Assembly (NCBI GenBank): GCA_965240325.2
Contig: OZ251244.1
Location: 868,001 to 932,000 of the forward strand
Source of the DNA: Rebecca billardiae RCC1528
Taxonomy: Eukaryota > Protista > Haptophyta
Reading direction: 5' to 3'
DNA: 64,000 nucleotides
In this document: positions 1 to 64,000 of the stretch, piece by piece
How the letters are laid out: every line of letters begins with the position of its first letter
Numbering within the stretch: position 1 is the first letter of the stretch
Position numbers and translations under genes: made by a program
Notes under the pieces: generated by a model
Told to the model about the DNA's origin: nothing
The model's database searches: none
What the model saw: the letters and a program-made list of their open reading frames with translations, nothing else

Positions 1-76
1 TCCGGTGCTCAGGTCGCTCAGCCGCCTCCGCCTCCGCCACCCCGTCCCGTCTCCTGCGCGCGCGGCGCCGGCGCAG

Positions 77-424
77 GCGACGATCCGGCAGCGGTGGGAG
101 ATCAAGTCTGACCGGGACATGCCGACGTCGGTGCGGCTGGCGGCGGGCGGGCTGGCGGGCCTCCTCGCGCAGTCAGCCACGTACCCACTCGACATTGTGC
201 GACGGAGGATGCAGGTGGCGCGCAGCGGCGGCGACGCGGGGCGCGAGGCGTGGACCGCGCTCATGCGCCGCATCCTCGTCGAGGAGGGGCTGATCCGTGG
301 GCTGTACAAGGGGCTCTCGATGAACTGGCTCAAGTCGCCGATCGCGATCGCCGTCTCCTTCACCGTCAACGACTCGCTCAAGTACAAGCTGCTTGCGTCG
401 CACGAGGAGGCGGCCGGGCGCTAG
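77..424 (+). CDS. Mitochondrial carrier (SLC25) protein, last exon; resembles CoA-carrier/Graves-disease-carrier types; 5' part lies outside the window
   Basis: GGLAGLLAQSATYPLDIVRRRMQV (Px[DE]xx[KR]xR signature) and EEGLIRGLYKGLSMNWLK. Preceded by a GT(5)...CAG(76) intron; TAG at 422-424. Confidence 0.9.
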   Translation, partial: ATIRQRWEIKSDRDMPTSVRLAAGGLAGLLAQSATYPLDIVRRRMQVARSGGDAGREAWTALMRRILVEEGLIRGLYKGLSMNWLKSPIAIAVSFTVNDSLKYKLLASHEEAAGR

Positions 425-633
425 GCCTAGGCTGCGCACCGCCGCTGGGCGGGCCGCGCCGCGCCAGCCGAGGCCACGCGACGTGCTGGTCACGGGACCC
501 TGCCGAGGCGCCTCTCGTCACCACTGGCACGCAGCCTGCAGCGCGGCAACGTCGTCTCGGCGGTGATCGGATGACGGCGGCTGTCGGTCAGTCGCGGACC
601 GGACTGAGGAGTCGGAGCCAGTCAGGGTGATGA

Positions 634-2496
<1,863 letters not shown>

Positions 2497-2714
2497 TATA
2501 CATATTCTGGTGAACACAGCTTTAAACAATTTTAATTCGTGACAAAGCCCTGGGAGACCCAGCTCCGACCCCCTTTAATTGGGTGTCACCTACTGCTGTC
2601 CAAAGTAATACCGGAGTAGGAATACGAAGAATGGGGCCTCAAACGTTTTTTGATTAGGCACGCCTCGGGAATCGAGAACGCATGTCGTTACCTTTTTGAG
2701 CGCGCGCTATAGGG

Positions 2715-4259
2715 ATGTCGTTGCGATTCCCACAAATCTGGCGGCGATCTTACGGTACCCCCTACCCGGTACCGCCTTTACGCCCTTCCCCAAACTCCCG
2801 CCTCGACGAGGGCGACGAGAGTGTCTTCACCGCCGTGCTCGACATGGCCGCGTCGGCTGGCGATGTCGTGCACGAGATCGATTTGTTCGTGCTGTACGCG
2901 GCGTGTGTCGTGCAGATGAGGAAGCGGAGCGCGGCGGCGTGCGCGCAGTTCGCCAACGTGCGTGCAGCCCTGGCCATTCTCATTCGCCGGTACCGCGGCG
3001 TGGGCGACGCGGGCGGCGCGCGCATTTCGGACGCGCTGTCCAAACACGTCGCGCGCTGGGACGAGCGCGTCGCCGGGCTGCGCGCGTCCGAACTGCGCGA
3101 CGAGCCGTTTGTCGAGCTGGCGCGTCTCGCCGTGCAGCCGCACGACGCCACGCGTTCGGGCGCGCGCGCGCCCGCGGCCTCGCACCCAAGCTGCGAGACG
3201 CCGGCGGCGCTCGACGCGTGCCTCGCGCAGCTGCGCGCGCGGCTGGCGAGCACGCTGAACGACGTGGACGAGGCGCGCAACGCGGAGCGTCGCGACACAC
3301 GCCGCGCGCAACGAGCCGCCCCGCGCGTGGCGCGCGACCCCGCCGCGACCGACGCGGTCGCGCGCCAACACGGCGCGCGGCGGCAGCAGCGCGCACGACG
3401 CACGCGCAACCCCACGCGCCGGCCAGAGCTGCAGCTGCTGCACGACTACCACGCGTCGACGGGCGGCTTCCGCGTGGCGAACAGCATGCGCCTCGCCGCG
3501 CGCCCGCCCGACGCGCCGGATCACGCCGCCACGGTCGTGGAGGTCAAGGCGGACATTCGCGCGTGCGCGGAGCTCACCGACGCGGACGTGGCGCGCGTCA
3601 CGGGGGCGTTCGCGCGCGCGGACGGCGCGGTCACGATGCACGTGTGCGGCGCGTGCGGCATTCGCGACCCGACGATCGCGTACACGCGCAGCGTGCCGCT
3701 CGCCGCGCGGCCCGGCGGGGACGGCTCGATGGTGCAGCAGCACGAGGTCGTGCGCGGCGCGGCGTGGTTGATCGCCGCGCACGGCCTGCTTGACGCCGCG
3801 GGCCGCGCCTCGCGCGCGCGCGACGAGGCGATCGCCCCGGTCAACCACATCGCGCACGAGGGGAAGCTCGAGCGCGCGGGGGCCCTCGCGCCGGGCATCG
3901 CGCCGCAGCTCCACCGGGCGGGCACCTTCCGCGCGCGCCTCGAGCGCTGCCGCGTGCACGACATGGCCTTCGAGAAGTCGGGCAGCGTGCCCGCATCGCT
4001 CGCGCAGCGCGCCGTGGACCTCGAGCTCACGCACGAGCGCGCGGTGAAGAACAACTTCCCAAGCATGCTGTTCTCGGCTGAGCTGGCCACGCTGTTGCTG
4101 GTCGGTCAGTTCTGCGGCGCGATGGACGAGACCTTGATCAGGCCGGCCGCACAGCGCGCGGCGACGCACACGGTCCGCGGCGCCCCGCGGTTCGTCTCCG
4201 AGCCCCGGCCGGCCGACTGGGTCGGCGACGATGTGTACGGCGCGCGCGCGCAGCATTGA
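2715..4259 (+). CDS. Intronless hypothetical ORF (514 aa), possibly transposon (Helitron-like) derived
   Basis: Long ORF with GC3-biased codons and a VCGACG motif, flanked by atypical AT-rich DNA. No Rep or helicase motifs seen. Confidence 0.35.
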   Translation: MSLRFPQIWRRSYGTPYPVPPLRPSPNSRLDEGDESVFTAVLDMAASAGDVVHEIDLFVLYAACVVQMRKRSAAACAQFANVRAALAILIRRYRGVGDAGGARISDALSKHVARWDERVAGLRASELRDEPFVELARLAVQPHDATRSGARAPAASHPSCETPAALDACLAQLRARLASTLNDVDEARNAERRDTRRAQRAAPRVARDPAATDAVARQHGARRQQRARRTRNPTRRPELQLLHDYHASTGGFRVANSMRLAARPPDAPDHAATVVEVKADIRACAELTDADVARVTGAFARADGAVTMHVCGACGIRDPTIAYTRSVPLAARPGGDGSMVQQHEVVRGAAWLIAAHGLLDAAGRASRARDEAIAPVNHIAHEGKLERAGALAPGIAPQLHRAGTFRARLERCRVHDMAFEKSGSVPASLAQRAVDLELTHERAVKNNFPSMLFSAELATLLLVGQFCGAMDETLIRPAAQRAATHTVRGAPRFVSEPRPADWVGDDVYGARAQH

Positions 4260-7200
4260 TGTCGTCGATTCGCGGGATGATGTCGTGCTCAGTGCGTCGC
4301 AACACAGAGCAATTTGTTATATTATATAAATATTTATATTTATAATACATATCATGAATATACTCAGAATAAAAAGCACAGGTGATGCATCAGTCGGCAG
4401 ACCGACACACGTGCCGCCACTGGCTGACACGCGATTGCTCGCACGGCCGCTAAGCAGGCGGCGTTGCGATGATCCGTAATACCCCGCCCCACAGGTCACC
4501 GACCGCAAGCGCACACCAACTCGCCTACGGTGTGACGGCACGCACACGCACGGCGCACATCAGCCTGCATGCAGTCGCTGTAGATTGGCGCACCGGGACA
4601 ATCTGATCGTCCGATCCCCGGCACACCGTCGCGGCGCTCACAGAATACGTTCGCATCGGGTGGGTATTGGAGAGTGGAGACCGTCGCAATCTTGAACGAT
4701 CGTATGCGAGCTTTTATCATGAGCGCGGGCGCCAAAACAAGCGAGGCACGGGGCGGTCATGAATTATTGCAAGATTGTCGATTCACTCGCTCCCATCACA
4801 TCCAACCCATTCCTCATCAGGCGACAAATAATGGCAAATCCTGAATATCGGCATCCATATATTTCACAGCACGTATGCATTCCGCGACGCAGCGGCTCCG
4901 TTGCAGGAAATAGCCGCTAGCCACAGATGTGCGATGCCACCACCTCATCGACAGTCACTGCCCGGCTCGCGTAACTGTCGTACCACAACTTACCACAAGA
5001 CGATCGGAACTTCACACAACACATTGCGGCCGCCCCCTGAATATATTATAAGATTATATTGAATATTAATACGCCATATTATAGCACTATTAGCAGCGCG
5101 CGACTCTAATAGTCTCAATCGGCGCCCGTCGCCGCGCTGTGTTCGACCAGCCCCACCGGGACAAGGCCGCTAGGCCCCCGCTGTTTATGGGCCTCTGCCG
5201 GTAGCACACGGCGCGCGTGCGCGTGACTCAGATAGTAGGTGGGTCCCTCCCAACTGGGGCGATATTCTGGCGCACTCAGAATGACGTCCTAGATTTTGTC
5301 TCTCACCCAGAATCGACGCCATAAATGCGTCCCATCGGGGCGGAGCAAAAGTTTCGACCTCAAAACCTACTCCGCGTGCCGTCGCGCGGCCGAGCGCGCG
5401 CGCGCCGCGCCAGTAGTGTCACATAGAGATTTTGCGAAGCGTCACTTCATGGTTATGGTGGCTAGATGGCGACATGCGATCGGAATTACTTATTGACAAC
5501 CGTTGACACCCGACCGAACCATTTTATGAAGCAAAGAGTGGGGCTCTATGCTGTGCGCTGATACCTCCAACAAACTACAGCAAGATCGAGCATAATACTC
5601 ACTTCATATATAGCCACTTACCCGTATATAGTATGCGTGTTACCCACTTTATATTGACCGTGGATGCGGTTCACTATATATTCAAATTCGTTCCGATATG
5701 TGGGTACGTTTGTTGGGTCATCGAATAGGCGCCGCGCGACGCGGACACAGGCAACCCGGGCCGCAACCGGACTGCCTGCGAGTGGCAGTGTTTGTGGCGG
5801 GCTGCGTGCCGAGGCACACACCATCGCCCGCCACCGAGCATGCCACCGTCGTCACACGGGAGCCCTCCGCCGTCGAGGCTGGACTATCAGCCAACGCCAC
5901 CGCCGGAGCTTGCCGCGTTCGGCGGCTTCCGTGCTCGTACTCCGCGTGTCACCGGTCGTCGTATGCCCACCCGCGTGAGGCCGCCACCAGTCCATGACTA
6001 CCGCAGCTGCAGCCCATGCCGCCGACGATGCCTCCTACCATCTTCTCGCCAGGCAGCAATACGATAGGTTCACCGACGCTGCTGCTAGGCTGAGAGCACT
6101 CAGCCAGTTGGCCGGCGAGACGTCAGATGGTTGAGCTGCTGGCCTAGCCATCACGTTGCGGCTTCCGCTCGCTCAAGTACACCCAACGTGACGACGAGAA
6201 CGTGCCGGGCAATCATCAGACATGCGTCTGAGGGGTCTACTACGCCTAGCCGTAGAGTTGCTGAGTACGAGTCTTCGCAGACCACAAGCGGAACGAGTGG
6301 GACCACCCAGTGGCAGGAGCAACAGCGTGGGGTGGCACCCGCGCCTGTCAACGCGACCGCGTTCTGTCAAGAATGGACCCATATCCTGCGACCACCCTCG
6401 AGCACCACAGGCTGTGCCCACACTCGGCATAGGGAAGGATCGCTGAGCGCCTGCTGCCGCTGTCAAAGGCCCTGCTGATCTTCCTGGCGCTGGATCGTGC
6501 ACACGGATGGCAAGTCGGCGTGCTCGCCGCACATCGCGGCGGCTTCTCAGCATCCCAAGTCCTCAGTGCACCCATCCTAGGCCTGCTGGTCGATGATTGG
6601 TACCAACCCCCACCAAACACGCCCTCTCGGAAGTCGCCAATCGCTTACATGGCTCCCCGAGAGCCCGGGGCTGGCTGTCGTGCGTTCTCACGAGCAGCTT
6701 GCGCACAGCCCAAATGTCACCTTCACGGTGCGTTGAGCTGCTCAAGATGGCGGGAGCGTCAAGAGCATGCCCGTGCACGACACTGACCCATGCCTCCCGT
6801 CGCCTGACCCGCATGTGGCAAAAACTGACCCTGCTCGAAGGCACGGGTCGAACACCCGCCGATCGATTCAAGTTGTCTGTACGCGTCTAGCCGGGCGAGA
6901 GTCAAACATGCGGGCACGTGCCAGGCGGGGGATGTGTGACCACGGATCCCATCCGTGAGCACGCGCAAAGCGCTGGAGCGCGCGATAGGTGTTGGCTGTG
7001 GTCTACCCGACACACGGCGGCTCGGTCGCGCTGGAGAGGCGCTCCGACATCGTCGGGAGCGTTCAGATCGGACCTCGGCCGGCGGCCCGGCGATTTTCCC
7101 GAGCCGCGCCCCGCGCGAAAAGAAATCCGGCGAGAAAACCCGGTAAATGTTTAAAAGACCGCTGGAAAATCGCCAGGGACCCACCTACTGAGATAGCCGC

Positions 7201-7468
7201 GCAGACGTCGTCGTCACCTAAGAGCCCGGAGGCCGGAGGTTATTACTGGCAGGCACCACACTCCACAGCCTGTTACTATTGAGTATGAGGCCCGCCCGTC
7301 CTGCTAGCTGGGCCTGGCTGGACCGCCCGACCATGAGACCGAGTCCGGTGGCCGGTGGCCGTTAACGCTGCCCGGATCCGCGGGACGCGGGTCGAGAGCG
7401 CACGATCGAGTCGTTCGGCAAGGACACGGCCCCCCTTTTTGGCGCGCGCGGTCCCGATCGCGACGAGA

Positions 7469-9181
7469 ATGCTGGACCTCACCACAGCCGGCGTGCTCGT
7501 CGCATGCCTCGCTTGCGCACTCGGTGCCCTCGCCGCCCGGGCGCGCGGCAGTCGCGCGCACAAGGATCTCCCGCCGATGGCGCCGCTGAGCATGCTCGAG
7601 GTCATCGCGAACATGTCCAGCTTATCGCAGACGATGTGGGCGCTCGAGCTCAGCCGACGGTTTGGCGCCGTCTTCCGCTTGCGCATGCCCGTGTGGGCCG
7701 ACTTTGTGTTCTGCGGCGACGGCGACCTCGCGCGGCGCATCCTGCTCGACCCGACCACGCGCAAGCCAGAGTTTCTATACAAGATGGCCGAGGGTACGCG
7801 CCGCTCTGGATGGAGGAGGCGCTCGGCTCGCGCGTTTGCCAGCCTCACGCGCCTGGGCTGCGTGCGCGCTCGTGGTGCGCAGGCCTGACCGGTGACTTCC
7901 CCAACATCTTCGCGTACCGCGACAACTCGACGCACTCCGCGTGGGCGCGCGCGCGCAAGGGCGCCGTGCCAGCGTTCCAGCCGAAGAACCTGCAGGGCCT
8001 GCGCGACGTGTGCTGCGCGCGCATGGAGCGCTGGGTGCGTGACGTGCTCGAGCCCGCGGTCGGTCGGGCAGAGGGCGTGGAGATCCCGTACCACATGCTC
8101 CGCGTCGTGATCGGCGCGATCTGCGAGGCCGGCTTCGGCTACGACCCGAGCGCCGCCGAGTGCGACGCGGCCCTCGGCGCGATCGACGAGCTCTCGAAGG
8201 AATTCTTCCTGCGGCGCACGGCGAACCCGCTGCGCGGCGCGTACGCGTGGGCGACGCTGAGCGGCCGCTCGGCCGCGCGCGCGCGCGGCAGCCTGCTCGA
8301 CTTCACCGGGCGCATGCTCGCGCGCTACCGCGCGCTGCCGGACGCCGAGCGCGCCGCGCGCGCGCACACGCTGATCGGGCTCGTCGACGCGAACGCAGGC
8401 TACCCGACTGACGACCACCGGCTGGCCGACCTGATGATCTACCTGATCGGTGTGCGCGCGCGGCGCGACGCACCGCGCGCCGAGAGGGCCCGGCCAGCCC
8501 CTGAGCCCGCCGCGCCCTCCTCCGCCCGCGCCCGCCGCCGCGCCGCCGCGCCGCCGCGCCGCAGCCGGGCACGACACGACTGCGTACCAACTGTCGTGGG
8601 TGCTGCACGCGCTGGCCAAGCACCCGGAGGCACAGGTCGAGCTGCGCGCCGCGCTGCGCGAGGCGAAGGAGGCCGGGGTGGACCCGTCGGTGAAGTGCAG
8701 GGAGCTGCACGCCGTCGTGCGCGAGACGATGCGGCTCAACTGCGTCGCGTCGGGCGGCTCGATGCGCCAGCCGATGCGCGACTTTGCCACCGCGGACGGG
8801 CGCACGGTGCCGGCGGGCTCGATCGTGTGGGTGAACTTCATGGCGTGCTTCCGGAACAAGGACGCGTTCGAGCAGCCGGACGAGTGGAGGCCCGAGCGCT
8901 GGCTGCGCGCCGACGGCGGCGCGCAGACCGGCGCCGCCGCCGACGGCGCCGCCCCCGACATCGCGCCGGACCCGACCGCCATCTTCCCGTTCTCGCTCGG
9001 CCGGCGCAACTGCATCGGGCAGGCGCTCGCCATGTCCGAGCTGCTCGGCACGCTGCCGCTGCTGATCGGCCGGTACCGCTGGGAGGTGGAGACGGAGCCG
9101 GAGCCGCAGCACTTCCTTACCTTCAAGCCGATCGGCCTGCGGCTGCGCGCGACGCGCGTCTCGGACTCGAGGCAAGGGTAG
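7469..9181 (+). CDS. Cytochrome P450 (~502 aa); exons 7469-7793, 7883-8449, 8565-9181
   Basis: N-terminal TM anchor plus LPP, I-helix AGHDTT (created by splicing), ETMR (ExxR), PERW and heme motif FSLGRRNCIG. Confidence 0.93.
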
Positions 9182-9435
9182 TGCTGTCCCCCGTCCTGCA
9201 GGTCTGTCAGCAGGAACAATGGTCAATGCAGATCGAACGCTGATGAGCACAGTATTCATGTAAACTTTGCCTGTATTGTATATCATGTTGACGAGTCGTT
9301 GACGAACGGTTGACGAACTTGTTACTTGAGGCAGGAATCAAGGTCATCAACCGAGATGCTGCCGCAGTGAGCCAAACAGTGGAACAAGGGATTTCCGGAC
9401 GGCTCGTGGATGCGCAGGGCGCGCGCGCTGGCACC

Positions 9436-11482
9436 ATGACGGCGCAGCAGGCAAGGCAGGATTACATCGACCTGTGCAAGACGGCCAAGTTCGTCGCGAC
9501 CAAGGGCGCCAACGTGCAAGCCGGGTACGAGAGCCTGCAGCAGGTCTCCGCCTGCAAGCTCAGCTTGGAGTGCGATCGCGGCGCACACCTTGGCGGCGGC
9601 AAGACGCGCAGGCTGCTGACGGGCTTCGCCGAGGGAGAGCCACTGGGCGCGGCCTCGATCGTGCTCAAAGACGACCTCGACCTCGACGACTCCGAGCTCG
9701 AGAGCTGGAGGGCCGCCTTCTGGGAGTACGGCTGCCACACGGCTCACGGCCACCTCGTCCTGACGGTCACCATCCGCAACTTCTCGCACTGGGCCAAGTC
9801 CAAGGCCTGCCGGGATGAGGTGCGGGGTGTGAAGCCGGGCCGGCTCTTCGTGTACCTCGAGCACCCGCCCCTCGACACCTTCACGCACCCGGGCCGCGGC
9901 TTCATCGTCGCACTGGACGCGCAGAGCAACAGAGCGTCCACGACCGTCGATGACGGGTACGGGTACCTGTTCTATTACGAGGGCTCGTGGTACGAGGGGG
10001 AGATCCAGGTGCGGCCCGGCGTGAGGGGGAGCCGTCTCGCGAGTGCGTCCGGGCCGGCGCTCGCGCCGCGAGTCGCGCGTGCTGCTGGCCCGCAGCCCCC
10101 CATCTCCCCACCCGCTGGCTCCCACCCACTCCCTACTCACTTGGCGCACGCGTGCGCATGCATGCGCACATCATCTCGTATCTCTCAGGATGGCGTCAAA
10201 CACGGCCAGGGCACGCTTACCTGGGCAGACGGCGCCGTGTACGCGGGCAAGTGGGAGGTGCGCCCACGTGCGCCGGGCGCGCGCAGGCGCCGCGCACGCG
10301 CACGGACGACGGAGCCGCTCCGCCCAGCCGGCTGCCCCCGGGAGCGCGTGCTGACGCTGAGAACCTCGCCATCCGCCCTCCTCCTCCATCCGCCCTCCTC
10401 CTCCCGCCCGGGCGTATTACCTGCTTCCCTGCTCGGGGCCGGCGCGTGCACGACAGGCTGGCAAGAAGCATGGTAGCGGCACGTACATCTGGGCAAATGG
10501 TGACAAGTACGCGGGCGAGTACAAGGTGCGCCCCATGCTTGGCGGCCGCGCGCAGGCGCTGGCGGGCAGCGCACGCGGAGTGGCGCCATCACTCTGCGCT
10601 CGAGCGGCTGACGCACGCCTGCACCCCGCGCGGCCTCTCGCCTCGCCGCCCTGCCGTGCGCCGACCACAGGACGGCGCCCACCACGGCCGGGGCACGTAC
10701 ACCTGGGCAGATGGCCGGAAGTACGTAGGCGACTTTCAGGTGAGTCCACTTCTGGCGAGTGCGTGCGCGAAGCGCAGGGCGGCGTGACGTCGAGCGCCCT
10801 GACTGAGCGCGTCCCATGCGCATCACGGTGCGCTCGTCACAGCAAAACAAGAAGCACGGCCTAGGCAAGCTGTACTACGCAGATGGCTCCAAGTACGTGG
10901 GGGAGTACAAGGTGCGCCCTCGCACACCCGTCGCAAGCGCGCGCGGCGGCGCGCCAGCAACTGGCGGCGCGCCATCCAGTCCCACCGCGTGCAGTGCGCT
11001 GACTGACCGGCGTGCGCGCGCGGCGAACACCGCAGGACGACAAGAAGCACGGCCAGGGTATGTTCGTCTCGCCTGATGGCAGCACGCAGGCAGGCGAGTG
11101 GGAGGTGCGCGGCGCGCGTGCGCACGCGCACTGCGTGTCGATCGAGCGCAACCCGAGCGCATGTCGAGCGGATGGCTGCTGAGAGCACGAGCGCCTTTGC
11201 TCCCCTGACTGATTCGTGCGCATTGCTGCTGATACGCCGTGCTGCGACCGCTCCACCATGCGCCCGCCGATGGCACAGGAAGGCAAGTATGTCGTCACGA
11301 AGTATCAGCCGGCAGGAACCAATGCTGAGCAGCCGCAAATGGCGATTGCTGCTGATGTCGCGGCCGTGGGCGCCACGCCCACGACTGCGGAGCAAGCGAC
11401 GACCATGCCGCGTGCGAAGGCGACGACTGGTGCGAGCACGCCGACGACGCCGACTACGATTGTCATCACGACGACAGTGTAG
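9436..11482 (+). CDS. MORN-repeat protein (~373 aa); exons 9436-10008, 10189-10257, 10457-10525, 10671-10739, 10843-10911, 11036-11104, 11279-11482
   Basis: Repeats of the type DGxKHGxGTYTWADGxxYxGE(W/Y/F)x. All six introns are GT-AG and phase 0. Start codon is tentative. Confidence 0.85.
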
Positions 11483-12739
11483 CAGTGCCGCCACCATTAG
11501 TATATAAGTAGCAGCGGCACTCGTCGTGGCATGACTGCTTGACTGCGTCGACCGGATCAACGCGTTACGGTGTGAATCGCCAAGGCACGGCGGATCAGTC
11601 ATGCCCACTGCTCACATTCGGGGGGCACTGGCTAGGCGCCCCGCGTGCACGTCGTCCGGGGCGTGTTACACACCGGTACGACGGCCGATTGTCCCCACGC
11701 GCATTAGGGGGAAGATCTTATGGCAGACTGGCATCACTCCGTGTCGCCGGTGATGACTCTGCCCGCCCGATCCGAGGCCAGACTGAGAATCTTGACCGTC
11801 ATTCCTTGCAGAATAGTGCCGGCGGCCTCCTTCGCCGGGAGCGCGCATATCAAGTGGGCACAGTGTGTAGGCCATGCTCGACGCTCGACGCGACTCTCCG
11901 CGTGCGTGAGTGTGGATGTGCGCTAGTTGACGGCAATGCGGCGCGCGACGTTGAGGCAGATGGCCGCGCTCTTGACGGCGTGTCCGCGAGTGCGGCAGGA
12001 GCGCCGAGTGCAGGAGCGCTTTGGGCGTGGGTCTTCCAGCAAGACGCCTGGCAACGGGTCCAATGGGATGTTGACCGTCGTGGTCGCGTCTGCGGTGCGC
12101 TTGGGCGACGGGCTCATCCTTGCGGGTGCAGAGGTGCGGGCGGGTCGAGGGAGGGTCTTGCGCGCTCGGAGCACCGCCCGTTCCGCGACAGACGCTCGAG
12201 CAATGGCGCCCTCGGAAGATTCAGGGTTGTAGACTTGTAGCTGAGTAACCCCATACGTACACGGCAGCTCTCCTTATTGCTGCTGTACCGGTGTCCGGTG
12301 ACTCCACCGCCAGTCCGTGCTTGCAGCAGCGATGGCGGCCGGTCGCGCGTCATTGCTCGCCCGAGTGGCGATGGCTTCCGGGAGAGGTCAGAGGATCTCC
12401 GCTGGAGAGGATCTCCGCAGAGGGTCAGCTTCGTTGAGATGGCAATGCGATGATGATAATGATCATCATCAGCTCGATCGCGGCCGATCACGGCGCGGCG
12501 ATGAACTAGACGCTGAGCCGATGACCGGATCAGCCTGTGGTGGCATCTTGTTGGAGAGTCTCACGAATCATGACGGGACTCACTAGTCAAGCTGTGACTA
12601 CAACTTTTCGCGTATACCATGCCGCTTACATGCCGACAAGCCATGACGCAATATGATCATGCCTTTGCAATCTCAACGACAACAGTCCGTGGGCGTGGTT
12701 AGTGGCCTGACCGGCCGCGACATCGTGCGCCACGTGGCG

Positions 12740-14697
12740 TCAGGTGAGCATCGTCATCATCGGGTGGTGGCGAGCGTCGGTGGCCCCGGCCACCGGCTTG
12801 GCGCCGCCGGCCTGGAAGTGGATGTTGGGGACGACGGCGGCGGCCGAGCCGGCGCCGGCGGGCGCGCCGCCCTCGATGCGCACGTGCGCGTCCGGCTTGC
12901 TCGCCGCGAGCGCGGTCAGGTACGCGGTCAGGTCGACGCCGAGCTTGTTGAGCGCGGCGTAGCGCTGCTCGTCCTGCTCGCGCGCGGCGCGCGCCACGTC
13001 GACGCGGATCGCCGCCTGCTCGCGCGCGGCGCGCGTCTCCTCCTCGTGCTCCGCGCGCCGGTGCGCGAGCTGCGCCTGCAGCCGCTCGCCCTCCTGCCGC
13101 AGCGCGGTCGCGTGCTCTGCGTCGGCGAGCTCGGACGCCTGCGCCTGCGCGAGCTTCTCGAGCGCGAGCTTGTGCCGCGCCTCCGCCTCCTTGAGCTCGA
13201 GCTCCTGCTTGGAGCGCTCCTGCCGGCAGCGCAGCTCCATCGCGCGCTTCTCCTGCTCCTCCCGCGCCTGGTCCGCCTCGAGCCGCATGCGCGTGCGGCG
13301 CGTGACCGCCTCGTCGTGCATCTCCTGCAGCTGCGCCGAGGTCGAGTACCCGCGGTACACCACCTTGAGCAGCCGGCAGCCGACCTGCGCCATGCGCGCG
13401 GCGAGGATGGGGAACGAGTCGAGGCTGGAGAGCTGCGCCGAGTGCTGCAGCAGCAGCTCGTAGCTCTGCCCCGCGGCGAAGGTGATCACGTCCGCGCTCG
13501 TCGCTGAGCACATGTCGCCGATCAGGTCGTTGGTCGCGTCGAGCATCGTCTCGATCTGCGCGAGCTCGTAGAAGAGCATCAGGTGCACCGTGATCGACGC
13601 GTCGTCGAGGGTGCGCACGTCGCGGACGGAGAAGTACATCTGGTCGGGCATCTTGCGCAGCGTCTGGAAATTGAGCGCGTGCGGCACCTTCACGTCGCCC
13701 GCGTACCCGGTCTTGGAGCCCTTGCCGTCGCGCGACACCGAGCCGTGCCACGAGAACGTGTGCAGCCTGACGGCAGAGTCAAATCGTCGGGCGGGCGGGG
13801 GCGAGGGCGCGGCTCGTCACCGCGCGCGCGCGCGCTGGGCCGCCGGCCACGGCGTCGGGCGCGCGCGCGCGCGCACCACTCGTTCGCCTCGGGCATGAAG
13901 AGGGCGGGGCCGTGCACGACGCGGCGCTGCACGCGCAGCGCGCCCGCCTGCACGATCGCGCCGCCGTGCTCCGAGCTGTCAGCGTCGGCGGCGCCGGCGG
14001 CGTCAACCGCCGCCGGCGCGTCCGCCGCCGGCTTGGCCTCGAGCGCGCCCACCTCGCAGTCGAGGCGCGCCCACACCGCCGCCGCGCTCGTCAGCTGCCG
14101 GCGGTACACGACCACCGCCTCGTTCGCCGCGAGGCGCACGGCGTCGTGCACGGCGACCGCCTCGTGTTCAAACGCGTTGAACTGCAGCTCGGCGGGGCCG
14201 CGCACGTGCTCCTTGCGCCCGTCGCGGTGCGTGACGACGAGGTACTGCTGGGGCTCGGCGACGTACCGCTCGATCGGCTGCACCTGCATGCGCTCGTGCA
14301 AGTTGGGGTCGAGCACGAGCTCGCACGGGCCGTCGCGCAGCTCGACCTCGCCCGAGCGGTACTGCACGAGGATGCGCTGGTTGGCGTTCGCGACGTGCCG
14401 CGGGATCGGGAGGGTCTGCACGGTCGCGTGCTGGAACGGGTCGCGCGTCACGGTACACGGGCCGTGGCGCCGCTCCGTGCGGCCGTCGCGGAAGACCACC
14501 TCGACGAGCTCGGTCTCGCGCGCGACCACGCGCTCGTGCGGCTTCACCTCGATCAGCCGGTGCGCCAGCGCCTTCCGGCGTAGGTGCGCAGGGCCCGGGA
14601 GGAGCGCGGTGCGGCCGTCGACATGGTGCACGAGCAGGAAGTGATCCTCGTCCGCGCAGTACCGCTCGCCGAGGAAGCAGTCGAGAGCGCGCAGCAT
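12740..14697 (-). CDS. Major vault protein-like / SPFH-shoulder protein (~615 aa); exons 14697-13877, 13766-12740
   Basis: Five ~44-aa repeats (xLVxxRDGRxExxxGP), then RVVHGPALFMPEANEW-LHTFSW...KVPHAL...PDQMYFSVRDVRTLDDASITVHL, resembling the MVP last-repeat/shoulder junction, then a long E/R/Q/A coiled coil. One 110-nt GT-AG intron. Confidence 0.7.
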
Positions 14698-15563
14698 GGG
14701 AGGCGCGCGCGTGGGCGTTGGGTGGGCGCGCGCAGTTCGGGCGGTCGACCGGCCGTCGTCGGGTGTCAGCGGCGGACTTGTCCGGGTTTAGGCGTTAGCG
14801 CTTCCAGTGGCGAGTTTAGCCGTTGCCCAGGCCAGTAAGTAGTTGGTTAGTAGCAGGCCCTTGGTAGTACAAAGTTGAGCGCAGCGCGTGCGCAAGCTCT
14901 CACGGACTGTCGACACTGTCTTGAGTCATGGGGGCGGCAGCTACGGTAACTAAAATCCACTACGAGTCTGCACGCCCCGGGGGACCTACTGCTGAGGGCG
15001 CCGAGTTGACGCGCGACATCGACAACGGCCGGCGCGGCCCCGCTGCCGTCCTGCGCAACCCCCGAGCAGCGCGCTACCGTCGATCGACGAATCTCGACAG
15101 ACGCTGATTATTATTCGGCAGATCGAGCCGCGGCAGCACCAGCGCAGAGCCGGCTCGCGACGGTCAGTGACTGTGAGTGTGAGAGCCCGTGCTTGCCGCT
15201 TAATTAAGCCTAAGCTTAGGGCGCTACTAAGTTACCTACTAGCGGACCGCTCGTACTCGAGTACAGCGGCGTCGCCGCGTTGTTGCTCACGCGATCGCGG
15301 ATAATTGCCGATACGACATGACGAGTGGCTGCTAAGCACGCTCGGTGGCAGCGGAACTCGATCTGCAAATGCGGCGGATGACGAGCGGTCCCCGCGCCCG
15401 CGGACCGCACGCTTCGGCTTAGACGCAGCCCGGGCAACTGCTGATGGCTAGGCCAATGGCAAAGCTACCAGTGCTGAGGGCACCCTGACTCTGAGTCTGA
15501 GCGTCGATGACCTAATATAAGTTATTTTTACCGTCGAATGTCGTCGATCATGGGCGCGCGCGC

Positions 15564-15586
15564 ATATATATATATATATATATATA
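15564..15586. repeat. (TA)n microsatellite; further TA runs at ~16439-16620
   Basis: Read directly from the sequence. Confidence 0.9.
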
Positions 15587-16438
15587 TGACCCGTTGCACG
15601 GGTGAGTAACCGTGAGCGTATGAAAAAACGACATGCGTATGAAATGTCGGTTTTGTCACTCGCGCTGCTGACGCATGGCTGACGCCCGCGCCAATCCGAG
15701 CGGAATGGGGCATTGCGAAGCCGATTCGCAATGCCCCAATCCAATCGGCATGTCAATCGACCCAACCGTCGCTGAGAACGAACGACAAAACCCAAGGCAG
15801 GTGCCCACCAAGCGACGCCGCCCGCGCGCCGGCAGCGTGAACGCGCTGGTCGCGCAGAGGTGGCCAATGCAGAAGGCATCAGCCAATGCTGCTGCCTTCG
15901 GCAAGCGCGCCACCTCAGCGTCAGCATCGGGTGGGACCGTGACGATATATGCCCTGCATGCGGCTCCAGCCAAACGCCCTCGACACGGGGAGCCGCCATC
16001 GGCAGCGAGCGCGCCACGGATACATACACGTGCTGTCCTCGTGAATGAGGATTCAGGAGACGAGGCGCCGGCGGCTCGGCCCGCGATGCGCAGGCAGGCT
16101 GGAGTGGCTCACGCTGCGATCGCGTGTACGGGTACAGAAGGCGTGCGCACGCAACAACACCGCCTACGTGAAGCGCGTGGGCAAGCTGCTGAAGCTCTCA
16201 CGATGCGTGCGCGCCTTCCTTCTCACCTCTGCGCTCGCCGACCGCTGCCTTCCGCGCGGCAGACAGGGGACACCTGCCACCTGGCGCGCACGACGCAGCG
16301 TGTAACGCAGAAGGTGGTAGATCCGCTGCCACGCTCCCGCTGCCGCTGCTGCCGGCGGCAGCGGCATGCCCGAGGCGGCGACGGTGACTATCACTGCCAA
16401 AGTGTCGTTTTTTCGGCGCTCACGCGTGCAACTGGTCA
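15587..16438. mobile_element. Non-autonomous TIR DNA element (852 bp) inserted in (TA)n
   Basis: Left end TGACCCGTTGCACGGGTGAG...GAAAAAACGACA; reverse complement of right end TGACCAGTTGCACGCGTGAG...GAAAAAACGACA. TATATA on both flanks; no transposase recognised. Confidence 0.7.
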
Positions 16439-16651
16439 TATATAACATTAATCCCGGACAGTACCATATATATATTTATAACGACGCGCGTGGGATATAT
16501 ATATTATTCATCCTCATGTATATATATTAACGACGTGGTATCCGGGCTGAACCGTGAGGCGTGAACGGGTCAGAGTATATATGCGCATTTAAATAATTAC
16601 ATTATATATATATATATATTCCGCCGGCCGGATATACGTCATACATCATCG

Positions 16652-17959
16652 TCAGGCGCACTGATGCCAAACGTCGCAGCCGCCCGAATCGCCGCAGTCC
16701 TCGTCGACCGCGCAACTCTTGGTCGGGTCGCCCGAGCACGCACTTCTCTCGACGCAGCTGTTCGACTGGCAGTCATTGTCGTCATCACAAAACTTGCCGC
16801 CCGGGGGGAGCTTGTCCACACAGTGCCCGTCCTTGCAGTACGTGCAGCCAATGGGCTTGTACGCCGGTGGCGTGCCGGCACCCCACTTGCACACCTCAGG
16901 CTCGCTCGGAGGTGGCGCCGGGGAACCGCAGCCTTCGGTTGCGCACACACGCGAGGGGTCCTCCCGGATGCACACGCCATCCAAGCAGTAGTTCGTCTGG
17001 CAGTCGTTGTGGTCGCCGCACCCGAGCGAGCCGAGCGGCTTCTTGTTGACGCACTGCCCGCCGTAGCAAAACGCACACCCCGCCGGCTTGTGGTTGCCAT
17101 CAGGCTGCGAGCTCGGCGAAGCGGCGCGAGGGTGGGTACAGGGTAGGCGGGAGGCGTCGGTGTCGATGCGACGCGCGGTGAGTGCACACGTGCGCCTGCA
17201 ATCACCGCGCGTGCGCGCCTCGCATCGCGGACTGCGCACACCGCGCAGGCGTACCTGGGTGAGCCAGTGGCACACGGTTGCATCTGAAGGCGGATTCCAC
17301 GCCGCGCCGCAGCCGGAAGCCTCGCAGCCGTCGGCCGGCTTGTCGATGCATTTGAACGCGTTCGAGCACGCATCGGACTGGCAGTCGTTGTGGTCAGCGC
17401 AGGTGGCACCGAGCGGCAGCTTGTTCACGCAGCGGCCGTCAGCGCAGTAGGCGCACCCCACGGGCCTGAACGCACCCCCACCTGGGTCCTGCCACTGGCA
17501 CTGGCTGAAGTCCTCCGGCGGAGCGGCGGCGGTGTCGCAGCCCTCGTTGTGGCAGCGAGTGTTCACCGTGCCTGTGCACACCAAGGGCTCGATGCCCCAC
17601 GTCGAGCCAGAGCAGTAGTTCGATTGGCAGTCGTTGTCGTCTCCGCAGTCGAGCCCGAGCGGGACCTTGTCGTGGCACCTTCCACCCACGCAGTACGTGC
17701 ACCCAGCAGGCTTGCCGCTCACTGGGTTTGGGTTTGGCTCGCTGCCGCCACTCCAATCGCAGACGCTCACGTCGGCCGGCGGTGGCGAGGCAGCCCCGCA
17801 GCCATCCACCGTGCACGTATCGGCGTTGGACGTCCACGCCAGGACGAGCAAAGCCACGACGCAGCCTAGCACGAGCACGACCGTCGACACCAGAAATGCA
17901 GCGCGGGCGCTCACCGGCATTTTCGCCGGCGGCCGCTTGCGCAGCCTCCGAAAAGGCAT
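16652..17959 (-). CDS. Type II membrane protein with four Cys-rich tandem repeats (~385 aa); exons 17959-17255, 17104-16652
   Basis: Basic N-terminus, TM segment FLVSTVVLVLGCVVALLVLAW, then 4x CxxxGC...CxW...PxGCxYCxxGxCxxKxPxG..CxDxNDCQSNxC. One in-frame 150-nt intron. Confidence 0.8.
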   Translation of the reverse strand: MPFRRLRKRPPAKMPVSARAAFLVSTVVLVLGCVVALLVLAWTSNADTCTVDGCGAASPPPADVSVCDWSGGSEPNPNPVSGKPAGCTYCVGGRCHDKVPLGLDCGDDNDCQSNYCSGSTWGIEPLVCTGTVNTRCHNEGCDTAAAPPEDFSQCQWQDPGGGAFRPVGCAYCADGRCVNKLPLGATCADHNDCQSDACSNAFKCIDKPADGCEASGCGAAWNPPSDATVCHWLTQVRLRGVRSPRCEARTRGDCRRTCALTARRIDTDASRLPCTHPRAASPSSQPDGNHKPAGCAFCYGGQCVNKKPLGSLGCGDHNDCQTNYCLDGVCIREDPSRVCATEGCGSPAPPPSEPEVCKWGAGTPPAYKPIGCTYCKDGHCVDKLPPGGKFCDDDNDCQSNSCVERSACSGDPTKSCAVDEDCGDSGGCDVWHQCA

Positions 17960-18071
17960 GGCCGCGGCTACAAACAGGACCAATAGATATGCGATAGTTT
18001 CGTCAATCCGTTACAATATGAGTTCATCAGAGTCGCTATGATATATACTACTTTTCGACGTTACGATCAGC

Positions 18072-18113
18072 ATTGAAGCAGCGCATAGAGAGAGAGAGAG
18101 ATTGAAGCAGCGC

Positions 18114-18162
<49 letters not shown>

Positions 18163-18230
18163 GAGAGGGACGGAGAGAGGGAGAGTAGGGAGAGCAGAGA
18201 GAGAGAGCCAGAGAGAGAGCTAGAGAGACA
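18072..18230. repeat. (GA)n microsatellite with a duplicated ATTGAAGCAGCGCATAGAGAG unit
   Basis: Read directly from the sequence. Confidence 0.9.
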
Positions 18231-18441
18231 GAGCAGTCACCGGACTGGCGCCCACAGAGCACAGTCTGACTCTGAGCCCCTGAGCCCCTGCTGAGTCTGC
18301 TGATGACGCGTATAGTAATAAAAAAGAAAAAATTCGCTGCTTGCGCCGTCGCTGAACAATCTGACCGTGCCCCCGCGCCATCATCCGTGGACCGCCGGGG
18401 CCCCGCGCAGCCGCGTCACCGTCGGGCGTCGCCGTCGGCAT

Positions 18442-21400
18442 TCACCACGAGGGCGCCGAGCTGAAGCGCGCGACATCGACAACGGCCGGCGGCGGCCCCC
18501 GATGCTCCTGCGCGCCGAGCAGCGCGCCGGACGAGTCTCGGTTGGTCAGATCGAGCCGCGGCACGCTGGTCGGCGGCGTGCTCCGCGCCGTCGCTGGCGA
18601 TGGCAGGTCCACCCCGCCCGCCGGGACGGGCGGCTCGCTGATGCGCCGGCCGACGCCGTCGCTGCCCGCCCGGGCGAGCGGCGCCGGCGCCGCCGCCTCG
18701 CCCCCGCCGCCGAACGCGCCGCCCGCCGCGCCCGCGCCCGCAAGCCGCGCGCCCGCGAGCGCATCCGGCGGCGGCGACGCAGGCCCGCGCTTGAGCGGGC
18801 TCGGCGTTGTCGACGACTTGGCGCCGGGCTCGGGCGGGGAGAGCGTCGGCGGCGGCGCGCGGACGTGGATGCTCGGCACCGCCCGCCCGCCCGGCGGCGT
18901 CGGCGCGGCGTGCGCCGGGTGCGCCGAGTCCGCGCCGGCGCTCGCGCCGCCGCCGCGCGGGCCGGGCAGCAGTCGCTCCGCCGCGTCGGCGCGCGCGCGC
19001 AGGAGGCGCGCGCCGAGCGCGGACGCGCACGCGTCGGCGCGCGCGCCGAGTGCCCAGCGTGCCAGCGCGTGCGCCGCCGCGCCGACGGCGCCGGCGCTGA
19101 GGCACGTGCCCGCGAGCAGCGCCGCCGCCGTGCGCTCGCCCGCGCTCAGCGCGCACATGGCGCACAGTGCGGCGCCGAGGCCGAACGCGCGCGCGCGCCA
19201 CGCGCTGAGCGCGGGCGAGGAGGAGATGGGCGGCGCCGCGGGGTCGGCGGCCGCGCGCGCGCACAGCGCGTACAGCGCCGCGTTCGCGAGCGCGCACAGC
19301 CACGCGACGCCCTCCTCGGCGCCGCGCCGCGCCGCGCCGCCCGCCCCCACGCCCGCCGGCGGCGGCGCCGTCGGGAGCCACACGGCCGCGGCGCCGAGTG
19401 TGAGAGCCTGCGCCGCCGCGAGGGCGAGCGAGAACGGCGCGGCGTGCACGAGGCCTGCTGGGCCGTCGAGCACGGCGGGGAGGGCGGGGAGCAGCGCAGC
19501 CGCCGCGACGAGCAGGCCGCACGCCGGCGGCAGCGCGAGCGCGAGCAGCAGCGCGTGCACGGCTGAGGTCCAGCACTCGGGTTGTCGCGCGCCGCCGCCG
19601 CCCAGCACCGCGACGTGTGTGGCGCCGCGCGCCGCGCCGCCGCCTTCGGAGCCCGCCGGCTCGGGCGCGGGCGGCGGCGGCGCGCGGCGCTCGCACGCGA
19701 GAGAGAGCAGCAGCGTGTGCACGCACGCCGCGTAGCACAGGGAGACCACCGCCGCGCAGGCGCGCGCGAGCGCGCGCGCGCGCCGCCGGCGCGCCTGCCG
19801 CGCGCCCTCGCCCTGCGACTGGGCGGGCGCGCGCGCGTCCGCGTGCGCGCGCGCGCCGGCGGGCGCGGCACTGGGCCCGGCGGCGCGCGGCTGCCCGGCG
19901 GCGCCGCCTGCGCCCGCAGCGGCGGTGGCGGCGGCGGCGCCGAGGATCGTCCCCAGCGTCTCGGTGTCCAGGTCCGCGAGCGAGGCGAGCGCACCCGCGT
20001 CGGCCGCGCCGCCGGCCGCGCCCGCGCCCGCTCGCCGCTGCAGCGGCGCGTGCGCGGGCGGCGCGGCAGCAGGCGCCAGGTTGTCCTCGGACGAGGCGAT
20101 GGCCCGCTCGCGCGCGCGCAGCTTGCGCAGCAGCGCATCGACCTCGGAGGCGAGCGCGCCGCGCCGCGCGGCGGGCGGCAGCGCCGAGCCGCTCGAGCCG
20201 CCGTGCTGCGGTGCGGCGGCGGCGGCGGCGGCGGCGGTGCCCATTGGCGGGGCGGAGGGCGGCGCGCCCTCTTTTTCCGCCGCCGCCTCCGCCTCCGCCG
20301 TCGTCGTCGCCGCCGCCATCAGCATCGCGCGCTGCGCGAGGCTCAGCCGGGGCACGGCGCCCGCGCCCGCGCGCGCCGGCTCGCGCTCCGCCTCGCGCGC
20401 GCGCTGCAGCAGCGCGAGGCTGGGCAGCCCGTACCGCTCGAGGATGTGCGCGCTGGCGGGCGGGAGGGGCGGCGCGGCGGCGGGCAGCGGAGGGCGGCGG
20501 GGCGCGGCGCGCGCGGGCGCGGGCGCGGCTGCGGCGGCGGCGGCGTCGTCCGCGCCGCGCGGCGGTGCGGTGGGCGCGAGTGCGTACACGCTGCTGCGCC
20601 GCCGCGCGGCCGCCTGCTCGTCCGTATCGTGCAGCGCTTGCGCGCCCGCCAGCGCCGCGCGCGCCAGCCACTCGAGCTGCCGCGCCAGCAGCAGCTCGGC
20701 GTGGCGAGACTCGCGCGGCGTGTCGAGGCCGCGCGCGGCGGCGGCGACGGCGGCGGCGCGCGCCGCGCTCGCGCTCGCGAGCACGTCTTCGGACGCGTCG
20801 CGCGCGCCGCGCCGCGCCGCCTCGAGCGCCGCGCGCGCCGCGCGCACGCGCTCGAGGCGATCGGTGAGCTCGAGCGCGCGGCGGCAGAGCCCCCAGAGGG
20901 CGCGCGGCAGCAGCCAGCCGACGGCGAGGCAGGGCGCGAGCAGCGCAGACCACCACGCGCGCGGCCACGGCGCGCCCAGCGCGAACAGGTCGGCGGCGGA
21001 GAGGAGCGCGGGCGTGCGCAGCGCGCCGAAGAGCGCGCGCGCCGGGCCGAGCGCGAGCGCGCACACCGCCGCGCGCCCGCCGCAGCGTGCGCCGGCGAAC
21101 AGGGCGCGCGCGCGCAGCGCGGGCGCGAGCAGGCTGAGGTGAGCCACCGCCGCCGCCGCCGCGACGAGCACGTTGCCCCAGTGCACGCGGAGGAGGGGCG
21201 CGCGCGGCGCGGCGGGGGCGGCGCCGGGCTGCGCCGCGCCGCGCGCGCGCCACGCCACGATCGGCGCGGCCGCGCGCACGCCCGCCTCCGGCGATCCCCA
21301 GCCGCCGCCACCTGCCGCCGCGCGCGCCGCCGCCGCCGCCGGCTGCTGCGGCCGCTGCGCACCCTCCGCACTCGGCAGCAGCGCGATGCCGCCGGGCCCG

Positions 21401-23292
21401 GCCAGCGCGTGCGAGAGCGCGCGGTGGAAGGCGTGCGCGGCGTACGCGAGGGCGAGGAGCGCGGCGGGCGGCGGGCGGCACGCGCCGGGCACACACGCAA
21501 GCCAGAGCGCGCCGCCCGCGCCAACCACGGTCGCACCGCTCACCGCCCACGCGCCCGCGCCCGCGCGCGCCACGACGGCCGCGAGCGCGCGCGCGGAGGA
21601 GGCGCGCGCGCGCGCGCCGCCGCGCGCGCGCACGGGCGCGCGCCAGATGGCGGCGGCGGTGGCGAGCACGCCGGCGGAGGCGCGCTCGGCCGCGTGCCTC
21701 CGCGCCTCCTGCGCGATCGTGCAGCACAGCAGCACACACACGCACAGACCCACGCCCGACGCGGGCGGCGCGCACAGCTCGGCGAGCGCGCTCACGCCGA
21801 GCGCGCTCAGCGCGCCCACGTCGCTCGCCGGCCGCAGGTACGAGTCGAGCACGCGCCAGTGCGCGCTCTCGCGCTGGCCGACGAGGGCCATGCCCGAGCG
21901 CTGCAGGTAGGCCGCGTAGCCGCGCGCGTCGTGGCCGAGCGCGGCGCACGCGGCGCGCGTCCACGCGAGGCTGGCGGGCGCAAGCAGGAGCGCGCCGAGC
22001 GCGGTGGCGAGCGCGCGCGCGGGCGCGCTCGGCGCGCCGACGAGCGCGGGGCGCGCCGCGTGCCACGGCGCGAGCCACAGCCACGCGCCGTCGAGCACGT
22101 CCGCCACGCCCGCCGGCGCGTCCGTGACCCAGCGCGCCAGCCCGCTGCCCGCGCACGCGCACCAACCGTCGGAGGCGGCGGCGGCGGCGTCGGCGGCGCA
22201 CGACGCGGCGGCGCGCGGCAGCAGGCGCAGCAGCTCGCGCAGCGCGAGCATCGAGCCGTGCACGAGCAGGAGCGCGCCCACGACGGGCGCGATCGCCAGC
22301 GGGCGCAGCGGCAGCGAGCCCCGATGCCCGCGCGCGCGCGTCTTCGTCGGCAGCTCGACGCGCAGCGCGTGCAGCCAGCACAGCAGCAGCAGCAGCAGCG
22401 GGCAGAGGAGCGCGCGGCCGAGGAGCGGCCAGAGCGCGGCGGAGCGCGGGGCGAGGTGGCCGCCGAGCGGCGCGGGCGCGGCGGCCGAGGCGAGGAGCAC
22501 GTGCACCAGCGCGCCCTCGTACTGCCACGCGCGCCCGGCCCCGTCCGCGCCGTGGCCGTCGCACGCCGCCGCGGCCGCCGAGCCGCCGCCGCGCGCGGCC
22601 GGCGCGCGCGCGGCGGCGGCGGTCATCACGAGCTGCGGGCTGAGCAGGCTGGCGACGTGGAGGGTGGCGACGTGCGCGGCCCAGAGCGTGGGCATCGGCG
22701 GCAGGCTCGCCGCGTCCAGCGCGCCGTGCGCCCACACCAGCAGAGCCTGGCCGAGCGCGCTCTGCGCGCCGGCGAGCGCGCCCGCGCGCCAGCCGCCGCG
22801 CCGCGCGTACAGCGCGCACGGCAGGAGGAAGCCTGCGGCGGTGTTGAAGAGCGCGCGCGTGCGCACGCTCGGGGGCGAGCGCTCGGCCGCGCCGCGCGCC
22901 GCCGCGCCGCCGCCGCCGGCCGCGCCGTCCGCCTCCTCGCGCCGCGGCGCGGCCGGCGCCGAGCGCAGCAGCCGCGCGGCCGAGAGCGTCGCGAGCCACT
23001 CGACCGGGGCGAGCCAGAGGCAGAAGCCGAGCTCGAGCCAGCTGCGCGTGGGTGGCGGTGGGCGGGGGAGAGGACCGGGGTGGCTCAGGCCGGAGCGCGC
23101 GCCGGCCGCGCGGGCAGACGCGCGCGCGCGCGCGGCGCGCGCGCACCGTCCGGGCGCGGCGGCGAGGAGCAGCGTGAGCGTGGTGGCTGGCGGCGCGAGC
23201 GAGGGGTCCACGCCGATCAGCCTTAGGTGCTCGAGCGCGAAGAAGACGACGAGCGCCGCGAGCACCGTCGGGCCCACCGTGCCCATCGACAT
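18442..23292 (-). CDS. Large Ala-rich multi-pass membrane protein of unknown function (~1580 aa); exons 23292-23147, 23041-18442
   Basis: Only this frame gives protein-like sequence, with many hydrophobic segments and coiled-coil stretches (LELTDRLERVRAARAALE; EVDALLRKLRARE). One in-frame 105-nt GT-AG intron. Confidence 0.65.
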   Translation of the reverse strand: MSMGTVGPTVLAALVVFFALEHLRLIGVDPSLAPPATTLTLLLAAAPGRCARAARARASARAAGARSGLSHPGPLPRPPPPTRSWLELGFCLWLAPVEWLATLSAARLLRSAPAAPRREEADGAAGGGGAAARGAAERSPPSVRTRALFNTAAGFLLPCALYARRGGWRAGALAGAQSALGQALLVWAHGALDAASLPPMPTLWAAHVATLHVASLLSPQLVMTAAAARAPAARGGGSAAAAACDGHGADGAGRAWQYEGALVHVLLASAAAPAPLGGHLAPRSAALWPLLGRALLCPLLLLLLCWLHALRVELPTKTRARGHRGSLPLRPLAIAPVVGALLLVHGSMLALRELLRLLPRAAASCAADAAAAASDGWCACAGSGLARWVTDAPAGVADVLDGAWLWLAPWHAARPALVGAPSAPARALATALGALLLAPASLAWTRAACAALGHDARGYAAYLQRSGMALVGQRESAHWRVLDSYLRPASDVGALSALGVSALAELCAPPASGVGLCVCVLLCCTIAQEARRHAAERASAGVLATAAAIWRAPVRARGGARARASSARALAAVVARAGAGAWAVSGATVVGAGGALWLACVPGACRPPPAALLALAYAAHAFHRALSHALAGPGGIALLPSAEGAQRPQQPAAAAARAAAGGGGWGSPEAGVRAAAPIVAWRARGAAQPGAAPAAPRAPLLRVHWGNVLVAAAAAVAHLSLLAPALRARALFAGARCGGRAAVCALALGPARALFGALRTPALLSAADLFALGAPWPRAWWSALLAPCLAVGWLLPRALWGLCRRALELTDRLERVRAARAALEAARRGARDASEDVLASASAARAAAVAAAARGLDTPRESRHAELLLARQLEWLARAALAGAQALHDTDEQAAARRRSSVYALAPTAPPRGADDAAAAAAAPAPARAAPRRPPLPAAAPPLPPASAHILERYGLPSLALLQRAREAEREPARAGAGAVPRLSLAQRAMLMAAATTTAEAEAAAEKEGAPPSAPPMGTAAAAAAAAPQHGGSSGSALPPAARRGALASEVDALLRKLRARERAIASSEDNLAPAAAPPAHAPLQRRAGAGAAGGAADAGALASLADLDTETLGTILGAAAATAAAGAGGAAGQPRAAGPSAAPAGARAHADARAPAQSQGEGARQARRRRARALARACAAVVSLCYAACVHTLLLSLACERRAPPPPAPEPAGSEGGGAARGATHVAVLGGGGARQPECWTSAVHALLLALALPPACGLLVAAAALLPALPAVLDGPAGLVHAAPFSLALAAAQALTLGAAAVWLPTAPPPAGVGAGGAARRGAEEGVAWLCALANAALYALCARAAADPAAPPISSSPALSAWRARAFGLGAALCAMCALSAGERTAAALLAGTCLSAGAVGAAAHALARWALGARADACASALGARLLRARADAAERLLPGPRGGGASAGADSAHPAHAAPTPPGGRAVPSIHVRAPPPTLSPPEPGAKSSTTPSPLKRGPASPPPDALAGARLAGAGAAGGAFGGGGEAAAPAPLARAGSDGVGRRISEPPVPAGGVDLPSPATARSTPPTSVPRLDLTNRDSSGALLGAQEHRGPPPAVVDVARFSSAPSW

Positions 23293-23430
23293 GCGCGAGA
23301 CCGCGCCGCCGTCGACGGCGGCGCGGCGCAGCGAACGCGCGCGGCTGGCGAGGCGGCTACGCGAGCGCTCACTGCTGATCGAAATGCGCAGCAGATCACC
23401 CCAAGGGCAACCGGCCAAATTTGGGATGAT

Positions 23431-24510
23431 CAAGGGTGGTCAGGGTCGCCGACTCCAGCGGAGTCCGGCGCCGGAGCTTCGCTTACAGATTTTTGCAGCG
23501 GAGCGGCGCGCGCGGCCGCCGCCGCTGCGGCGGGCCGCTCGGGACGTGCACGGCGTGGGCTCGTGCGGCCGCTGCCGCGCACGCCGAGCGATCTGGCGCG
23601 GTGTCGCGGCTGGTTGATGGCCTCGCGCGCCGCAGCGCGCCGCGCGCCTTGCCTGACTTCGCCTGTCTCGCGCCTTGGCCGCCGTGCACTCATGCGCCGC
23701 CAAACCGCAAGCTCGGCATACCTCTCAGCCGAGCGTGCACGTGCCTTGCGCGACGCGACGCGGGCATTGCCGCCGGGCGATGTAGGCGTAGTGTGAGCGC
23801 GCGCCGTGAAGCCTCGGCGCGGATCGAGAACAATGAAATGATGCCGCGTACGCGCGTGGACCGTCTGTTCGTTGAGCAGTGCAGAAAGCTGCACGACTGA
23901 CTCTCTTGCCGGGGCGATCGTCACGTCGCATCGTCACGCAAGGCTCACACACACGTCATAGTGGCCTTCGTCGTTTTGGCTACAACGCTCGACTAGAGTT
24001 CACGAGTCGCAGCGTCGCGATATCCCATCGTTCAACGGAGGACCGTGGTGATGTCCATTGGTGGTTGATGCGTCAGCAGTTGTCGACAGCTGACCGAGAC
24101 GTTGAAGACACTCTCGATCCGCGCCGAGGCTTCACGGCGCGCGCTCACACTACGCCTACATCGCCCGGCGGCAATGCCCGCGTCGCGTCGCGCAAGGCAC
24201 GTGCTCGCTCGGCTGAGAGGTATGCCGAGCTTGCGGTTTGGCGGCGCATGAGTGCACGGCGGCCAAGGCGCGAGACAGGCGAAGTCAGGCAAGGCGCGCG
24301 GCGCGCTGGGGCGCGCGAGGCCATCAACCAGCCGCGACACCGCGCCAGATCGCTCGGCGTGCGCGGCAGCGGCCGCACGAGCCCACGCCGTGCACGTCCC
24401 GAGCGGCCCGCCGCAGCGGCGGCGGCCGCGCGCGCCGCTCCGCTGCAAAAATCTGTAAGCGAAGCTCCGGCGCCGGACTCCGCTGGAGTCGGCGACCCTG
24501 ACCACCCTTG
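23431..24510. mobile_element. Foldback/MITE-like element, copy 1 (1080 bp): arms 23431-23829 and 24112-24510, spacer 282 bp, 7-bp TSD GGATGAT
   Basis: Termini CAAGGGTGGTCAGGGTCGCC...GGCGACCCTGACCACCCTTG. The 399-bp arms are near-perfect inverted repeats (about 2 mismatches seen). GGATGAT at 23424-23430 and 24511-24517. Confidence 0.92.
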
Positions 24511-24715
24511 GGATGATGACCATCAAGACTTCGAGGGTCCGCCCGGCCTTGACTCAAGATGATCAGACCGCCCCACCGAATCAAGGCCGTTGACCGAGTG
24601 ACAGCGAATGCCAATAATGATGAATTCAGCTGTGTGAGCGATGCAGCCTGACGAGCCGAGCAGTGCACGCACGCGCCAGCAGACCGCTGAGCAGACGCTC
24701 GCTCTCCCGAGCCCC

Positions 24716-26282
24716 TCAGCCCGCCCGAGCCGCGCTGCCGCTCGAGCCGCGCGCCGGCAGCACGAGCGTGCCGATCGGCGACGGGCTGTCGGTCGCGTCC
24801 TCCTCCCACCGGCCGAGCGGCCCGTCCGTCGGGTAGAAGTGCAGCACGCTGCCGTACTTGCGGTACGGCGCGCCGGCCGCCTGCGTCCTCGCCGCGTCCT
24901 GCCAGTCGAGGTTGAGCCACGTGTAGCCCTGCGCGCGCCGAGGGCGGGGGCGGCGGGGACGTTGGCCCGCGCGCGCGGCGGCTGTGCGCGCGGCGCGGTG
25001 CGCGCGCGCTCGCTGCCCTCGCTGCACGAGCCGGCGGCGGCGGCGGCGCGCGCGCTCACGTCCTGGTCCGTCCGGTAGTGCAGGGTGCGCGCCTCCCGGC
25101 CGACGCCGTAGAGCCGCTTCGTCCACTGCGAGAGCTTCGAGGTGCCGCGGCCGATGCGCACCTGCGGGCGCGCGCGCACCGCGCCGCGCGCGCGGCTGAG
25201 CGGCGCGCGGCGCGCGGCGCGCGCCGAGCGGCGGCGCGTGGGCGCAGCGCGTGGGCGCGGCGCACGGGCGCGGCGCACCTCGGTGAAGAGGTAGCAGCCG
25301 CTGAGCGCGGGGCCGGTCTGGTTGGCCGCGAGCGCCGCCATCGCCGCCGCGCCCTTTGCGTCCGCGCCGCCGCGCCACGCGCCCGCGCCCGCGGCGGGCG
25401 CGGGCGCGCACGCAAAGCAGATTCGAAATCGAACGGCCGCGGCGCTGAGCAGCGTGCCGAGCAGGATGGCGAAGTCGTTGCCGTCGCCGCCGTTCGCGAG
25501 GAGCTGCCCCGTGTGCTGCGCGTCGGTCCAGCCCGGCGGCAGCGCCGCGCGCATCGCGTACACCAGCCCGACCGCCTCCGCCTCCGCGCGCACGTCCTCC
25601 GTCAGCCCGGCGGGCTCAGCGCTCGGCAGCCCGCCGCCCTCCAAGTCGCGCGCGAGGCGGTGCGCGCGCACGGCGCCGAGGATCGTGCCGTTGAGGTACG
25701 CGGGCACGGTCACGCCCTCGGGCAGCACGAGCATGCGCACGAGCTCGGCGAGCACGGCCGTGTCGGGCAGCTCGGAGAGCAGCTCGAAGCCGGAGAGCAC
25801 CGCGTCCACAGCGCTGCGGCAGCGCACGCACGCGCGCGCGCACGCACGCGCGCACGCACGCGCGGGGCAGGGGTGCACGCGCACACGCGGCCCGAGAGAG
25901 GGGGCGGGGGAGGGCGGGGGCGGCGGGGCACGGGCGGCGCGGGGAGAGAGGCGGGGGGAGGCGGGGGCGGGGCGGGGCGGGGCGGGGCGGGGCGCCGGGC
26001 GTGCGTGGGCTCGCGAGGCGCGCGCTCCGCCGAGTGGTGCGCACGGGCGCCGCCAGCGCGCTCGGCCGCGGTGCGCGCGCGGGGCTGCGCACCGCGCAAT
26101 CTCTGCGCGCTGTGTGTCGTTGAGGAACCCCGCGCCGCTGAGCTCGTCGTACTCGACGCCGTCGGGAGCGAGGGGCGCGCCGCCGTCGGCCGTGGGCGCG
26201 GCCGCCTCGGAGGGAGGCGCGTGCTGCTGCTGCTGCTGCTGCTGCTCCGCCGAGCCGTCAGCGTCAGCGTCGGCGGCCGCGT

Positions 26283-26345
<63 letters not shown>

Positions 26346-29300
26346 AGGGCGTCGAGCCCGGCAGCCCCGCCAGCGCGCCGAGCTCGCACCCGGCGCTGCC
26401 CCCCGCGCCGCCGCCGTCCGCGCGCGCCTCCGCGCCCGCCTCCCCGCCCGGGCAGATGAGTGCTGTGCTGCGCCCGAGCTCGTCGTTGGCCACGCGCCGG
26501 CGCAGGCCCGCGGCGCGCGAGCCGGCGGCCTCGGCGGCCGCGCCGTCGCGCGCGGCCACGTACTGCGCGTGGGCGTGCAGCTGCGCCTTGACGAGGCCGA
26601 CGAGGGCCTCGAACGCCTGCTGGCGCAAGAACTCGAGCCTTCGGTTGCTCCGGTGCCCCGCCGCAAGCCCCTCGAGCAGAGGCAGCGCCGCCGGGTGCAC
26701 GTGGGCGCGCCCCAGCCCCACCGTGGCCAGCAGCACGTCCAGCATCTGGCCGTCGTCGCCGTCGAGGGGAAGCTCCTGCCACGAGATGGCCTCGCTCACG
26801 AGGTGGTCGATGCTGCGAGGGGCGCGGGGAGGGCGGGGCGGGGCGCGGGGAGGGCGGGGCGTCAGCGGCCGCGCTCGCCCCGTCCTCTGTGTGTCCTGTG
26901 CGAGTGTGCCACCGCCGTCGCAGCCGCCGGCCCTCCTCCCCCCTCCTCGCCGCCTGCCCGTGGCCTCTGTGTCTGTGCCATCTGCCTGTGTGCCCTCTCT
27001 GTGTGTGGGGGTGTGCGCCATCTGTGCCTCTGTGTGTGTGCGCAGCACAGCCGCAGCAGCACAGCCGCAGCAGCACAGCCGCACCTCGTGTTGAAGAGGC
27101 GGACGATGGTGGGCACGTCGTCGGCGCCCTCCTCGCCGGCGCGCGCGGCCGGCGCGGCCGGCGGCGCGGCGGCGCGCCTCGCCACGGCCTTGTCGTACTC
27201 GTCCCGCCTGGCTGCGCTCTCGCCAAAGTCGGTGGGTGCGAGCGCGGCCGCGAGCGCGTGCGTCCAGCGCGCGGGGGCGGGCTCGAGCCGCGCGGCGCTC
27301 TCGTCCGCGGCGGGGGTGCCGAAGCGGCCGCTCGCCGCCGCCGCCTCGGCCGCGCGCGCCACCATCGGCCCAAGCACGTCCCAGCTCGCCGTCTCAGGCA
27401 GGTGCGCGCTCTGCAGCCCGCGCGCGCGCAGCGCCTCGACGGCCGCGTCGCGCGAGACGGGCGCGGGCGCGCCGCGCAGCAGGCCGGTGGCGTTGAGCGT
27501 GTCGCGCAGCTTGGCCATGGCGTCGACGAGCGAGGCCCCGTGGGACGCGGAGCGGTCTGCGCGGTGCAGCACGATCGCGACCTGCAGCGCGCGCAGCATG
27601 GCCCCGTCCACGCCCGCGCCCTCCGCCTCGAGCATCTGCAGCAGCTCGGCCAGCACCGCGCCCGTGCTCATGTTGAGCGGCAGGTCGTACTCGGTGAGCG
27701 TCGTGTTCACCAGCTCCACGCTCAGCCGGAGGAGGGGCAAGGGCGGGAGCGGCGCGGCGGAGGCCTCGGCCGCGAAGGCCGACGCCGCGACGGGCGAGAG
27801 GCCCAGCTCGGGCAGCGCCGCGCCCGCCGCCTCCGCCTCCGGCTCCTCCTGCCGCGGCTGCGGCTGCGGCTGCGGCTGCTCGGAGGGCTCCGACGGCGAG
27901 GGCTCAGGCTGGCGCGCGAGCGCGCCGCCGTTCGAGTGCGTGAGCGCGCGCAGCTGCGCGAAGGCGTCGGAGACCGCGCGGCGCTGCTCCCTGTACTGCT
28001 GCACCGCCGCCACCCACGCCGGCCTCGCCACGGGAAGCACGACCATCTGCCCGTGGCTGAACATGGCGGTGGCCACCTCGTGCACAACCTCCTCGTCTGA
28101 CATGTCGGACGGCAGCTCGGCGCGCCCGAGCGCGTGGTACACGACGGAGACGACGGCGTCGTGCGAGGGCGGCACGGCGTGCCGCGGCGCGCGCACGTGG
28201 AAGAGCTGCGACCACGTCTCCACGCCGAACTGCGCGCACACACCGCCACACACAACCGCCGCGCGCGGTGGAGCGCGGCGCGGCGCGCGGCGCGTGGGCG
28301 GGCGCGGGCGGTGCGCGGTGCGCCGCGCGCCGTGCCGCGCGCCGCGCGCGCGCGCCGCGCCGCGCACCTGGTACGCGAGGAGCACGCTCGGCGAGTCGGC
28401 GACCATCGCGCGATGGCCGTCGAGCAGCCGGCGCACGAGGCTCGCGACGCGCGCCGCGTCGCTCTGCTGCTGCACCGCGCCCTCCGCCGCGCCGCCCTCG
28501 GCCGCGCCGCCGCCGCCGCCGCCGCCGCCCTCCTCGAGCAGTGACGCCTCGCGCAGCGCGCGGCACAGCGCGGCGGCGTGGCCCGGCGTGCCCGGCGTGG
28601 TGCTCACGTACGCGCCCGGCGCGGCGCACGCGCCGCCGCGCCGCCCCCCCCCGCCGCCGCCGCCGAACACGCCGCCCAGCGCGCCGAGCGAGCCGTCAGC
28701 CGCGCCGCCGCCGCCGCCGCCGCCGCGCCCGCTGCCGTGGTATGCGCACGCGAGCGCGATCGCGCCGACGTGCAGCGCGCGGAGGGCGCGCGCGGAGGGC
28801 GGCGCGTTGAGCGCGTCCGAGTGCTTGCCCATGCTGCCCGCGCGCAGCCGCGCGGGCAGCGGCGCGCGGACGCGCGCGGGCGGCCCGGCGGCGGCCGCCG
28901 CCGCATCAGCCGGCGGCGCGGCCGCGCCGCCGCCGCCGCCGCCGCCGCCGCCGTCCGCCGCCGGCGCGGACGCGGGCGCCGCGGCTGAGGCCGCGCGGTC
29001 GGGATGCGCGTCCGACGCGCCGTCGCCGCCCGGCGCGCCGCCGCCTGCGCCGCTCAGCGCCGCCCACGCGCCGCGCGCGCTCGGGCTGCGGAGCGCCGCG
29101 GCCGCGCGCCGCAGCGCGCCGCGGCCGTGCGCGTCCGCGGCCGCCCACGTGAGGCCGTGCGCGGCCGCGCTGGCGAGGGCGAGGCCGAGCGCGAGCGCGG
29201 GGAGCAGGTCGAGCGCGCGCTCCCGCCCGCACAGCAGCAGCTCGCCCGCGACCAGCACCCACGGCACCGCCTCGGGCGCGGCGCTCAGCGGCCCCGCCAG

Positions 29301-29834
29301 CCGCGCGAGCGCCGGCCGGCCGCCGAGCGTCGGGCCGTCGGCGGCGTGGAGCTGGCACCAGAGGGTGACGACGAGGAGGCAGAGCGGCTGGAAGGTGCGC
29401 AACGGGAGCGCGCGCGACCCCGGCCCCGCCGCCCACCGCCGCCCCAGCAGCGCCCAGTGCGCGCACGCGATGGCCGCCGCGCACGCGCCCAGCCCGCGCG
29501 CGTACGCGAGCGGCGCGTGCGCGTACCGCCGGCGCTCGAGCACGGCGGAGAAGGTGGCGAAGAGCCAGATGGTGATGGCGAAGGCGAGGCTGAACCCCTC
29601 CGCGCCGAGCAGCCCCGCGAGCACGCGGCACGCCGCGCTCGACGCGCCGAGCGCCTCGGGCAGCGCGGCGGCCACGAACGCCGCCGTCGTCGTCACCGCC
29701 GTCACGGGCGGCAGCCGGACGGAGCCGAGCGTGAAGGAGATGTAGAGGCGCGCGACGAAGGCGACGAGCATGAACGCCGCGAGCACGTCGAGCCACGTGC
29801 TGTCGGCCCCGCTGCCCGCCGCGCTCGCGCTCAT
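24716..29834 (-). CDS. Large protein (~1393 aa) with N-terminal TM region and C-terminal degenerate transglutaminase-like domain; exons 29834-28368, 28229-27085, 26812-26093, 25813-25279, 25161-25060, 24928-24716
   Basis: Five GT-AG introns join the ORFs in frame. C-terminal GGDGNDFAILLGTLL..RICF..YLFTEVRIG..HYRTDQDGYTWLNLDW. Confidence 0.7.
26222..26343. repeat. Coding microsatellites: (GCT)n giving poly-Q and (GCGTCG)n giving (AD)n
   Basis: Read directly from the sequence. Confidence 0.9.
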
Positions 29835-30663
29835 CTCGCTCGTGCGCGTGGGAGCAGCAGGCCGCGGGAGGGGTCTCAGACGAGGCCGCGTCGTGATGAC
29901 GCAGCGACCGGCACGCTGCGTAAATTGCTGCGCCGTCGTTGGCCGCTTTCAGCTTTGGCCACCCGTCGTCGAGATTCGTCGATGAGCAAAGTCGACTGTC
30001 CGGGTCCGGACCGGCGGCTTTCCGAGTGAGCAGCACAATCAGTACGCAATGATGGCGAGGCAGACTCTTCTGACGTCGCAATGGACTGAGACTGTCAGTT
30101 ACTCTAAGTTGCTCTATACTGTTAGTCTAGACTACTTGCTCAGCAGAGGCCTCGGCTGTCGTCGCGTTCGTTGCGTTGCCAATGCCAAGGTCATGAGACA
30201 CCACGCGGGCGTCGCGCAGCCACAGGCGCGGCTGCCGGGCGGATCCGGGATCGCCGGCAATAAGCGCCGGAGAAGTCGTTGGGATCTGCGCCCAGTCGGG
30301 GACGGCTGGGTGGCGGGCCGCAGAGCAGCAGGCATGGTGCGGCAGCGGAGCTGCTACACGATGCCGCCGGTCCGCGGGGCGCCACCCACGCTCCCTGCCT
30401 GGGGCGCGATCAGACGGCTCGCCACTGGGCACTTGGGGTCTGGGGTCTTGGGTCTTGGGTTCGGGGTTCGGGGTTGGGCCGATCCGGCGCGGCCGCGCGG
30501 CTCGGCGCGGCTCGGAGGGCGGCGGGTCGGACGGGAGACATGGGGTCTAGAGTGGACGTGGGACTGGCCGGGGGCGTGCACGGGTGCTGTCCGCGTCGAT
30601 GGGCATCGACGCGGGGCGGGCGTGCAAGCGCGAGGCCGTGCTGCGTGCAGTACGCGTGTGATC

Positions 30664-30727
30664 GTGCGCATGCGTGTGCGCGTGCGCGTGCGCGTGCGCG
30701 TGCGCATGCGTGTGCGTGTGCGTGTGC
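30664..30727. repeat. (GTGCGC/GTGCGT)n alternating purine-pyrimidine repeat, intergenic
   Basis: Read directly from the sequence. Confidence 0.85.
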
Positions 30728-31006
30728 GAGACCCGGACTCTCCAGAGCGAGCCGGAGCGAGGGACGGCTCCGGCCGGGCTGTGAGAGGCCGAGGGGGCTG
30801 AGAGGCGAATCGGTGGTCGGCCGTGCGGTGGGCCATGCACGGCGGCGTGGAGGCGGCGAATGAGGCGCTGGTCGGGCCACGGCTGGGTGATGCCAGCCGT
30901 GGGGCGCCGGCTGCGCTCCTGGCTCCTCCCACCGCTCGGGCTCGAGCGCGACGCGCGCGCGCGCCCTCGCTCGGGGCCGCACCGCGCGCGCGCGCTCGGC
31001 GCGCGC

Positions 31007-32287
31007 TCAGTGCAGGAAGCGCTCGGGCCCGCCGCGCCGGTCGAGGAGCGCGGCGTGGCGGAGCGCGTCGCCGAGTCCAGCGCCGCCGCCGAGCGCGCCG
31101 CAGCGCATCGGCCCCGCGCCCATCGGCTCGGTGGACGTCGGCGGCATGGCGCGCAGCAGCAGCGGCGGGCGCGCCGCGCCGATCAGCGCGTTCAGCTCCG
31201 AGTCGGTGGCGTCGGCGAGCGGCGGCGCGGGGCTCGGCTCGGGCGCGTCGGTCTCACGGCGCCCCCAGAGGAGGTGCACGGCCTCAAGCGCCTCGCCCAG
31301 GGACTCCGTGCCCAGCGCCGGCGGCACGGGCGAGCCCTCCACCGAGGGCGTGTGCGCGCTCGGCGCGGAGGCGGCGCCGCTGTCGTCCGGCAGCAGGATG
31401 CCCTCCAGGCTGGCGGGCTGGTGGCGCGCCTGCTTGCAGTGGCGCAGCAGCGTGGCGCGCGAGCGGAGCTGCTTGCCGCACGCGCACGGGAAGACGCGGC
31501 CGCACGCGCGCGCGTGCGTCGTAAGGTCCTCCTTCATCGCGTACGCCTTGGTGCCGCAGCGCTCGCACTTGTGCCGCTTCACGCCCGTGTAGTGCAGCCG
31601 CATGAAGTGCTTCTTCGCCTGGTACTTGGACGGGAAGGTGCGCTCGCACAGCCGGCACGGCGTGCGCTCGTCCCAGCGCGTGTCCGAGCAGAACTCCGCG
31701 GCGCCGCCCTCGTCGTCCTCGTCCTCGGGCTCGCCCTCGAGCTCGTCCGAGGCTGAGGTCGAAGCCGGCGCCTCGTGGCGCGGCGGCGCCGCCGCCCACG
31801 GCCCGGCCGGTGGCGCGGGCGGGGTCGGCGGCGCCGGCTGCAGCCCGGCCAGCGGCACCCACGGCACCGCGGGCGCCGACTGCGGCCCAGCCAGCGGCGC
31901 CAACGGCGCCGGCAGCGCCGGCATACGCCCGGGCGGCGGCGCCAGATGACTGTAGTACGGCGGCTGCGCGGACGGCTCGGGGAAGGAGGGCGGCAAGTGG
32001 AGCTGGGGCAGCGTGAGCGGGTCCAAGGACGACTGCAGCTGGGCGAGTATGTGCACGATGGACGGCGGCAGCGCGGTGGACGTGTTTTGCGTGCGTGCGA
32101 GCGACGCGAACGGGGCCGACACGGCGCATGACGCCGGCGTCGACGACAGCGGCGCCGCCGGGAAAGCGAGGCCGAGGAGCGTGTCGAGGTGGGCGTTGGC
32201 TTGCATCACCTCCGTGAGCGCCTGGTACGTTCGCCACTCGGTCTGCTCGGGCGTCTCGCCGACGAGCGCCGGACGGGTGGGGTCCAT
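31007..32287 (-). CDS. C2H2/C2HC zinc-finger transcription factor, STOP1/WIP/ATMIN-like finger array (~426 aa)
   Basis: CRLCERTF..KKHFMRLH..KCERCGTKAYAMKEDLTTHARACGRVFPCACGKQLRSRATLLRHCKQARH, preceded by Pro-rich and acidic regions. Confidence 0.85.
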   Translation of the reverse strand: MDPTRPALVGETPEQTEWRTYQALTEVMQANAHLDTLLGLAFPAAPLSSTPASCAVSAPFASLARTQNTSTALPPSIVHILAQLQSSLDPLTLPQLHLPPSFPEPSAQPPYYSHLAPPPGRMPALPAPLAPLAGPQSAPAVPWVPLAGLQPAPPTPPAPPAGPWAAAPPRHEAPASTSASDELEGEPEDEDDEGGAAEFCSDTRWDERTPCRLCERTFPSKYQAKKHFMRLHYTGVKRHKCERCGTKAYAMKEDLTTHARACGRVFPCACGKQLRSRATLLRHCKQARHQPASLEGILLPDDSGAASAPSAHTPSVEGSPVPPALGTESLGEALEAVHLLWGRRETDAPEPSPAPPLADATDSELNALIGAARPPLLLRAMPPTSTEPMGAGPMRCGALGGGAGLGDALRHAALLDRRGGPERFLH

Positions 32288-32998
32288 TGGCTCGGCGCGC
32301 CGGGCAGATGAGGTCGCCGGTGCCCGTGCTTTGTATGGGTAGTTGGGGGTGTGAGGTGGGTCGTGTTGGCTCTTGAGTCGCTGAGAAGCGGGGTAGAGCT
32401 CGCCGGAGGAGATTCGCTGGCAAAGCATTAGCGGAGTTACCACTACTTAGAAACCTAGGTCACGGTGGGATTTTGATACATAGAGCTCCAAAACAAAGAC
32501 GCCGTTTGGAACCAGTTGGGGTACGAATGCAGCGACGTGTTCAAGTTGTCCGAGGTGGTGATGATGAGCGGATCGCTCAGATGGTATGAGATGGACACAC
32601 CCATAAGAATCTCGAGCCTGATATAATATTGAAATCATGATCTGAACCGTCCACCCATACAATTGCAAGCTCGTTATTGTGGCTTATGACAACACCAACC
32701 CCAGGTTCCGTTCAAGTGCAACTCGATGGAATGTTCGAGATGTCTGGGGAGCGAATGATAAATATTTGTTTTGGGATCTCGGCTCGGGGTGACAGTCACG
32801 GGCTTCTCAGGGGGTTCTTTTTCAATATATCTTTCTCAACAGCAGTCTTCGCGTCGCGAATGTGGACCCAGGTCTGGAGCGGGGTCCACATGGGCCGTAC
32901 CCACTTCATGGTTACTTTCAGGGTTGTAGGAATGTAGGGTTCATTCGGGGTAGTGCCAGTGCCACCGGACCCCCTCATCAGACCAGGTTCGGGGGCTT

Positions 32999-33831
32999 GT
33001 GGCTGCATGGCGGCCGGCCGCACGCCGCCCACCGCCAACAAAAGTGCGTGCGCGGGCGTGGTGGAGCACGGGTGGCTGTGCACGCGCCGGTACGGCGGGG
33101 TGGTGCACATGAAGAGAGAGCCTAGAAAGGGGTGCCCGGCGTTCCCACAGACCTAGTCTCCACTGCCGTCGCCCGGCGCGCGTGTCATAAGAATGGGCGG
33201 CCTATGTAAGCCGCTCTTTGTTGGCGGATGGCAACGAATGCTCACCGTACGACACACAGGCCGTGGGCGTGTACCCTCAGCGAGGCGTTCAGCCGGGAAG
33301 TCTCCAGAGAGAGAGGCCGTTAGGTCTGGTGTGTCCTGCGTGGTCACCCCGACACCTCAACCGGCGCCTTGACGGCCATTTGCGCCCTGGACTTCAGCGA
33401 GTGCGTCATGGCCCTGGACCATTGCCACCTGCCTTATACAAAACGCTGGAAGAAGAGACATTTGGGACGCTTTCAAGCGTACTGGGACACCCGACCCGCG
33501 CGCCGGACGACGGTAGTGGAGACCAGGCCTGTGGGAACGCCGGGAACACCTTTCTAGGCTCTCTCTTCATGTGCACCACCCCGCCGCAGTACCGGCGCGT
33601 GCACAGCCACCCGTCGACGTCTGTCATCGCCAGCCTGTGTGGTGCCTCAGGCGCCGGGGATGGGGGCTTAAACGCGCCTGGGGATCGACCATGGCACATA
33701 CCGATCTGCCAGCAGGCCTACACCATCGACACGTGCGTGTCCACCACGCCCGCGCCACGCAGTACGCACTCACTTTTCGGTCTTTTGTTGGCGCGGTGGG
33801 CGGCGGGCGGCCGGCGCCGCCATGCGGCCAC
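32999..33831. repeat. Diverged inverted duplication: 32999-33182 vs 33497-33831 (right arm carries insertions)
   Basis: GGGTGGCTGTGCACGCGCCGGTAC...GAAGAGAGAGCCTAGAAAGG recurs as a reverse complement at ~33550-33612. 32999-33065 matches the reverse complement of ~33740-33831. Confidence 0.8.
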
Positions 33832-34045
33832 AGCGTGCCAACAAAAGTCGTTATATTATATTGTCACTTGTCGATATCACGTCCGTTTTCAGACTGCAGT
33901 CCGGGAGCTCCCCGAAACTTACTATTTTGGCCCCCACCTCTGACCTCACGACTCGGCGGCGGTAACTGTATCGACGCGTCATCTCAGGATGCTGAGACCC
34001 GCCGGCGACGGCCTTGGACGGACTGCCGCGGGGCGGGCCCGGTCG

Positions 34046-35392
34046 TCATGTCGCCTTCGCGCCCACGTCGGAGCGCGCGGCGGCGGCCGCGCGCGCGTGG
34101 TCCGCGGCGTGCGCGTGGGCGCGCGCAGCGGCCGCGGCGCGCGCGGCGCGCGCGGCGCGCGCGACCGCGCGCAGCGACACGTCGGCCGCAGTCGGCGCGT
34201 CGGCCGGGCGGTGCACGACGCGCGCGCCGCCGGGCGCGCGCGGCGGCAGCACGGGCAGCGCGCCGGTGCGTTCCGCCGCGGGGCGCGCGGCGGCGCGCGC
34301 CGCGGCCTCTGCGTGGCTCTGCTTTGCCGCGGCCAGCCTCGCCGCCGCCGCCGCCTTGCGCCGCGCGGCCAGCTCCTTGGCGCACGAGTAGGCGAGGTGC
34401 GACGGGAGGCCGCCCGCCTCGGCGGACGCGTTGGCCAGCGGCGCGCACAGCGCGGCCCTGTCCACGCGCGCGAGCAGCTGCACGCGGCTGAGCGGCGCGT
34501 ACCCCGCCGCCGCCTCCCACTCCGCCCGCAGCCCGCCCTCGAGCGCGTCCGCGGCATCGCGCGTGCCGTACTCGGCCAGGTACTGCGGCACCAGGTACTG
34601 CGGCACCAGCTGCTCCGCGCCCGCCGCGCCGGCCGCGGGCCCGTCCGCGGCCGGCCGGACGGCGCACGCGGGCGCGCGCACGGGCGCGCAGCGGCGCGCG
34701 GCGCGCGCGGGCTCGTCGTACGCCGCGGGCGCGCGCGCGGGCATCCGCCGCGCGCGCGCCGCCGCCGCGGCGGCGGCCGAGCGCGTGAGCCGCGGCGGCG
34801 CGGCCGTGCCGTTGGGCCGCAGCGGCGCGAACGCGTGCGGCGCGCTGCCCACCGCGAGCGCGCCCGGGCCGCCGCGCGCCGCGCCGCGCGCCGACGGCCG
34901 CGGGTCGCGCCACGGCAGGTTGTACGCGCACTGCAGGTGGCACAGCCACTCCGCCAGCGCGCGCGCGGTGCTGACGTCCTCGAGCCGCACGTACTCCACG
35001 CCCGCGACGCGCACGCCCGCCGGCGGGTGGCGCGCCGCGCCGCGCGGCCGCGCGTGCGGGTGCGGCAGCAGCGCGGCCGCGTCCGGCGCGTGCGGCGCGG
35101 CCGCCGCGCGTGAGAGCGCGAGGAAGTGCGCGAGCTTCGCCGCGCGCAGCTCGAGGACCGAGCTGTACGGCGCGGGCGTGTCCGCCGCCGCCGCGGGCGC
35201 CTCGGCCTCCCGCTGCTGCTGCTGCTCCTGCTCCCGCCGCAGCGCCGACTCCGCGCCGCGCTTGGCGGCGGCCGGCCGCGCCGTCGCTTTGGGCGCGGCG
35301 CCGGACGCGGCCGCGGGCGCGCGCGCGCGCTTGGGGCCGCGCGCCACGCCGTGCGGCGCGGCGGCGCGGCGCGTGGCGCGCTGGTGGGTCCG

Positions 35393-35423
<31 letters not shown>

Positions 35424-35475
35424 GCGCCACCGCCCGCGTCGGCCGCGCTCACGAGGCGCCGCCGCGCCCTCGGCT

Positions 35476-35512
<37 letters not shown>

Positions 35513-36324
35513 CGAGCGCGCGGCGGCCGCGGCGCGCGCGCGCTGCTCCGCGCGCGCGCGAGCGCCGGCGGCGCGCGGCGGGTCGGGGCGCGGCGGGAGC
35601 GGGTAGTTCGCCGCCATCTCGTAGAAGTCGAGCGCCGTCTGCGTGTGCCGCCGGCTCGGCTCGGCGCACGGCACCACCTCGCCCGCCGCCCACATGCCGC
35701 CGCGGCAGCCGCGCGCGCCGTCCGGCCTCGCCTCGGCCGCGCGCATCGGGCGCGTCCACGGCGCGCGCAGAAAGTCCGGGGCGGAGAGGTGCGCGTGCGC
35801 GGAGGCGTGGTGCGGGCGCGCGCGCATCGCCGCCGCCCAGTCGTACGCGTTCCGGAACGCGACGAGCACCAGCGTGTGCGGCAGCTGCCGCGCCGCGCGC
35901 TCGGGCGCCCACTCGGCCCAGCCGTGGCTCAGGTTCTGGAACCAGTGCCGGTGCCGCGCCAGCCCGGAGACGACGCCGTCGGGCGTGTAGAAGGAGGCGG
36001 CGAGCTTGGCCGCGAGCCAGGTCGAGCCGGTGTGCCGCTCGGCCAGCAGCCGCACGTACCGCACCTCGCGCGCGCCCCCGCGCCACGGCGCGGGCTGCGC
36101 GCGCGCAAACGTGCGCTGGTACGCGCAGAAGCGCGCCGGGTCCACCGCCTCGCAGATCGCCGGGGTGATGGGCGAGACGGCGGGCGGGCCGAAGCGGCGG
36201 GAGCGCAGCCGGGGCGACGCGGCGTGGTTCCGCCCGTGCGGGCGGTACGGGCTGCGCGCGCGCCGCGCGCCGAGCCCGAGGCCGCCGTCGTCGGCCGCGG
36301 CCGCCGCGCCGAGCGCGCTCGCGT

Positions 36325-36366
<42 letters not shown>

Positions 36367-36722
36367 GCGCGGGCGGCGGCGCGGCGCGCGGGCGCAGGAG
36401 GCCGAGGGCCATCGCGCGCCGGAGCGGCGCGCCGCCGAGCAGTGCGAGCAGCACCGCCGCGAACACGCTCCCTGCGCGCGCGCGCGGCGACGGGCGCGGC
36501 CGTCAGCCGCAGAGCGCGCCGCCGCGAGCGCGCCGCGCGGCGCGCGCGGCGCGCGGGCGCACCGGCGAGGAACCAGACGACGACAGAGACGCACGCGCCG
36601 AAGCAGCTCTCCGCCTCCTCCGCGCTCGGCAGCCGGCGCGTGCGTGCGCCGCGCGCCGCGCCGTGGGCGCGCCGCCCTAACCTCGGGCGCACGTAGCCGA
36701 CGTACGGCGCGCGCGCCTCCAT
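34046..36722 (-). CDS. Type II membrane sulfotransferase-like (P-loop) protein of an algal family (~861 aa); exons 36722-36563, 36471-34046
   Basis: TM helix spans a 91-nt intron. LLAERHTGSTWL (5'PSB-like), RHRHWFQ, AFRNAYDWAAAM (3'PB-like), PHHA, YSSVLELRAAK, VRLED. Confidence 0.65.
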
Positions 36723-36855
36723 GAGTCTTGCTTGCTGTCTCCTGCGCGATCAGTGAGCAAGCGCTCACGAACGGCTCCGGACCCGCGCGCGCGCGCAGGT
36801 CCGGAAGCACTGCCAGGCCTGCCGCCACTTCGAACGGCCCCTCAACCGTCGAGCA

Positions 36856-39624
36856 ATGGCGTCGTCTCGCTCGGCGCGCGTCTCGGTGCGCGCCGCGGCG
36901 GCGGCCACCGCGCCGTGTGCGCGTCACGCGCATCCTTGCGCCGCGCAAACCCACGCCCGCGCTCCGCCCGCCCGCCGCGCCGCGCGCGCGCAGGGTGGCG
37001 GCGGCGCCGAGCCGGGCGGCGCCGAGCACGCGCCGCCTCGCGCCAAGCCGAGCATGCTCCCACTCGACGAGGCGACGCTCGTCGCGGCGTTCCAGATGCG
37101 GGACGGGTGTTCGATGAGCGCCGCCCAGCTGCTCACCCTCTTCGCCCCGCGCGACGAGCGCGAGCGCCGCCAGCTCTCCGCGCTCGTCGCGCGGTGCGTC
37201 GACGTGGCTCGCGCGGACGGCGGCGGCGGCGGCGGCGACGAGTCGGCGGTGCTCAGGCTGAAGCCGGCGCTCGAGCGCGCGGTGACGGCCGAGCTGGCGC
37301 GCGAAGGCCCGTCCAGGCGCGCCTCGCTCACGCCGCACTCGGCGCGCGCGCGCTCGCCACCCACGCCGCCCGGGCGGCCGCGCCGCCGGCCCGCGGCCGC
37401 GCCGCCGCCGCGCCACTCGCTCGGCGGAGGGGCGCGCCCGCCGATGGGCGCGGCACGGCACGCGGAGCGCGAGACGGCGCGCGCGCGCGCGCGCAGCCCC
37501 GGCGCGCGCGCCTCCGCCGCGCCGGGCGGCGGCTCCGCCGCCGCGCCCGCGCGGCCCATCTCGGAGCGCGAGATCCGGCGCGTGCTGCTGAGCGCGCCCG
37601 CGCGCGAGCTGGGCGCGGAGCAGCTGAAGGCGTGCTTCGACCTCTCCACGCAGCCGCGCCGACGCGCGTTCGCGGCGTGCGTCGCGCGCGTGGCCGAGCT
37701 GGTCCCGCCGGCGCCGCCGCGCGCGCACGCGCACGCGCCCGCCGCCGCCGCGGACGAGCCGCCGCCGCCCGCGCCCGCGCCCGCGGAGGGCGGCGGCGCG
37801 GGCGCGTGCGCGCGCGGCGTGCGCGTGCGGCTGCTGCGCGCGCCGCGCGCGCCCGGCGCGACAGCCACCGCGCAGGTGGACACGACGCGCGGCGCGCGCG
37901 CGCGCGCGCGCGCGTCGGCCGGCGCGGCCGCGGGCGGCAGCCCCGCCGGTGCCGCCGCCGCCGCCGCGCCGCCCTCCGCGCCCCTCCAGCCGGCCGTGAC
38001 GCCTCTGGAGGCCACTGTGCTCAGGCAGGCGAGCGCGCGCACGCACGCGCGCGCGCGCGGAGGGGCGCGCCGCTGTGTGGTGCGGTGCGCGCGGCTGTGC
38101 GGCTCAGCCGCGGCCTCCCGCGCGCGTGCCCCGCGCCCGCGCCGCCGCGCGCGCAGGTGGTGAGCAGCGCAGGCGCCGCCGGCCTCCCCGCAGACACGCT
38201 GCTCCGGCTGCTCGCGCCGCCGGAGAGCGCGGGCGCGGCCGAGCGCAGCCGCGCGGCGTTTGTGGCCGCGCAGCTGACGGAGCCCGTGCCGCCGGGGCCG
38301 GAGGGTGCGGGCGGCGCGCCGCGCGTGCGGCTGCGCGCGGACGGGGAGAAGGGCGGCGGCGGCGCGCCGCGTGCCGCCGCCGCCGCGCGCGCCGCCGCCG
38401 CGGCCGCTGCGGACGGCGCGGCCGCGCGCGCCGCCGCCGCTCCCGCCGCCGAGCCGCGCGCGCCGCCGCCGCCGCCACCGCGCCCCATCGACGGCGAGGC
38501 CGTGTGCGCGCTGCTCAGCGCGCAGCCGTTTGGCGCGCTCGACTCGGCGGCGCTGCTGGCACAGCTGCGCCCCGCCACGACGGTGCGCCGCGCGCGCGCC
38601 CGCGCGCGCGCCGCCTGCGCGCGCCGCGCCGCCGCGCCGCGCCGCGCCGCGCCGCGCGCTGACGGCGCGTGCGTGCGCGCGCGCCGGTGCCCGGTGGGTG
38701 TGCGCCGCGCCGCGCCGCCGCGCCGCGCCGCCTCGCCGCGCGCAGGCGGAGCGGCGGCAGGTGGCGGACGCGATCGCGGCGGTGGCGGCGGTCGAGCTCT
38801 CGGCCGACGGACGCGCCGCGACGGTCGTCGCGCGCTCCGAGCGCGAGCGCTGGGCGCGCGCCACGCGCGCGGCGCGCGCCCTGCAGCGCCGCGCGCGCGC
38901 CATGGCGGCCGCCGCGCCGCGCGCGCGGCAAGCCGCGGCGGCCGCGGCCGCGGCGACCGCGGCGGCCGAGGCTGCGGCGGCCGAGGCGGTGGCGGCCGAG
39001 GCGGCGCAGGCGCGGCGCGAGGGCCGCGCCGCCACGTGGCTGCAGGCGCGCGCGCGTGGCGCGCGCGCGCGCCGCGCGCTCGCCGCCGCGCGCGCCGCCG
39101 CCGCGCTGCTGCAGGCGCGCGCTCGCGGCGCGGCCGCGCGCCGGCTGGCGCGCGAGGCGCGCGAGACGCCCGCTGAGCGCGGCGCGCGGCTCGCGGCCGA
39201 GCGCGACGCTCGCGTGCGCTCGCGCGCGCGCGGAGCCCATCCGGACATGCTCGCGCGCGCGCGCGCGCGCGCGCTCGCGGCGGCCGGCGGTGGCGCGGCA
39301 GGCGCCCCGAGCGGCGCGGCGCCGGCGGCCGTCGCCGGCGCGAGCAGCGCGTGCGCGGCGGCGCCGGCCGGTGCGGTGGCGCCGCCGCCCTCGTTGCGCG
39401 CGGCGCGCGAGGCGGCGCTGGCTGCGGGCGGCGTGGCCGTGTGCGCGCGGCCGGCGGCTGCCGTGCCGGCGGCTGCCGTGCCGGGCGTGGCGGAAGCGCG
39501 CGAGCCGGTGGGCGCGTCACCACCGCCGTCTGCCGTCGACACGAGCTCGGCGCTCGCAGCTCAGCACGCTGCCAGCGCCAGCCCGTCGCTGCAGGAGTCC
39601 GCTCCGCCGCCGTCGGGCCTCTGA
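36856..39624 (+). CDS. Protein with four putative winged-helix repeats and IQ-like motifs (~825 aa); exons 36856-38028, 38157-38582, 38746-39624
   Basis: Repeats begin LDEATLVAAF / ISEREIRRVLL / LEATVLRQVV / IDGEAVCALL. IQ-like motifs AATWLQARARGARARR and AALLQARARGAAARR. Intron 1 requires a GC donor (CAG|GCGAGC). Confidence 0.6.
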
Positions 39625-40143
39625 CGCCGTCGGTCGCCGGGGCAGCAGGCTGAGCGCGCGCCCGCGGCCCGCGTGCGGCGTGGACCGTGCCCTGGCGCTC
39701 GCCTGCTGGTCACAGGTCAGTCTCTTCGGCGGCGCCGAAGCCTCAGTCTCGGGGCTTATCTGTCAGGGCCTGTTGACGCCGCTGACCGCGGCGGGCGCCG
39801 CGGCGCGGACCCGCCACCCGGGCCGTCATACTCTCAGTCTAATCTTGCCTGTTCATCACGCCGATTCAACTGCGGACGGAACGGTGGGCAAGTCCGACGG
39901 CGACGCCATCGGCTTTGGCTTTAGGACTTATGGTAGGCGCGGCCGTTTGCATAGGTACCGTATCTCCAGGCAACAAGGGTAAATGGGTAATCATCCAGCC
40001 AATGTCCGGCCAATCATCAACGAGCGAACGTGGTATGCTCCCCGGCGATCTGTCGTCAGAACAATGCACCGTTACGTCGCCGGACCAACTTGCAGTACAG
40101 TATTGCGCGCGCACATAATCAAAGCCTCGTCAAGTCGTCAAAT

Positions 40144-40807
40144 ATGAGTGCCCCTATCGGGCGGTGTGATATTTCATATTTGCATATCACGGCACTCGAG
40201 GAAGTCAAACATGCGGGTACGGCCGCAGATAAGCCCATCAACGATGTCTGGATCGGTTCGCGATGCGCTCCGCCGTTCCACGCGGACCAGGCTCGTGGCA
40301 GTAGCTTCCGGGAAAGGTGCGCAGCCGGCACCCTGACGGTACCGTCAGCTAGGTGCCACCCCAATCCCAGCCGTGTACCCAACTCCAGCACCGCCGGGAC
40401 ACATGGGGGCACACGCGGCGTTCAGGCAACGCGCGGCGGTGGGCGCCGTCGACGAGATCGTCCAGAAGCCCAATCAAACGCCCGTCGGCCGCGCGCAGTT
40501 CCTCGGCCGCCCCGTCTTCTCCGCGAAGGAGGTTGCCGCGCACACCGGCCCGGACGATTGCTGGGTGAGCGCACACGGCCGCGTGTACGACCTGACGCCG
40601 ATCATGCGCACGCACCCGGGCGGCGACTACGCGTTGAAACGTAACGCCGGGCGAGACTGCTCGCGGGACTTTGATTTTCACTCAACCGCTGGCCAGCGCA
40701 AGTGGGCGTGCTACTGCATTGGCTGGCTCGCCGACGCGGGCGACGCGCCGCTCCTCAACGTGGCGATCTGGGCGCTGGCGCGGAGGCGAGACGCTGTTCG
40801 CGCGTGA
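40144..40807 (+). CDS. Cytochrome b5-like heme-binding domain protein; probable exons 40144-40255, 40389-40807 (alternative start 40403)
   Basis: FSAKEVAAH..DDCWVSAHGRVYDLT...HPGG...AGRDCSRDFDFHS, with both heme His ligands present. Confidence 0.85.
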
Positions 40808-43411
40808 GCGGCTGCTTGTGGGCACGTTTAAGCTATTCTGCCCCGTATCCCGCTCGGCGCAATATTTCCCGGCAGGGCCGCTGTCGACGAGCGGCGCGAA
40901 CCGCGCCGGCCGCTTCGGACTGGGACTCCGCGGCGCGGCCTGCTGACCGCCTGGTCGTCGACCGACGGTGGGTCGTGGGATGGGCACCGCCCGGATCGCG
41001 CTCTGCCTGATCCGATGCTGCCACAGTCTGATAGAGACAGTACATCAGAGTCGCTACTCGCTAGAGTAATAGTCTTAGACCTTACGGACCTGAAGACGGC
41101 CCAGACGGGGGCCACTCAGACTCTACAGTCACAGACTATTGAGACTAGTGACTGACTGAGTAGCCTGGTCCATCCCGATTTTCGCCGCAGTAAATAACCG
41201 TAAAGAAGAAATGGTCCGCGGCCGTCCGGCCGTGCTGCGCAAACGATGTCCTCGCCAGCACTCAGCAGCGCTCCCTCTGTCCATCCAGCGCCGTGACCAT
41301 CCCGCAAAGTTCCCTCACCTTCTAGACGACGATCTCTGGTTCCAGCATAGGAGACAGTCGAGGTCGGAGGTGTGGTCAGCCCGTGCGAGTCGGATGGAGC
41401 GACCAGCCCGCAGCCGGCCAGTCCTCGTGTGCGGTGTGGCGCCACCTGTGCAGCACGACTTCGGGTTCCGGCATAGCTTCCCCCTGGCTGTGCTCGTGCT
41501 GACTAACCTGACTGACGCGCATCAGTCGGCTGTGACGTCTGACACGATCCGCGGTAAACTATACGAATCTTACGAACGCGCCCTGGTGCCGGCCAGGCGC
41601 CGCAGACGGCGACGCACTGCGAGCGAGCCAACCGCGCCGTGCACTGGCCGGTTGACCCACAAGTGGCCATACGGCGAGACGTCACCAGGCACCTGTCGCA
41701 CGAGTCGCACGTTAATTAACGTGGTGCGCTCCCTCCGCCTCCCTGCCGATTCAGACTTGATGCCCGGCGTCACACCTGACACCAGCTCACTGCCCCAAGG
41801 CCCAGATGTGAGAGGTAAAATGGAGTCTGGGCTGCCGGCCGGAGCCCATCAAGCAGACACGCCTGCGGCTGCTGCAGCCGCATCGTGCTGGCGCTGAGAC
41901 AGGGGACAAAGACCACCCCGTCCGCACCAAGCCATCCGCGATTGTGGTCATCCAGCCGCCCGAGGAGCCAGCCTCGCGCGAGCAGGCGGCAGACAGCTGC
42001 CGCCCGACCACCTGAGCACGGCACCTGGCAGCACATGCCACACAACGGTGGCGCAGCTGCCAAGGGCAAGGCAAAGCGGAAGGACGCAATCCTGCGGCCA
42101 GCGTCGCAGCGGGCATGCATCCAACCCACACGGGAGGCCCGCAGCCACCTAGCAGCCCAGCCCAGCCCGTCACAGACAGTCACAGCACTGGCTCTCGTGC
42201 AGCATCGGCACCCTGCGAGCACGGAGAGTTCAGGACGCAACGCAGGGCGGCGCGCGCGCGGCAAACGAGCCAGGCCGTCACCGCCCGCCTCCACAAGCCG
42301 CCCCCGCGCGCGCGGTGCGCACTATCCGCCCCAGTGGTAGCGTGCAGCGGCGCGCGCCGCGATGACCCTGGTCGAACCGGGACGCACTGCTCACGCCGTG
42401 GCGCGGCGCGACGGGCGCGGCGCGGCGAGGTCGCATGTGCTTCCCCCGGGGGCCTGAGCGTACTGGCTGAGGCCCCCACGCGCGGCGGACTCCGTGCGCG
42501 CCCCGCCTGATGTGCGCGCGGCGCGCGGCCGCAGCGCGCGGCGGGCTTCCATGGGCCGGTGCCGGTGCGTATTCGGTCTCGTCAAGATGCGTGCTCGGTC
42601 TCGTCAATCGTTACCCGCGTCGCTTGCGGCAGGCGCCCCCCCTTCTAGCGGTTCTCGAGGCCAACCATCGACGCTTGGACGCCTACGGCCGCGCCAAGCG
42701 ACGGCGCCGAGCGGGCGCGCGCGCGCGGCACGAGGAGTAGACTCCCGTAGCGTGCCTCCACAGCCCGCCCGCGCCAGCGCACCCGCTCCCGGCTCTCTTT
42801 TCGCTCCGCGGCGGCGCGCGGCACCCGAGCCGAACTGAACGCGTGCACGGCGCACGCCGCAGCGCGGCGCGACGGGCGCGGCGCGGCGCGCTCGGACTTT
42901 TCCGGGAAATGGCTCCGAGCGTACGGGCCGACGCGCCCGCGCGCGGCGCGCTCCGCCCGCGCCCCGCCAAATGCGCGTGTTATCACGAGGCGCGGGTCGG
43001 CACGCTCGGGTGCGGCGGCGCGGCCGTCGCGAGGGGTCCCCGCACTTGGAGGCGGACTAATTCTATGATTTAAAGACACAGGGGAAGCGTCCGGACTCTC
43101 CTTGATGTTGCACAAAGCCGCGGGGGCGGCACGGTTAAATCCGGGCGTGCCCCCCCCGCGGAAAAATGCCGCCGGCTGGCAGCTCAACTTCAAGTTCACG
43201 ACAGCACCTGACAGAGCGCTTGCGGCGCGCGAGAGCTTTATGCTCGTCAAATATACTGCTGCTATGTATGCCCCGCGGCGGACGACTGCTGCTGTCTGCG
43301 GCGGATCCATGACGATGGCACCGCACACACATAGATAAGATCGAGAGAAAGTCCGAGTCCGACTAACAGAGAGACTATCAAGCTAGTCACTACGGACGAG
43401 TCGTCAGACTG

Positions 43412-43412
43412 T

Positions 43413-43470
<58 letters not shown>

Positions 43471-46400
43471 AGAGAGAGACGAGAGAGAGAGAGTCTAGCA
43501 GATCGTCACGCCTCATCACGAGACGACCGCCGGTCCGCCGCCGAGACGACCTGCTGCTGCGGGAGCCCATGGGGTGCGCGTGCCTTGCTGCTCCACGAGG
43601 GTGAGCGCAAGGCGAATGAGCTCCGCCAGGATGGGCTCGAGAGCCGCGACGGGCCTCGGAACCGAGGCTGCGCAGCGGGGAGGTCGAGTGTGGGCTCAGA
43701 TCGTCATCCCGGGCCCCATCCGCGGGGCCGTCCAGTTGCTCCTCGCCCAGGCAGAACGCGCGCATCACGTGGGTCTCGCCGTGATCGAACACCTCCGCGG
43801 GCCAGATGCGTTCGGCGTCTTCGAGGAGTGCCTCGGACAAGGGCAGCGTATCCCCGCCCATGAGCAGCGCGCCGTACATCTTGAGCATCACGGGCTTGAG
43901 GCGGCGCTTGTCACACGGGATCGTGAGCCCGTTCACCATGTGGTTTCGTTCGCAGCAGGTGAAGCGCCCTGCGCACGGCGGTGGCGGGGCGAGCCGCGCG
44001 AGAGCGCGCAGCGCCGGGCGGACCACGCGTCTCAGCGTGCGCACCGCGCACCCGGCGCGAGTCGCGCGCGCGCTCGCGCTCGCAGAGGCGCACCTTCAAA
44101 GGGGTAGAGCATGTTGCTCAGCTCGTTCGCCTCCTGGGCCGACGGCTCGGTCGTGAGGCGCGGCTTTCGCTGTGGCTGCTCGCGTATCGCGCCGTCCGCG
44201 CTTAGGCCCGCCTCCAACCTGGCGGCCGAGGGCAGCCGCGTGTTGAAGCTGATGCGGCCAGGCGCGTGCCGGCCGTGCCGCCGCTCCGTATGCGGCGAAG
44301 GGTCGTTGCTCCGCCTCCCTCCGTGCGAGGGGAGGGGCGGCGTGGCGCTCGTCGTTGGCGTCACCTGTGCGCACTGCCGCACATCGGCCCTCGACGGCGC
44401 GCGAGCGAGGGTGGTGGGCGGCAGGGCAGACGAGGCCGTCATGCGCGCGAGCATGCCGGAGTGTCCGAAGAAGAGCGACTCTGCAAGGCTCATCAGCGGC
44501 GGTGCCGCCCCCTCCTCCTCCTCCTCATCGTCCCCCTTCGCCACCGCGGCCGCGAAGGGCACGAGCAGGCCCCCGCGCTGAAGCAACCGCTCGTCCGCCA
44601 GGTAGATCGACTCGGCGCCGCGGATCAGCTTGGAGAAGACCTCGCACCGGCACCAGCCTCGGCTCGCGTACGACTGGAGGCCGCAGGGCTCAGCCGTGTC
44701 AACGTGTGTCGCCTCGGGCGCGAGGATGATCATGCTGTGCGCCATCTGCGAGTAGTAGGGCAGCGAGGAGATCGCCGCCTGCTGCATCTCCGAGCTCGCC
44801 TGCGGGATGGAGCACAGGTCGATCCACACGTACAGCTCGTCGCTCGGGCCGAGCGAGAGCACGTCGCCCGCGCCGACGGTCGCCCCCACGCTATTGGCGA
44901 GCGGGAGCTCGCCTTGCCTGTGCAACTCGAGGAGCGCGTCGAGTGCGGCGATGAGCGTGCGGTACTGCTCGCCCCGCGGGTCCGGGTGCTCCCAGCCCAC
45001 CCACCTGCGAGCGAGCGAGATACGGGAGCGAGAGAGGGGCGGCGCGCGTGCCGAGCCGTGGCCGGCGGTGCGGTGAGCACGCGCGCGTGGCCGCTGGCGT
45101 GGCTGCGCGCGGCTCGCCGGGCCGGGCGCAGCGGCCAGCGACGCACTGGTGGCTGATGAAGCAGATGTGCCGGGTGAGGGCGAAGTGGAAGGCGACGGCG
45201 GGCGTGTCGAGGAACGTGAGCAGGCCGGACTCGCGGAGATGCTCGTGCGTGCGCAGCTCGCCCAGCTTGCGCAGCTTGCTGAGCGAGATGAGCACCATCG
45301 GGTACTTGAACGTGAGCTCGATCGAGAGCAACTGCTTGCACGCGTCGAGCTGCGAGACACGCATCAGGCGCCGCTCCTCCTCGATGGCGCTCCTGCGCGC
45401 GATCATCTCGCTCGCGTGATGACAGAGCGCGAGCTGGGTCACGATCGTCGCGAGCGAGATGGTGAGGAGCAGGCTCGGGCCGAGCTGCCAGGCGCCCGCT
45501 CTTGCCGAGGCGTCGCCCTGCCCGCCCGCAGCATCTGCATCGGCATGCGCGTCGCGGATGAATTGCGTGCCAAGCACGGACGAGTAGTGGAAGGCCATCA
45601 CGATCAACGCGCCCACCATCGACACGCCGACGCGCACGTCGAAGCGGTCGAGCTGCTTGCCGGCGGAAGGGTGCAGTGAGACGACCGAGACGACCGACGC
45701 GCCCACGATGAGCAACGCGGTGGACAGGGCGACAATCAGCGGGTCGTGCTCCATCCTGAACTGGCCTGAGAGGCCCTGCATGCCGCCGTAGTGCATCGTG
45801 GCGGCGGTGAACACGATGGTGCCTGCCTGCATGGCGAGCCAGGCTACCCTCGCGCGGGCAGACGTCTTCGCGGTGGAGGGCACGGACGCCTGGAGCGCCT
45901 GCGAGAGCTTGTCCGACGCCGCGGCCGTGACTCCGCTGCCGTTGTGGATCGGCGGTGTGAGCTGATCGCCGTGCGGGCGACGGGGGTCCACCGCCGCGGA
46001 CGTGCGGGTCGGCCGGACGGACGCGGGCGAGACCGATTGCATCGCGCCGGAGACGAGCATGCTGATCACGAGAAAGCCACCGACGCACGCAACCACGAGC
46101 GAGCCCAGCGTCCAGCGCGGCTCGAAGCCGACCGGCACAGCGTTGCCCTCGCAGTCGTACAGCAGCATGGCGTCCATGCCCACAAAGTGGGCGACCCACA
46201 CGGCGCACATGCCCAGCGAGATGGCCGCGGAGAGCATGAAGACGTGGCTCCAGCGCCTGAGCCTCGCGCTGACGGCCATCTCGGCCAAAAATTGCAGCGG
46301 GTACGCCCGCGCGGTGGCGAGCGCCCGCGCCGCGGCCCTGCGCGCGGTCAGGACCTGCACGAGTGCCGTGAGCCCGGCGTACGCGCCGGCGGCGGAGGCG

Positions 46401-46480
46401 ACGAAGCTGAGGATCACGATCGGCGCGTCCCACTGTCGCGACAGCACGCAGCTTGATCCGTCGGACACGACGTCGTGCAT
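43412..46480 (-). CDS. MHYT membrane sensor fused to a cytoplasmic HET/TIR-like domain; exons 46480-45147, 45004-44094, 43968-(43412; 3' end uncertain)
   Basis: WDAPIVILSFVAS..AY; AVWVAHFVGM; MHYGGM; FHYSSV. Then YPMV..FISHQW..HPDP..Q..VWIDLCSIPQ..AISSLPYY..RGWCRCE and FEGRFTCC..H..PCDK. Both splices restore conserved motifs. Confidence 0.8.
43418..43492. repeat. (GA)n microsatellite
   Basis: Read directly from the sequence. Confidence 0.92.
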
Positions 46481-46930
46481 GTTGAGTGTCGACCCGTGGC
46501 GTGGTGAGGTTTAGCGGCCAAGCGGAAGGGTCCACCCCGATTTGAGATTCCCTGATGGACCCGCTGAGAACACTTTGATGCCACGAGCGGGCCTATTCTG
46601 CCATTCATCAATGGTTCGGGGTCGCGACGACGGCATATGGCAAAAGATTACCGATGCACCCGAGTTCTACCTGCGCTACCCGCTGGCCGCTGCTACGGCG
46701 AACCGTACTGTAGGCTGCACACATGCACATACTGTATCATATACTTGCTTTCGATAATGATATGATTCATTCGAGATATGGTGTATTCGCAGGTGCAAGT
46801 AAGCGGTAAGGTACGGTACAAGAACGGTAAAATTGCGGGTAACGTAGTTCGGCCGACGATATAATGGGGATTCGCCCCTGATTCTTCTCGCCCATACAAA
46901 AGTTACTGTCCGGAACAAAAAGACCGTCGA

Positions 46931-48033
46931 GGTCGCCGATCCAGCGGAGCGGAGTGGCTTCCGCCTTCCGGCGCCTGAACTTCACCTACAGTACAGATTT
47001 TTGGAGCGGAGCGGCCGCGCGGGGCCGCCGCCGCTGTGGCGGGCCGCTTGGGGCGTGCACGGCGTGGGCTCGTGCGGCCGCTGCTGCGCACGCCGAGCGA
47101 TCTGGCGCGGTCTCGCGGCTTGTCGATGGCCTCGCGCGCCGCAGCGCGCCGCGCGCCTTGCCTAGCTTCGCCTGTCTCGCGCCTCGGCCGCCGTGCACGC
47201 GTGCGCCGCCAAACCGCAAGCTCGGCATACCTCTCAGCCGAGCGTGCACGTGCCTTGCGCGACGCGACGCGGGCATTGCCGCCGGGCGATGTAGGCGCAG
47301 TGTGAGCACGCACCGTGAAGCCTCGGCGCGGATCGAGAACAATGAAATGATGCCGCGTGCGTGCGTGGACCGTCTGTGCGTTGAGCAGTGCAGAAAGCTT
47401 GACGACTGACTCTCTTGCCGGGGCGATCGTCACGTCGCATCGTCACGCAAGGCCCGCCCGCACATCATAGTGGCGTATGTCTTCATGACTACAACGCTCG
47501 ACTAGTCTTCAAGAGTTGCAGCGTCGCGATAGCCCTTCGTTCAACGGAGGCCCGTGATGTCCATTGGCGGTTGGTGCCGTCAGCAGTTGTCGACAGCTGA
47601 CCGAGACGTTGAAGACACTCTCGATCCGCGCCGAGGCTTCACGGTGCTCGCTCACACTACGCCTACATCGCCCGGCGGCGGCAATGCCCGCGTCGCGTCG
47701 CGCAAGGCACGTGCACGCTCGGCTGAGAGGTATGCCGAGCTTGCGGTTTGGCGGCGCACGCGTGCACGGCGGCCGAGGCGCGAGACAGGCGAAGCTAGGC
47801 AAGGCGCGCGGCGCGCTGTGGCGCGCGAGGCCATCGACAAGCCGCGAGACCGCGCCAGATCGCTCGGCGTGCGCAGCAGCGGCCGCACGAGCCCACGCCG
47901 TGCACGCCCCAGCGGCCCGCCACAGCCGCGGCGGCCCCGCGCGGCCGCTCCGCTCCAAAAATCTGTAGGTGAAGTTCCGGCGCCGGACTGGTTCCGCAGT
48001 GGAGTTGAGAGTCGGCGACCCTGACCACCCTTG
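46931..48033. mobile_element. Foldback/MITE-like element, copy 2 (same family as 23431-24510), left terminus truncated
   Basis: Arms ~46931-47338 and 47619-48033 with a spacer homologous to copy 1. Intact right end GGCGACCCTGACCACCCTTG; about 13 terminal bases and the TSD are missing on the left. Confidence 0.9.
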
Positions 48034-48088
48034 CCGGCACCGCGTTCAAACGGTGGCCGACCCGCCGAACGCGCACGCCACCGCGAGC

Positions 48089-50572
48089 ATGCTGCGGCCG
48101 CGCTCTGTGCGCCGCCTGGAGGCCGATTTCGCGAGTGAAGCGAAGGCGCTCAGCCCCACCGTGTCGAGCTCGCTACCCGAGGGCAAGGAGAACGCCTCGG
48201 CCACGCCGCGCACGCCGCGCGCCGCCTCACCGTGGGGCGCGTGCGAGCCGGAGCGCACGCCGCTCAGCGCGGCAAGCCACGTGGCCGCGCCGAGCGCGAG
48301 CGGGCTGCGCCCGCCGCCGAACACGGTGGAGACGCGTGCGCCACGCCCGATCGAGCCTGCGCGTACGGCCACGCCCGCGCCCTTCTTCCCGCCCCCGCCC
48401 ATCGAGCCGCCGCCGAGCGCGGCGTCGACCTCGTCTGTGCCGTCCGCGCCGCACGCTGCGCCCGCCGCTTCGGGCGTCGCCCCCAGCGTGGCGCTCGCGC
48501 CGATGTCGGCGGCATCGCGCGCGGCAGCGGCGCACACGCTCTCGGCGAGCCTCGGGCGCATGGAGGACTGCATCCGCTCCTTCGCCTCCGCCGACAGCCC
48601 CGTCGAGCCGCCAGCGGCTCTGCCGGCGCGAGCGGTCGGCGGCGCGATCGGCGTGCGGCCGCGGCGCAGCAGCGCGCTGGCCGCGCCGGCGCAGCCGGCG
48701 CAGCCGGCGCGCTACGACGCGCGCAAGCACATCGTCGGCGTGCTCAGCCCCAGCTCGCGCGGACGCTCCTCCTCCGGCGGCACGGTCAGCCCACGGCACG
48801 AGCCTGACGGTGCGGAGCAGCTCGACTCTGCGCACGCGCGCGCGGCCAAGTCGCTCGCGCGCAGCGGCTGGGGCGGCGGGGCGGACGCGCGCGGCGACGG
48901 GGCGGCGGACGGCCCGACGATGCGTACGGAGCGGCTCGCCGCCGCCGGTGGCAGCCCCGCGCGCGCCTGGGACGTGTGCGCGGACGCGGACGCGCTCGAT
49001 GCCGCCGCCGCCGCCAAGCTCGATGCCGACGATGCGTCGACGGCGGCGCTGGTGCCCACGCTGCTCGGTGACGGCGCGCACGCGGTGGCTCTGGAGGGGT
49101 GGGTGACCAAGCTCTCCGACCACCTCCACCTGCCGCGCCGGCGCTGGCTCGTCGTGACCGAGGGCTGGGTGTGTGCGTACGAGGCGGCGCACGGCTACCT
49201 GCTGCCACGCAGCCGCGGCGCGGACGGGCGCGCGGCCGCGGGGCGCGCGGCCGAGGGCCTCGCGCCGATGGGTGGACGGCCGACGATGGCATTGGCGCTG
49301 CGCGACGTGGCGGCGCTGCCGCTGCCGCACACGCCCACCGACTTTGTCCTCCTCCCGCTCGAGGGCCCGCGCAAGGTCATCCGCGCCGGTGCGGTGCTCC
49401 GCGCGCCGCGCCCGCCGCGCCGCGCCGCGCCGCCGCTCAGCCGCGCCGCCCTCGCGCCCTCGCGGCACGCGCGCCCGCGCCGCGCCGCACAGGCGATGCG
49501 CACGAGCGCGACCTGTGGCTGCTCGCCATCCGGCAGGGCGCGTGCGCCGCGGTGAGCGCGCCGCTCGTCTTTGCGCCGCCCGTGCTCGCGCCGTGCGCGG
49601 CCGACGCGGCCGGCGCCGCGCCGGCCGCGGCCTCGCCGCGCGCCGGGGACGGGAGCGCGGCCGTGCTGGTGCGGCGCGCGCTGCTGCCGACGCCTGTGGG
49701 CCACGTGCACGTGGTCAGCATGCACGCGCTGCCCGGCGCGGGCACGGACGACGGCTCCGAGCTGAGCGACGCGTGCAGCGTCGAGCCCGCGCCGTGCGTG
49801 CCGCCCATCGTGTGCGTGCACGCGGCCGGCGGCAGCGCGGCCTCGTTTGGCGCGCTCGGCGCGCACCTCGCAGAGCTCGCCGCGCGCCGAGGCACGGCAC
49901 GGTGCGCGCGGCCGCGCGCGCGCGCGCGCGCGCGCGAGAAGCGAGACCGCGCCGACCCCCCCCACCCCCCGCGTGCGCGAGGGTCGCGCGCCTACTCACG
50001 CGCGCGGCGTGCGCGCGTGCGTGCGCAGCCGCATCGTCGCCGTCGACCTGCCCGGCTGCGGCCACTCGGACGCGCCGCCGCCGCCGCCCGCGCGCGAGTC
50101 GCTCCTGGCGGGCGGGATTGCGCGCCGCCCCTCCGCCACGAGTGTGGCGCTGCAGTGCGCGCTCGACGCACTCGCCTCGTCGCGCGAGCGGCCCGCGCGC
50201 CGCCGGCCGGCGCGCGCGATGCTGCTCGCGCGCGGCTTCTCGGGCGCGCTCGGGGCTCTCTCGCTCGCCGCGGCGCAGCCCGAGCGCGTCTGCGCGCTCG
50301 TCCTCGCGCAGTGCCGCGCGCCGCGCGGCTCGGCGCCGCTGCTTCGCGCGCTCGCGGCCTCGGTCGTCTGCCCGGTGCTGCTGCTCGACGTGGGCGGGCC
50401 GGGTGGCGCGGAGGAGGGCCTGGGCGCGGAGGAGGCCGAGGCGCTGCGCTCGTTCGGCTACTGCAGGCGGGTGCACGTCGCGCGCGGTGGCGACCCCGTG
50501 GCTGCGCGTGACGCGTGGGTGCACGCGGTGCTCGCGCACGCAGAGGCGCACGCGCGGCCCACGCCGGCGTGA
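48089..50572 (+). CDS. PH domain plus alpha/beta-hydrolase-fold protein (~750 aa); exons 48089-49388, 49493-49901, 50029-50572
   Basis: LEGWVTKL..RRRWLVV..KVIRAGDAHERDLWLLAIR (PH). LPTPVGHVHV..PIVCVHAAGGSAASF..RIVAVDLPGCGHSD..PERVCALVL..CPVLLL (hydrolase). Confidence 0.75.
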
Positions 50573-51237
50573 TCCGACCGGATACGAGCCGCGCGCCGCC
50601 CTCGCCCGCTGCGGCCTGGTTGATTCACCGGGCGCGCGGCGGGCGCTGCGGCGAGGGCCTCCGCTTCAGCGACTTGCACGAGTGACTTGCCGCCACGGAC
50701 TTGCCACTCGCCGCGTGCGTTCGGAGCCGGACGCGGGCGGCCAGGGTGCCAACGGCCAGGGCATGGTGGGCATGCCGCCAATCGGTGGACGTAAGATACC
50801 GCTCCATTACTGAACCCCAACATCCGCGAGAACGGCCGTATCATAAACGATTTCGTCATCTGCCTTGCCGAGACAACATTAATCACGGTGTTGTACTCCG
50901 GATGAGCGGTTGATGCACCAGATTGATGACTTGAGCGGCTTCTGCCATAGGTCCAAAGAGTGAAGATGCCAGGTTGACAAAGTACTGTAGAATTTGGCGG
51001 TTGTGTTGATGGGCGCCTAGGAATGCGGGGTGATCAGCATTCATCACCATCAGCTTTCGCGAAGGCACCCTGGGTACTTGACTAATTGCGGTACCGCAGA
51101 GAGGCGGGGATTCCACCAGGTGATGGTGTTTAAGCCTCCCTGAATGTGCGTGATTCGCGCGCGCTGTGCTATCATTTCGGAGAGCCGCGCCCAAGGCCGT
51201 GAGCCCGGCCCCAGAGCGAGGGCGCACGCCGGGCACC

Positions 51238-54200
51238 ATGTCTGGCAGCCATTCGCCGAAGCTCGGAGCGATACGCCGGCTGGGCGGCGGCGGCTCGAGA
51301 GGCGGTGCTCAGAGCGAGCCCGAGTGCGAGCTCATCATCGTGACCGATCCCGGTGCGTCGCGCGCGCGCAGCGTCGCGCGCCGGACGGCCCTGTGCTAAC
51401 GCGCCTCGGCCGTGCATCGGCGCGCGCGCGCGTCCGCGCCTGCGTGGACGGCAGGCCCTGATCCGGACGACGTGAAGGTGCGTGCCGTCCGAAGCCCGAT
51501 CGCGCACGCCGGCCGGCGCACGCCCCGCGCATCGCCGGTCACCCGCGTCGCGCTCACAGCGAAACGCGCGCCCGCGCGTCGCCGCGCGTCGCCTTGCGCT
51601 GGTGGTGGCCGTGGCGGGTGGCAGGCGGTGCTGATCGCGGGCGTGCTCCACACGCACGGTGAGATTGTGCTGCGCGGCGTCGTCGCGAACGGCGGCGGCG
51701 TGCCGCGCGAGCGCGCGCGCCTGGCGCGCGCGCTGCTCGACCACCTCGGCGCGCACGACGTGCCCGTGGGCGTGGGCAGCGCGGGCGAGCCGTGCGCGGC
51801 GCAGCCGCACGAGCTGCGGCTCGCGGGCGTGTCGGAGGTGCCCGACTCGGCGCTCGTGGACGGCCACGAGCTGCTCACGGGCGCGCTGCGCGGCGCGCGC
51901 CCGCGCGGGCTGACGATCCTGATCATCTCGTCCCTGCGCGACGTGGCGGACGTGCTGCGCGCACAGCCCGAGCTCTTCGAGTCGCGCACGCGCGAGGTGG
52001 CGGTGATGGGCGGGCTCGTGCGCGCGGAGGGCGGCGGCTGGGCGCCCGACACGTCGGTGAACAACTCGTTCGACATGGCCGCCGCCGCCGACGTGTACGC
52101 CTTCTGCCTCGGCCGCGCCGTGCCGCTCACTGTCGTCTCGAGACACGCGGTGCCGATGCTGCCGATGCAGCTCGCCAAGAGCTTCGCCGTGCGCACCAAG
52201 TGCCCGGTGATGCACTACCTGGCGGACGCGCAGTTCCTCGGGCTGGGCGGGCTGTGGCAGCGGCTGTGCGCGGGCGAGCTCCCCGCGCGCTGCACCAAGC
52301 AGTGGTACTTCGAGACCTTCTGCGGCGTGGACGCGGAGCGGTTTGGCGAGCGCGCGTTTGAGCAGCTGGACGCGCACGCGGACATCACGGCGCACCTCAA
52401 CGGGTACGTGAAGCCGTACGACGTGATCGCGCTGATGAGCGTGCTGCCGCACACGCGCGCGCTCTTCGACGAGCTGATGCCGTGGAGCGCGGACGGCGCG
52501 CCCTCCGCCGAGCACGGCGCCGGCGGCGGCGCCGGCTCCGCGCCCGGCTCGGCGCGCGGCTCGCCCGCGTCCGCGCGCGCGCCGCCGCGCGGCCACCGGC
52601 TGCTGCTCTCGGCCGAGCACGCGGTCGACGCGCGGCACGTGGCCAAGCTGCTGCGGAACACGTACCACGAGGTCGTGCTCGCCACGCAGGGCCACGACGT
52701 CGAGCCGCCCGCCTCGCCCGAGATGCCCGTGTCGCTGCGCGCCACCCTCACGCGCAACTCGAGAGAGTCGCTCAACTCGTCTGGCGCCTTCTCGCCGCAC
52801 GCGGGACTGCGCCGCGCGGCGGGCGGCGGTGGCGTGGGCTCGCCGGGCGGCGGCGGGTGCGGCATGACGACGGTGCGCTCGACGCCCGCGCGGCTCAACA
52901 TGCTCGACCGGCTCCCCTCCGGCGGCGGCGTGCTCGCCTCGCCGCTCCGGCTCTCGCGGGGCTCGTCGTCCTCGGGCATGCCGCCGCCCGAGCACGGCGG
53001 CGGCGGCGGCGGCGGCGCCGGCCCCAATAGCCGGCTGCGCGGCCAGCTCTCGGAGTCGGCGGGGGACGCGCTCGCCGCGCCGCTTGTGCTGCACGCGGCG
53101 TCGGACGAGGCGGGCGGGCACGAGGCCGGCGCCGGCGCCACCGCCGCCGCGGCGGAGGAGGCGGCGATCCAGGCGGCGGCCGCCGCGGCCGCGGCCGCGA
53201 CCGACGCGGCCGCGTGCGGCTGCGGACCCGCCGCCGCCGCCTCGCCGCTCGCAAAGGGCGGCAGCTTCCGCGGCCGGCGGCACAGCGGGCTGCTGCCGGC
53301 GCTCGAAGCGCACCCGCGCGCGCTGCCGCCCATCGCGAGCAGCGCCGGCTCGCCGCTCGCCGCGCCGCACCACCACGCGCAGCGCCTGCGTGCACGCGCC
53401 GCCGGCGACGCGCCCGCCGCGCCCGCCGCGCCCGCCGCGGCGTGCGCGTGCGCGTGTGCGTCGGCGCTGTCCTCGTCCCCCGCCTCGCGCGCGCCCGACG
53501 CGCCCGACTCGTTGGCGGAGGCGGCGTCGCGCCCGCCGCGCACGCCGCCCACGCCGAAGGGGCGCGCGAGTGGCCTCACCAGCTCCGCCGCCGCCGCCGC
53601 CGCCGCCGCCTCGGCCGCCGCCGATGGTCCGCGCGCCGAGCGCTGGGCGCCGCTCGAGCTGCTCACCGTGCGCCACCCCGCGCGCACGGACGCGCGCGCG
53701 CGCGCGCACGCGCCCGCGGCGGCGGAGGAGGCGCCGAGCGCGCTGGCGCGCGCGGCGCGCGCGCTGGTCGGCGCGCCGCCGGCCTGCACCGCGCTCGACA
53801 TGCTCGGCGCGCGCCGCGGCGGCACGCTGCCGCCGTCCGCGCTCGCGTGCGCGCTGGACGCGGCGCTGTCGCAGGCGCGCGCCGCGCAGCACCGCTTCCT
53901 CAGGGGCGCGGGCGCGCTCGGCGGCGCGCTCACGCTGGGCGCGCACGTGGGCGCGGCGGTCGCGGCGCTGGGCGGCGGCGCGGACGGCGCGTGCGGCGCG
54001 CGCTGGCTCGCGCTCGGCGGCCCGGACGCGCTGCGCGTGCACGCGCACGGCGCGCACGCGCTCGGCGCGCTCGACTCCGCCGCGCTGTGCGCGAGCGCGG
54101 GCGCGCTGTGCGCCGCGCTCGCGCTGCAGCCGACCGTGGCGAACCTCGGGCTGATCCGCGTGGTGTGCGCGCTGCTCTGCGCGCTCGTGGGCGCGCACCT

Positions 54201-55731
54201 GCTCGGGCTCGGCGTGGGCGTGTACGTGGGCCTCGCGCCCGAGTGCGGGCTGGTGCGCTCCGCGTGGTGGCCGCTGCTCGCGCTCAGCGCACAGGGCTGC
54301 GCGCACGCGTGCGCGCTGCTGTGGCTGTGCGCGTGCGCGCCGCGCCACTGGCTTCGGCCGCGGCTGCTCGCGCGGCGCACGGTGCAGGCGATGGGCGGGC
54401 TCGTGCTCTGCTCGAGCGGCTCCGTGCTGCTCGCGCGCGCGGCCGCGCCGCTGTCCGGTCGCGCGGCAGCACCGGGCGCGTGGGCCTCGGCCTCGCTCGG
54501 CTGCGCGAGCGCTGGCTCCCTGCTCGCGGCGCTGCTGCTGCTCTCGCCCTCGGCGCGCGCGCGCGTGCGCGCGAAGCTCGCGCGCGCGCTCGGCGGGCGC
54601 GGCGGGCCGCTCGCGCCGCTCGCGCCGCTGATCGGCTTCGGCACGGTGCACGAGGCGGACGTGGACGCGTTCGTGGGCCTCGCGGCCGAGACGTTCCATC
54701 CGCGCGCGCTCGACGGCGCGACCGCCGACAGCCTGCTGCCCGCGCGCGGCGGCGGCGCGGACGGCGCGGCCGAGGCGGAGGCCGAGGCGGAGGCTCGCGC
54801 GCGAGGCGGCGCGGCGCACGGCGCCGGCGCCGCGGAGAAGGGCGCCGGCGCCGCCGGCGCCGGCGGCGTGCGCGGGCGCGCGGGCGCGACGGTCACGCCG
54901 TGGCCGCGCGCGCCGCACGGCGCGACGGGTACGGCGCCCACGGAGCCGGCCGGCGGCGGCGGCGGCGGCGCGGCCGCGCCGCTCGCGGGCGGTGGCGCGT
55001 GGCGTGCGCGCGCCGCCGACTACTACGTGCTGCACTGCGAGCAGGACAGCGCGCACGACCGCGCGGCCGCGCTCCGCGCGTGGGGTGCGCGGCAGGTTGG
55101 CGCGCCGCCCGTGGTGTGGCTCGATACCGCGTGCGCCGACCCCGCCCTGCGCGCGCACGAGGCGCTGCACCTGCGCATCGGCTACATGGCGCAGTGCCGA
55201 CGGCTGCTGCTGCTCGCGGGGCCGTGCGCGCCCGACAGCCTGCGCGTCGCGGTCGAGCTCTTCGTCTGGCTCGCGCTCGGCGGGCGCATGCAGGACGTGG
55301 AGGTGGTGCTGGTCGCGCACGACGAGCAAGAGCGGCAGCGCGTCCTCGCCGGCTTCGACATCTTCCACGTGATGCTCGGCCGCTCCAGCTGCCCGGAGGA
55401 GCGCGAGCGGCTCGTGCGCGCGGTCGAGCTCGCGACGGTCGGCCGCTTCAACGAGCTCGTGCGCTCCTTCGTGCCGCTCGTGCGCGCGGCCGTGCAGAGC
55501 GCCGACGACGCGGCGGGCGTGGGCGCGCTCGCCGAGGCCAAGCGCCATCCGCCCGCTGGCGCGCTGCCCGTGCCCGCCGAGGCCGCGGCGCCGCACCGCA
55601 CCGCGCGCTCGCCGCACCGCATCAGCACCCCGCCGCCGGCGGGCGAGCCGGTGCCGCCTGCGCCGCGCACGCCGGCCGGCGCCGACCGGGCCGATCCGGC
55701 GTCGTGCGCCGCGCCGCGGCTCGACCTCTGA
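51238..55731 (+). CDS. XopQ/HopQ1-like nucleoside-hydrolase-fold domain + low-complexity linker + TM bundle + C-terminal TIR-like domain (~1414 aa); exons 51238-51352, 51455-51477, 51625-55731
   Basis: Spliced IIVTDPGPDPDDVKAV; RERARLARALLDHLG; VAVMGG..PDTSVNNSFDMAAA; QFLGLGGLW; WYFETF; YDVIALM. C-terminal ADYYVLH..VWLDTAC..CRRLLLLAGP..AVELFVW..ERERLVRAVE..FNELVR. Confidence 0.78.
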
Positions 55732-56199
55732 GTCTGACGACGGAGCCCTCGACGACGACGACTCTACTACTACCATCACGATGATGCATGCTGCGCTGTC
55801 ATACGGTAGTGTGAAAGCGTAGTACTGTATGTAGGTCTACTACTACGTAGGCGATGATCGTGCATCAGTCGTCCGTCGTGGAGACTCGCGTATGTTACGT
55901 CATCATTCTGCTGATCTTGATGAGCGCAGCGAACGCACGGCTGCGCCGCCATCGTGAATGTGTCGGGGCGGAGGCGCTCCACAATGACACTTTCGAGCAA
56001 CACTGACGAAGTCCTGAACCCACCCCGACCGGCCACCGCGCTGGCGAGGCGATCGAACGCCAGCCCCGAGCTGCACCCCTCGCCGCGCGCACGAGTGCGT
56101 GCGAGGAGGGCCTCCATCAGAGCTCTCAGACCGTCAACGCGTCGCTGCCGCCACGACCATCACGTCGACTGGTGCAAGTGATGACGATTTGAAGACGAC

Positions 56200-57450
56200 A
56201 TGCCCGTCGGCCGTGATGGCGCTACGGTGGCGGCCGTCGCCGCGATCGCGATCGCGACGGCGCACTCGGCGCTGACCGCGCCCGCGTTTTCGCCGGCCGC
56301 CTTTTGTGCGCCCTGGCACGAGCGACCGGCGTGCTCGGCGCAATCGTCCGACGCGGCCGAGGCGGCACTGCCGCGCTTCGACGAGCGCTTGCAGCAGCTG
56401 CTGCGCAGGGCGGACGTCGGTGCAGCCCTCGACGACGCGCGAGTCGCGGCACGCGAGTGGGCATCCCGATCGGCCGGGCTCGCGAGCAACCGCACCCTGC
56501 ACGCCGTCCCGGCCGACGGATGGCCGACGCGCACCTACACGCCGCCTGCCGTTGTGCGGCTGCGCGGCCAGCCCCTCTTGCCACGCCGCGCGCCCCCCGC
56601 GCGCACGCCGGGTGTACTGACAGGCGCCATGTGCCACGCGCTCGTCACCGAGCCCCTCAGCCCGCTCGCCCTGTTCGGACGGCGCCGGCCGCACGCCAAC
56701 CTGAAGGCAACCGAACGCGAGTGCGTGCCAGATACCGCGGCCGGCGCGACTGCGTGGGCACGCGCACTGCTCGACGGCGCGAGCCGCGGCCGCGCTGGCT
56801 CCGCGGGTGGCGGGGTGTGCGACCGCAACTGGGTGCGCGCGCTGCCCACGTGCGGCGGCGCGGCCGACCGCCCGAGCTTTGGCGGCTCCGGCAGCGCGCC
56901 GATGCTGCTCGGCTTCGAGGCGGACTCGCGTGCGCTGTGCTACGCGGCCGCCGGCCTCCAACCGCCGCCGGCCACGGGGCCCGCGCGGCCGCTCGCAAAT
57001 GGCACGTGCCCCGTGAAGCACGGGATCGAGTGCTTGCGCGCGGGCTTGCACGTGCTCAACGTGGCGAGGGGTGCGTACTCCATGTGCCGGAACCTCGAGT
57101 TCCTGGTGTGCGGCCTTGCTGGCGCGCTGCCTGGCCAGAAAGGCGAGGCCAACGTCGTCTTCTCCACCGCGCCCGCGCACATCGCGCTCGCCGACACGCT
57201 CGATGCGCCAGAGGACGAGCTCCTCGTCTCGCTCGAGCAGATCACGGCCTTTGAGGTCTGCATTGCGCACGCGCTCTGCCGCAATGGCCACGAGCTCTTT
57301 GGCGAGCCGCCACAGGCACTGCGTGCACCCGGCTCCGCACGCGCCGCCGTCAGCGCAGGCGAGCGCTGGCAGTGCGAGCTGGACGAGGCCGCCTTCTGGC
57401 GGCTGCCCTTCCTGCGCCGGCGCATGGCAAGCGCCACTGGAGAGGCCTAG
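56200..57450 (+). CDS. Putative secreted Cys-containing hypothetical protein (416 aa)
   Basis: Hydrophobic N-terminus. CDRNW, LLGFE, CLRAGLHVL, YSMCRNLEFLVC..LPGQ, FEVC...CRNGHELF, WQCELD form a coherent Cys pattern resembling alga-specific families. Confidence 0.6.
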   Translation: MPVGRDGATVAAVAAIAIATAHSALTAPAFSPAAFCAPWHERPACSAQSSDAAEAALPRFDERLQQLLRRADVGAALDDARVAAREWASRSAGLASNRTLHAVPADGWPTRTYTPPAVVRLRGQPLLPRRAPPARTPGVLTGAMCHALVTEPLSPLALFGRRRPHANLKATERECVPDTAAGATAWARALLDGASRGRAGSAGGGVCDRNWVRALPTCGGAADRPSFGGSGSAPMLLGFEADSRALCYAAAGLQPPPATGPARPLANGTCPVKHGIECLRAGLHVLNVARGAYSMCRNLEFLVCGLAGALPGQKGEANVVFSTAPAHIALADTLDAPEDELLVSLEQITAFEVCIAHALCRNGHELFGEPPQALRAPGSARAAVSAGERWQCELDEAAFWRLPFLRRRMASATGEA

Positions 57451-58408
57451 TGCCGTCGCCCGGCGTTATCGGCGCAGTTGGGGGCGCATGCCTGTCGCAG
57501 TCGCGCTCCGCGCTGCCCGCTAGGTGTAGATATTGAATATGTGTACACGCAGCTCGACGCCAGGGCCCAGCCGATGATTATCGATGCCAAATAAAGCAGC
57601 TGCTGGCCGTCCGGCTGCGCGGCTCAAGGATGCGACGAGCGCGAGCGCAGCCGAGGGACCCACCCGGAGACGCGAGCTGGGCACCAGCTGAGGGGCGAGA
57701 GCCGAAGGAGGCGCCTGGCGCACAGCTTGCGTGCCGCCGACATCCAGCTCGCTGCCGTCGAGAAGCGAGGTGCTCGGACGGTGCGCGCCAGGGAGCAACG
57801 TCTCCATGCCGAGGGGCGGACGCCGGGGCTGCCAGGGAAGGATGACCCGTTGATGAGCTCACCCGCGGGGAATATCCGCCAGCAACTTCCTCGAATTTGC
57901 TCACGGATGAGGCGGCGGCGAAGCGGGTAAGTTCGGGTGCAGCGGGCCAGAGGCCCCACGGCGAGCCCCACCGTCATGCAGCTCGTACACACTCTAGGAC
58001 TCCCGCAGCGTCGAGGAGGGCTGCATCTGAGCCACGTGGCAGCAACGCACTCGCGCCCGTGCCGCGTGCGCTTTGCTGTGCGCAGGCGGCATGGCATCGC
58101 CGGCGATGACGCGCGCGCACTTAAACGCCGTCTACCGGCCCGCTACTCTTTCACAGCGACTGCTGCGGCGTTCGTAGCGCAGCGGTCTAACGCCGCGCTA
58201 TCTTATCAAGCACGTGTAACGATCAAGCACGTGTAACGTCGAGAAACCATCCGCTATTCAATAATAAGCTGACATTGTTGCTAGCAAGGCCTGATGCGTT
58301 TCCCGTTCCCGGTATGGTACTGCGCGCTGTGCAAGCCGAATCATTTTCGGCGGCCACGACCGACCACTCAGGTCGCACAACCGGCGGGCGCCATATGCTG
58401 CGTGAGTG

Positions 58409-61400
58409 TTAGCCCTGCTTCATGTACAAGTTGCCAGCGGAGTCCTTCCTCGTCCGGAGATGTGGCTGCTGCGCACGCGGCTCCTCCACTGCTGCTCCAG
58501 ACTCGGCCTGAACACTCGGCGCATCGACAACCCCCACCACCGCCTCAAAGGCCTCCGATGCGGCCGGCGCGTCCTCGGCGCTCGCATCTGATGCCGACAT
58601 GGCGTCGTCCTCGATGTCCACGGCGTAGCCGCTGACGGTCGCAGGCGTCGCATCTTGCGCAGGGGTGCGGTCACCATCGGTGAGCTGAGCCTGAAAAGTG
58701 GTTAGGCTCGCCTGTAAGCCCGCGGCACCTTCCCGCTTGATCGCGAACGAGCCATTCACGGCGGGCCGCGGCTGCTCGGCGACATTGGCGACCGTGTTTG
58801 CGTCGAGCTGTGTGCGGAAGTCCGCGCCGAGTAGACGATCAAAGGTCTGCGCGATGTCCTCTTGCAGAGTGTGCACGGCGTCAACGCGCATGCGGTCGAA
58901 ATTCTGGCTCATGTCGTGGGTTGAGGCGAAAGCGAACTCGTCTGCAGTGCGCTGCCACTCGTTCACCGTTGCTCTGAGCACCTGCGACACGTACCGTCGT
59001 CGCTCGCGGTGCCCCTCGGCGAACAACTGCAGCTCGGGCCAGAACTTGGGGTACACGTCGGTGATGACGTCGCCTTGCTCGTGCTGCAGTCGGAGGACGA
59101 CGTCCAGACGTTGGCGGAGCTTTCGCGACTGCGTGCCGTCTTGCTTAATCCATGCGCGCATCTGTTCGATGGTCGTCATCATCTCCTGTTACACCGCAGC
59201 ACCGGGCCGCGCGGGCGCGGGAGTCACGTCAGCATGAGCCGATCGTGGGTGCGCATGGGTGGGGACGCCGCGGCGCACAGCCGTGGGTGGTGTGGCGTGG
59301 CGCGTGCCGTGCCAATCCACGCACCGTCTGACGCTGTATGAGGCGAGAGTCCCTGGCGACAAGCTGCTTTTCGTTGGAGTCGTCGTCCTTGAGGCCCATC
59401 TGCACGTGCTTTTCGTGAGAACCAGGCTTGCCGCCCTTCCGCTTGAGGAGCGTGACAACAACAGCGTGTAGCTGCGCCTGCCCGGCCCGCACGTCCTCGC
59501 GCTCGGCATCGTCGAGGGGCGTGTTGCCGAACCTGTCCTCTACATTGACGTCGATACCGTCCTGTTCGAGCAGGAAATGTGTCGCCGCCAGCTGGCCATT
59601 CGCCGCGGCGAGGTGTAGCGGTCGGCGCTTGTCATAGTCACCGTCGTTGGGCGAGCAGCGGTGTCCGATGAGGCGCTTCATGATGGCCACGTCGTCTTTC
59701 GCGGCGGCGGCGCACATGTTCGCGGCCACGTCAAACTGCCCAAAGGATGCCTGCAGTTCCAAGAGCAGCTCGGAGCACGCCGCCTGGCCATGGGAGAACG
59801 CTTCTTGCAGGGGCGTGCCGCCCCAACGATCCCGCACATTGACGTCAGCACCGTGCTCGACGAGAAGCTTGAGGTTGTCCACGCGCCCTTCCGCAGCAGC
59901 CACATGCATTGCGGTCCGCATGTCGTAGTCAGCGGCCGATGGGTCGCAGCCGTACGCGAGTAGTGCCTTCAGCTCTGCAAAACCTTCTGACCGCGAGGCA
60001 GCGTAGCAAAGCCGTTCCGCGGCATCGCTCAGGCTGAGCGTAGCGCCCTGCTCGCGCAGCAAACTCCCCGCCTGGTCTTGCCCGTGGCGGAGCGCGTCCT
60101 GCAGTGGCGTAGAGCCGTAGCGATCCTGCACGTTGACGTCCGCGTGCAGCGCGATGAGCAGCTGGACGGCCTTCAGATGCCCCTCGCTAGCGGCGAGGTG
60201 GAGGGCCCGGCGCTTGTCGTAGTCGCCCATGTTGACGTCGAGCGAGTTGGCAGTCACCAGCTGCTGGATCTCAGCGACGTCGCCCTTGGCGCTCGCATCG
60301 CACAGCCGCACGATGTAGCCGTCGATGCGCTTGGATTTCGCCTCGGTGATCATCTGCTCGCGCGCAAGCGTCGCGTACGAGTGCGAGTGCGACAGCCACG
60401 TACATCAAAGCAAGTTCGGGCGAGTCAGGGCAGGGCGTGCGTGCATCGCGGACAGGGTGCATTCGCAGCGGGGTGAAGCCGGCATCGCACGAGCTCCCTG
60501 CGGCATTGAGGGGCGGGCGTCGGCGCACACGCGGGCAACCTGCGTTGCGCACCTTCTGGATGGCGTTCACCTCCACCTCTGCGCCGATGACGGATTCGCC
60601 CATGCTGGACTCGGCGCCGTCTTTGTCGAACGCCGAGCCGGTTGATCGAGCTGTGCCGGGCACTGCGCCGGACAATTTGCTCCTCGCCGAGCGCGCAGTG
60701 AAGGCACCTATGCACACGCGCACGAAGTTGGGGAAGGTGAGCGGCGCAGCTTCCATCCAACGTTCTTGCTGCTGATAGAAAGCGGCGAGGGGGCCACCGG
60801 GCGCGCGCACCGTCAAATGTGTGCATGATGGTGTTCAACACAATGTCGCCCTGCAAGGGGAAGATCTTGTGCAGCATGCGGTAGTCATCCTGGACGAGCA
60901 CGAAGAGCTTGGTCTCCACGCCAGGCGCAGCGCGTGCGTTGTTGAAGTGGCGAAGGCCGAAGAAGAACGGCAGCTCGCCGACGGTCTCGGCCGGGCCGCT
61001 CGTAGCAACCATGTCGCCGTTGTCCGCCACGTCCTCCTCGTAGTCGTACACCTCGATGAGGCCGCTGTCGACGACGTAGAGCTCCTTCGACAGCTCGCCG
61101 GTGCGGAACAGGACCTGCTCCTGCTCCACAGAGCGCTCGCGCAGCACGGAGGCGAAGCGGTCGAGGAAGTTGTCCGTGCAGCCGCGCAGGATGGCCATGC
61201 CCCCGACGAGAGCGCGATTCGTGTACTTGGAGACCTCGATCTGAAGCGCGATCGGCATGCCGCGGTACACATCCTCGTCCTGGATGGACGAAAGCGAGGC
61301 GTCCTCGAGCCGGCTCTGGAAGAACACCTCGACGTCGTGCTTGAGCTCGTCCGGCACGCGGATGTGCGTCACGTACCACTGCACGAGTTCGAGCTGGCTG

Positions 61401-63955
61401 CGCTTCGAGACGATTTCGTCGTCCTGCTTCATCACGAGTGCGGAGATCTTGCCCACCGCCCAGGCGTAGACCGTCATGTTCCCAAGCATCATCAGGATCA
61501 CATACGCGAGCTCAAAGTAGTTTGCCGGCAGCTGCGGAAGGCCGAGGGTAGTGACCACCGCGAGCATGAAGTAGAGCGACGTTAGATACTGCCGCAGCAG
61601 CAGCGGGCGGCTGCTGCCGAAGTCGGGCACGTCGCCGTCGATGCTCTCGACGCCGCTGTAGTACAGGTCCGGCCACGCGTGCGCCGTGCCAGCATGGTAG
61701 CCGAGCACGTTCCAGACGCATGCGGCGTAGTGCGCGGCGATCGCGAGGATGCACAGGTAGTGCAGCAGGCCGACGAGCAGGTTGTCCGCGGAGGACTGCT
61801 TCTCCCACGCGCGGTACGCGGCGCGCACGTACCGCGTGTGGAGCAAGCGCGGGAGGCGGAGCATCAGCGCCAGCCACGGCGCCGCACCGAGCAGCAGCGC
61901 AAACAGGTCGAGCGGCACGACGGCGATCGCGTCGGGTGCGAAGTCGGTCGAGAGGTAGTGCGTGCGCATCTTGCGCGGGTCGGCGACGGTCACGGACGCC
62001 TCGGCGTCCGTGAAGGTGGTGATGAAGCCGAGCGCGAGCTTCGCCGCGTACACGACATCGCAGACGTAATTGACGGCGAGCAGCCCCGGCAGCTTCTGGC
62101 TCTCGCCGAGGAAGCACAGCTGCACGGGCAGCAGTAGCGCGTTCCACGCGGCAGCGAGGAGCAGCGCCTGCATGAAGCGCGAGTGCGCACCCCCTTCGTG
62201 CGCGAGGATGATGCTGCTGGCCCAGCCCGAGCTGTCGGAATGCGCGAAGTTGGCCGTGAGCGCCGCGTTCGCCTCGGCGTGCCGCTTCGCGCTGAGCGCG
62301 CGAGAGCGCTGCGCCGCGTCGTAGACGCGATCCGCAAACGTGCCTGCGCGCGCTCCTCCGGCGCCGACGAAAGCGGGCTCCTCATCGGCGGCAGCCAAGG
62401 CGCGACGCGCGCCGGAGCGTGGGAGCAGGTGGTCCGCGAGCGCGGCCCATGTCGCGGCGTTGTCGCCGGTGCCCTGCACGTTGAGCTCCAGCCCCGTCGT
62501 GCACCAGCCGAGCACTGCGCCCGGCGTGACCGAGCTCTTTGTGACGCACGAGCCGATGATGGCGGCGAGCGTGTCCACGTTAACGAGCGCGTCTGCTTGC
62601 AGCCGGCCGGAGGCAAACTTGGCCTTGATCTTGTCGACGACTGCGATGCGCACCTGCGGCGTCATCATCGCGCCAACGTCGACGCGCATGGCAGTGGACG
62701 CGGCGAGTGCCGCGTCCGGCTTGAATTGGAACGGCACGCAGCTCGACGCGACGCTCATCTGTGAGATGTTGGTCGGGCTGATCAGGCTGCCACTGCAGCT
62801 GCCGTTCATTGCGCCGGCGTTCTCGAGCGCGATCAGGCCCTTTGTGGAGAGGCCGGCGGCGCCTGCATGTGCCGCATCGTCCAGCTCATCCTCGTCGTCG
62901 CCCGAGCCCGCCGTGGCAAGGACCCAGTCGGCGGCACCCACGAGGAACTGCGAGCGCGGCAGCCGCTGCCGCCGGGGCGCGCGCCTGCCAGCGCCGTCCT
63001 CTTCGCTGCCGTTGTCACTGCCGTCATGCGCAGCGGCGCTCGCCGCGGCGAAGGAGGCGGCCGCCTCGGAGAGGAAGACGAGCAGCGATTTGATCTCGCG
63101 CGAGCCGAGGTCGCCGACGCTGCCCTGCATCCGCCTTACGTCCTTGATCGAGATCATCCCCTTGCCCGTGACGTCAAAGAGCGCAAACAGCCGGCTGAGT
63201 AGCTCGACCGCCTCGATCAGCTCAGCCACAGCGCGCAGGTCACTCCTCGCCGCCAGCTCGCCACCGGACGCGGTCGGCTGCGGCTCGGTCGCAGTGCTCT
63301 GCTTCGGCTGCTGTTGCGTGCACCCCTGCTGGAACGAGCGGCGCAAAAAGCTGCTGGCCCGAGGTCCCCGCGGCGGTGGCGAGAGGAAGCCGCCGCCCGC
63401 CCCTGGCGGCGGCGAGCGCAGGCCACTCCTCGCCCCAGACGGCGGCGAGGGGAGGCCGTCGCTCTCGCGCGCCTGCTCGCTGTCTCCGCCGCTGGGGTGG
63501 ACGCGTGTCCCGGCCGCATGGTCCTTCGTAAGCTGCTTCAGCCGCGACACGAGGCGCCAGTTGAGCTGGGAGTAATCGGCGGAGTCATCGTCGAGGTTTG
63601 CGTGTGTGTCTGGGCCTCCGTTGCCGCGAGAGGCCAAGGCTGCCGGCCCACCGCGCGCGTGCACGTCCAGGACGTGGTCGACAAACCGGCCGGAGAGCAG
63701 GAGCACCTTGAAGCCGAGCTCGCGCAGGCTGACGCGCACGTCCGCGTCCGATGGCAGCGCCTGGTCGTTGCTTTCGCTGTCTTCCTTCACGCGCGTGCCC
63801 GTGAGGAGGCTGATGATGGCTCCCGAGCCGCGGCGCACAGTGCCAAAGCGGCGGCCGGCGTCGGGGCTCCCGTCGTGGGTGGACGAGCGACCGCCGAGAG
63901 CGCTGATGCCGGCGATAGGCGCCTCTCGGCCTGACGACAAGCGCGAGCCGATCAT
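58409..63955 (-). CDS. Six-TM cation channel with EF-hand-like N-terminus, C-linker/CNBD and ankyrin repeats (~1700 aa; may start upstream of the window edge); exons 63955-60811, 60707-60553, 60353-59325, 59185-58409
   Basis: S1-S6 (DPRKMRTHYL..FAPDAIAVVPLD; S4 LMLRLPRLLH; pore YLTSLYFMLAVVTTLG). CNBD VLFRTGE..LYVVDSG..VGELPFFFG. Ankyrins DYDKRRALHLAASEG, DRYGSTPL, DYDMRTAMHVAAAEG, DRWGGTPL, DYDKRRPLHLAAANG, DRFGNTPL. Confidence 0.9.
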
Positions 63956-64000
63956 TGGGCTCGCCTCCCTCGACGCCCGCCCACTCGTCGGTGAGCTCGC

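Follow-up and report, generated by a model that had tools for sequence, protein, structure and literature searches.

Evidence for a compact, five-repeat remote homologue of the major vault protein in the haptophyte Rebecca billardiae

Introduction

The function of vaults has been an open question since 1986. One difficulty is that, to our knowledge, the canonical major vault protein (MVP), which forms the vault shell as a huge 78-mer, is found only in organisms in which genetics yields weak phenotypes. The shoulder domain of human MVP reportedly binds NAD+, ADP-ribose and ADP, a recent finding. Canonical MVP, as known from rat, human and rabbit (PDB 4V60, 4HL8, 7PKZ, 9BW5, 9Z4W), has nine repeats of approximately 53-55 amino acids in a chain of approximately 860-890.

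Short homologues of MVP have already been published. Those of Asgard archaea have a cap helix, a shoulder and only five repeats and, according to the accessible text of the report, were modelled as decamers forming a closed cup (PMC12962969, Nat Microbiol 2026). The same text places half of these five-repeat proteins with the eukaryotic MVPs in the published tree, and they are a precedent for a “mini MVP” (PMC12962969). Putative homologues with shoulder and repeat domains have also been described from bacteria and phages (PMC3762200, Daly et al. 2013; 10.1101/872010, Sokolskyi 2019; 10.1101/2023.11.10.566534, phage MVP preprint).

Here we describe a 615-residue algal protein encoded in a 64-kb stretch of Rebecca billardiae contig OZ251244.1 (hereafter the window). 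It has the same order of parts as canonical MVP, with five repeats of 44 amino acids instead of nine longer ones; the two are approximately 16% identical in structural alignments, and a cysteine motif at the N-terminus is particular to the algal protein. The Asgard protein, compared here by description only, likewise has five repeats, a shoulder and a cap helix; it is archaeal, and the accessible text of its report mentions neither a membrane-anchor motif nor an NAD operon context (PMC12962969). The SPFH/Band 7 proteins (flotillin, stomatin, prohibitin, erlin, HflK/C and QmcA) share the SPFH fold followed by a long helix that is predicted for the algal protein, and possibly also attachment of the rim to a membrane, whereas they have no wall of tandem repeats and match with a Foldseek E approximately ten orders weaker than MVP. 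Finally, the published bacterial and phage homologues can be recognized as MVP by BLAST or Pfam, unlike the family presented here, which mostly has no Pfam assignment.

Results

The gene occupies positions 12740-14697 of the window on the minus strand and comprises 615 codons and a stop, obtained by splicing two open reading frames. Its features are as follows.

14697-14695, minus strand: start codon ATG, in exon 1
13877-14697, minus strand: exon 1, coding; residues 1-273 and two bases of codon 274, from ORF and frame
14665-14697, minus strand: N-terminal helix with Cys7; helix predicted at residues 2-9 in the model; Cys14 comes next, in R1
14533-14664, minus strand: repeat R1, residues 12-55, from repeat HMM and register; five predicted beta strands, pLDDT ~97
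14401-14532, minus strand: repeat R2, residues 56-99, from repeat HMM and register, and model
14269-14400, minus strand: repeat R3, residues 100-143, from repeat HMM and register, and model
14137-14268, minus strand: repeat R4, residues 144-187, from repeat HMM and register, and model
13879-14136, minus strand: exon-1 portion of repeat R5, residues 188-273, beginning with strands 188-202
~13936-14091, minus strand: Ala-rich insert of R5, residues ~203-254; low model confidence
Within the exon-1 part of R5, minus strand: RRVVHGP strands of R5, residues 255-273
13767-13876, minus strand: GT..AG intron, 110 nt; very rich in GC, with a (CG)n run inside
12740-13766, minus strand: exon 2, coding; last base of codon 274 and residues 275-615
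13661-13766, minus strand: repeat R5, exon-2 part, residues 274-309, WLHTFSWHGS...KVPHALNF
13331-13660, minus strand: shoulder, predicted SPFH-like alpha/beta domain, residues 310-419; from profile alignment to MVP shoulder 521-604
12944-13330, minus strand: long helix, putative cap-helix equivalent, residues 420-548; from homologue model
12743-12943, minus strand: conserved C-terminal motif GVDLTxYL...PD..I...H and disordered tail, residues 549-615; from family consensus
12742-12740, minus strand: stop codon, end of exon 2

The two open reading frames, 13690-14697 and 12740-13738, lie on the minus strand in different frames. The shift between the exons requires an intron with a length of 2 mod 3, and the 110-nt intron, which contains a CG microsatellite at 13821-13874, restores the frame; the source alga has been described as very GC-rich and haptophyte-like. 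Across the spliced junction the protein reads ...EANE-W-LHTFSWHGS, a stretch that is uninterrupted in the homologues P0001, P0002 and P0004-P0006. The splice is confirmed by homology, as these proteins read straight across the E-W-L junction. At the other end, the N-terminus lines up with where the complete homologues P0006, P0157 and P0003 begin, and an in-frame stop lies upstream of the ATG at 14790-14788.

R1-R4 recur with a period of exactly 44 amino acids. Compared in register, 13-17 of the 44 positions are identical (BLOSUM z 6.1-8.7), and none of 5000 shuffles attained the observed score. The DNA of the gene shows no tandem repeat of 132 nt, and the repeats are therefore old and visible at the protein level only. 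R5 spans residues 188 to ~309, carries an Ala-rich insert of ~52 residues and is interrupted by the intron. In the AlphaFold model of the window exon-1 piece, its strands are placed at residues 187-200 and 256-267, with pLDDT <50 across 219-246; the insert varies in length among homologues and is missing in bacterial members. When the profile is aligned with the PDB sequences, the exon-2 part falls on the end of MVP R9; it corresponds to strands 290-319 in the model of a homologue. A first-pass annotation of this DNA had described four clean repeats of ~44 amino acids and a fifth with an insertion in a protein of 615 residues. The repeats are borne out by register, BLOSUM z and shuffles, and the length by joining the two reading frames through the GT..AG intron. 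The pattern RVVHGP...KVPHA...PD...T.DDA that it had singled out is indeed present and falls within the block that the family conserves most strongly.

Searches with the individual products returned little. The Pfam scan of both window ORFs gave no match at E<=0.1, including the Vault repeat models, MVP_shoulder and Band_7; scans of both exon products against NCBIfam, PADLOC and PHROGs found nothing; and in phmmer against the PDB the exon 1 product had no match and the exon 2 product only coiled-coil noise. Among 81 family members, five match Pfam Vault_3 at E<=0.01, and P0025 is the sole member above the gathering score of that model (44.1 vs 28.8 bits). MVP_shoulder gives weak matches in some members (0.18 for P0001), and 21 of the 81 have weak matches to Band_7 (best 1.7e-6).

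Profile searches of the PDB led to MVP. A core profile of the last two repeats (A-type and B-type) and the shoulder, searched at E up to 10, matched six distinct sequences, all of them MVP, with the best E at 4.5e-7 (rat MVP 349-604). The full-length family profile matched MVP alone (E 1.8e-5). A eukaryote-only shoulder profile that included window exon 2 likewise found MVP chains alone, but at an E of 0.41. In the profile alignment, R511 of human MVP is matched by a Leu that is invariant in the family, L517 is matched by Arg, and the loop containing R437 is missing here; the human NAD+ pocket is therefore not conserved in the family.

Structural comparison was based on the window exon-1 model and on a full-length model of a 60%-identical homologue from Diacronema lutheri. 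The window exon-1 model has an overall pLDDT of 87.9, rising to 97-98 in the repeats, and predicts five strands per 44-residue unit. In Foldseek it retrieves 15 matches at E<=1e-3, each of them an MVP chain, with 0.016 as the next E after these, and in VIA it aligns to R1-R7 of murine MVP over 215 residues with Z 7.8, a value that the tool grades as “middling”. With the full-length homologue model, the top 12 matches are all MVP (E 6e-17 to 5e-13), followed at a distance by flotillin (2e-6); in VIA, Z is 16.3 over ~390-430 residues, with model residues 27-532 placed on MVP 271-750. The alignment to MVP runs from the repeats through the cap helix, whereas SPFH proteins cover the shoulder and helix only. 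An individual 44-residue repeat can likewise be superposed, over 43 residues and with Z 5-6, on the beta portion at the N-terminus of flotillin, erlin and prohibitin. A plain flotillin or SPFH protein was rejected as an identification; the repeats resemble MVP, and the Foldseek E favours MVP by ten orders.

The shoulder of the homologue model (322-431) superposes on the SPFH domain of mouse stomatin with Z 13.7 and rmsd 1.9 A over 109 residues. In the window protein, residues 255-419 (the C-terminal part of R5 and the shoulder) align with the homologue without gaps at 76% identity. The shoulder is followed in the model by a single helix, 430-560, which aligns with the MVP cap helix to about residue 790. 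Its counterpart in the window protein, residues 418-548, is 61% identical and free of gaps. A short helix at 565-573 comes next, and the remainder of the C-terminus has low pLDDT.

Three independent lines, namely the profile matches, Foldseek on the window repeats and the full-length homologue model, all point to MVP alone, and a remote homology to MVP is thus supported. This agrees with the MVP relationship proposed at first pass, and so does the Foldseek comparison suggested there, in which flotillin and the remaining SPFH proteins rank well below MVP. The repeats had been expected to adopt the MVP fold if the proposal was right, and they are predicted to have the MVP-type five-stranded fold. 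The long coiled coil claimed after the shoulder appears as a predicted helix of ~130 residues in the 60%-identical homologue, and a position intermediate between SPFH domes and vaults fits the weak Band_7 matches and the Vault_3 matches scattered through the family.

The window protein belongs to an unnamed family of about 1,400 cluster representatives, mostly without Pfam, NCBIfam, PADLOC or PHROG assignment. The family comprises a eukaryote-type clade, planctomycete proteins fused to MshEN, a c-di-GMP-binding domain, and bacterial proteins of ~400 amino acids. Compared with the family HMM, the core of the window protein (residues 143-438) reaches 361.9 bits over HMM positions 2-239, and the protein retains 41 of the 45 positions that are conserved at >=90%. 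The blocks EW.H.FSWH, VRT.DDA and LQ.MHD.AI..RT are present from bacteria to algae. In the tree, the protein falls beside Diacronema lutheri KFE25_003967 in an algal clade of 8 rows (support 99), which is nested within a 30-row eukaryote-type clade with two eukaryotic subclades. Bacterial contamination or very recent transfer was rejected on the grounds of the spliceosomal-type intron, a local GC equal to that of the surroundings and the 30-row clade.

Among the 50 bacterial loci without MshEN fusion, 31 adjoin an NrtR regulator and genes of ADP-ribose and NAD salvage. The operon genes include NrtR, nicotinamidase, ADP-ribosylglycohydrolases, macro and PARG domains, NUDIX, KptA and PnuC. Our literature search found no paper naming both NrtR and “major vault protein”. 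The ORFs neighbouring the algal gene in the 64-kb window include nothing NAD-related; they matched a MORN repeat and, weakly, DUF7107, and nothing else.

The N-terminus of MVP is located at the open rim. In the algal multi-repeat clade, eight of nine complete N-termini have a Cys within approximately the first 10 residues, and the sister eukaryotic clade has starts of the MGxxxS type, i.e. myristoylation motifs. The algal protein has no TM segment at its N-terminus. The conserved Cys pattern suggests a site of S-acylation, or lipid anchor, as a possibility to be held tentatively.

Discussion

We favour, as the probable reading, that the algal protein is a compact and distant homologue of MVP with five repeats that forms a cup, and that this cup is more likely docked to a membrane than a free closed vault. 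The order of domains would be that of MVP, with five stacked repeats of 44 residues, an SPFH-type shoulder, a helix of ~130 residues and a short C-terminal motif. By analogy with MVP and SPFH cages, copies would pack laterally through their repeats and shoulders, and the long helices would bundle into a closed cap; the wall of the resulting cup would reach about half the height of a half-vault. We consider the chances of oligomerization itself, which is argued from the same analogy, to be even. Such a cup would dock rim-down on a membrane, like flotillin domes, rather than pair into a free vault. Membrane docking is favoured by the conserved Cys of the N-terminus at the rim and by the MGxxxS starts of the sister clade.

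These motifs bear directly on a second reading, along the lines of the shorter vault-like cage envisaged at first pass, in which two five-repeat cups would join rim-to-rim through their N-termini into a free, closed mini-vault, soluble and cytosolic and in effect a shortened 78-mer vault. The order of domains and the location of the N-terminus at the rim are as expected from such a particle, and the bacterial members of ~400 amino acids, with neither lipid nor TM signal at the N-terminus, are probably soluble. However, the Cys and MGxxxS motifs suggest attachment to a membrane at the very surface that is needed for pairing, and the five-repeat Asgard homologue is, in the accessible text of its report, modelled as a single cup only (PMC12962969). 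We consider a free mini-vault unlikely.

The level of conservation raises the question of whether there is a cage at all. The blocks EW.H.FSWH, VRT.DDA and LQ.MHD.AI..RT are unusually conserved for a purely structural shell. Together with the short bacterial forms in NrtR-linked NAD/ADP-ribose operons and the fusion of other members to MshEN, this could be taken to indicate a scaffold made of small oligomers or filaments, or a ligand sensor in which the shoulder block binds NAD, ADP-ribose or a related nucleotide. Against this, the solved proteins with a shoulder or SPFH domain and a long helix that were retrieved in the fold searches (MVP, flotillin, HflK/C, erlin, prohibitin and stomatin) all form large rings or cages, and no ligand site can be mapped, the human NAD+ pocket residues not being conserved. 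A protein of this kind without a cage thus appears quite improbable. That the gene is dead or wrongly modelled (a pseudogene with a frameshift, or two ORFs wrongly joined), as two reading frames in different frames might suggest, is very improbable indeed given a canonical GT-AG intron that restores the frame exactly where five homologues predict, 41 of 45 conserved positions intact and no internal stops.

The bacterial operons could hint at a role of the algal protein linked to NAD or ADP-ribose, which we regard as doubtful. A far-reaching scenario, and one that we consider rather improbable, is that the family represents ancient, pan-domain cups linked to NAD and ADP-ribose, with the bacterial form working in NrtR-controlled operons for NAD salvage and ADP-ribose disposal. 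Eukaryotic vaults would then have inherited a link to PARP4 and NAD+, and in haptophyte-like algae the five-repeat form, acylated at its N-terminus, would build half-vault domes docked to membranes, in which enzymes consuming NAD or processing ADP-ribose are enclosed or concentrated.

A family overlooked by standard annotation carries the whole plan of MVP in 400-615 residues. The algal protein would bridge, within eukaryotes, the membrane-bound SPFH domes and the free vaults, and it would offer cage engineering a small building block. The bacterial NAD/ADP-ribose operons connect with the binding of NAD+, ADP-ribose and ADP reported for the human MVP shoulder, and the operon context makes the purpose of vault-like shells experimentally approachable in culturable Planctomycetota and Verrucomicrobiota. 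In the ESM Atlas, the neighbours of the Diacronema homologue P0001 include phage and bacterial clusters with MVP_shoulder and Vault_3.

Gene structure and repeats

The protein under study is the product of a two-exon gene on the minus strand, with the following features in the window.

13690-14697, minus strand: ORF of 335 aa
12740-13738, minus strand: ORF of 332 aa, in another frame than the ORF at 13690-14697
13877-14697, minus strand: exon 1
12740-13766, minus strand: exon 2

Excision of 110 very GC-rich bases, bounded in the junction sequence by GT at 13876-13875 and AG at 13768-13767, fuses both frames into 615 codons and a stop, which bears out the length of 615 aa proposed in the first-pass annotation. 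The spliced junction would read ...FMPEANE-W-LHTFSWHGS... and, because all full-length relatives retrieved (e.g. the Diacronema lutheri homologue P0001 and the family members P0002 and P0004-P0006) have this stretch without a break, the predicted 110-nt intron is confirmed through homology. The Met start at 14697 agrees with the starts of complete homologues, an in-frame stop is found 90 nt 5´ of it, and the GC content near the gene (~0.69) is similar to that of the surroundings. The protein retains 41 of the 45 family positions with at least 90% conservation. The gene is thus shown to be real, intact and composed of two exons. Most of the intron consists of an imperfect (CG)n microsatellite (27.5 copies, 13821-13874).

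The first four units follow one another in tandem, each exactly 44 residues long (residues 12-55, 56-99, 100-143 and 144-187). Compared in register and without gaps, they are identical at 13-17 of 44 positions, with BLOSUM62 z values of 6.1-8.7, and the observed score was reached by 0 of 5000 shuffles. A divergent fifth unit (R5, residues 188 to ~309) begins with RLAANEAVVVY, ends with RRVVHGPALF...EWLHTFSWHGS...KVPHALNF, and is broken by an Ala-rich insert of ~52 residues and split by the intron. Register, shuffles and insert together fully confirm the earlier description of four ~44-aa repeats followed by a fifth with an insertion. A 132-nt period is not visible in the DNA of the gene, and the repeats are therefore ancient.

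Predicted fold

Exon 1 was modelled from the window's own product (273 aa, 56-row alignment). The model has a mean pLDDT of 87.9, with 97-98 throughout the repeats, and displays five beta strands per 44-aa unit and a disordered R5 insert. [quoted passage not shown] VIA-align against murine R1-R7 gives Z 7.8 (Z <8 is "middling" on the scale of the tool) over 215 residues with an rmsd of 6.8 Å.

For the full-length fold, the 60%-identical Diacronema homologue was used as a stand-in for the spliced window protein. Besides the repeats, its model (mean pLDDT 80.8) contains an alpha/beta domain (~322-431) and a single helix (430-560). The first 12 places among the Foldseek matches all go to MVP (E 6e-17 to 5e-13), and the first SPFH protein is flotillin (E 1.9e-6). 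Residues 27-532 align with MVP 271-750 at Z 16.3 in VIA; SPFH proteins align with the shoulder and helix only, at Z 11-13.7, and the stomatin SPFH domain (mouse) fits with an rmsd of 1.9 Å over 109 residues. The comparison with MVP and SPFH structures that had been proposed at the outset thus places MVP chains first and SPFH proteins behind them. The transfer to the window protein is gap-free over the whole span that begins with the R5 strands and ends with the helix, with 76% identity in R5 and shoulder and 61% in the helix. Taken together, the models show a predicted architecture of five MVP-type repeats, a shoulder and a long helix.

A single 44-aa repeat (exon-1 model residues 55-99) can also be superposed on the N-terminal beta sub-domain of flotillin, erlin and prohibitin, at Z 5-6 and with an rmsd of 2.1-2.4 Å over 43 residues. 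This one-repeat superposition is a hint at a common origin of the N-terminal sheet of SPFH proteins and the MVP-type repeats.

Sequence homology to MVP

Single searches with the window's products gave little: a Pfam scan of each exon product singly returned no family at E≤0.1, phmmer with the repeat region matched no PDB chain, and phmmer with the exon 2 product matched only coiled-coil noise in the PDB. A word-indexed search returned 23 homologues, and a profile search against 1.84 billion cluster representatives returned 1410 at E≤1e-3, 332 of them at E≤1e-30. The nearest named relative is KFE25_003967 of the pavlovophyte haptophyte Diacronema lutheri (60% identity over the full length). The full-length family profile finds only MVP in the PDB (E 1.8e-5). 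With a core profile of the last two repeats and the shoulder, the best E is 4.5e-7, and all six distinct sequences up to E=10 are MVP; the alignment covers rat MVP 349-604, i.e. the later repeats through the shoulder. With a profile of the eukaryote-type clade limited to the shoulder (window exon 2), MVP is once more the sole match, but its E of 0.41 is not significant, so the statistical weight rests on the last repeat and shoulder jointly. One 809-aa homologue (P0025) exceeds the Pfam gathering score for Vault_3 (44.1 vs 28.8 bits), and among 81 long family members, matches at E≤0.01 are to Vault_3 in 5, MVP_shoulder in 2 and Band_7 in 21. With the family profiles matching MVP alone in the PDB and Foldseek concurring, the relation to MVP claimed initially is well supported, and we consider a remote but significant homology highly probable.

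Distribution and architectures of the family

Relatives were sought in one genome per bacterial or archaeal species and were found in 211 contig stretches, mainly of Planctomycetota, Verrucomicrobiota and Myxococcota. In a FastTree of 218 core regions, the window protein falls within an algal clade of 8 rows, itself nested in a eukaryote-type clade of 30 rows (support 99 for each). The closest bacterial rows are of the type linked to NrtR.

Architectures within the family
Bacterial: ~400 aa; one A-type and one B-type repeat
Planctomycete: ~600 aa; N-terminal MshEN domain
Myxobacterial: ~500-580 aa; other N-terminal extensions
AT-rich: 660-810 aa; up to five A/B repeat pairs
Algal: three or four A-type repeats and one B-type

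In the planctomycete branch (P0011, P0014-P0018, P0020, P0030; loci including L036, L044 and L051-L053), MshEN, of the c-di-GMP-binding type, is fused to the mini-MVP core. The AT-rich metagenomic members (P0025, P0028, P0032, P0042, P0047, P0054, P0066; 660-810 aa) alternate A-type and B-type pairs at a spacing of ~85-90 aa, and have basic, Ser-rich N-termini resembling targeting presequences. In the ESM Atlas, the neighbours of the Diacronema protein are clusters whose automatic names are Band 7, MVP-repeat or shoulder-domain protein, and whose members come from haptophytes, diatoms, rotifers, molluscs, bacteria and phages. By features, the protein lies closest to a cluster of 463 members of ~404 aa, "Band 7 domain-containing", labelled 67% Eukaryota with Mollusca as the most frequent group, a label that may reflect animals or associated bacteria.

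Bacterial operon context

All five ~400-aa bacterial members examined (loci L001, L004, L010, L011, L012) are located directly 3´ of an NrtR-type regulator (NUDIX + WHD_NrtR), and a nicotinamidase-type isochorismatase is also present at most of these loci. Among the products encoded in their same-strand clusters are ADP-ribosylglycohydrolases, macro, PARG, NADAR, NUDIX, KptA/Tpt1, PnuC, NAD synthase, NAD kinase, NAPRTase or a NadR-like kinase. Neighbours were counted by tblastn on the best 80 species-representative loci (L013-L092), at those with enough upstream flank.

Neighbouring genes at bacterial loci
Loci without MshEN fusion (n=50): NrtR within 6 kb, 31; isochorismatase, 29; ARH, Macro or PARG, 24
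MshEN-fused loci (n=21): NrtR within 6 kb, 0; isochorismatase, 0; ARH, Macro or PARG, 0

A pocket in the shoulder domain of human MVP, which houses PARP4, binds NAD+, ADP-ribose and ADP (PMC12280208), and PDB entries 9mxj and 9mxv are among the structural matches of the Diacronema model. The profile alignment places R511 of the pocket on an invariant Leu of the mini-MVP family and L517 on Arg, and R437 falls in a loop absent from the family. The parallel between the NrtR operons and NAD+ binding by human MVP is suggestive, not direct. No NAD-related genes were found near the window gene. We regard a NAD/ADP-ribose-related role of the algal protein as unlikely. In the literature library searched, NrtR and "major vault protein" occur together in no paper. 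Annotation near the window gene is limited to an ORF on the plus strand at 9310-10476 with a MORN repeat match of 24.2 bits, just over the Pfam cut-off.

Comparison with known systems

The window protein is predicted to share the fold and manner of working of canonical MVP, but lacks its Pfam Vault / MVP_shoulder matches and has five repeats in 615 aa rather than nine in ~860 aa. It is best filed in an unnamed MVP-like family that links MVP with the Band 7 (SPFH) proteins. Precedents exist for short MVP homologues: a 2013 paper listed "putative MVPs" of bacteria and ciliates (PMC3762200), a 2019 preprint discussed MVPs of bacteria (10.1101/872010), another preprint reported phage MVPs (10.1101/2023.11.10.566534), and a 2026 publication (PMC12962969) presents an Asgard MVP that has five repeats and was modelled as a decameric cup. 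Distinctive here are the compact repeat of 44 aa, the eukaryotic clade of haptophyte type with lipidation-type motifs at the N-terminus, the NrtR-operon setting of the bacterial branch, and a family that curated libraries largely miss, as scans of both exon products against Pfam, NCBIfam, PADLOC and PHROGs matched nothing.

Proposed assembly and membrane docking

The solved proteins with a shoulder-plus-helix module recovered in fold searches all form large rings or cages, from which we infer lateral packing into a cup. Copies of the window protein would pack side by side, with the five repeats as wall and the helices as a closing cap; the chances that such a cage assembles appear to us about even. 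The N-terminus of MVP reportedly lies at the open rim (Tanaka et al. 2009). In the algal clade, eight of nine complete N-termini have one or two Cys in the first ~10 residues, and one begins MGC. Starts of MGxxxS type occur in 12 alignment members, at least 5 of them in the eukaryote-type clade; MGxxxS and MGC starts are typical of N-myristoylation and palmitoylation. Since these motifs would be placed at the rim, we favour a membrane-docked cup over a free two-cup vault. The cup may dock rim-down through acyl chains, as flotillin does, and a lipid anchor on the window protein itself is a tentative proposal from its N-terminal sequence. In a eukaryotic sister group, five proteins of 450-500 aa (P0057, P0060, P0072, P0075, P0079) likewise start with MGxxxS or MGC, and P0075 is also present in an MMETSP transcriptome.

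Follow-up and report, generated by a model that had tools for sequence, protein, structure and literature searches.

HET domains (PF06985; HET-E, TOL and HET-6, among others) belong to the most frequent fungal modules for cell death and immunity and cause cell death when expressed, yet according to a 2025 review neither their activity nor their structure has been determined (PMC12881547). A similarity of HET to TIR domains, obtained with HHpred, has been published (PMC4986451). In fungal proteins HET is placed N-terminal to NACHT-WD40 modules or is free-standing. MHYT domains are described from bacterial membrane sensors, in which a seven-transmembrane-helix (7-TM) module carrying its motifs at the outer membrane face leads straight into an output domain in the cytoplasm. 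This output is LytTR in CoxC, GGDEF-EAL in NbdA and MucR, and a kinase in the MHYT histidine kinases; the listed partners are histidine kinase, GGDEF, EAL, PAS and DNA-binding domains. In CoxC the MHYT domain is a CO sensor that requires copper (PMC11347149), and copper-dependent binding of CO, O2 or NO is known for this protein only. The gene described here shares the architecture of these sensors, but it belongs to a eukaryotic host, its output is a HET-like domain outside the listed partners, two of its MHYT motifs have lost Met residues, and a long disordered cytoplasmic loop is inserted between TM3 and TM4. No paper describing a combination of MHYT and HET-like domains was found.

Gene structure

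The window, i.e. the whole stretch of 64,000 nucleotides from Rebecca billardiae RCC1528 that was analysed, consists of very GC-rich DNA and carries an intact, intron-split gene of three exons on the minus strand, reaching from 46480 to at least 43757. The predicted gene product is a membrane protein of roughly 850 to 930 residues, in which the MHYT and HET-like halves almost certainly form a single chain. Exon 1 (45147..46480), delimited by its open reading frame and sequence, begins with an ATG at 46480, in agreement with the N-terminus of the ortholog P0147. It comprises 444 codons plus two bases and ends with HICFISH-Q, the last codon being divided as ca|g. The splice donor GTGCGT at 45146 opens intron 1 (45005..45146), a 142-nt phase 2 intron (GTGCGT...CGCAG, GT..AG) that splits the Gln codon of SHQ|W. 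This is the splice implied by the sequence-only reading, with FISHQ closing exon 1 at 45147 and W..PDP opening exon 2 at 45003. At the corresponding site FISHQW is uninterrupted in intron-less paralogs (L004, L006, L012), the EukProt protein P0001 and P0147. In the paralog L002 the exon edges flanking this intron are conserved and the interior has diverged, with a 7-nt indel.

Exon 2 comprises the conserved core of the HET-like domain (44572..45004; W..PDP, VWIDLCSIPQ, AISSLPYY, H..DT..C and RGWCRCE; profile match E 4.1e-44) and a low-complexity insert (44094..44571). The core is 72% identical to L002 and 33% to P0147, and every invariant residue is present. The insert of about 150 residues contains an acidic run and an SNDPSP..RR motif and ends with NMLYPFE-G; a counterpart of similar length and position is found in P0147 and L002, and compact paralogs are without it. 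Intron 2 (43969..44093; 125 nt, GTGCGC..GCAG, phase 1) was placed from the sequence, and VFEG..TCC is contiguous across its site in intron-less paralogs (L004, L005, L006) and in P0147. Exon 3 (43757..43968) encodes the C-terminal part of the HET-like domain (RFTCCERNH..CDKRRLKPVMLKMYG...IWPAEVF...RAFC; profile match E 8.2e-08; 77% identity with L002). The CC..H..C cluster named in the sequence-only reading is its opening FTCCERNH...CDK at 43968. The conserved part ends at 43757, and the frame stays open to a stop codon at 43412-43414, running through a CT microsatellite.

Neither a stop codon nor a frameshift interrupts any of the three exons, across which reading frames, GT-AG sites and phases are mutually consistent. 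One Logan contig covering the locus still retains the intron. In word-index protein searches the only matches were a single EukProt protein and P0002, a Logan DNA contig with the ORF of the window itself. The dN/dS against L002 is 0.29-0.95, a crude measure that indicates mild constraint only and is uninformative because the DNA is so GC-biased. Bacterial contamination was rejected in view of the spliceosomal introns in the gene and its eukaryotic paralogs.

The MHYT membrane sensor

The MHYT sensor (45410..46435, residues about 16-357) was delimited with PF03707 and an AF2 model. PF03707 matches exon 1 in three stretches at E 7.1e-13 (48.8 bits, cut-off 21); a six-frame genome scan with the same model also flags C27:913686-914207. 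In the model obtained by folding exon 1 alone (mc55f3de0e85d; pTM 0.73, TM helices with pLDDT > 90), three tandem MHYT repeats and an extra TM helix form a 7-TM bundle, the chain starting outside the cell and its C-terminus being cytoplasmic. A disordered cytoplasmic loop (residues about 149-207) lies between TM3 and TM4. The cytoplasmic continuation of TM7 (45323..45409, residues about 358-386; AF2 secondary structure) belongs to one unbroken helix, residues 335-386, which joins the sensor to the output domain in the model. The MHYT identity proposed for this region from the letters alone is thus borne out by both the Pfam match and the 7-TM model.

In the model, motifs 1, 2 and 3 sit on the outer side of the membrane, at the ends of TM2, TM4 and TM6, respectively. 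Motif 1 (AHFVGM, 46175..46192) has its leading Met replaced by Ala, motif 2 (MHYGGM, 45779..45796) is canonical, and motif 3 (FHYSSV, 45575..45592) has kept its His but lost both Met positions. His and Tyr/Phe are therefore found in all three motifs; only motif 2 has the leading Met, and only motifs 1 and 2 have the trailing one. Residues H230, Y231 and M234 of motif 2 and H298 of motif 3 are invariant among nine algal MHYT sequences. The Met-His-Tyr conserved in each MHYT motif has been proposed to provide the copper ligands. Members of the fused subfamily have other residues in place of the Met of motif 1 and the two Met of motif 3, so the copper site may be altered; stand-alone MHYT paralogs are canonical.

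The HET-like output domain

The N-terminal part of the HET-like domain (45147..45316; LTFKYPMVL...THEHLR...FLDT...HICFISHQ) is still encoded in exon 1, where it was assigned by alignment of the N-terminal block of the family (profile E 1.2e-14). The window domain retains all family invariants (F.SHQW, PD, W.D, Q, H, Y and R.W.R.E). At least ten polar residues (S, H, Q, D, D, Q, H, R, R and E) are kept by 109-112 of the 112 diverse members compared. The Glu of the W-x-x-x-E motif (RGWCRCE; codon gag, 44641..44643), which the sequence-only reading had put forward as catalytic and intact, is indeed intact, and a Glu occupies this position in 112/112 members. In the model of the HET-like domain it is located in helix 150-163, following strand 124-128, the third core strand. 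All motifs quoted in that reading (AHFVGM, MHYGGM, FHYSSV, FISHQ|W..PDP, WIDLCSIPQ, AISSLPYY, RGWCRCE and CC..H..C) lie where it had put them, on the minus strand. They are not a chance set, because the MHYT match exceeds the Pfam cut-off more than twofold and the C-terminal motifs are invariant columns of a family with thousands of members.

With 5,812 relatives, the HET-like domain represents a very large protist family that is missed by Pfam and is probably a distant relation of fungal HET. HET was the sole recurrent Pfam family, matching 39/115 members at E <= 1 (best E 1.3e-5; E 8e-4 for P0006). Most members, including the window protein, fall below the Pfam cut-off: PF06985 gave 12 bits (E 0.26; gathering score 22.5) on window exon 2, the domain spanning three exons, and it matched none of the loci of the family in a six-frame genome scan. 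Pfam searches with single intact paralog domains gave no match either. FISHQW, VWIDLCSIPQ and RGWCRCE occur in HET block order, a comparison resting on Pfam hits over profile positions 4-93. The fungal blocks are SY.WG-like, W.D..CI.Q-like and RGW..QE-like, and F.SHQW is set against LSY.WG, VW.D..S.PQ against W.D..CI.Q, and RGWCR.E against RGW..QE. The HET-like domain model has a pLDDT of 93.8, and a paralog model aligned with the model of an Ascomycota cluster of the ESM Atlas (PF06985 in 100%) over 168 residues (TM 0.56/0.48, rmsd 3.6; both structures are predictions). Unlike fungal HET, the domain is located here C-terminal to membrane sensors, is extended at its N-terminus, carries a CC..H..C tail, and is found in haptophyte-type protists, without a known link to allorecognition.

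The core is modelled as an alpha/beta fold, apparently of the TIR/nucleoside-deoxyribosyltransferase type. In sequence, no TIR model (PF01582 / PF13676) was among the Pfam hits of the 115 members, and hhalign of the family against nine TIR_2 domains of the same genome indicated no relation (probability 2%). Of the proposed HET/TIR-like effector, the likeness to HET is supported by the family Pfam hits and the fold match; no direct sequence link to TIR emerged. There is no significant sequence or profile similarity to SARM1, AbTir, SPARTA TIR-APAZ, plant TNLs or nucleoside 2'-deoxyribosyltransferases. In contrast to the enzymatic TIRs and deoxyribosyltransferases, the HET-like domain carries additional strands at its N-terminus, reaches the Glu helix through a longer loop and has further invariant His, Asp and Gln residues. 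PDB sequence and profile searches with the HET-like domain returned 0 matches, Foldseek against the PDB gave none at E <= 0.001 for either the MHYT or the HET-like model, and PADLOC detected nothing recurrent in the family.

Relatives and domain fusions

P0147, from another organism, is an 849-aa protein encoded by one uninterrupted 849-codon ORF on a gene-sized contig of 2,611 nt. It is colinear with the window gene from the start codon to the tail (32-33% identity) and itself matches MHYT at E 5e-11. The His residues of all three MHYT motifs are present in the window protein, L002 and P0147. Two further MHYT+HET-like genes are found in the same genome, which makes three such loci: L002 has the same order of parts, with conserved exons and a diverged intron, and the third gene is located at C31. 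The colinear ORF and these two genes place both halves on one protein, as the sequence-only reading had supposed, and two separate genes were rejected as a reading of the locus. The observation made in the sequence-only reading is confirmed and its interpretation partly supported. A metagenome scan for more MHYT fusions gave 100 pattern matches, none of them confirmed, and a search of a protein atlas by features gave no usable match for P0147.

In this genome the HET-like loci number about 32 and the TIR_2 loci at least 10. Elsewhere in the family the N-termini are LRR, ANF/flytrap, solute-binding or beta-helix domains, and other relatives carry Ank, MORN, LRR and H-NOX. Since LRR, flytrap, solute-binding and H-NOX sensors are all found on family members, the HET-like domain appears to be a general receptor output. 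Of H-NOX (HNOB), 13 loci were located in the genome. A putative H-NOX+HET-like fusion lies there at C27:331400-332875 and is defined by coordinates, strand, frame and open-frame length only; an ESM Atlas cluster of this combination has 89 members. No paper describing H-NOX+HET-like proteins was found. These haptophyte proteins carry the same output domain on a different gas sensor, H-NOX being soluble and heme-based and MHYT a membrane sensor of the copper type. Toll-like receptors resemble the present protein in coupling an outward or in-membrane sensor across the membrane to a module with a TIR fold, putative in the present case, and LRR ectodomains occur in relatives of the HET-like family. 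They differ in that the sensor here is an intramembrane bundle of the metal/gas type rather than an ectodomain and the output is HET-like, with no evidence for an immune role.

Discussion

The best overall explanation of the locus, and in our view a fairly probable one, is the gene architecture described above combined with a gas-to-enzyme mechanism. The MHYT bundle would use a metal site (copper) to bind a small ligand that dissolves in the membrane, by analogy with bacterial CoxC most likely a diatomic gas (CO, NO or O2). The resulting movement of TM7 and of the helix continuing it would change how the cytoplasmic domain packs or oligomerises. Both the copper and the gas are inferred from the bacterial sensors, and a gas is named as the ligand only tentatively. 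The HET-like domain would be an enzyme acting on NAD+ or another nucleotide rather than a passive adaptor: in sequence, its invariant polar residues fall on the ends of core strands or directly behind them, and on the beginning of the next helix, the ligand-binding spots of such folds, which argues for an enzyme. The chances of an enzymatic output are about even; that NAD+ is the substrate seems rather doubtful.

That long open frames in GC-rich DNA merely simulate a fusion, the locus consisting of separate genes or an unexpressed pseudogene, is hardly credible. High GC does yield many long spurious ORFs and the dN/dS is not low, but P0147 is a colinear single ORF, three such loci exist in the genome, and the in-phase GT-AG junctions between the intact exons exactly restore family-invariant motifs. 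Nor is the C-terminal domain likely to be a Rossmann-like enzyme of the glycosyltransferase type, dependent on nucleotide sugars or other nucleotides, instead of TIR-type. The fold match behind this very improbable assignment covers only half a GT-B fold and differs by a Z of < 1, a tie, from the TIR and deoxyribosyltransferase matches. A weak Pfam glycosyltransferase match was obtained in just 1/115 members (E 0.12), against HET as the sole recurrent family and the match to the fungal HET model.

Greater weight is due to two readings that accept the fused receptor. In one, which we consider unlikely, the HET-like domain is a non-enzymatic adaptor, the ligand driving homotypic oligomerisation and thereby the recruitment of other HET-like or TIR proteins. 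Such a model parallels animal TLR-MyD88 signalling. Possible partners are at hand in the HET-like and TIR_2 loci of the genome, the TIRs of MyD88, MAL and TIRAP are also among the fold matches, and for HET itself Dyrka et al. (PMC4986451) suggested an adaptor function. Against this, invariance of at least ten polar residues is what one expects of an active site rather than of an interaction surface, and the best TIR fold matches are enzymatic TIRs. In the other, slightly less improbable, the MHYT half no longer senses gas but anchors the protein in the membrane, mediates dimerisation or detects another lipid-soluble cue. The degenerate motifs 1 and 3 (AHF.GM and FHYSSV; LHNSSV in P0147), compared with MHF/Y.GM three times over in stand-alone proteins, would fit such a loss, and even for NbdA the signal is still called unknown in a preprint (bioRxiv 10.64898/2026.03.20.713172). 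However, His is kept in every motif, motif 2 is fully canonical, the bundle has been retained between distant species at 32% identity, and H-NOX, another gas sensor, is fused to the same output domain.

Extending the preferred gas-to-enzyme mechanism, one might speculate, with little confidence, that HET-like domains in haptophyte-type algae are a universal receptor output producing a nucleotide-derived signal, as enzymatic TIRs do, and that the MHYT and H-NOX fusions form a eukaryotic pathway which turns CO, NO or O2 levels directly into this signal. With the present protein, a further partner joins the kinases, c-di-GMP enzymes and DNA-binding domains known to be linked to MHYT, and the range of such fusions is extended to eukaryotes. 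It points to an unstudied route of NO, CO or O2 sensing that abundant marine algae may use, and to a HET-like domain working as a general receptor output, not just in allorecognition. Here this domain is found in one chain with a sensor of known ligand class, since in bacteria it responds to diatomic gases via copper. Owing to this wiring, and to H-NOX, LRR and flytrap domains in sister genes, its function becomes testable with a defined stimulus. If true, a gas-to-nucleotide-signal pathway would provide the first defined ligand class and hence a first handle on the biochemistry of HET.

Gene structure and sequence setting

The gene is located on contig C27 of the 72 Mb assembly (41 contigs), in a window of very high GC content (58–84% in 2-kb bins), and is encoded on the minus strand, where all motifs quoted in the sequence-only reading were found. 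Exon 1 starts with an ATG at 46480 and forms an open reading frame of 444 codons up to ...HICFISHQ, ending with the codon bases 'ca' at 45148-45147, which are followed by the donor GTGCGT. The acceptor AG of intron 1 at 45006-45005 precedes 'g tgg gtg ggc tgg gag cac ccg gac ccg'. Excision of this 142 nt intron (45146-45005) restores CAG (Gln) and yields ...FISHQ-WVGWEHPDP..., exactly the junction of FISHQ and W that had been implied earlier. Exon 2 ends at 44094 (...NMLYPFE plus g); the codon of the conserved glutamate is found at 44643-44641, where it had been placed before. Intron 2 (44093-43969, 125 nt, GTGCGC...GCAG) joins exon 2 to exon 3, which starts with 'gg cgc ttc acc tgc tgc...' (G-RFTCCERNH...). 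Because a (CT)n microsatellite (43412-43480), read as SLSLSL, closes the open frame of exon 3, the stop is tentative and a further intron may be present.

About 500 bp upstream of the start codon, a near-perfect inverted repeat is located (46992-47338 and 47619-47967), the arms of which are approximately 350 nt long, 95–100% complementary and separated by a spacer of about 280 nt. The repeat also gives rise to long mirror-image open reading frames on both strands. A few kb away (51238-55731 and 58409-64000), a candidate XopQ-like hydrolase/TM/TIR-like gene and channel-like genes are presumably encoded, as judged from the first sequence reading.

Evidence for a single fused gene

Four independent lines of sequence evidence assign the MHYT and the HET-like half to one gene, as had been proposed from the sequence. 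All searches were run with separate exon pieces or naturally uninterrupted relatives. The close paralog L002 on contig C5 contains the same parts in the same order (core 72% identical); exon-like stretches and both splice sites are conserved, while the intron interior is diverged and contains a 7-nt indel. The motif IFISHQW.SW..PDP is unbroken in the paralogs L004, L006 and L012 of the same genome, as is LLVFEG..TCC..H in L004, L005 and L006, and the EukProt transcript protein P0001 contains FISHQW without a break; splicing at the proposed sites thus reproduces the motifs of the family exactly. An exhaustive profile search retrieved P0147, a relative from a different organism encoded by one uninterrupted open reading frame of 849 residues on a gene-sized JGI contig (2,611 nt, with 36 nt preceding the frame and 25 nt following it). 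P0147 is colinear with exon 1 (32% identity, E 8e-51) and exon 2 (33% identity, E 2e-46), and by inspection of the sequence its tail matches exon 3 (CFDGAFSCCDRGH...CDK...IWPASVF). It shares the start, seven helices and the CC..H..C tail with the window protein, contains FVSHQW without a break, resembles the window protein in the length and position of its low-complexity insert, and is likewise assigned to MHYT by Pfam (E 5e-11). Whether or not this contig is a transcript, its sequence places both halves in one reading frame. A third locus with both domains is found on contig C31. The only public Logan contig with this open reading frame (ERR14847151) retains the intron and is therefore silent on splicing.

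In L002 (C5:1318593-1322084), the linker is interrupted by an additional intron-like sequence (QFH|VRAHARS...AHQ|ACQHLL), intron 1 stays in frame by chance and the disordered insert contains the SN(D/E)PSP..GRR motif twice.

The MHYT half

Exon 1 matched the MHYT family (PF03707) in three stretches with 48.8 bits (cut-off 21), which bears out the earlier assignment. An AlphaFold model, built from an alignment of only nine algal sequences, was confident in the membrane part (helices with pLDDT >90, pTM 0.73) and predicts seven transmembrane helices, TM3 and TM4 being separated by a disordered loop. AHFVGM, MHYGGM and FHYSSV are each placed where a helix ends C-terminally (TM2, TM4 and TM6, respectively) and thus on one membrane face, and TM7 is a single continuous helix (residues 335–386) leading directly into the next domain. 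Compared to solved structures, the model showed no resemblance beyond generic 7-TM bundles.

Approximately 11 MHYT loci are present in the genome, eight of which had no HET-like match within the 10 kb of surrounding sequence covered per locus. At least four of these eight (L032, L033, L034 and L036, at C37:177k, C3:477k, C3:501k and C8:964k) encode stand-alone proteins with open frames of 354–413 residues, ending soon after the seventh helix and containing three canonical M-H-F/Y-x-G-M motifs. In the fused subfamily, histidine is present in all three motifs and the leading methionine is left in motif 2 only. The two loci on C3 are near-identical copies in opposite orientation; L033, L034 and L036 show an in-frame MGASAS before the first helix, by its look a possible N-myristoylation start.

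The HET-like half

Single domain sequences gave no match in Pfam or PDB. With a profile built from the paralogs of the same genome, 5,812 cluster representatives were retrieved at E <= 1e-3 from a library of 1.8 billion proteins, 949 of them at E <= 1e-30; the HET-like family is thus very large and not captured by Pfam. Invariant or nearly so among 112 diverse members are F, S-H-Q-W, P-D, W.D, Q, P, H, Y and R.W(C)R.E, all of which are kept in the window protein. HET (PF06985) was matched by 39 of 115 domain slices (best E 1.3e-5), any other Pfam family by two at most. The family member P0006 alone matched HET positions 4–93 (E 8e-4).

The compact paralog L004 (246 residues), modelled from the 115-sequence alignment (pLDDT 93.8, pTM 0.91), aligned with a true fungal HET cluster over 168 residues with a TM score of 0.56, both being predicted structures. 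Its neighbours among predicted structures were same-family Haptophyta clusters. Three fucosyltransferase nucleotide-binding halves scored slightly higher (Z 7.2–6.6) than the TIR and deoxyribosyltransferase matches, because the N-terminal extension was covered too. These models and matches support a divergent HET-type domain with a predicted TIR/NDT-type fold. Of the HET/TIR-like effector suggested earlier, the HET part is supported, while direct TIR homology is not: a comparison by hhalign with nine TIR_2 domains from this genome yielded a probability of 2%, and PADLOC retrieved nothing for the family. The putative TIR link rests on the fold and on the HHpred similarity of HET and TIR published previously, in a study that also noted HET homologues in Haptophyceae (PMC4986451).

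The invariant glutamate is found four residues past the invariant tryptophan, within the helix that follows the third core strand. Judged from the order of secondary-structure elements, this would be the position of the catalytic glutamate in enzymatic TIRs. Particular to the MHYT subfamily is a disordered stretch of about 150 residues that separates the core from the CC..H..C tail and contains SNDPSP..RR motifs. At least ten canonical TIR_2 domains (PF13676) above cut-off were found among 14 loci listed in the genome, two in tandem pairs (C5:1949k, C13:1545k). These domains do not belong to the HET-like family, and their invariant glutamate lies in S..C(R).E.

Receptor context and proposed mechanism

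The HET-like domain starts at a median residue of 365 and is preceded by various modules: N-terminal LRRs in the top family members P0004 and P0006, an ANF/periplasmic-binding flytrap in P0046, a beta-helix in P0047 and a solute-binding domain in P0012. Atlas neighbours also carry Ank, MORN, LRR_6 and TPR, and an 89-member Haptophyta cluster combines the domain with H-NOX (PF07700). Of approximately 32 HET-like loci in the genome, three include MHYT and one H-NOX, which is found at 13 loci in total. Outside the window, an H-NOX match (C27:332360-332875, minus strand) and a HET-like match (C27:331400-331732, minus strand) share the frame of one 617-residue open reading frame, so that the output domain appears to be joined to a gas sensor of another type as well. 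The strongest reason to think that the HET-like domain transmits a small-molecule signal is its fusion to two unrelated gas-sensor modules.

What is shown here is the topology, the helix that directly connects sensor and output, and the conservation of a set of polar residues. In the sequence, these residues map to the strand ends of the core or just past them, and to the beginning of the next helix, the usual ligand site in such folds. A gas or another membrane-soluble ligand might bind to the histidine-lined site near the outer face, and the resulting change would pass through TM7 and its helix to the HET-like domain, which would change its state, probably via oligomerisation, and function either enzymatically, with NAD+ or a related nucleotide as substrate, or as an adaptor. 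CoxC, the sole experimentally studied MHYT protein, responds to CO and requires copper (PMC11347149). A 2025 review describes the biochemistry of HET as undetermined (PMC12881547).

A search of the accessible literature retrieved no paper pairing MHYT with HET, and MHYT reviews do not include HET among the partner domains. For bacterial MHYT proteins, the partners named there comprise kinases, GGDEF/EAL, PAS and DNA-binding domains, with neither HET nor TIR among them. Work on TIR genes in Gephyrocapsa huxleyi relied on TIR Pfam models only (PMC12489294). What is new is the combination of MHYT with a HET-like domain, along with its correspondence to the H-NOX fusion.
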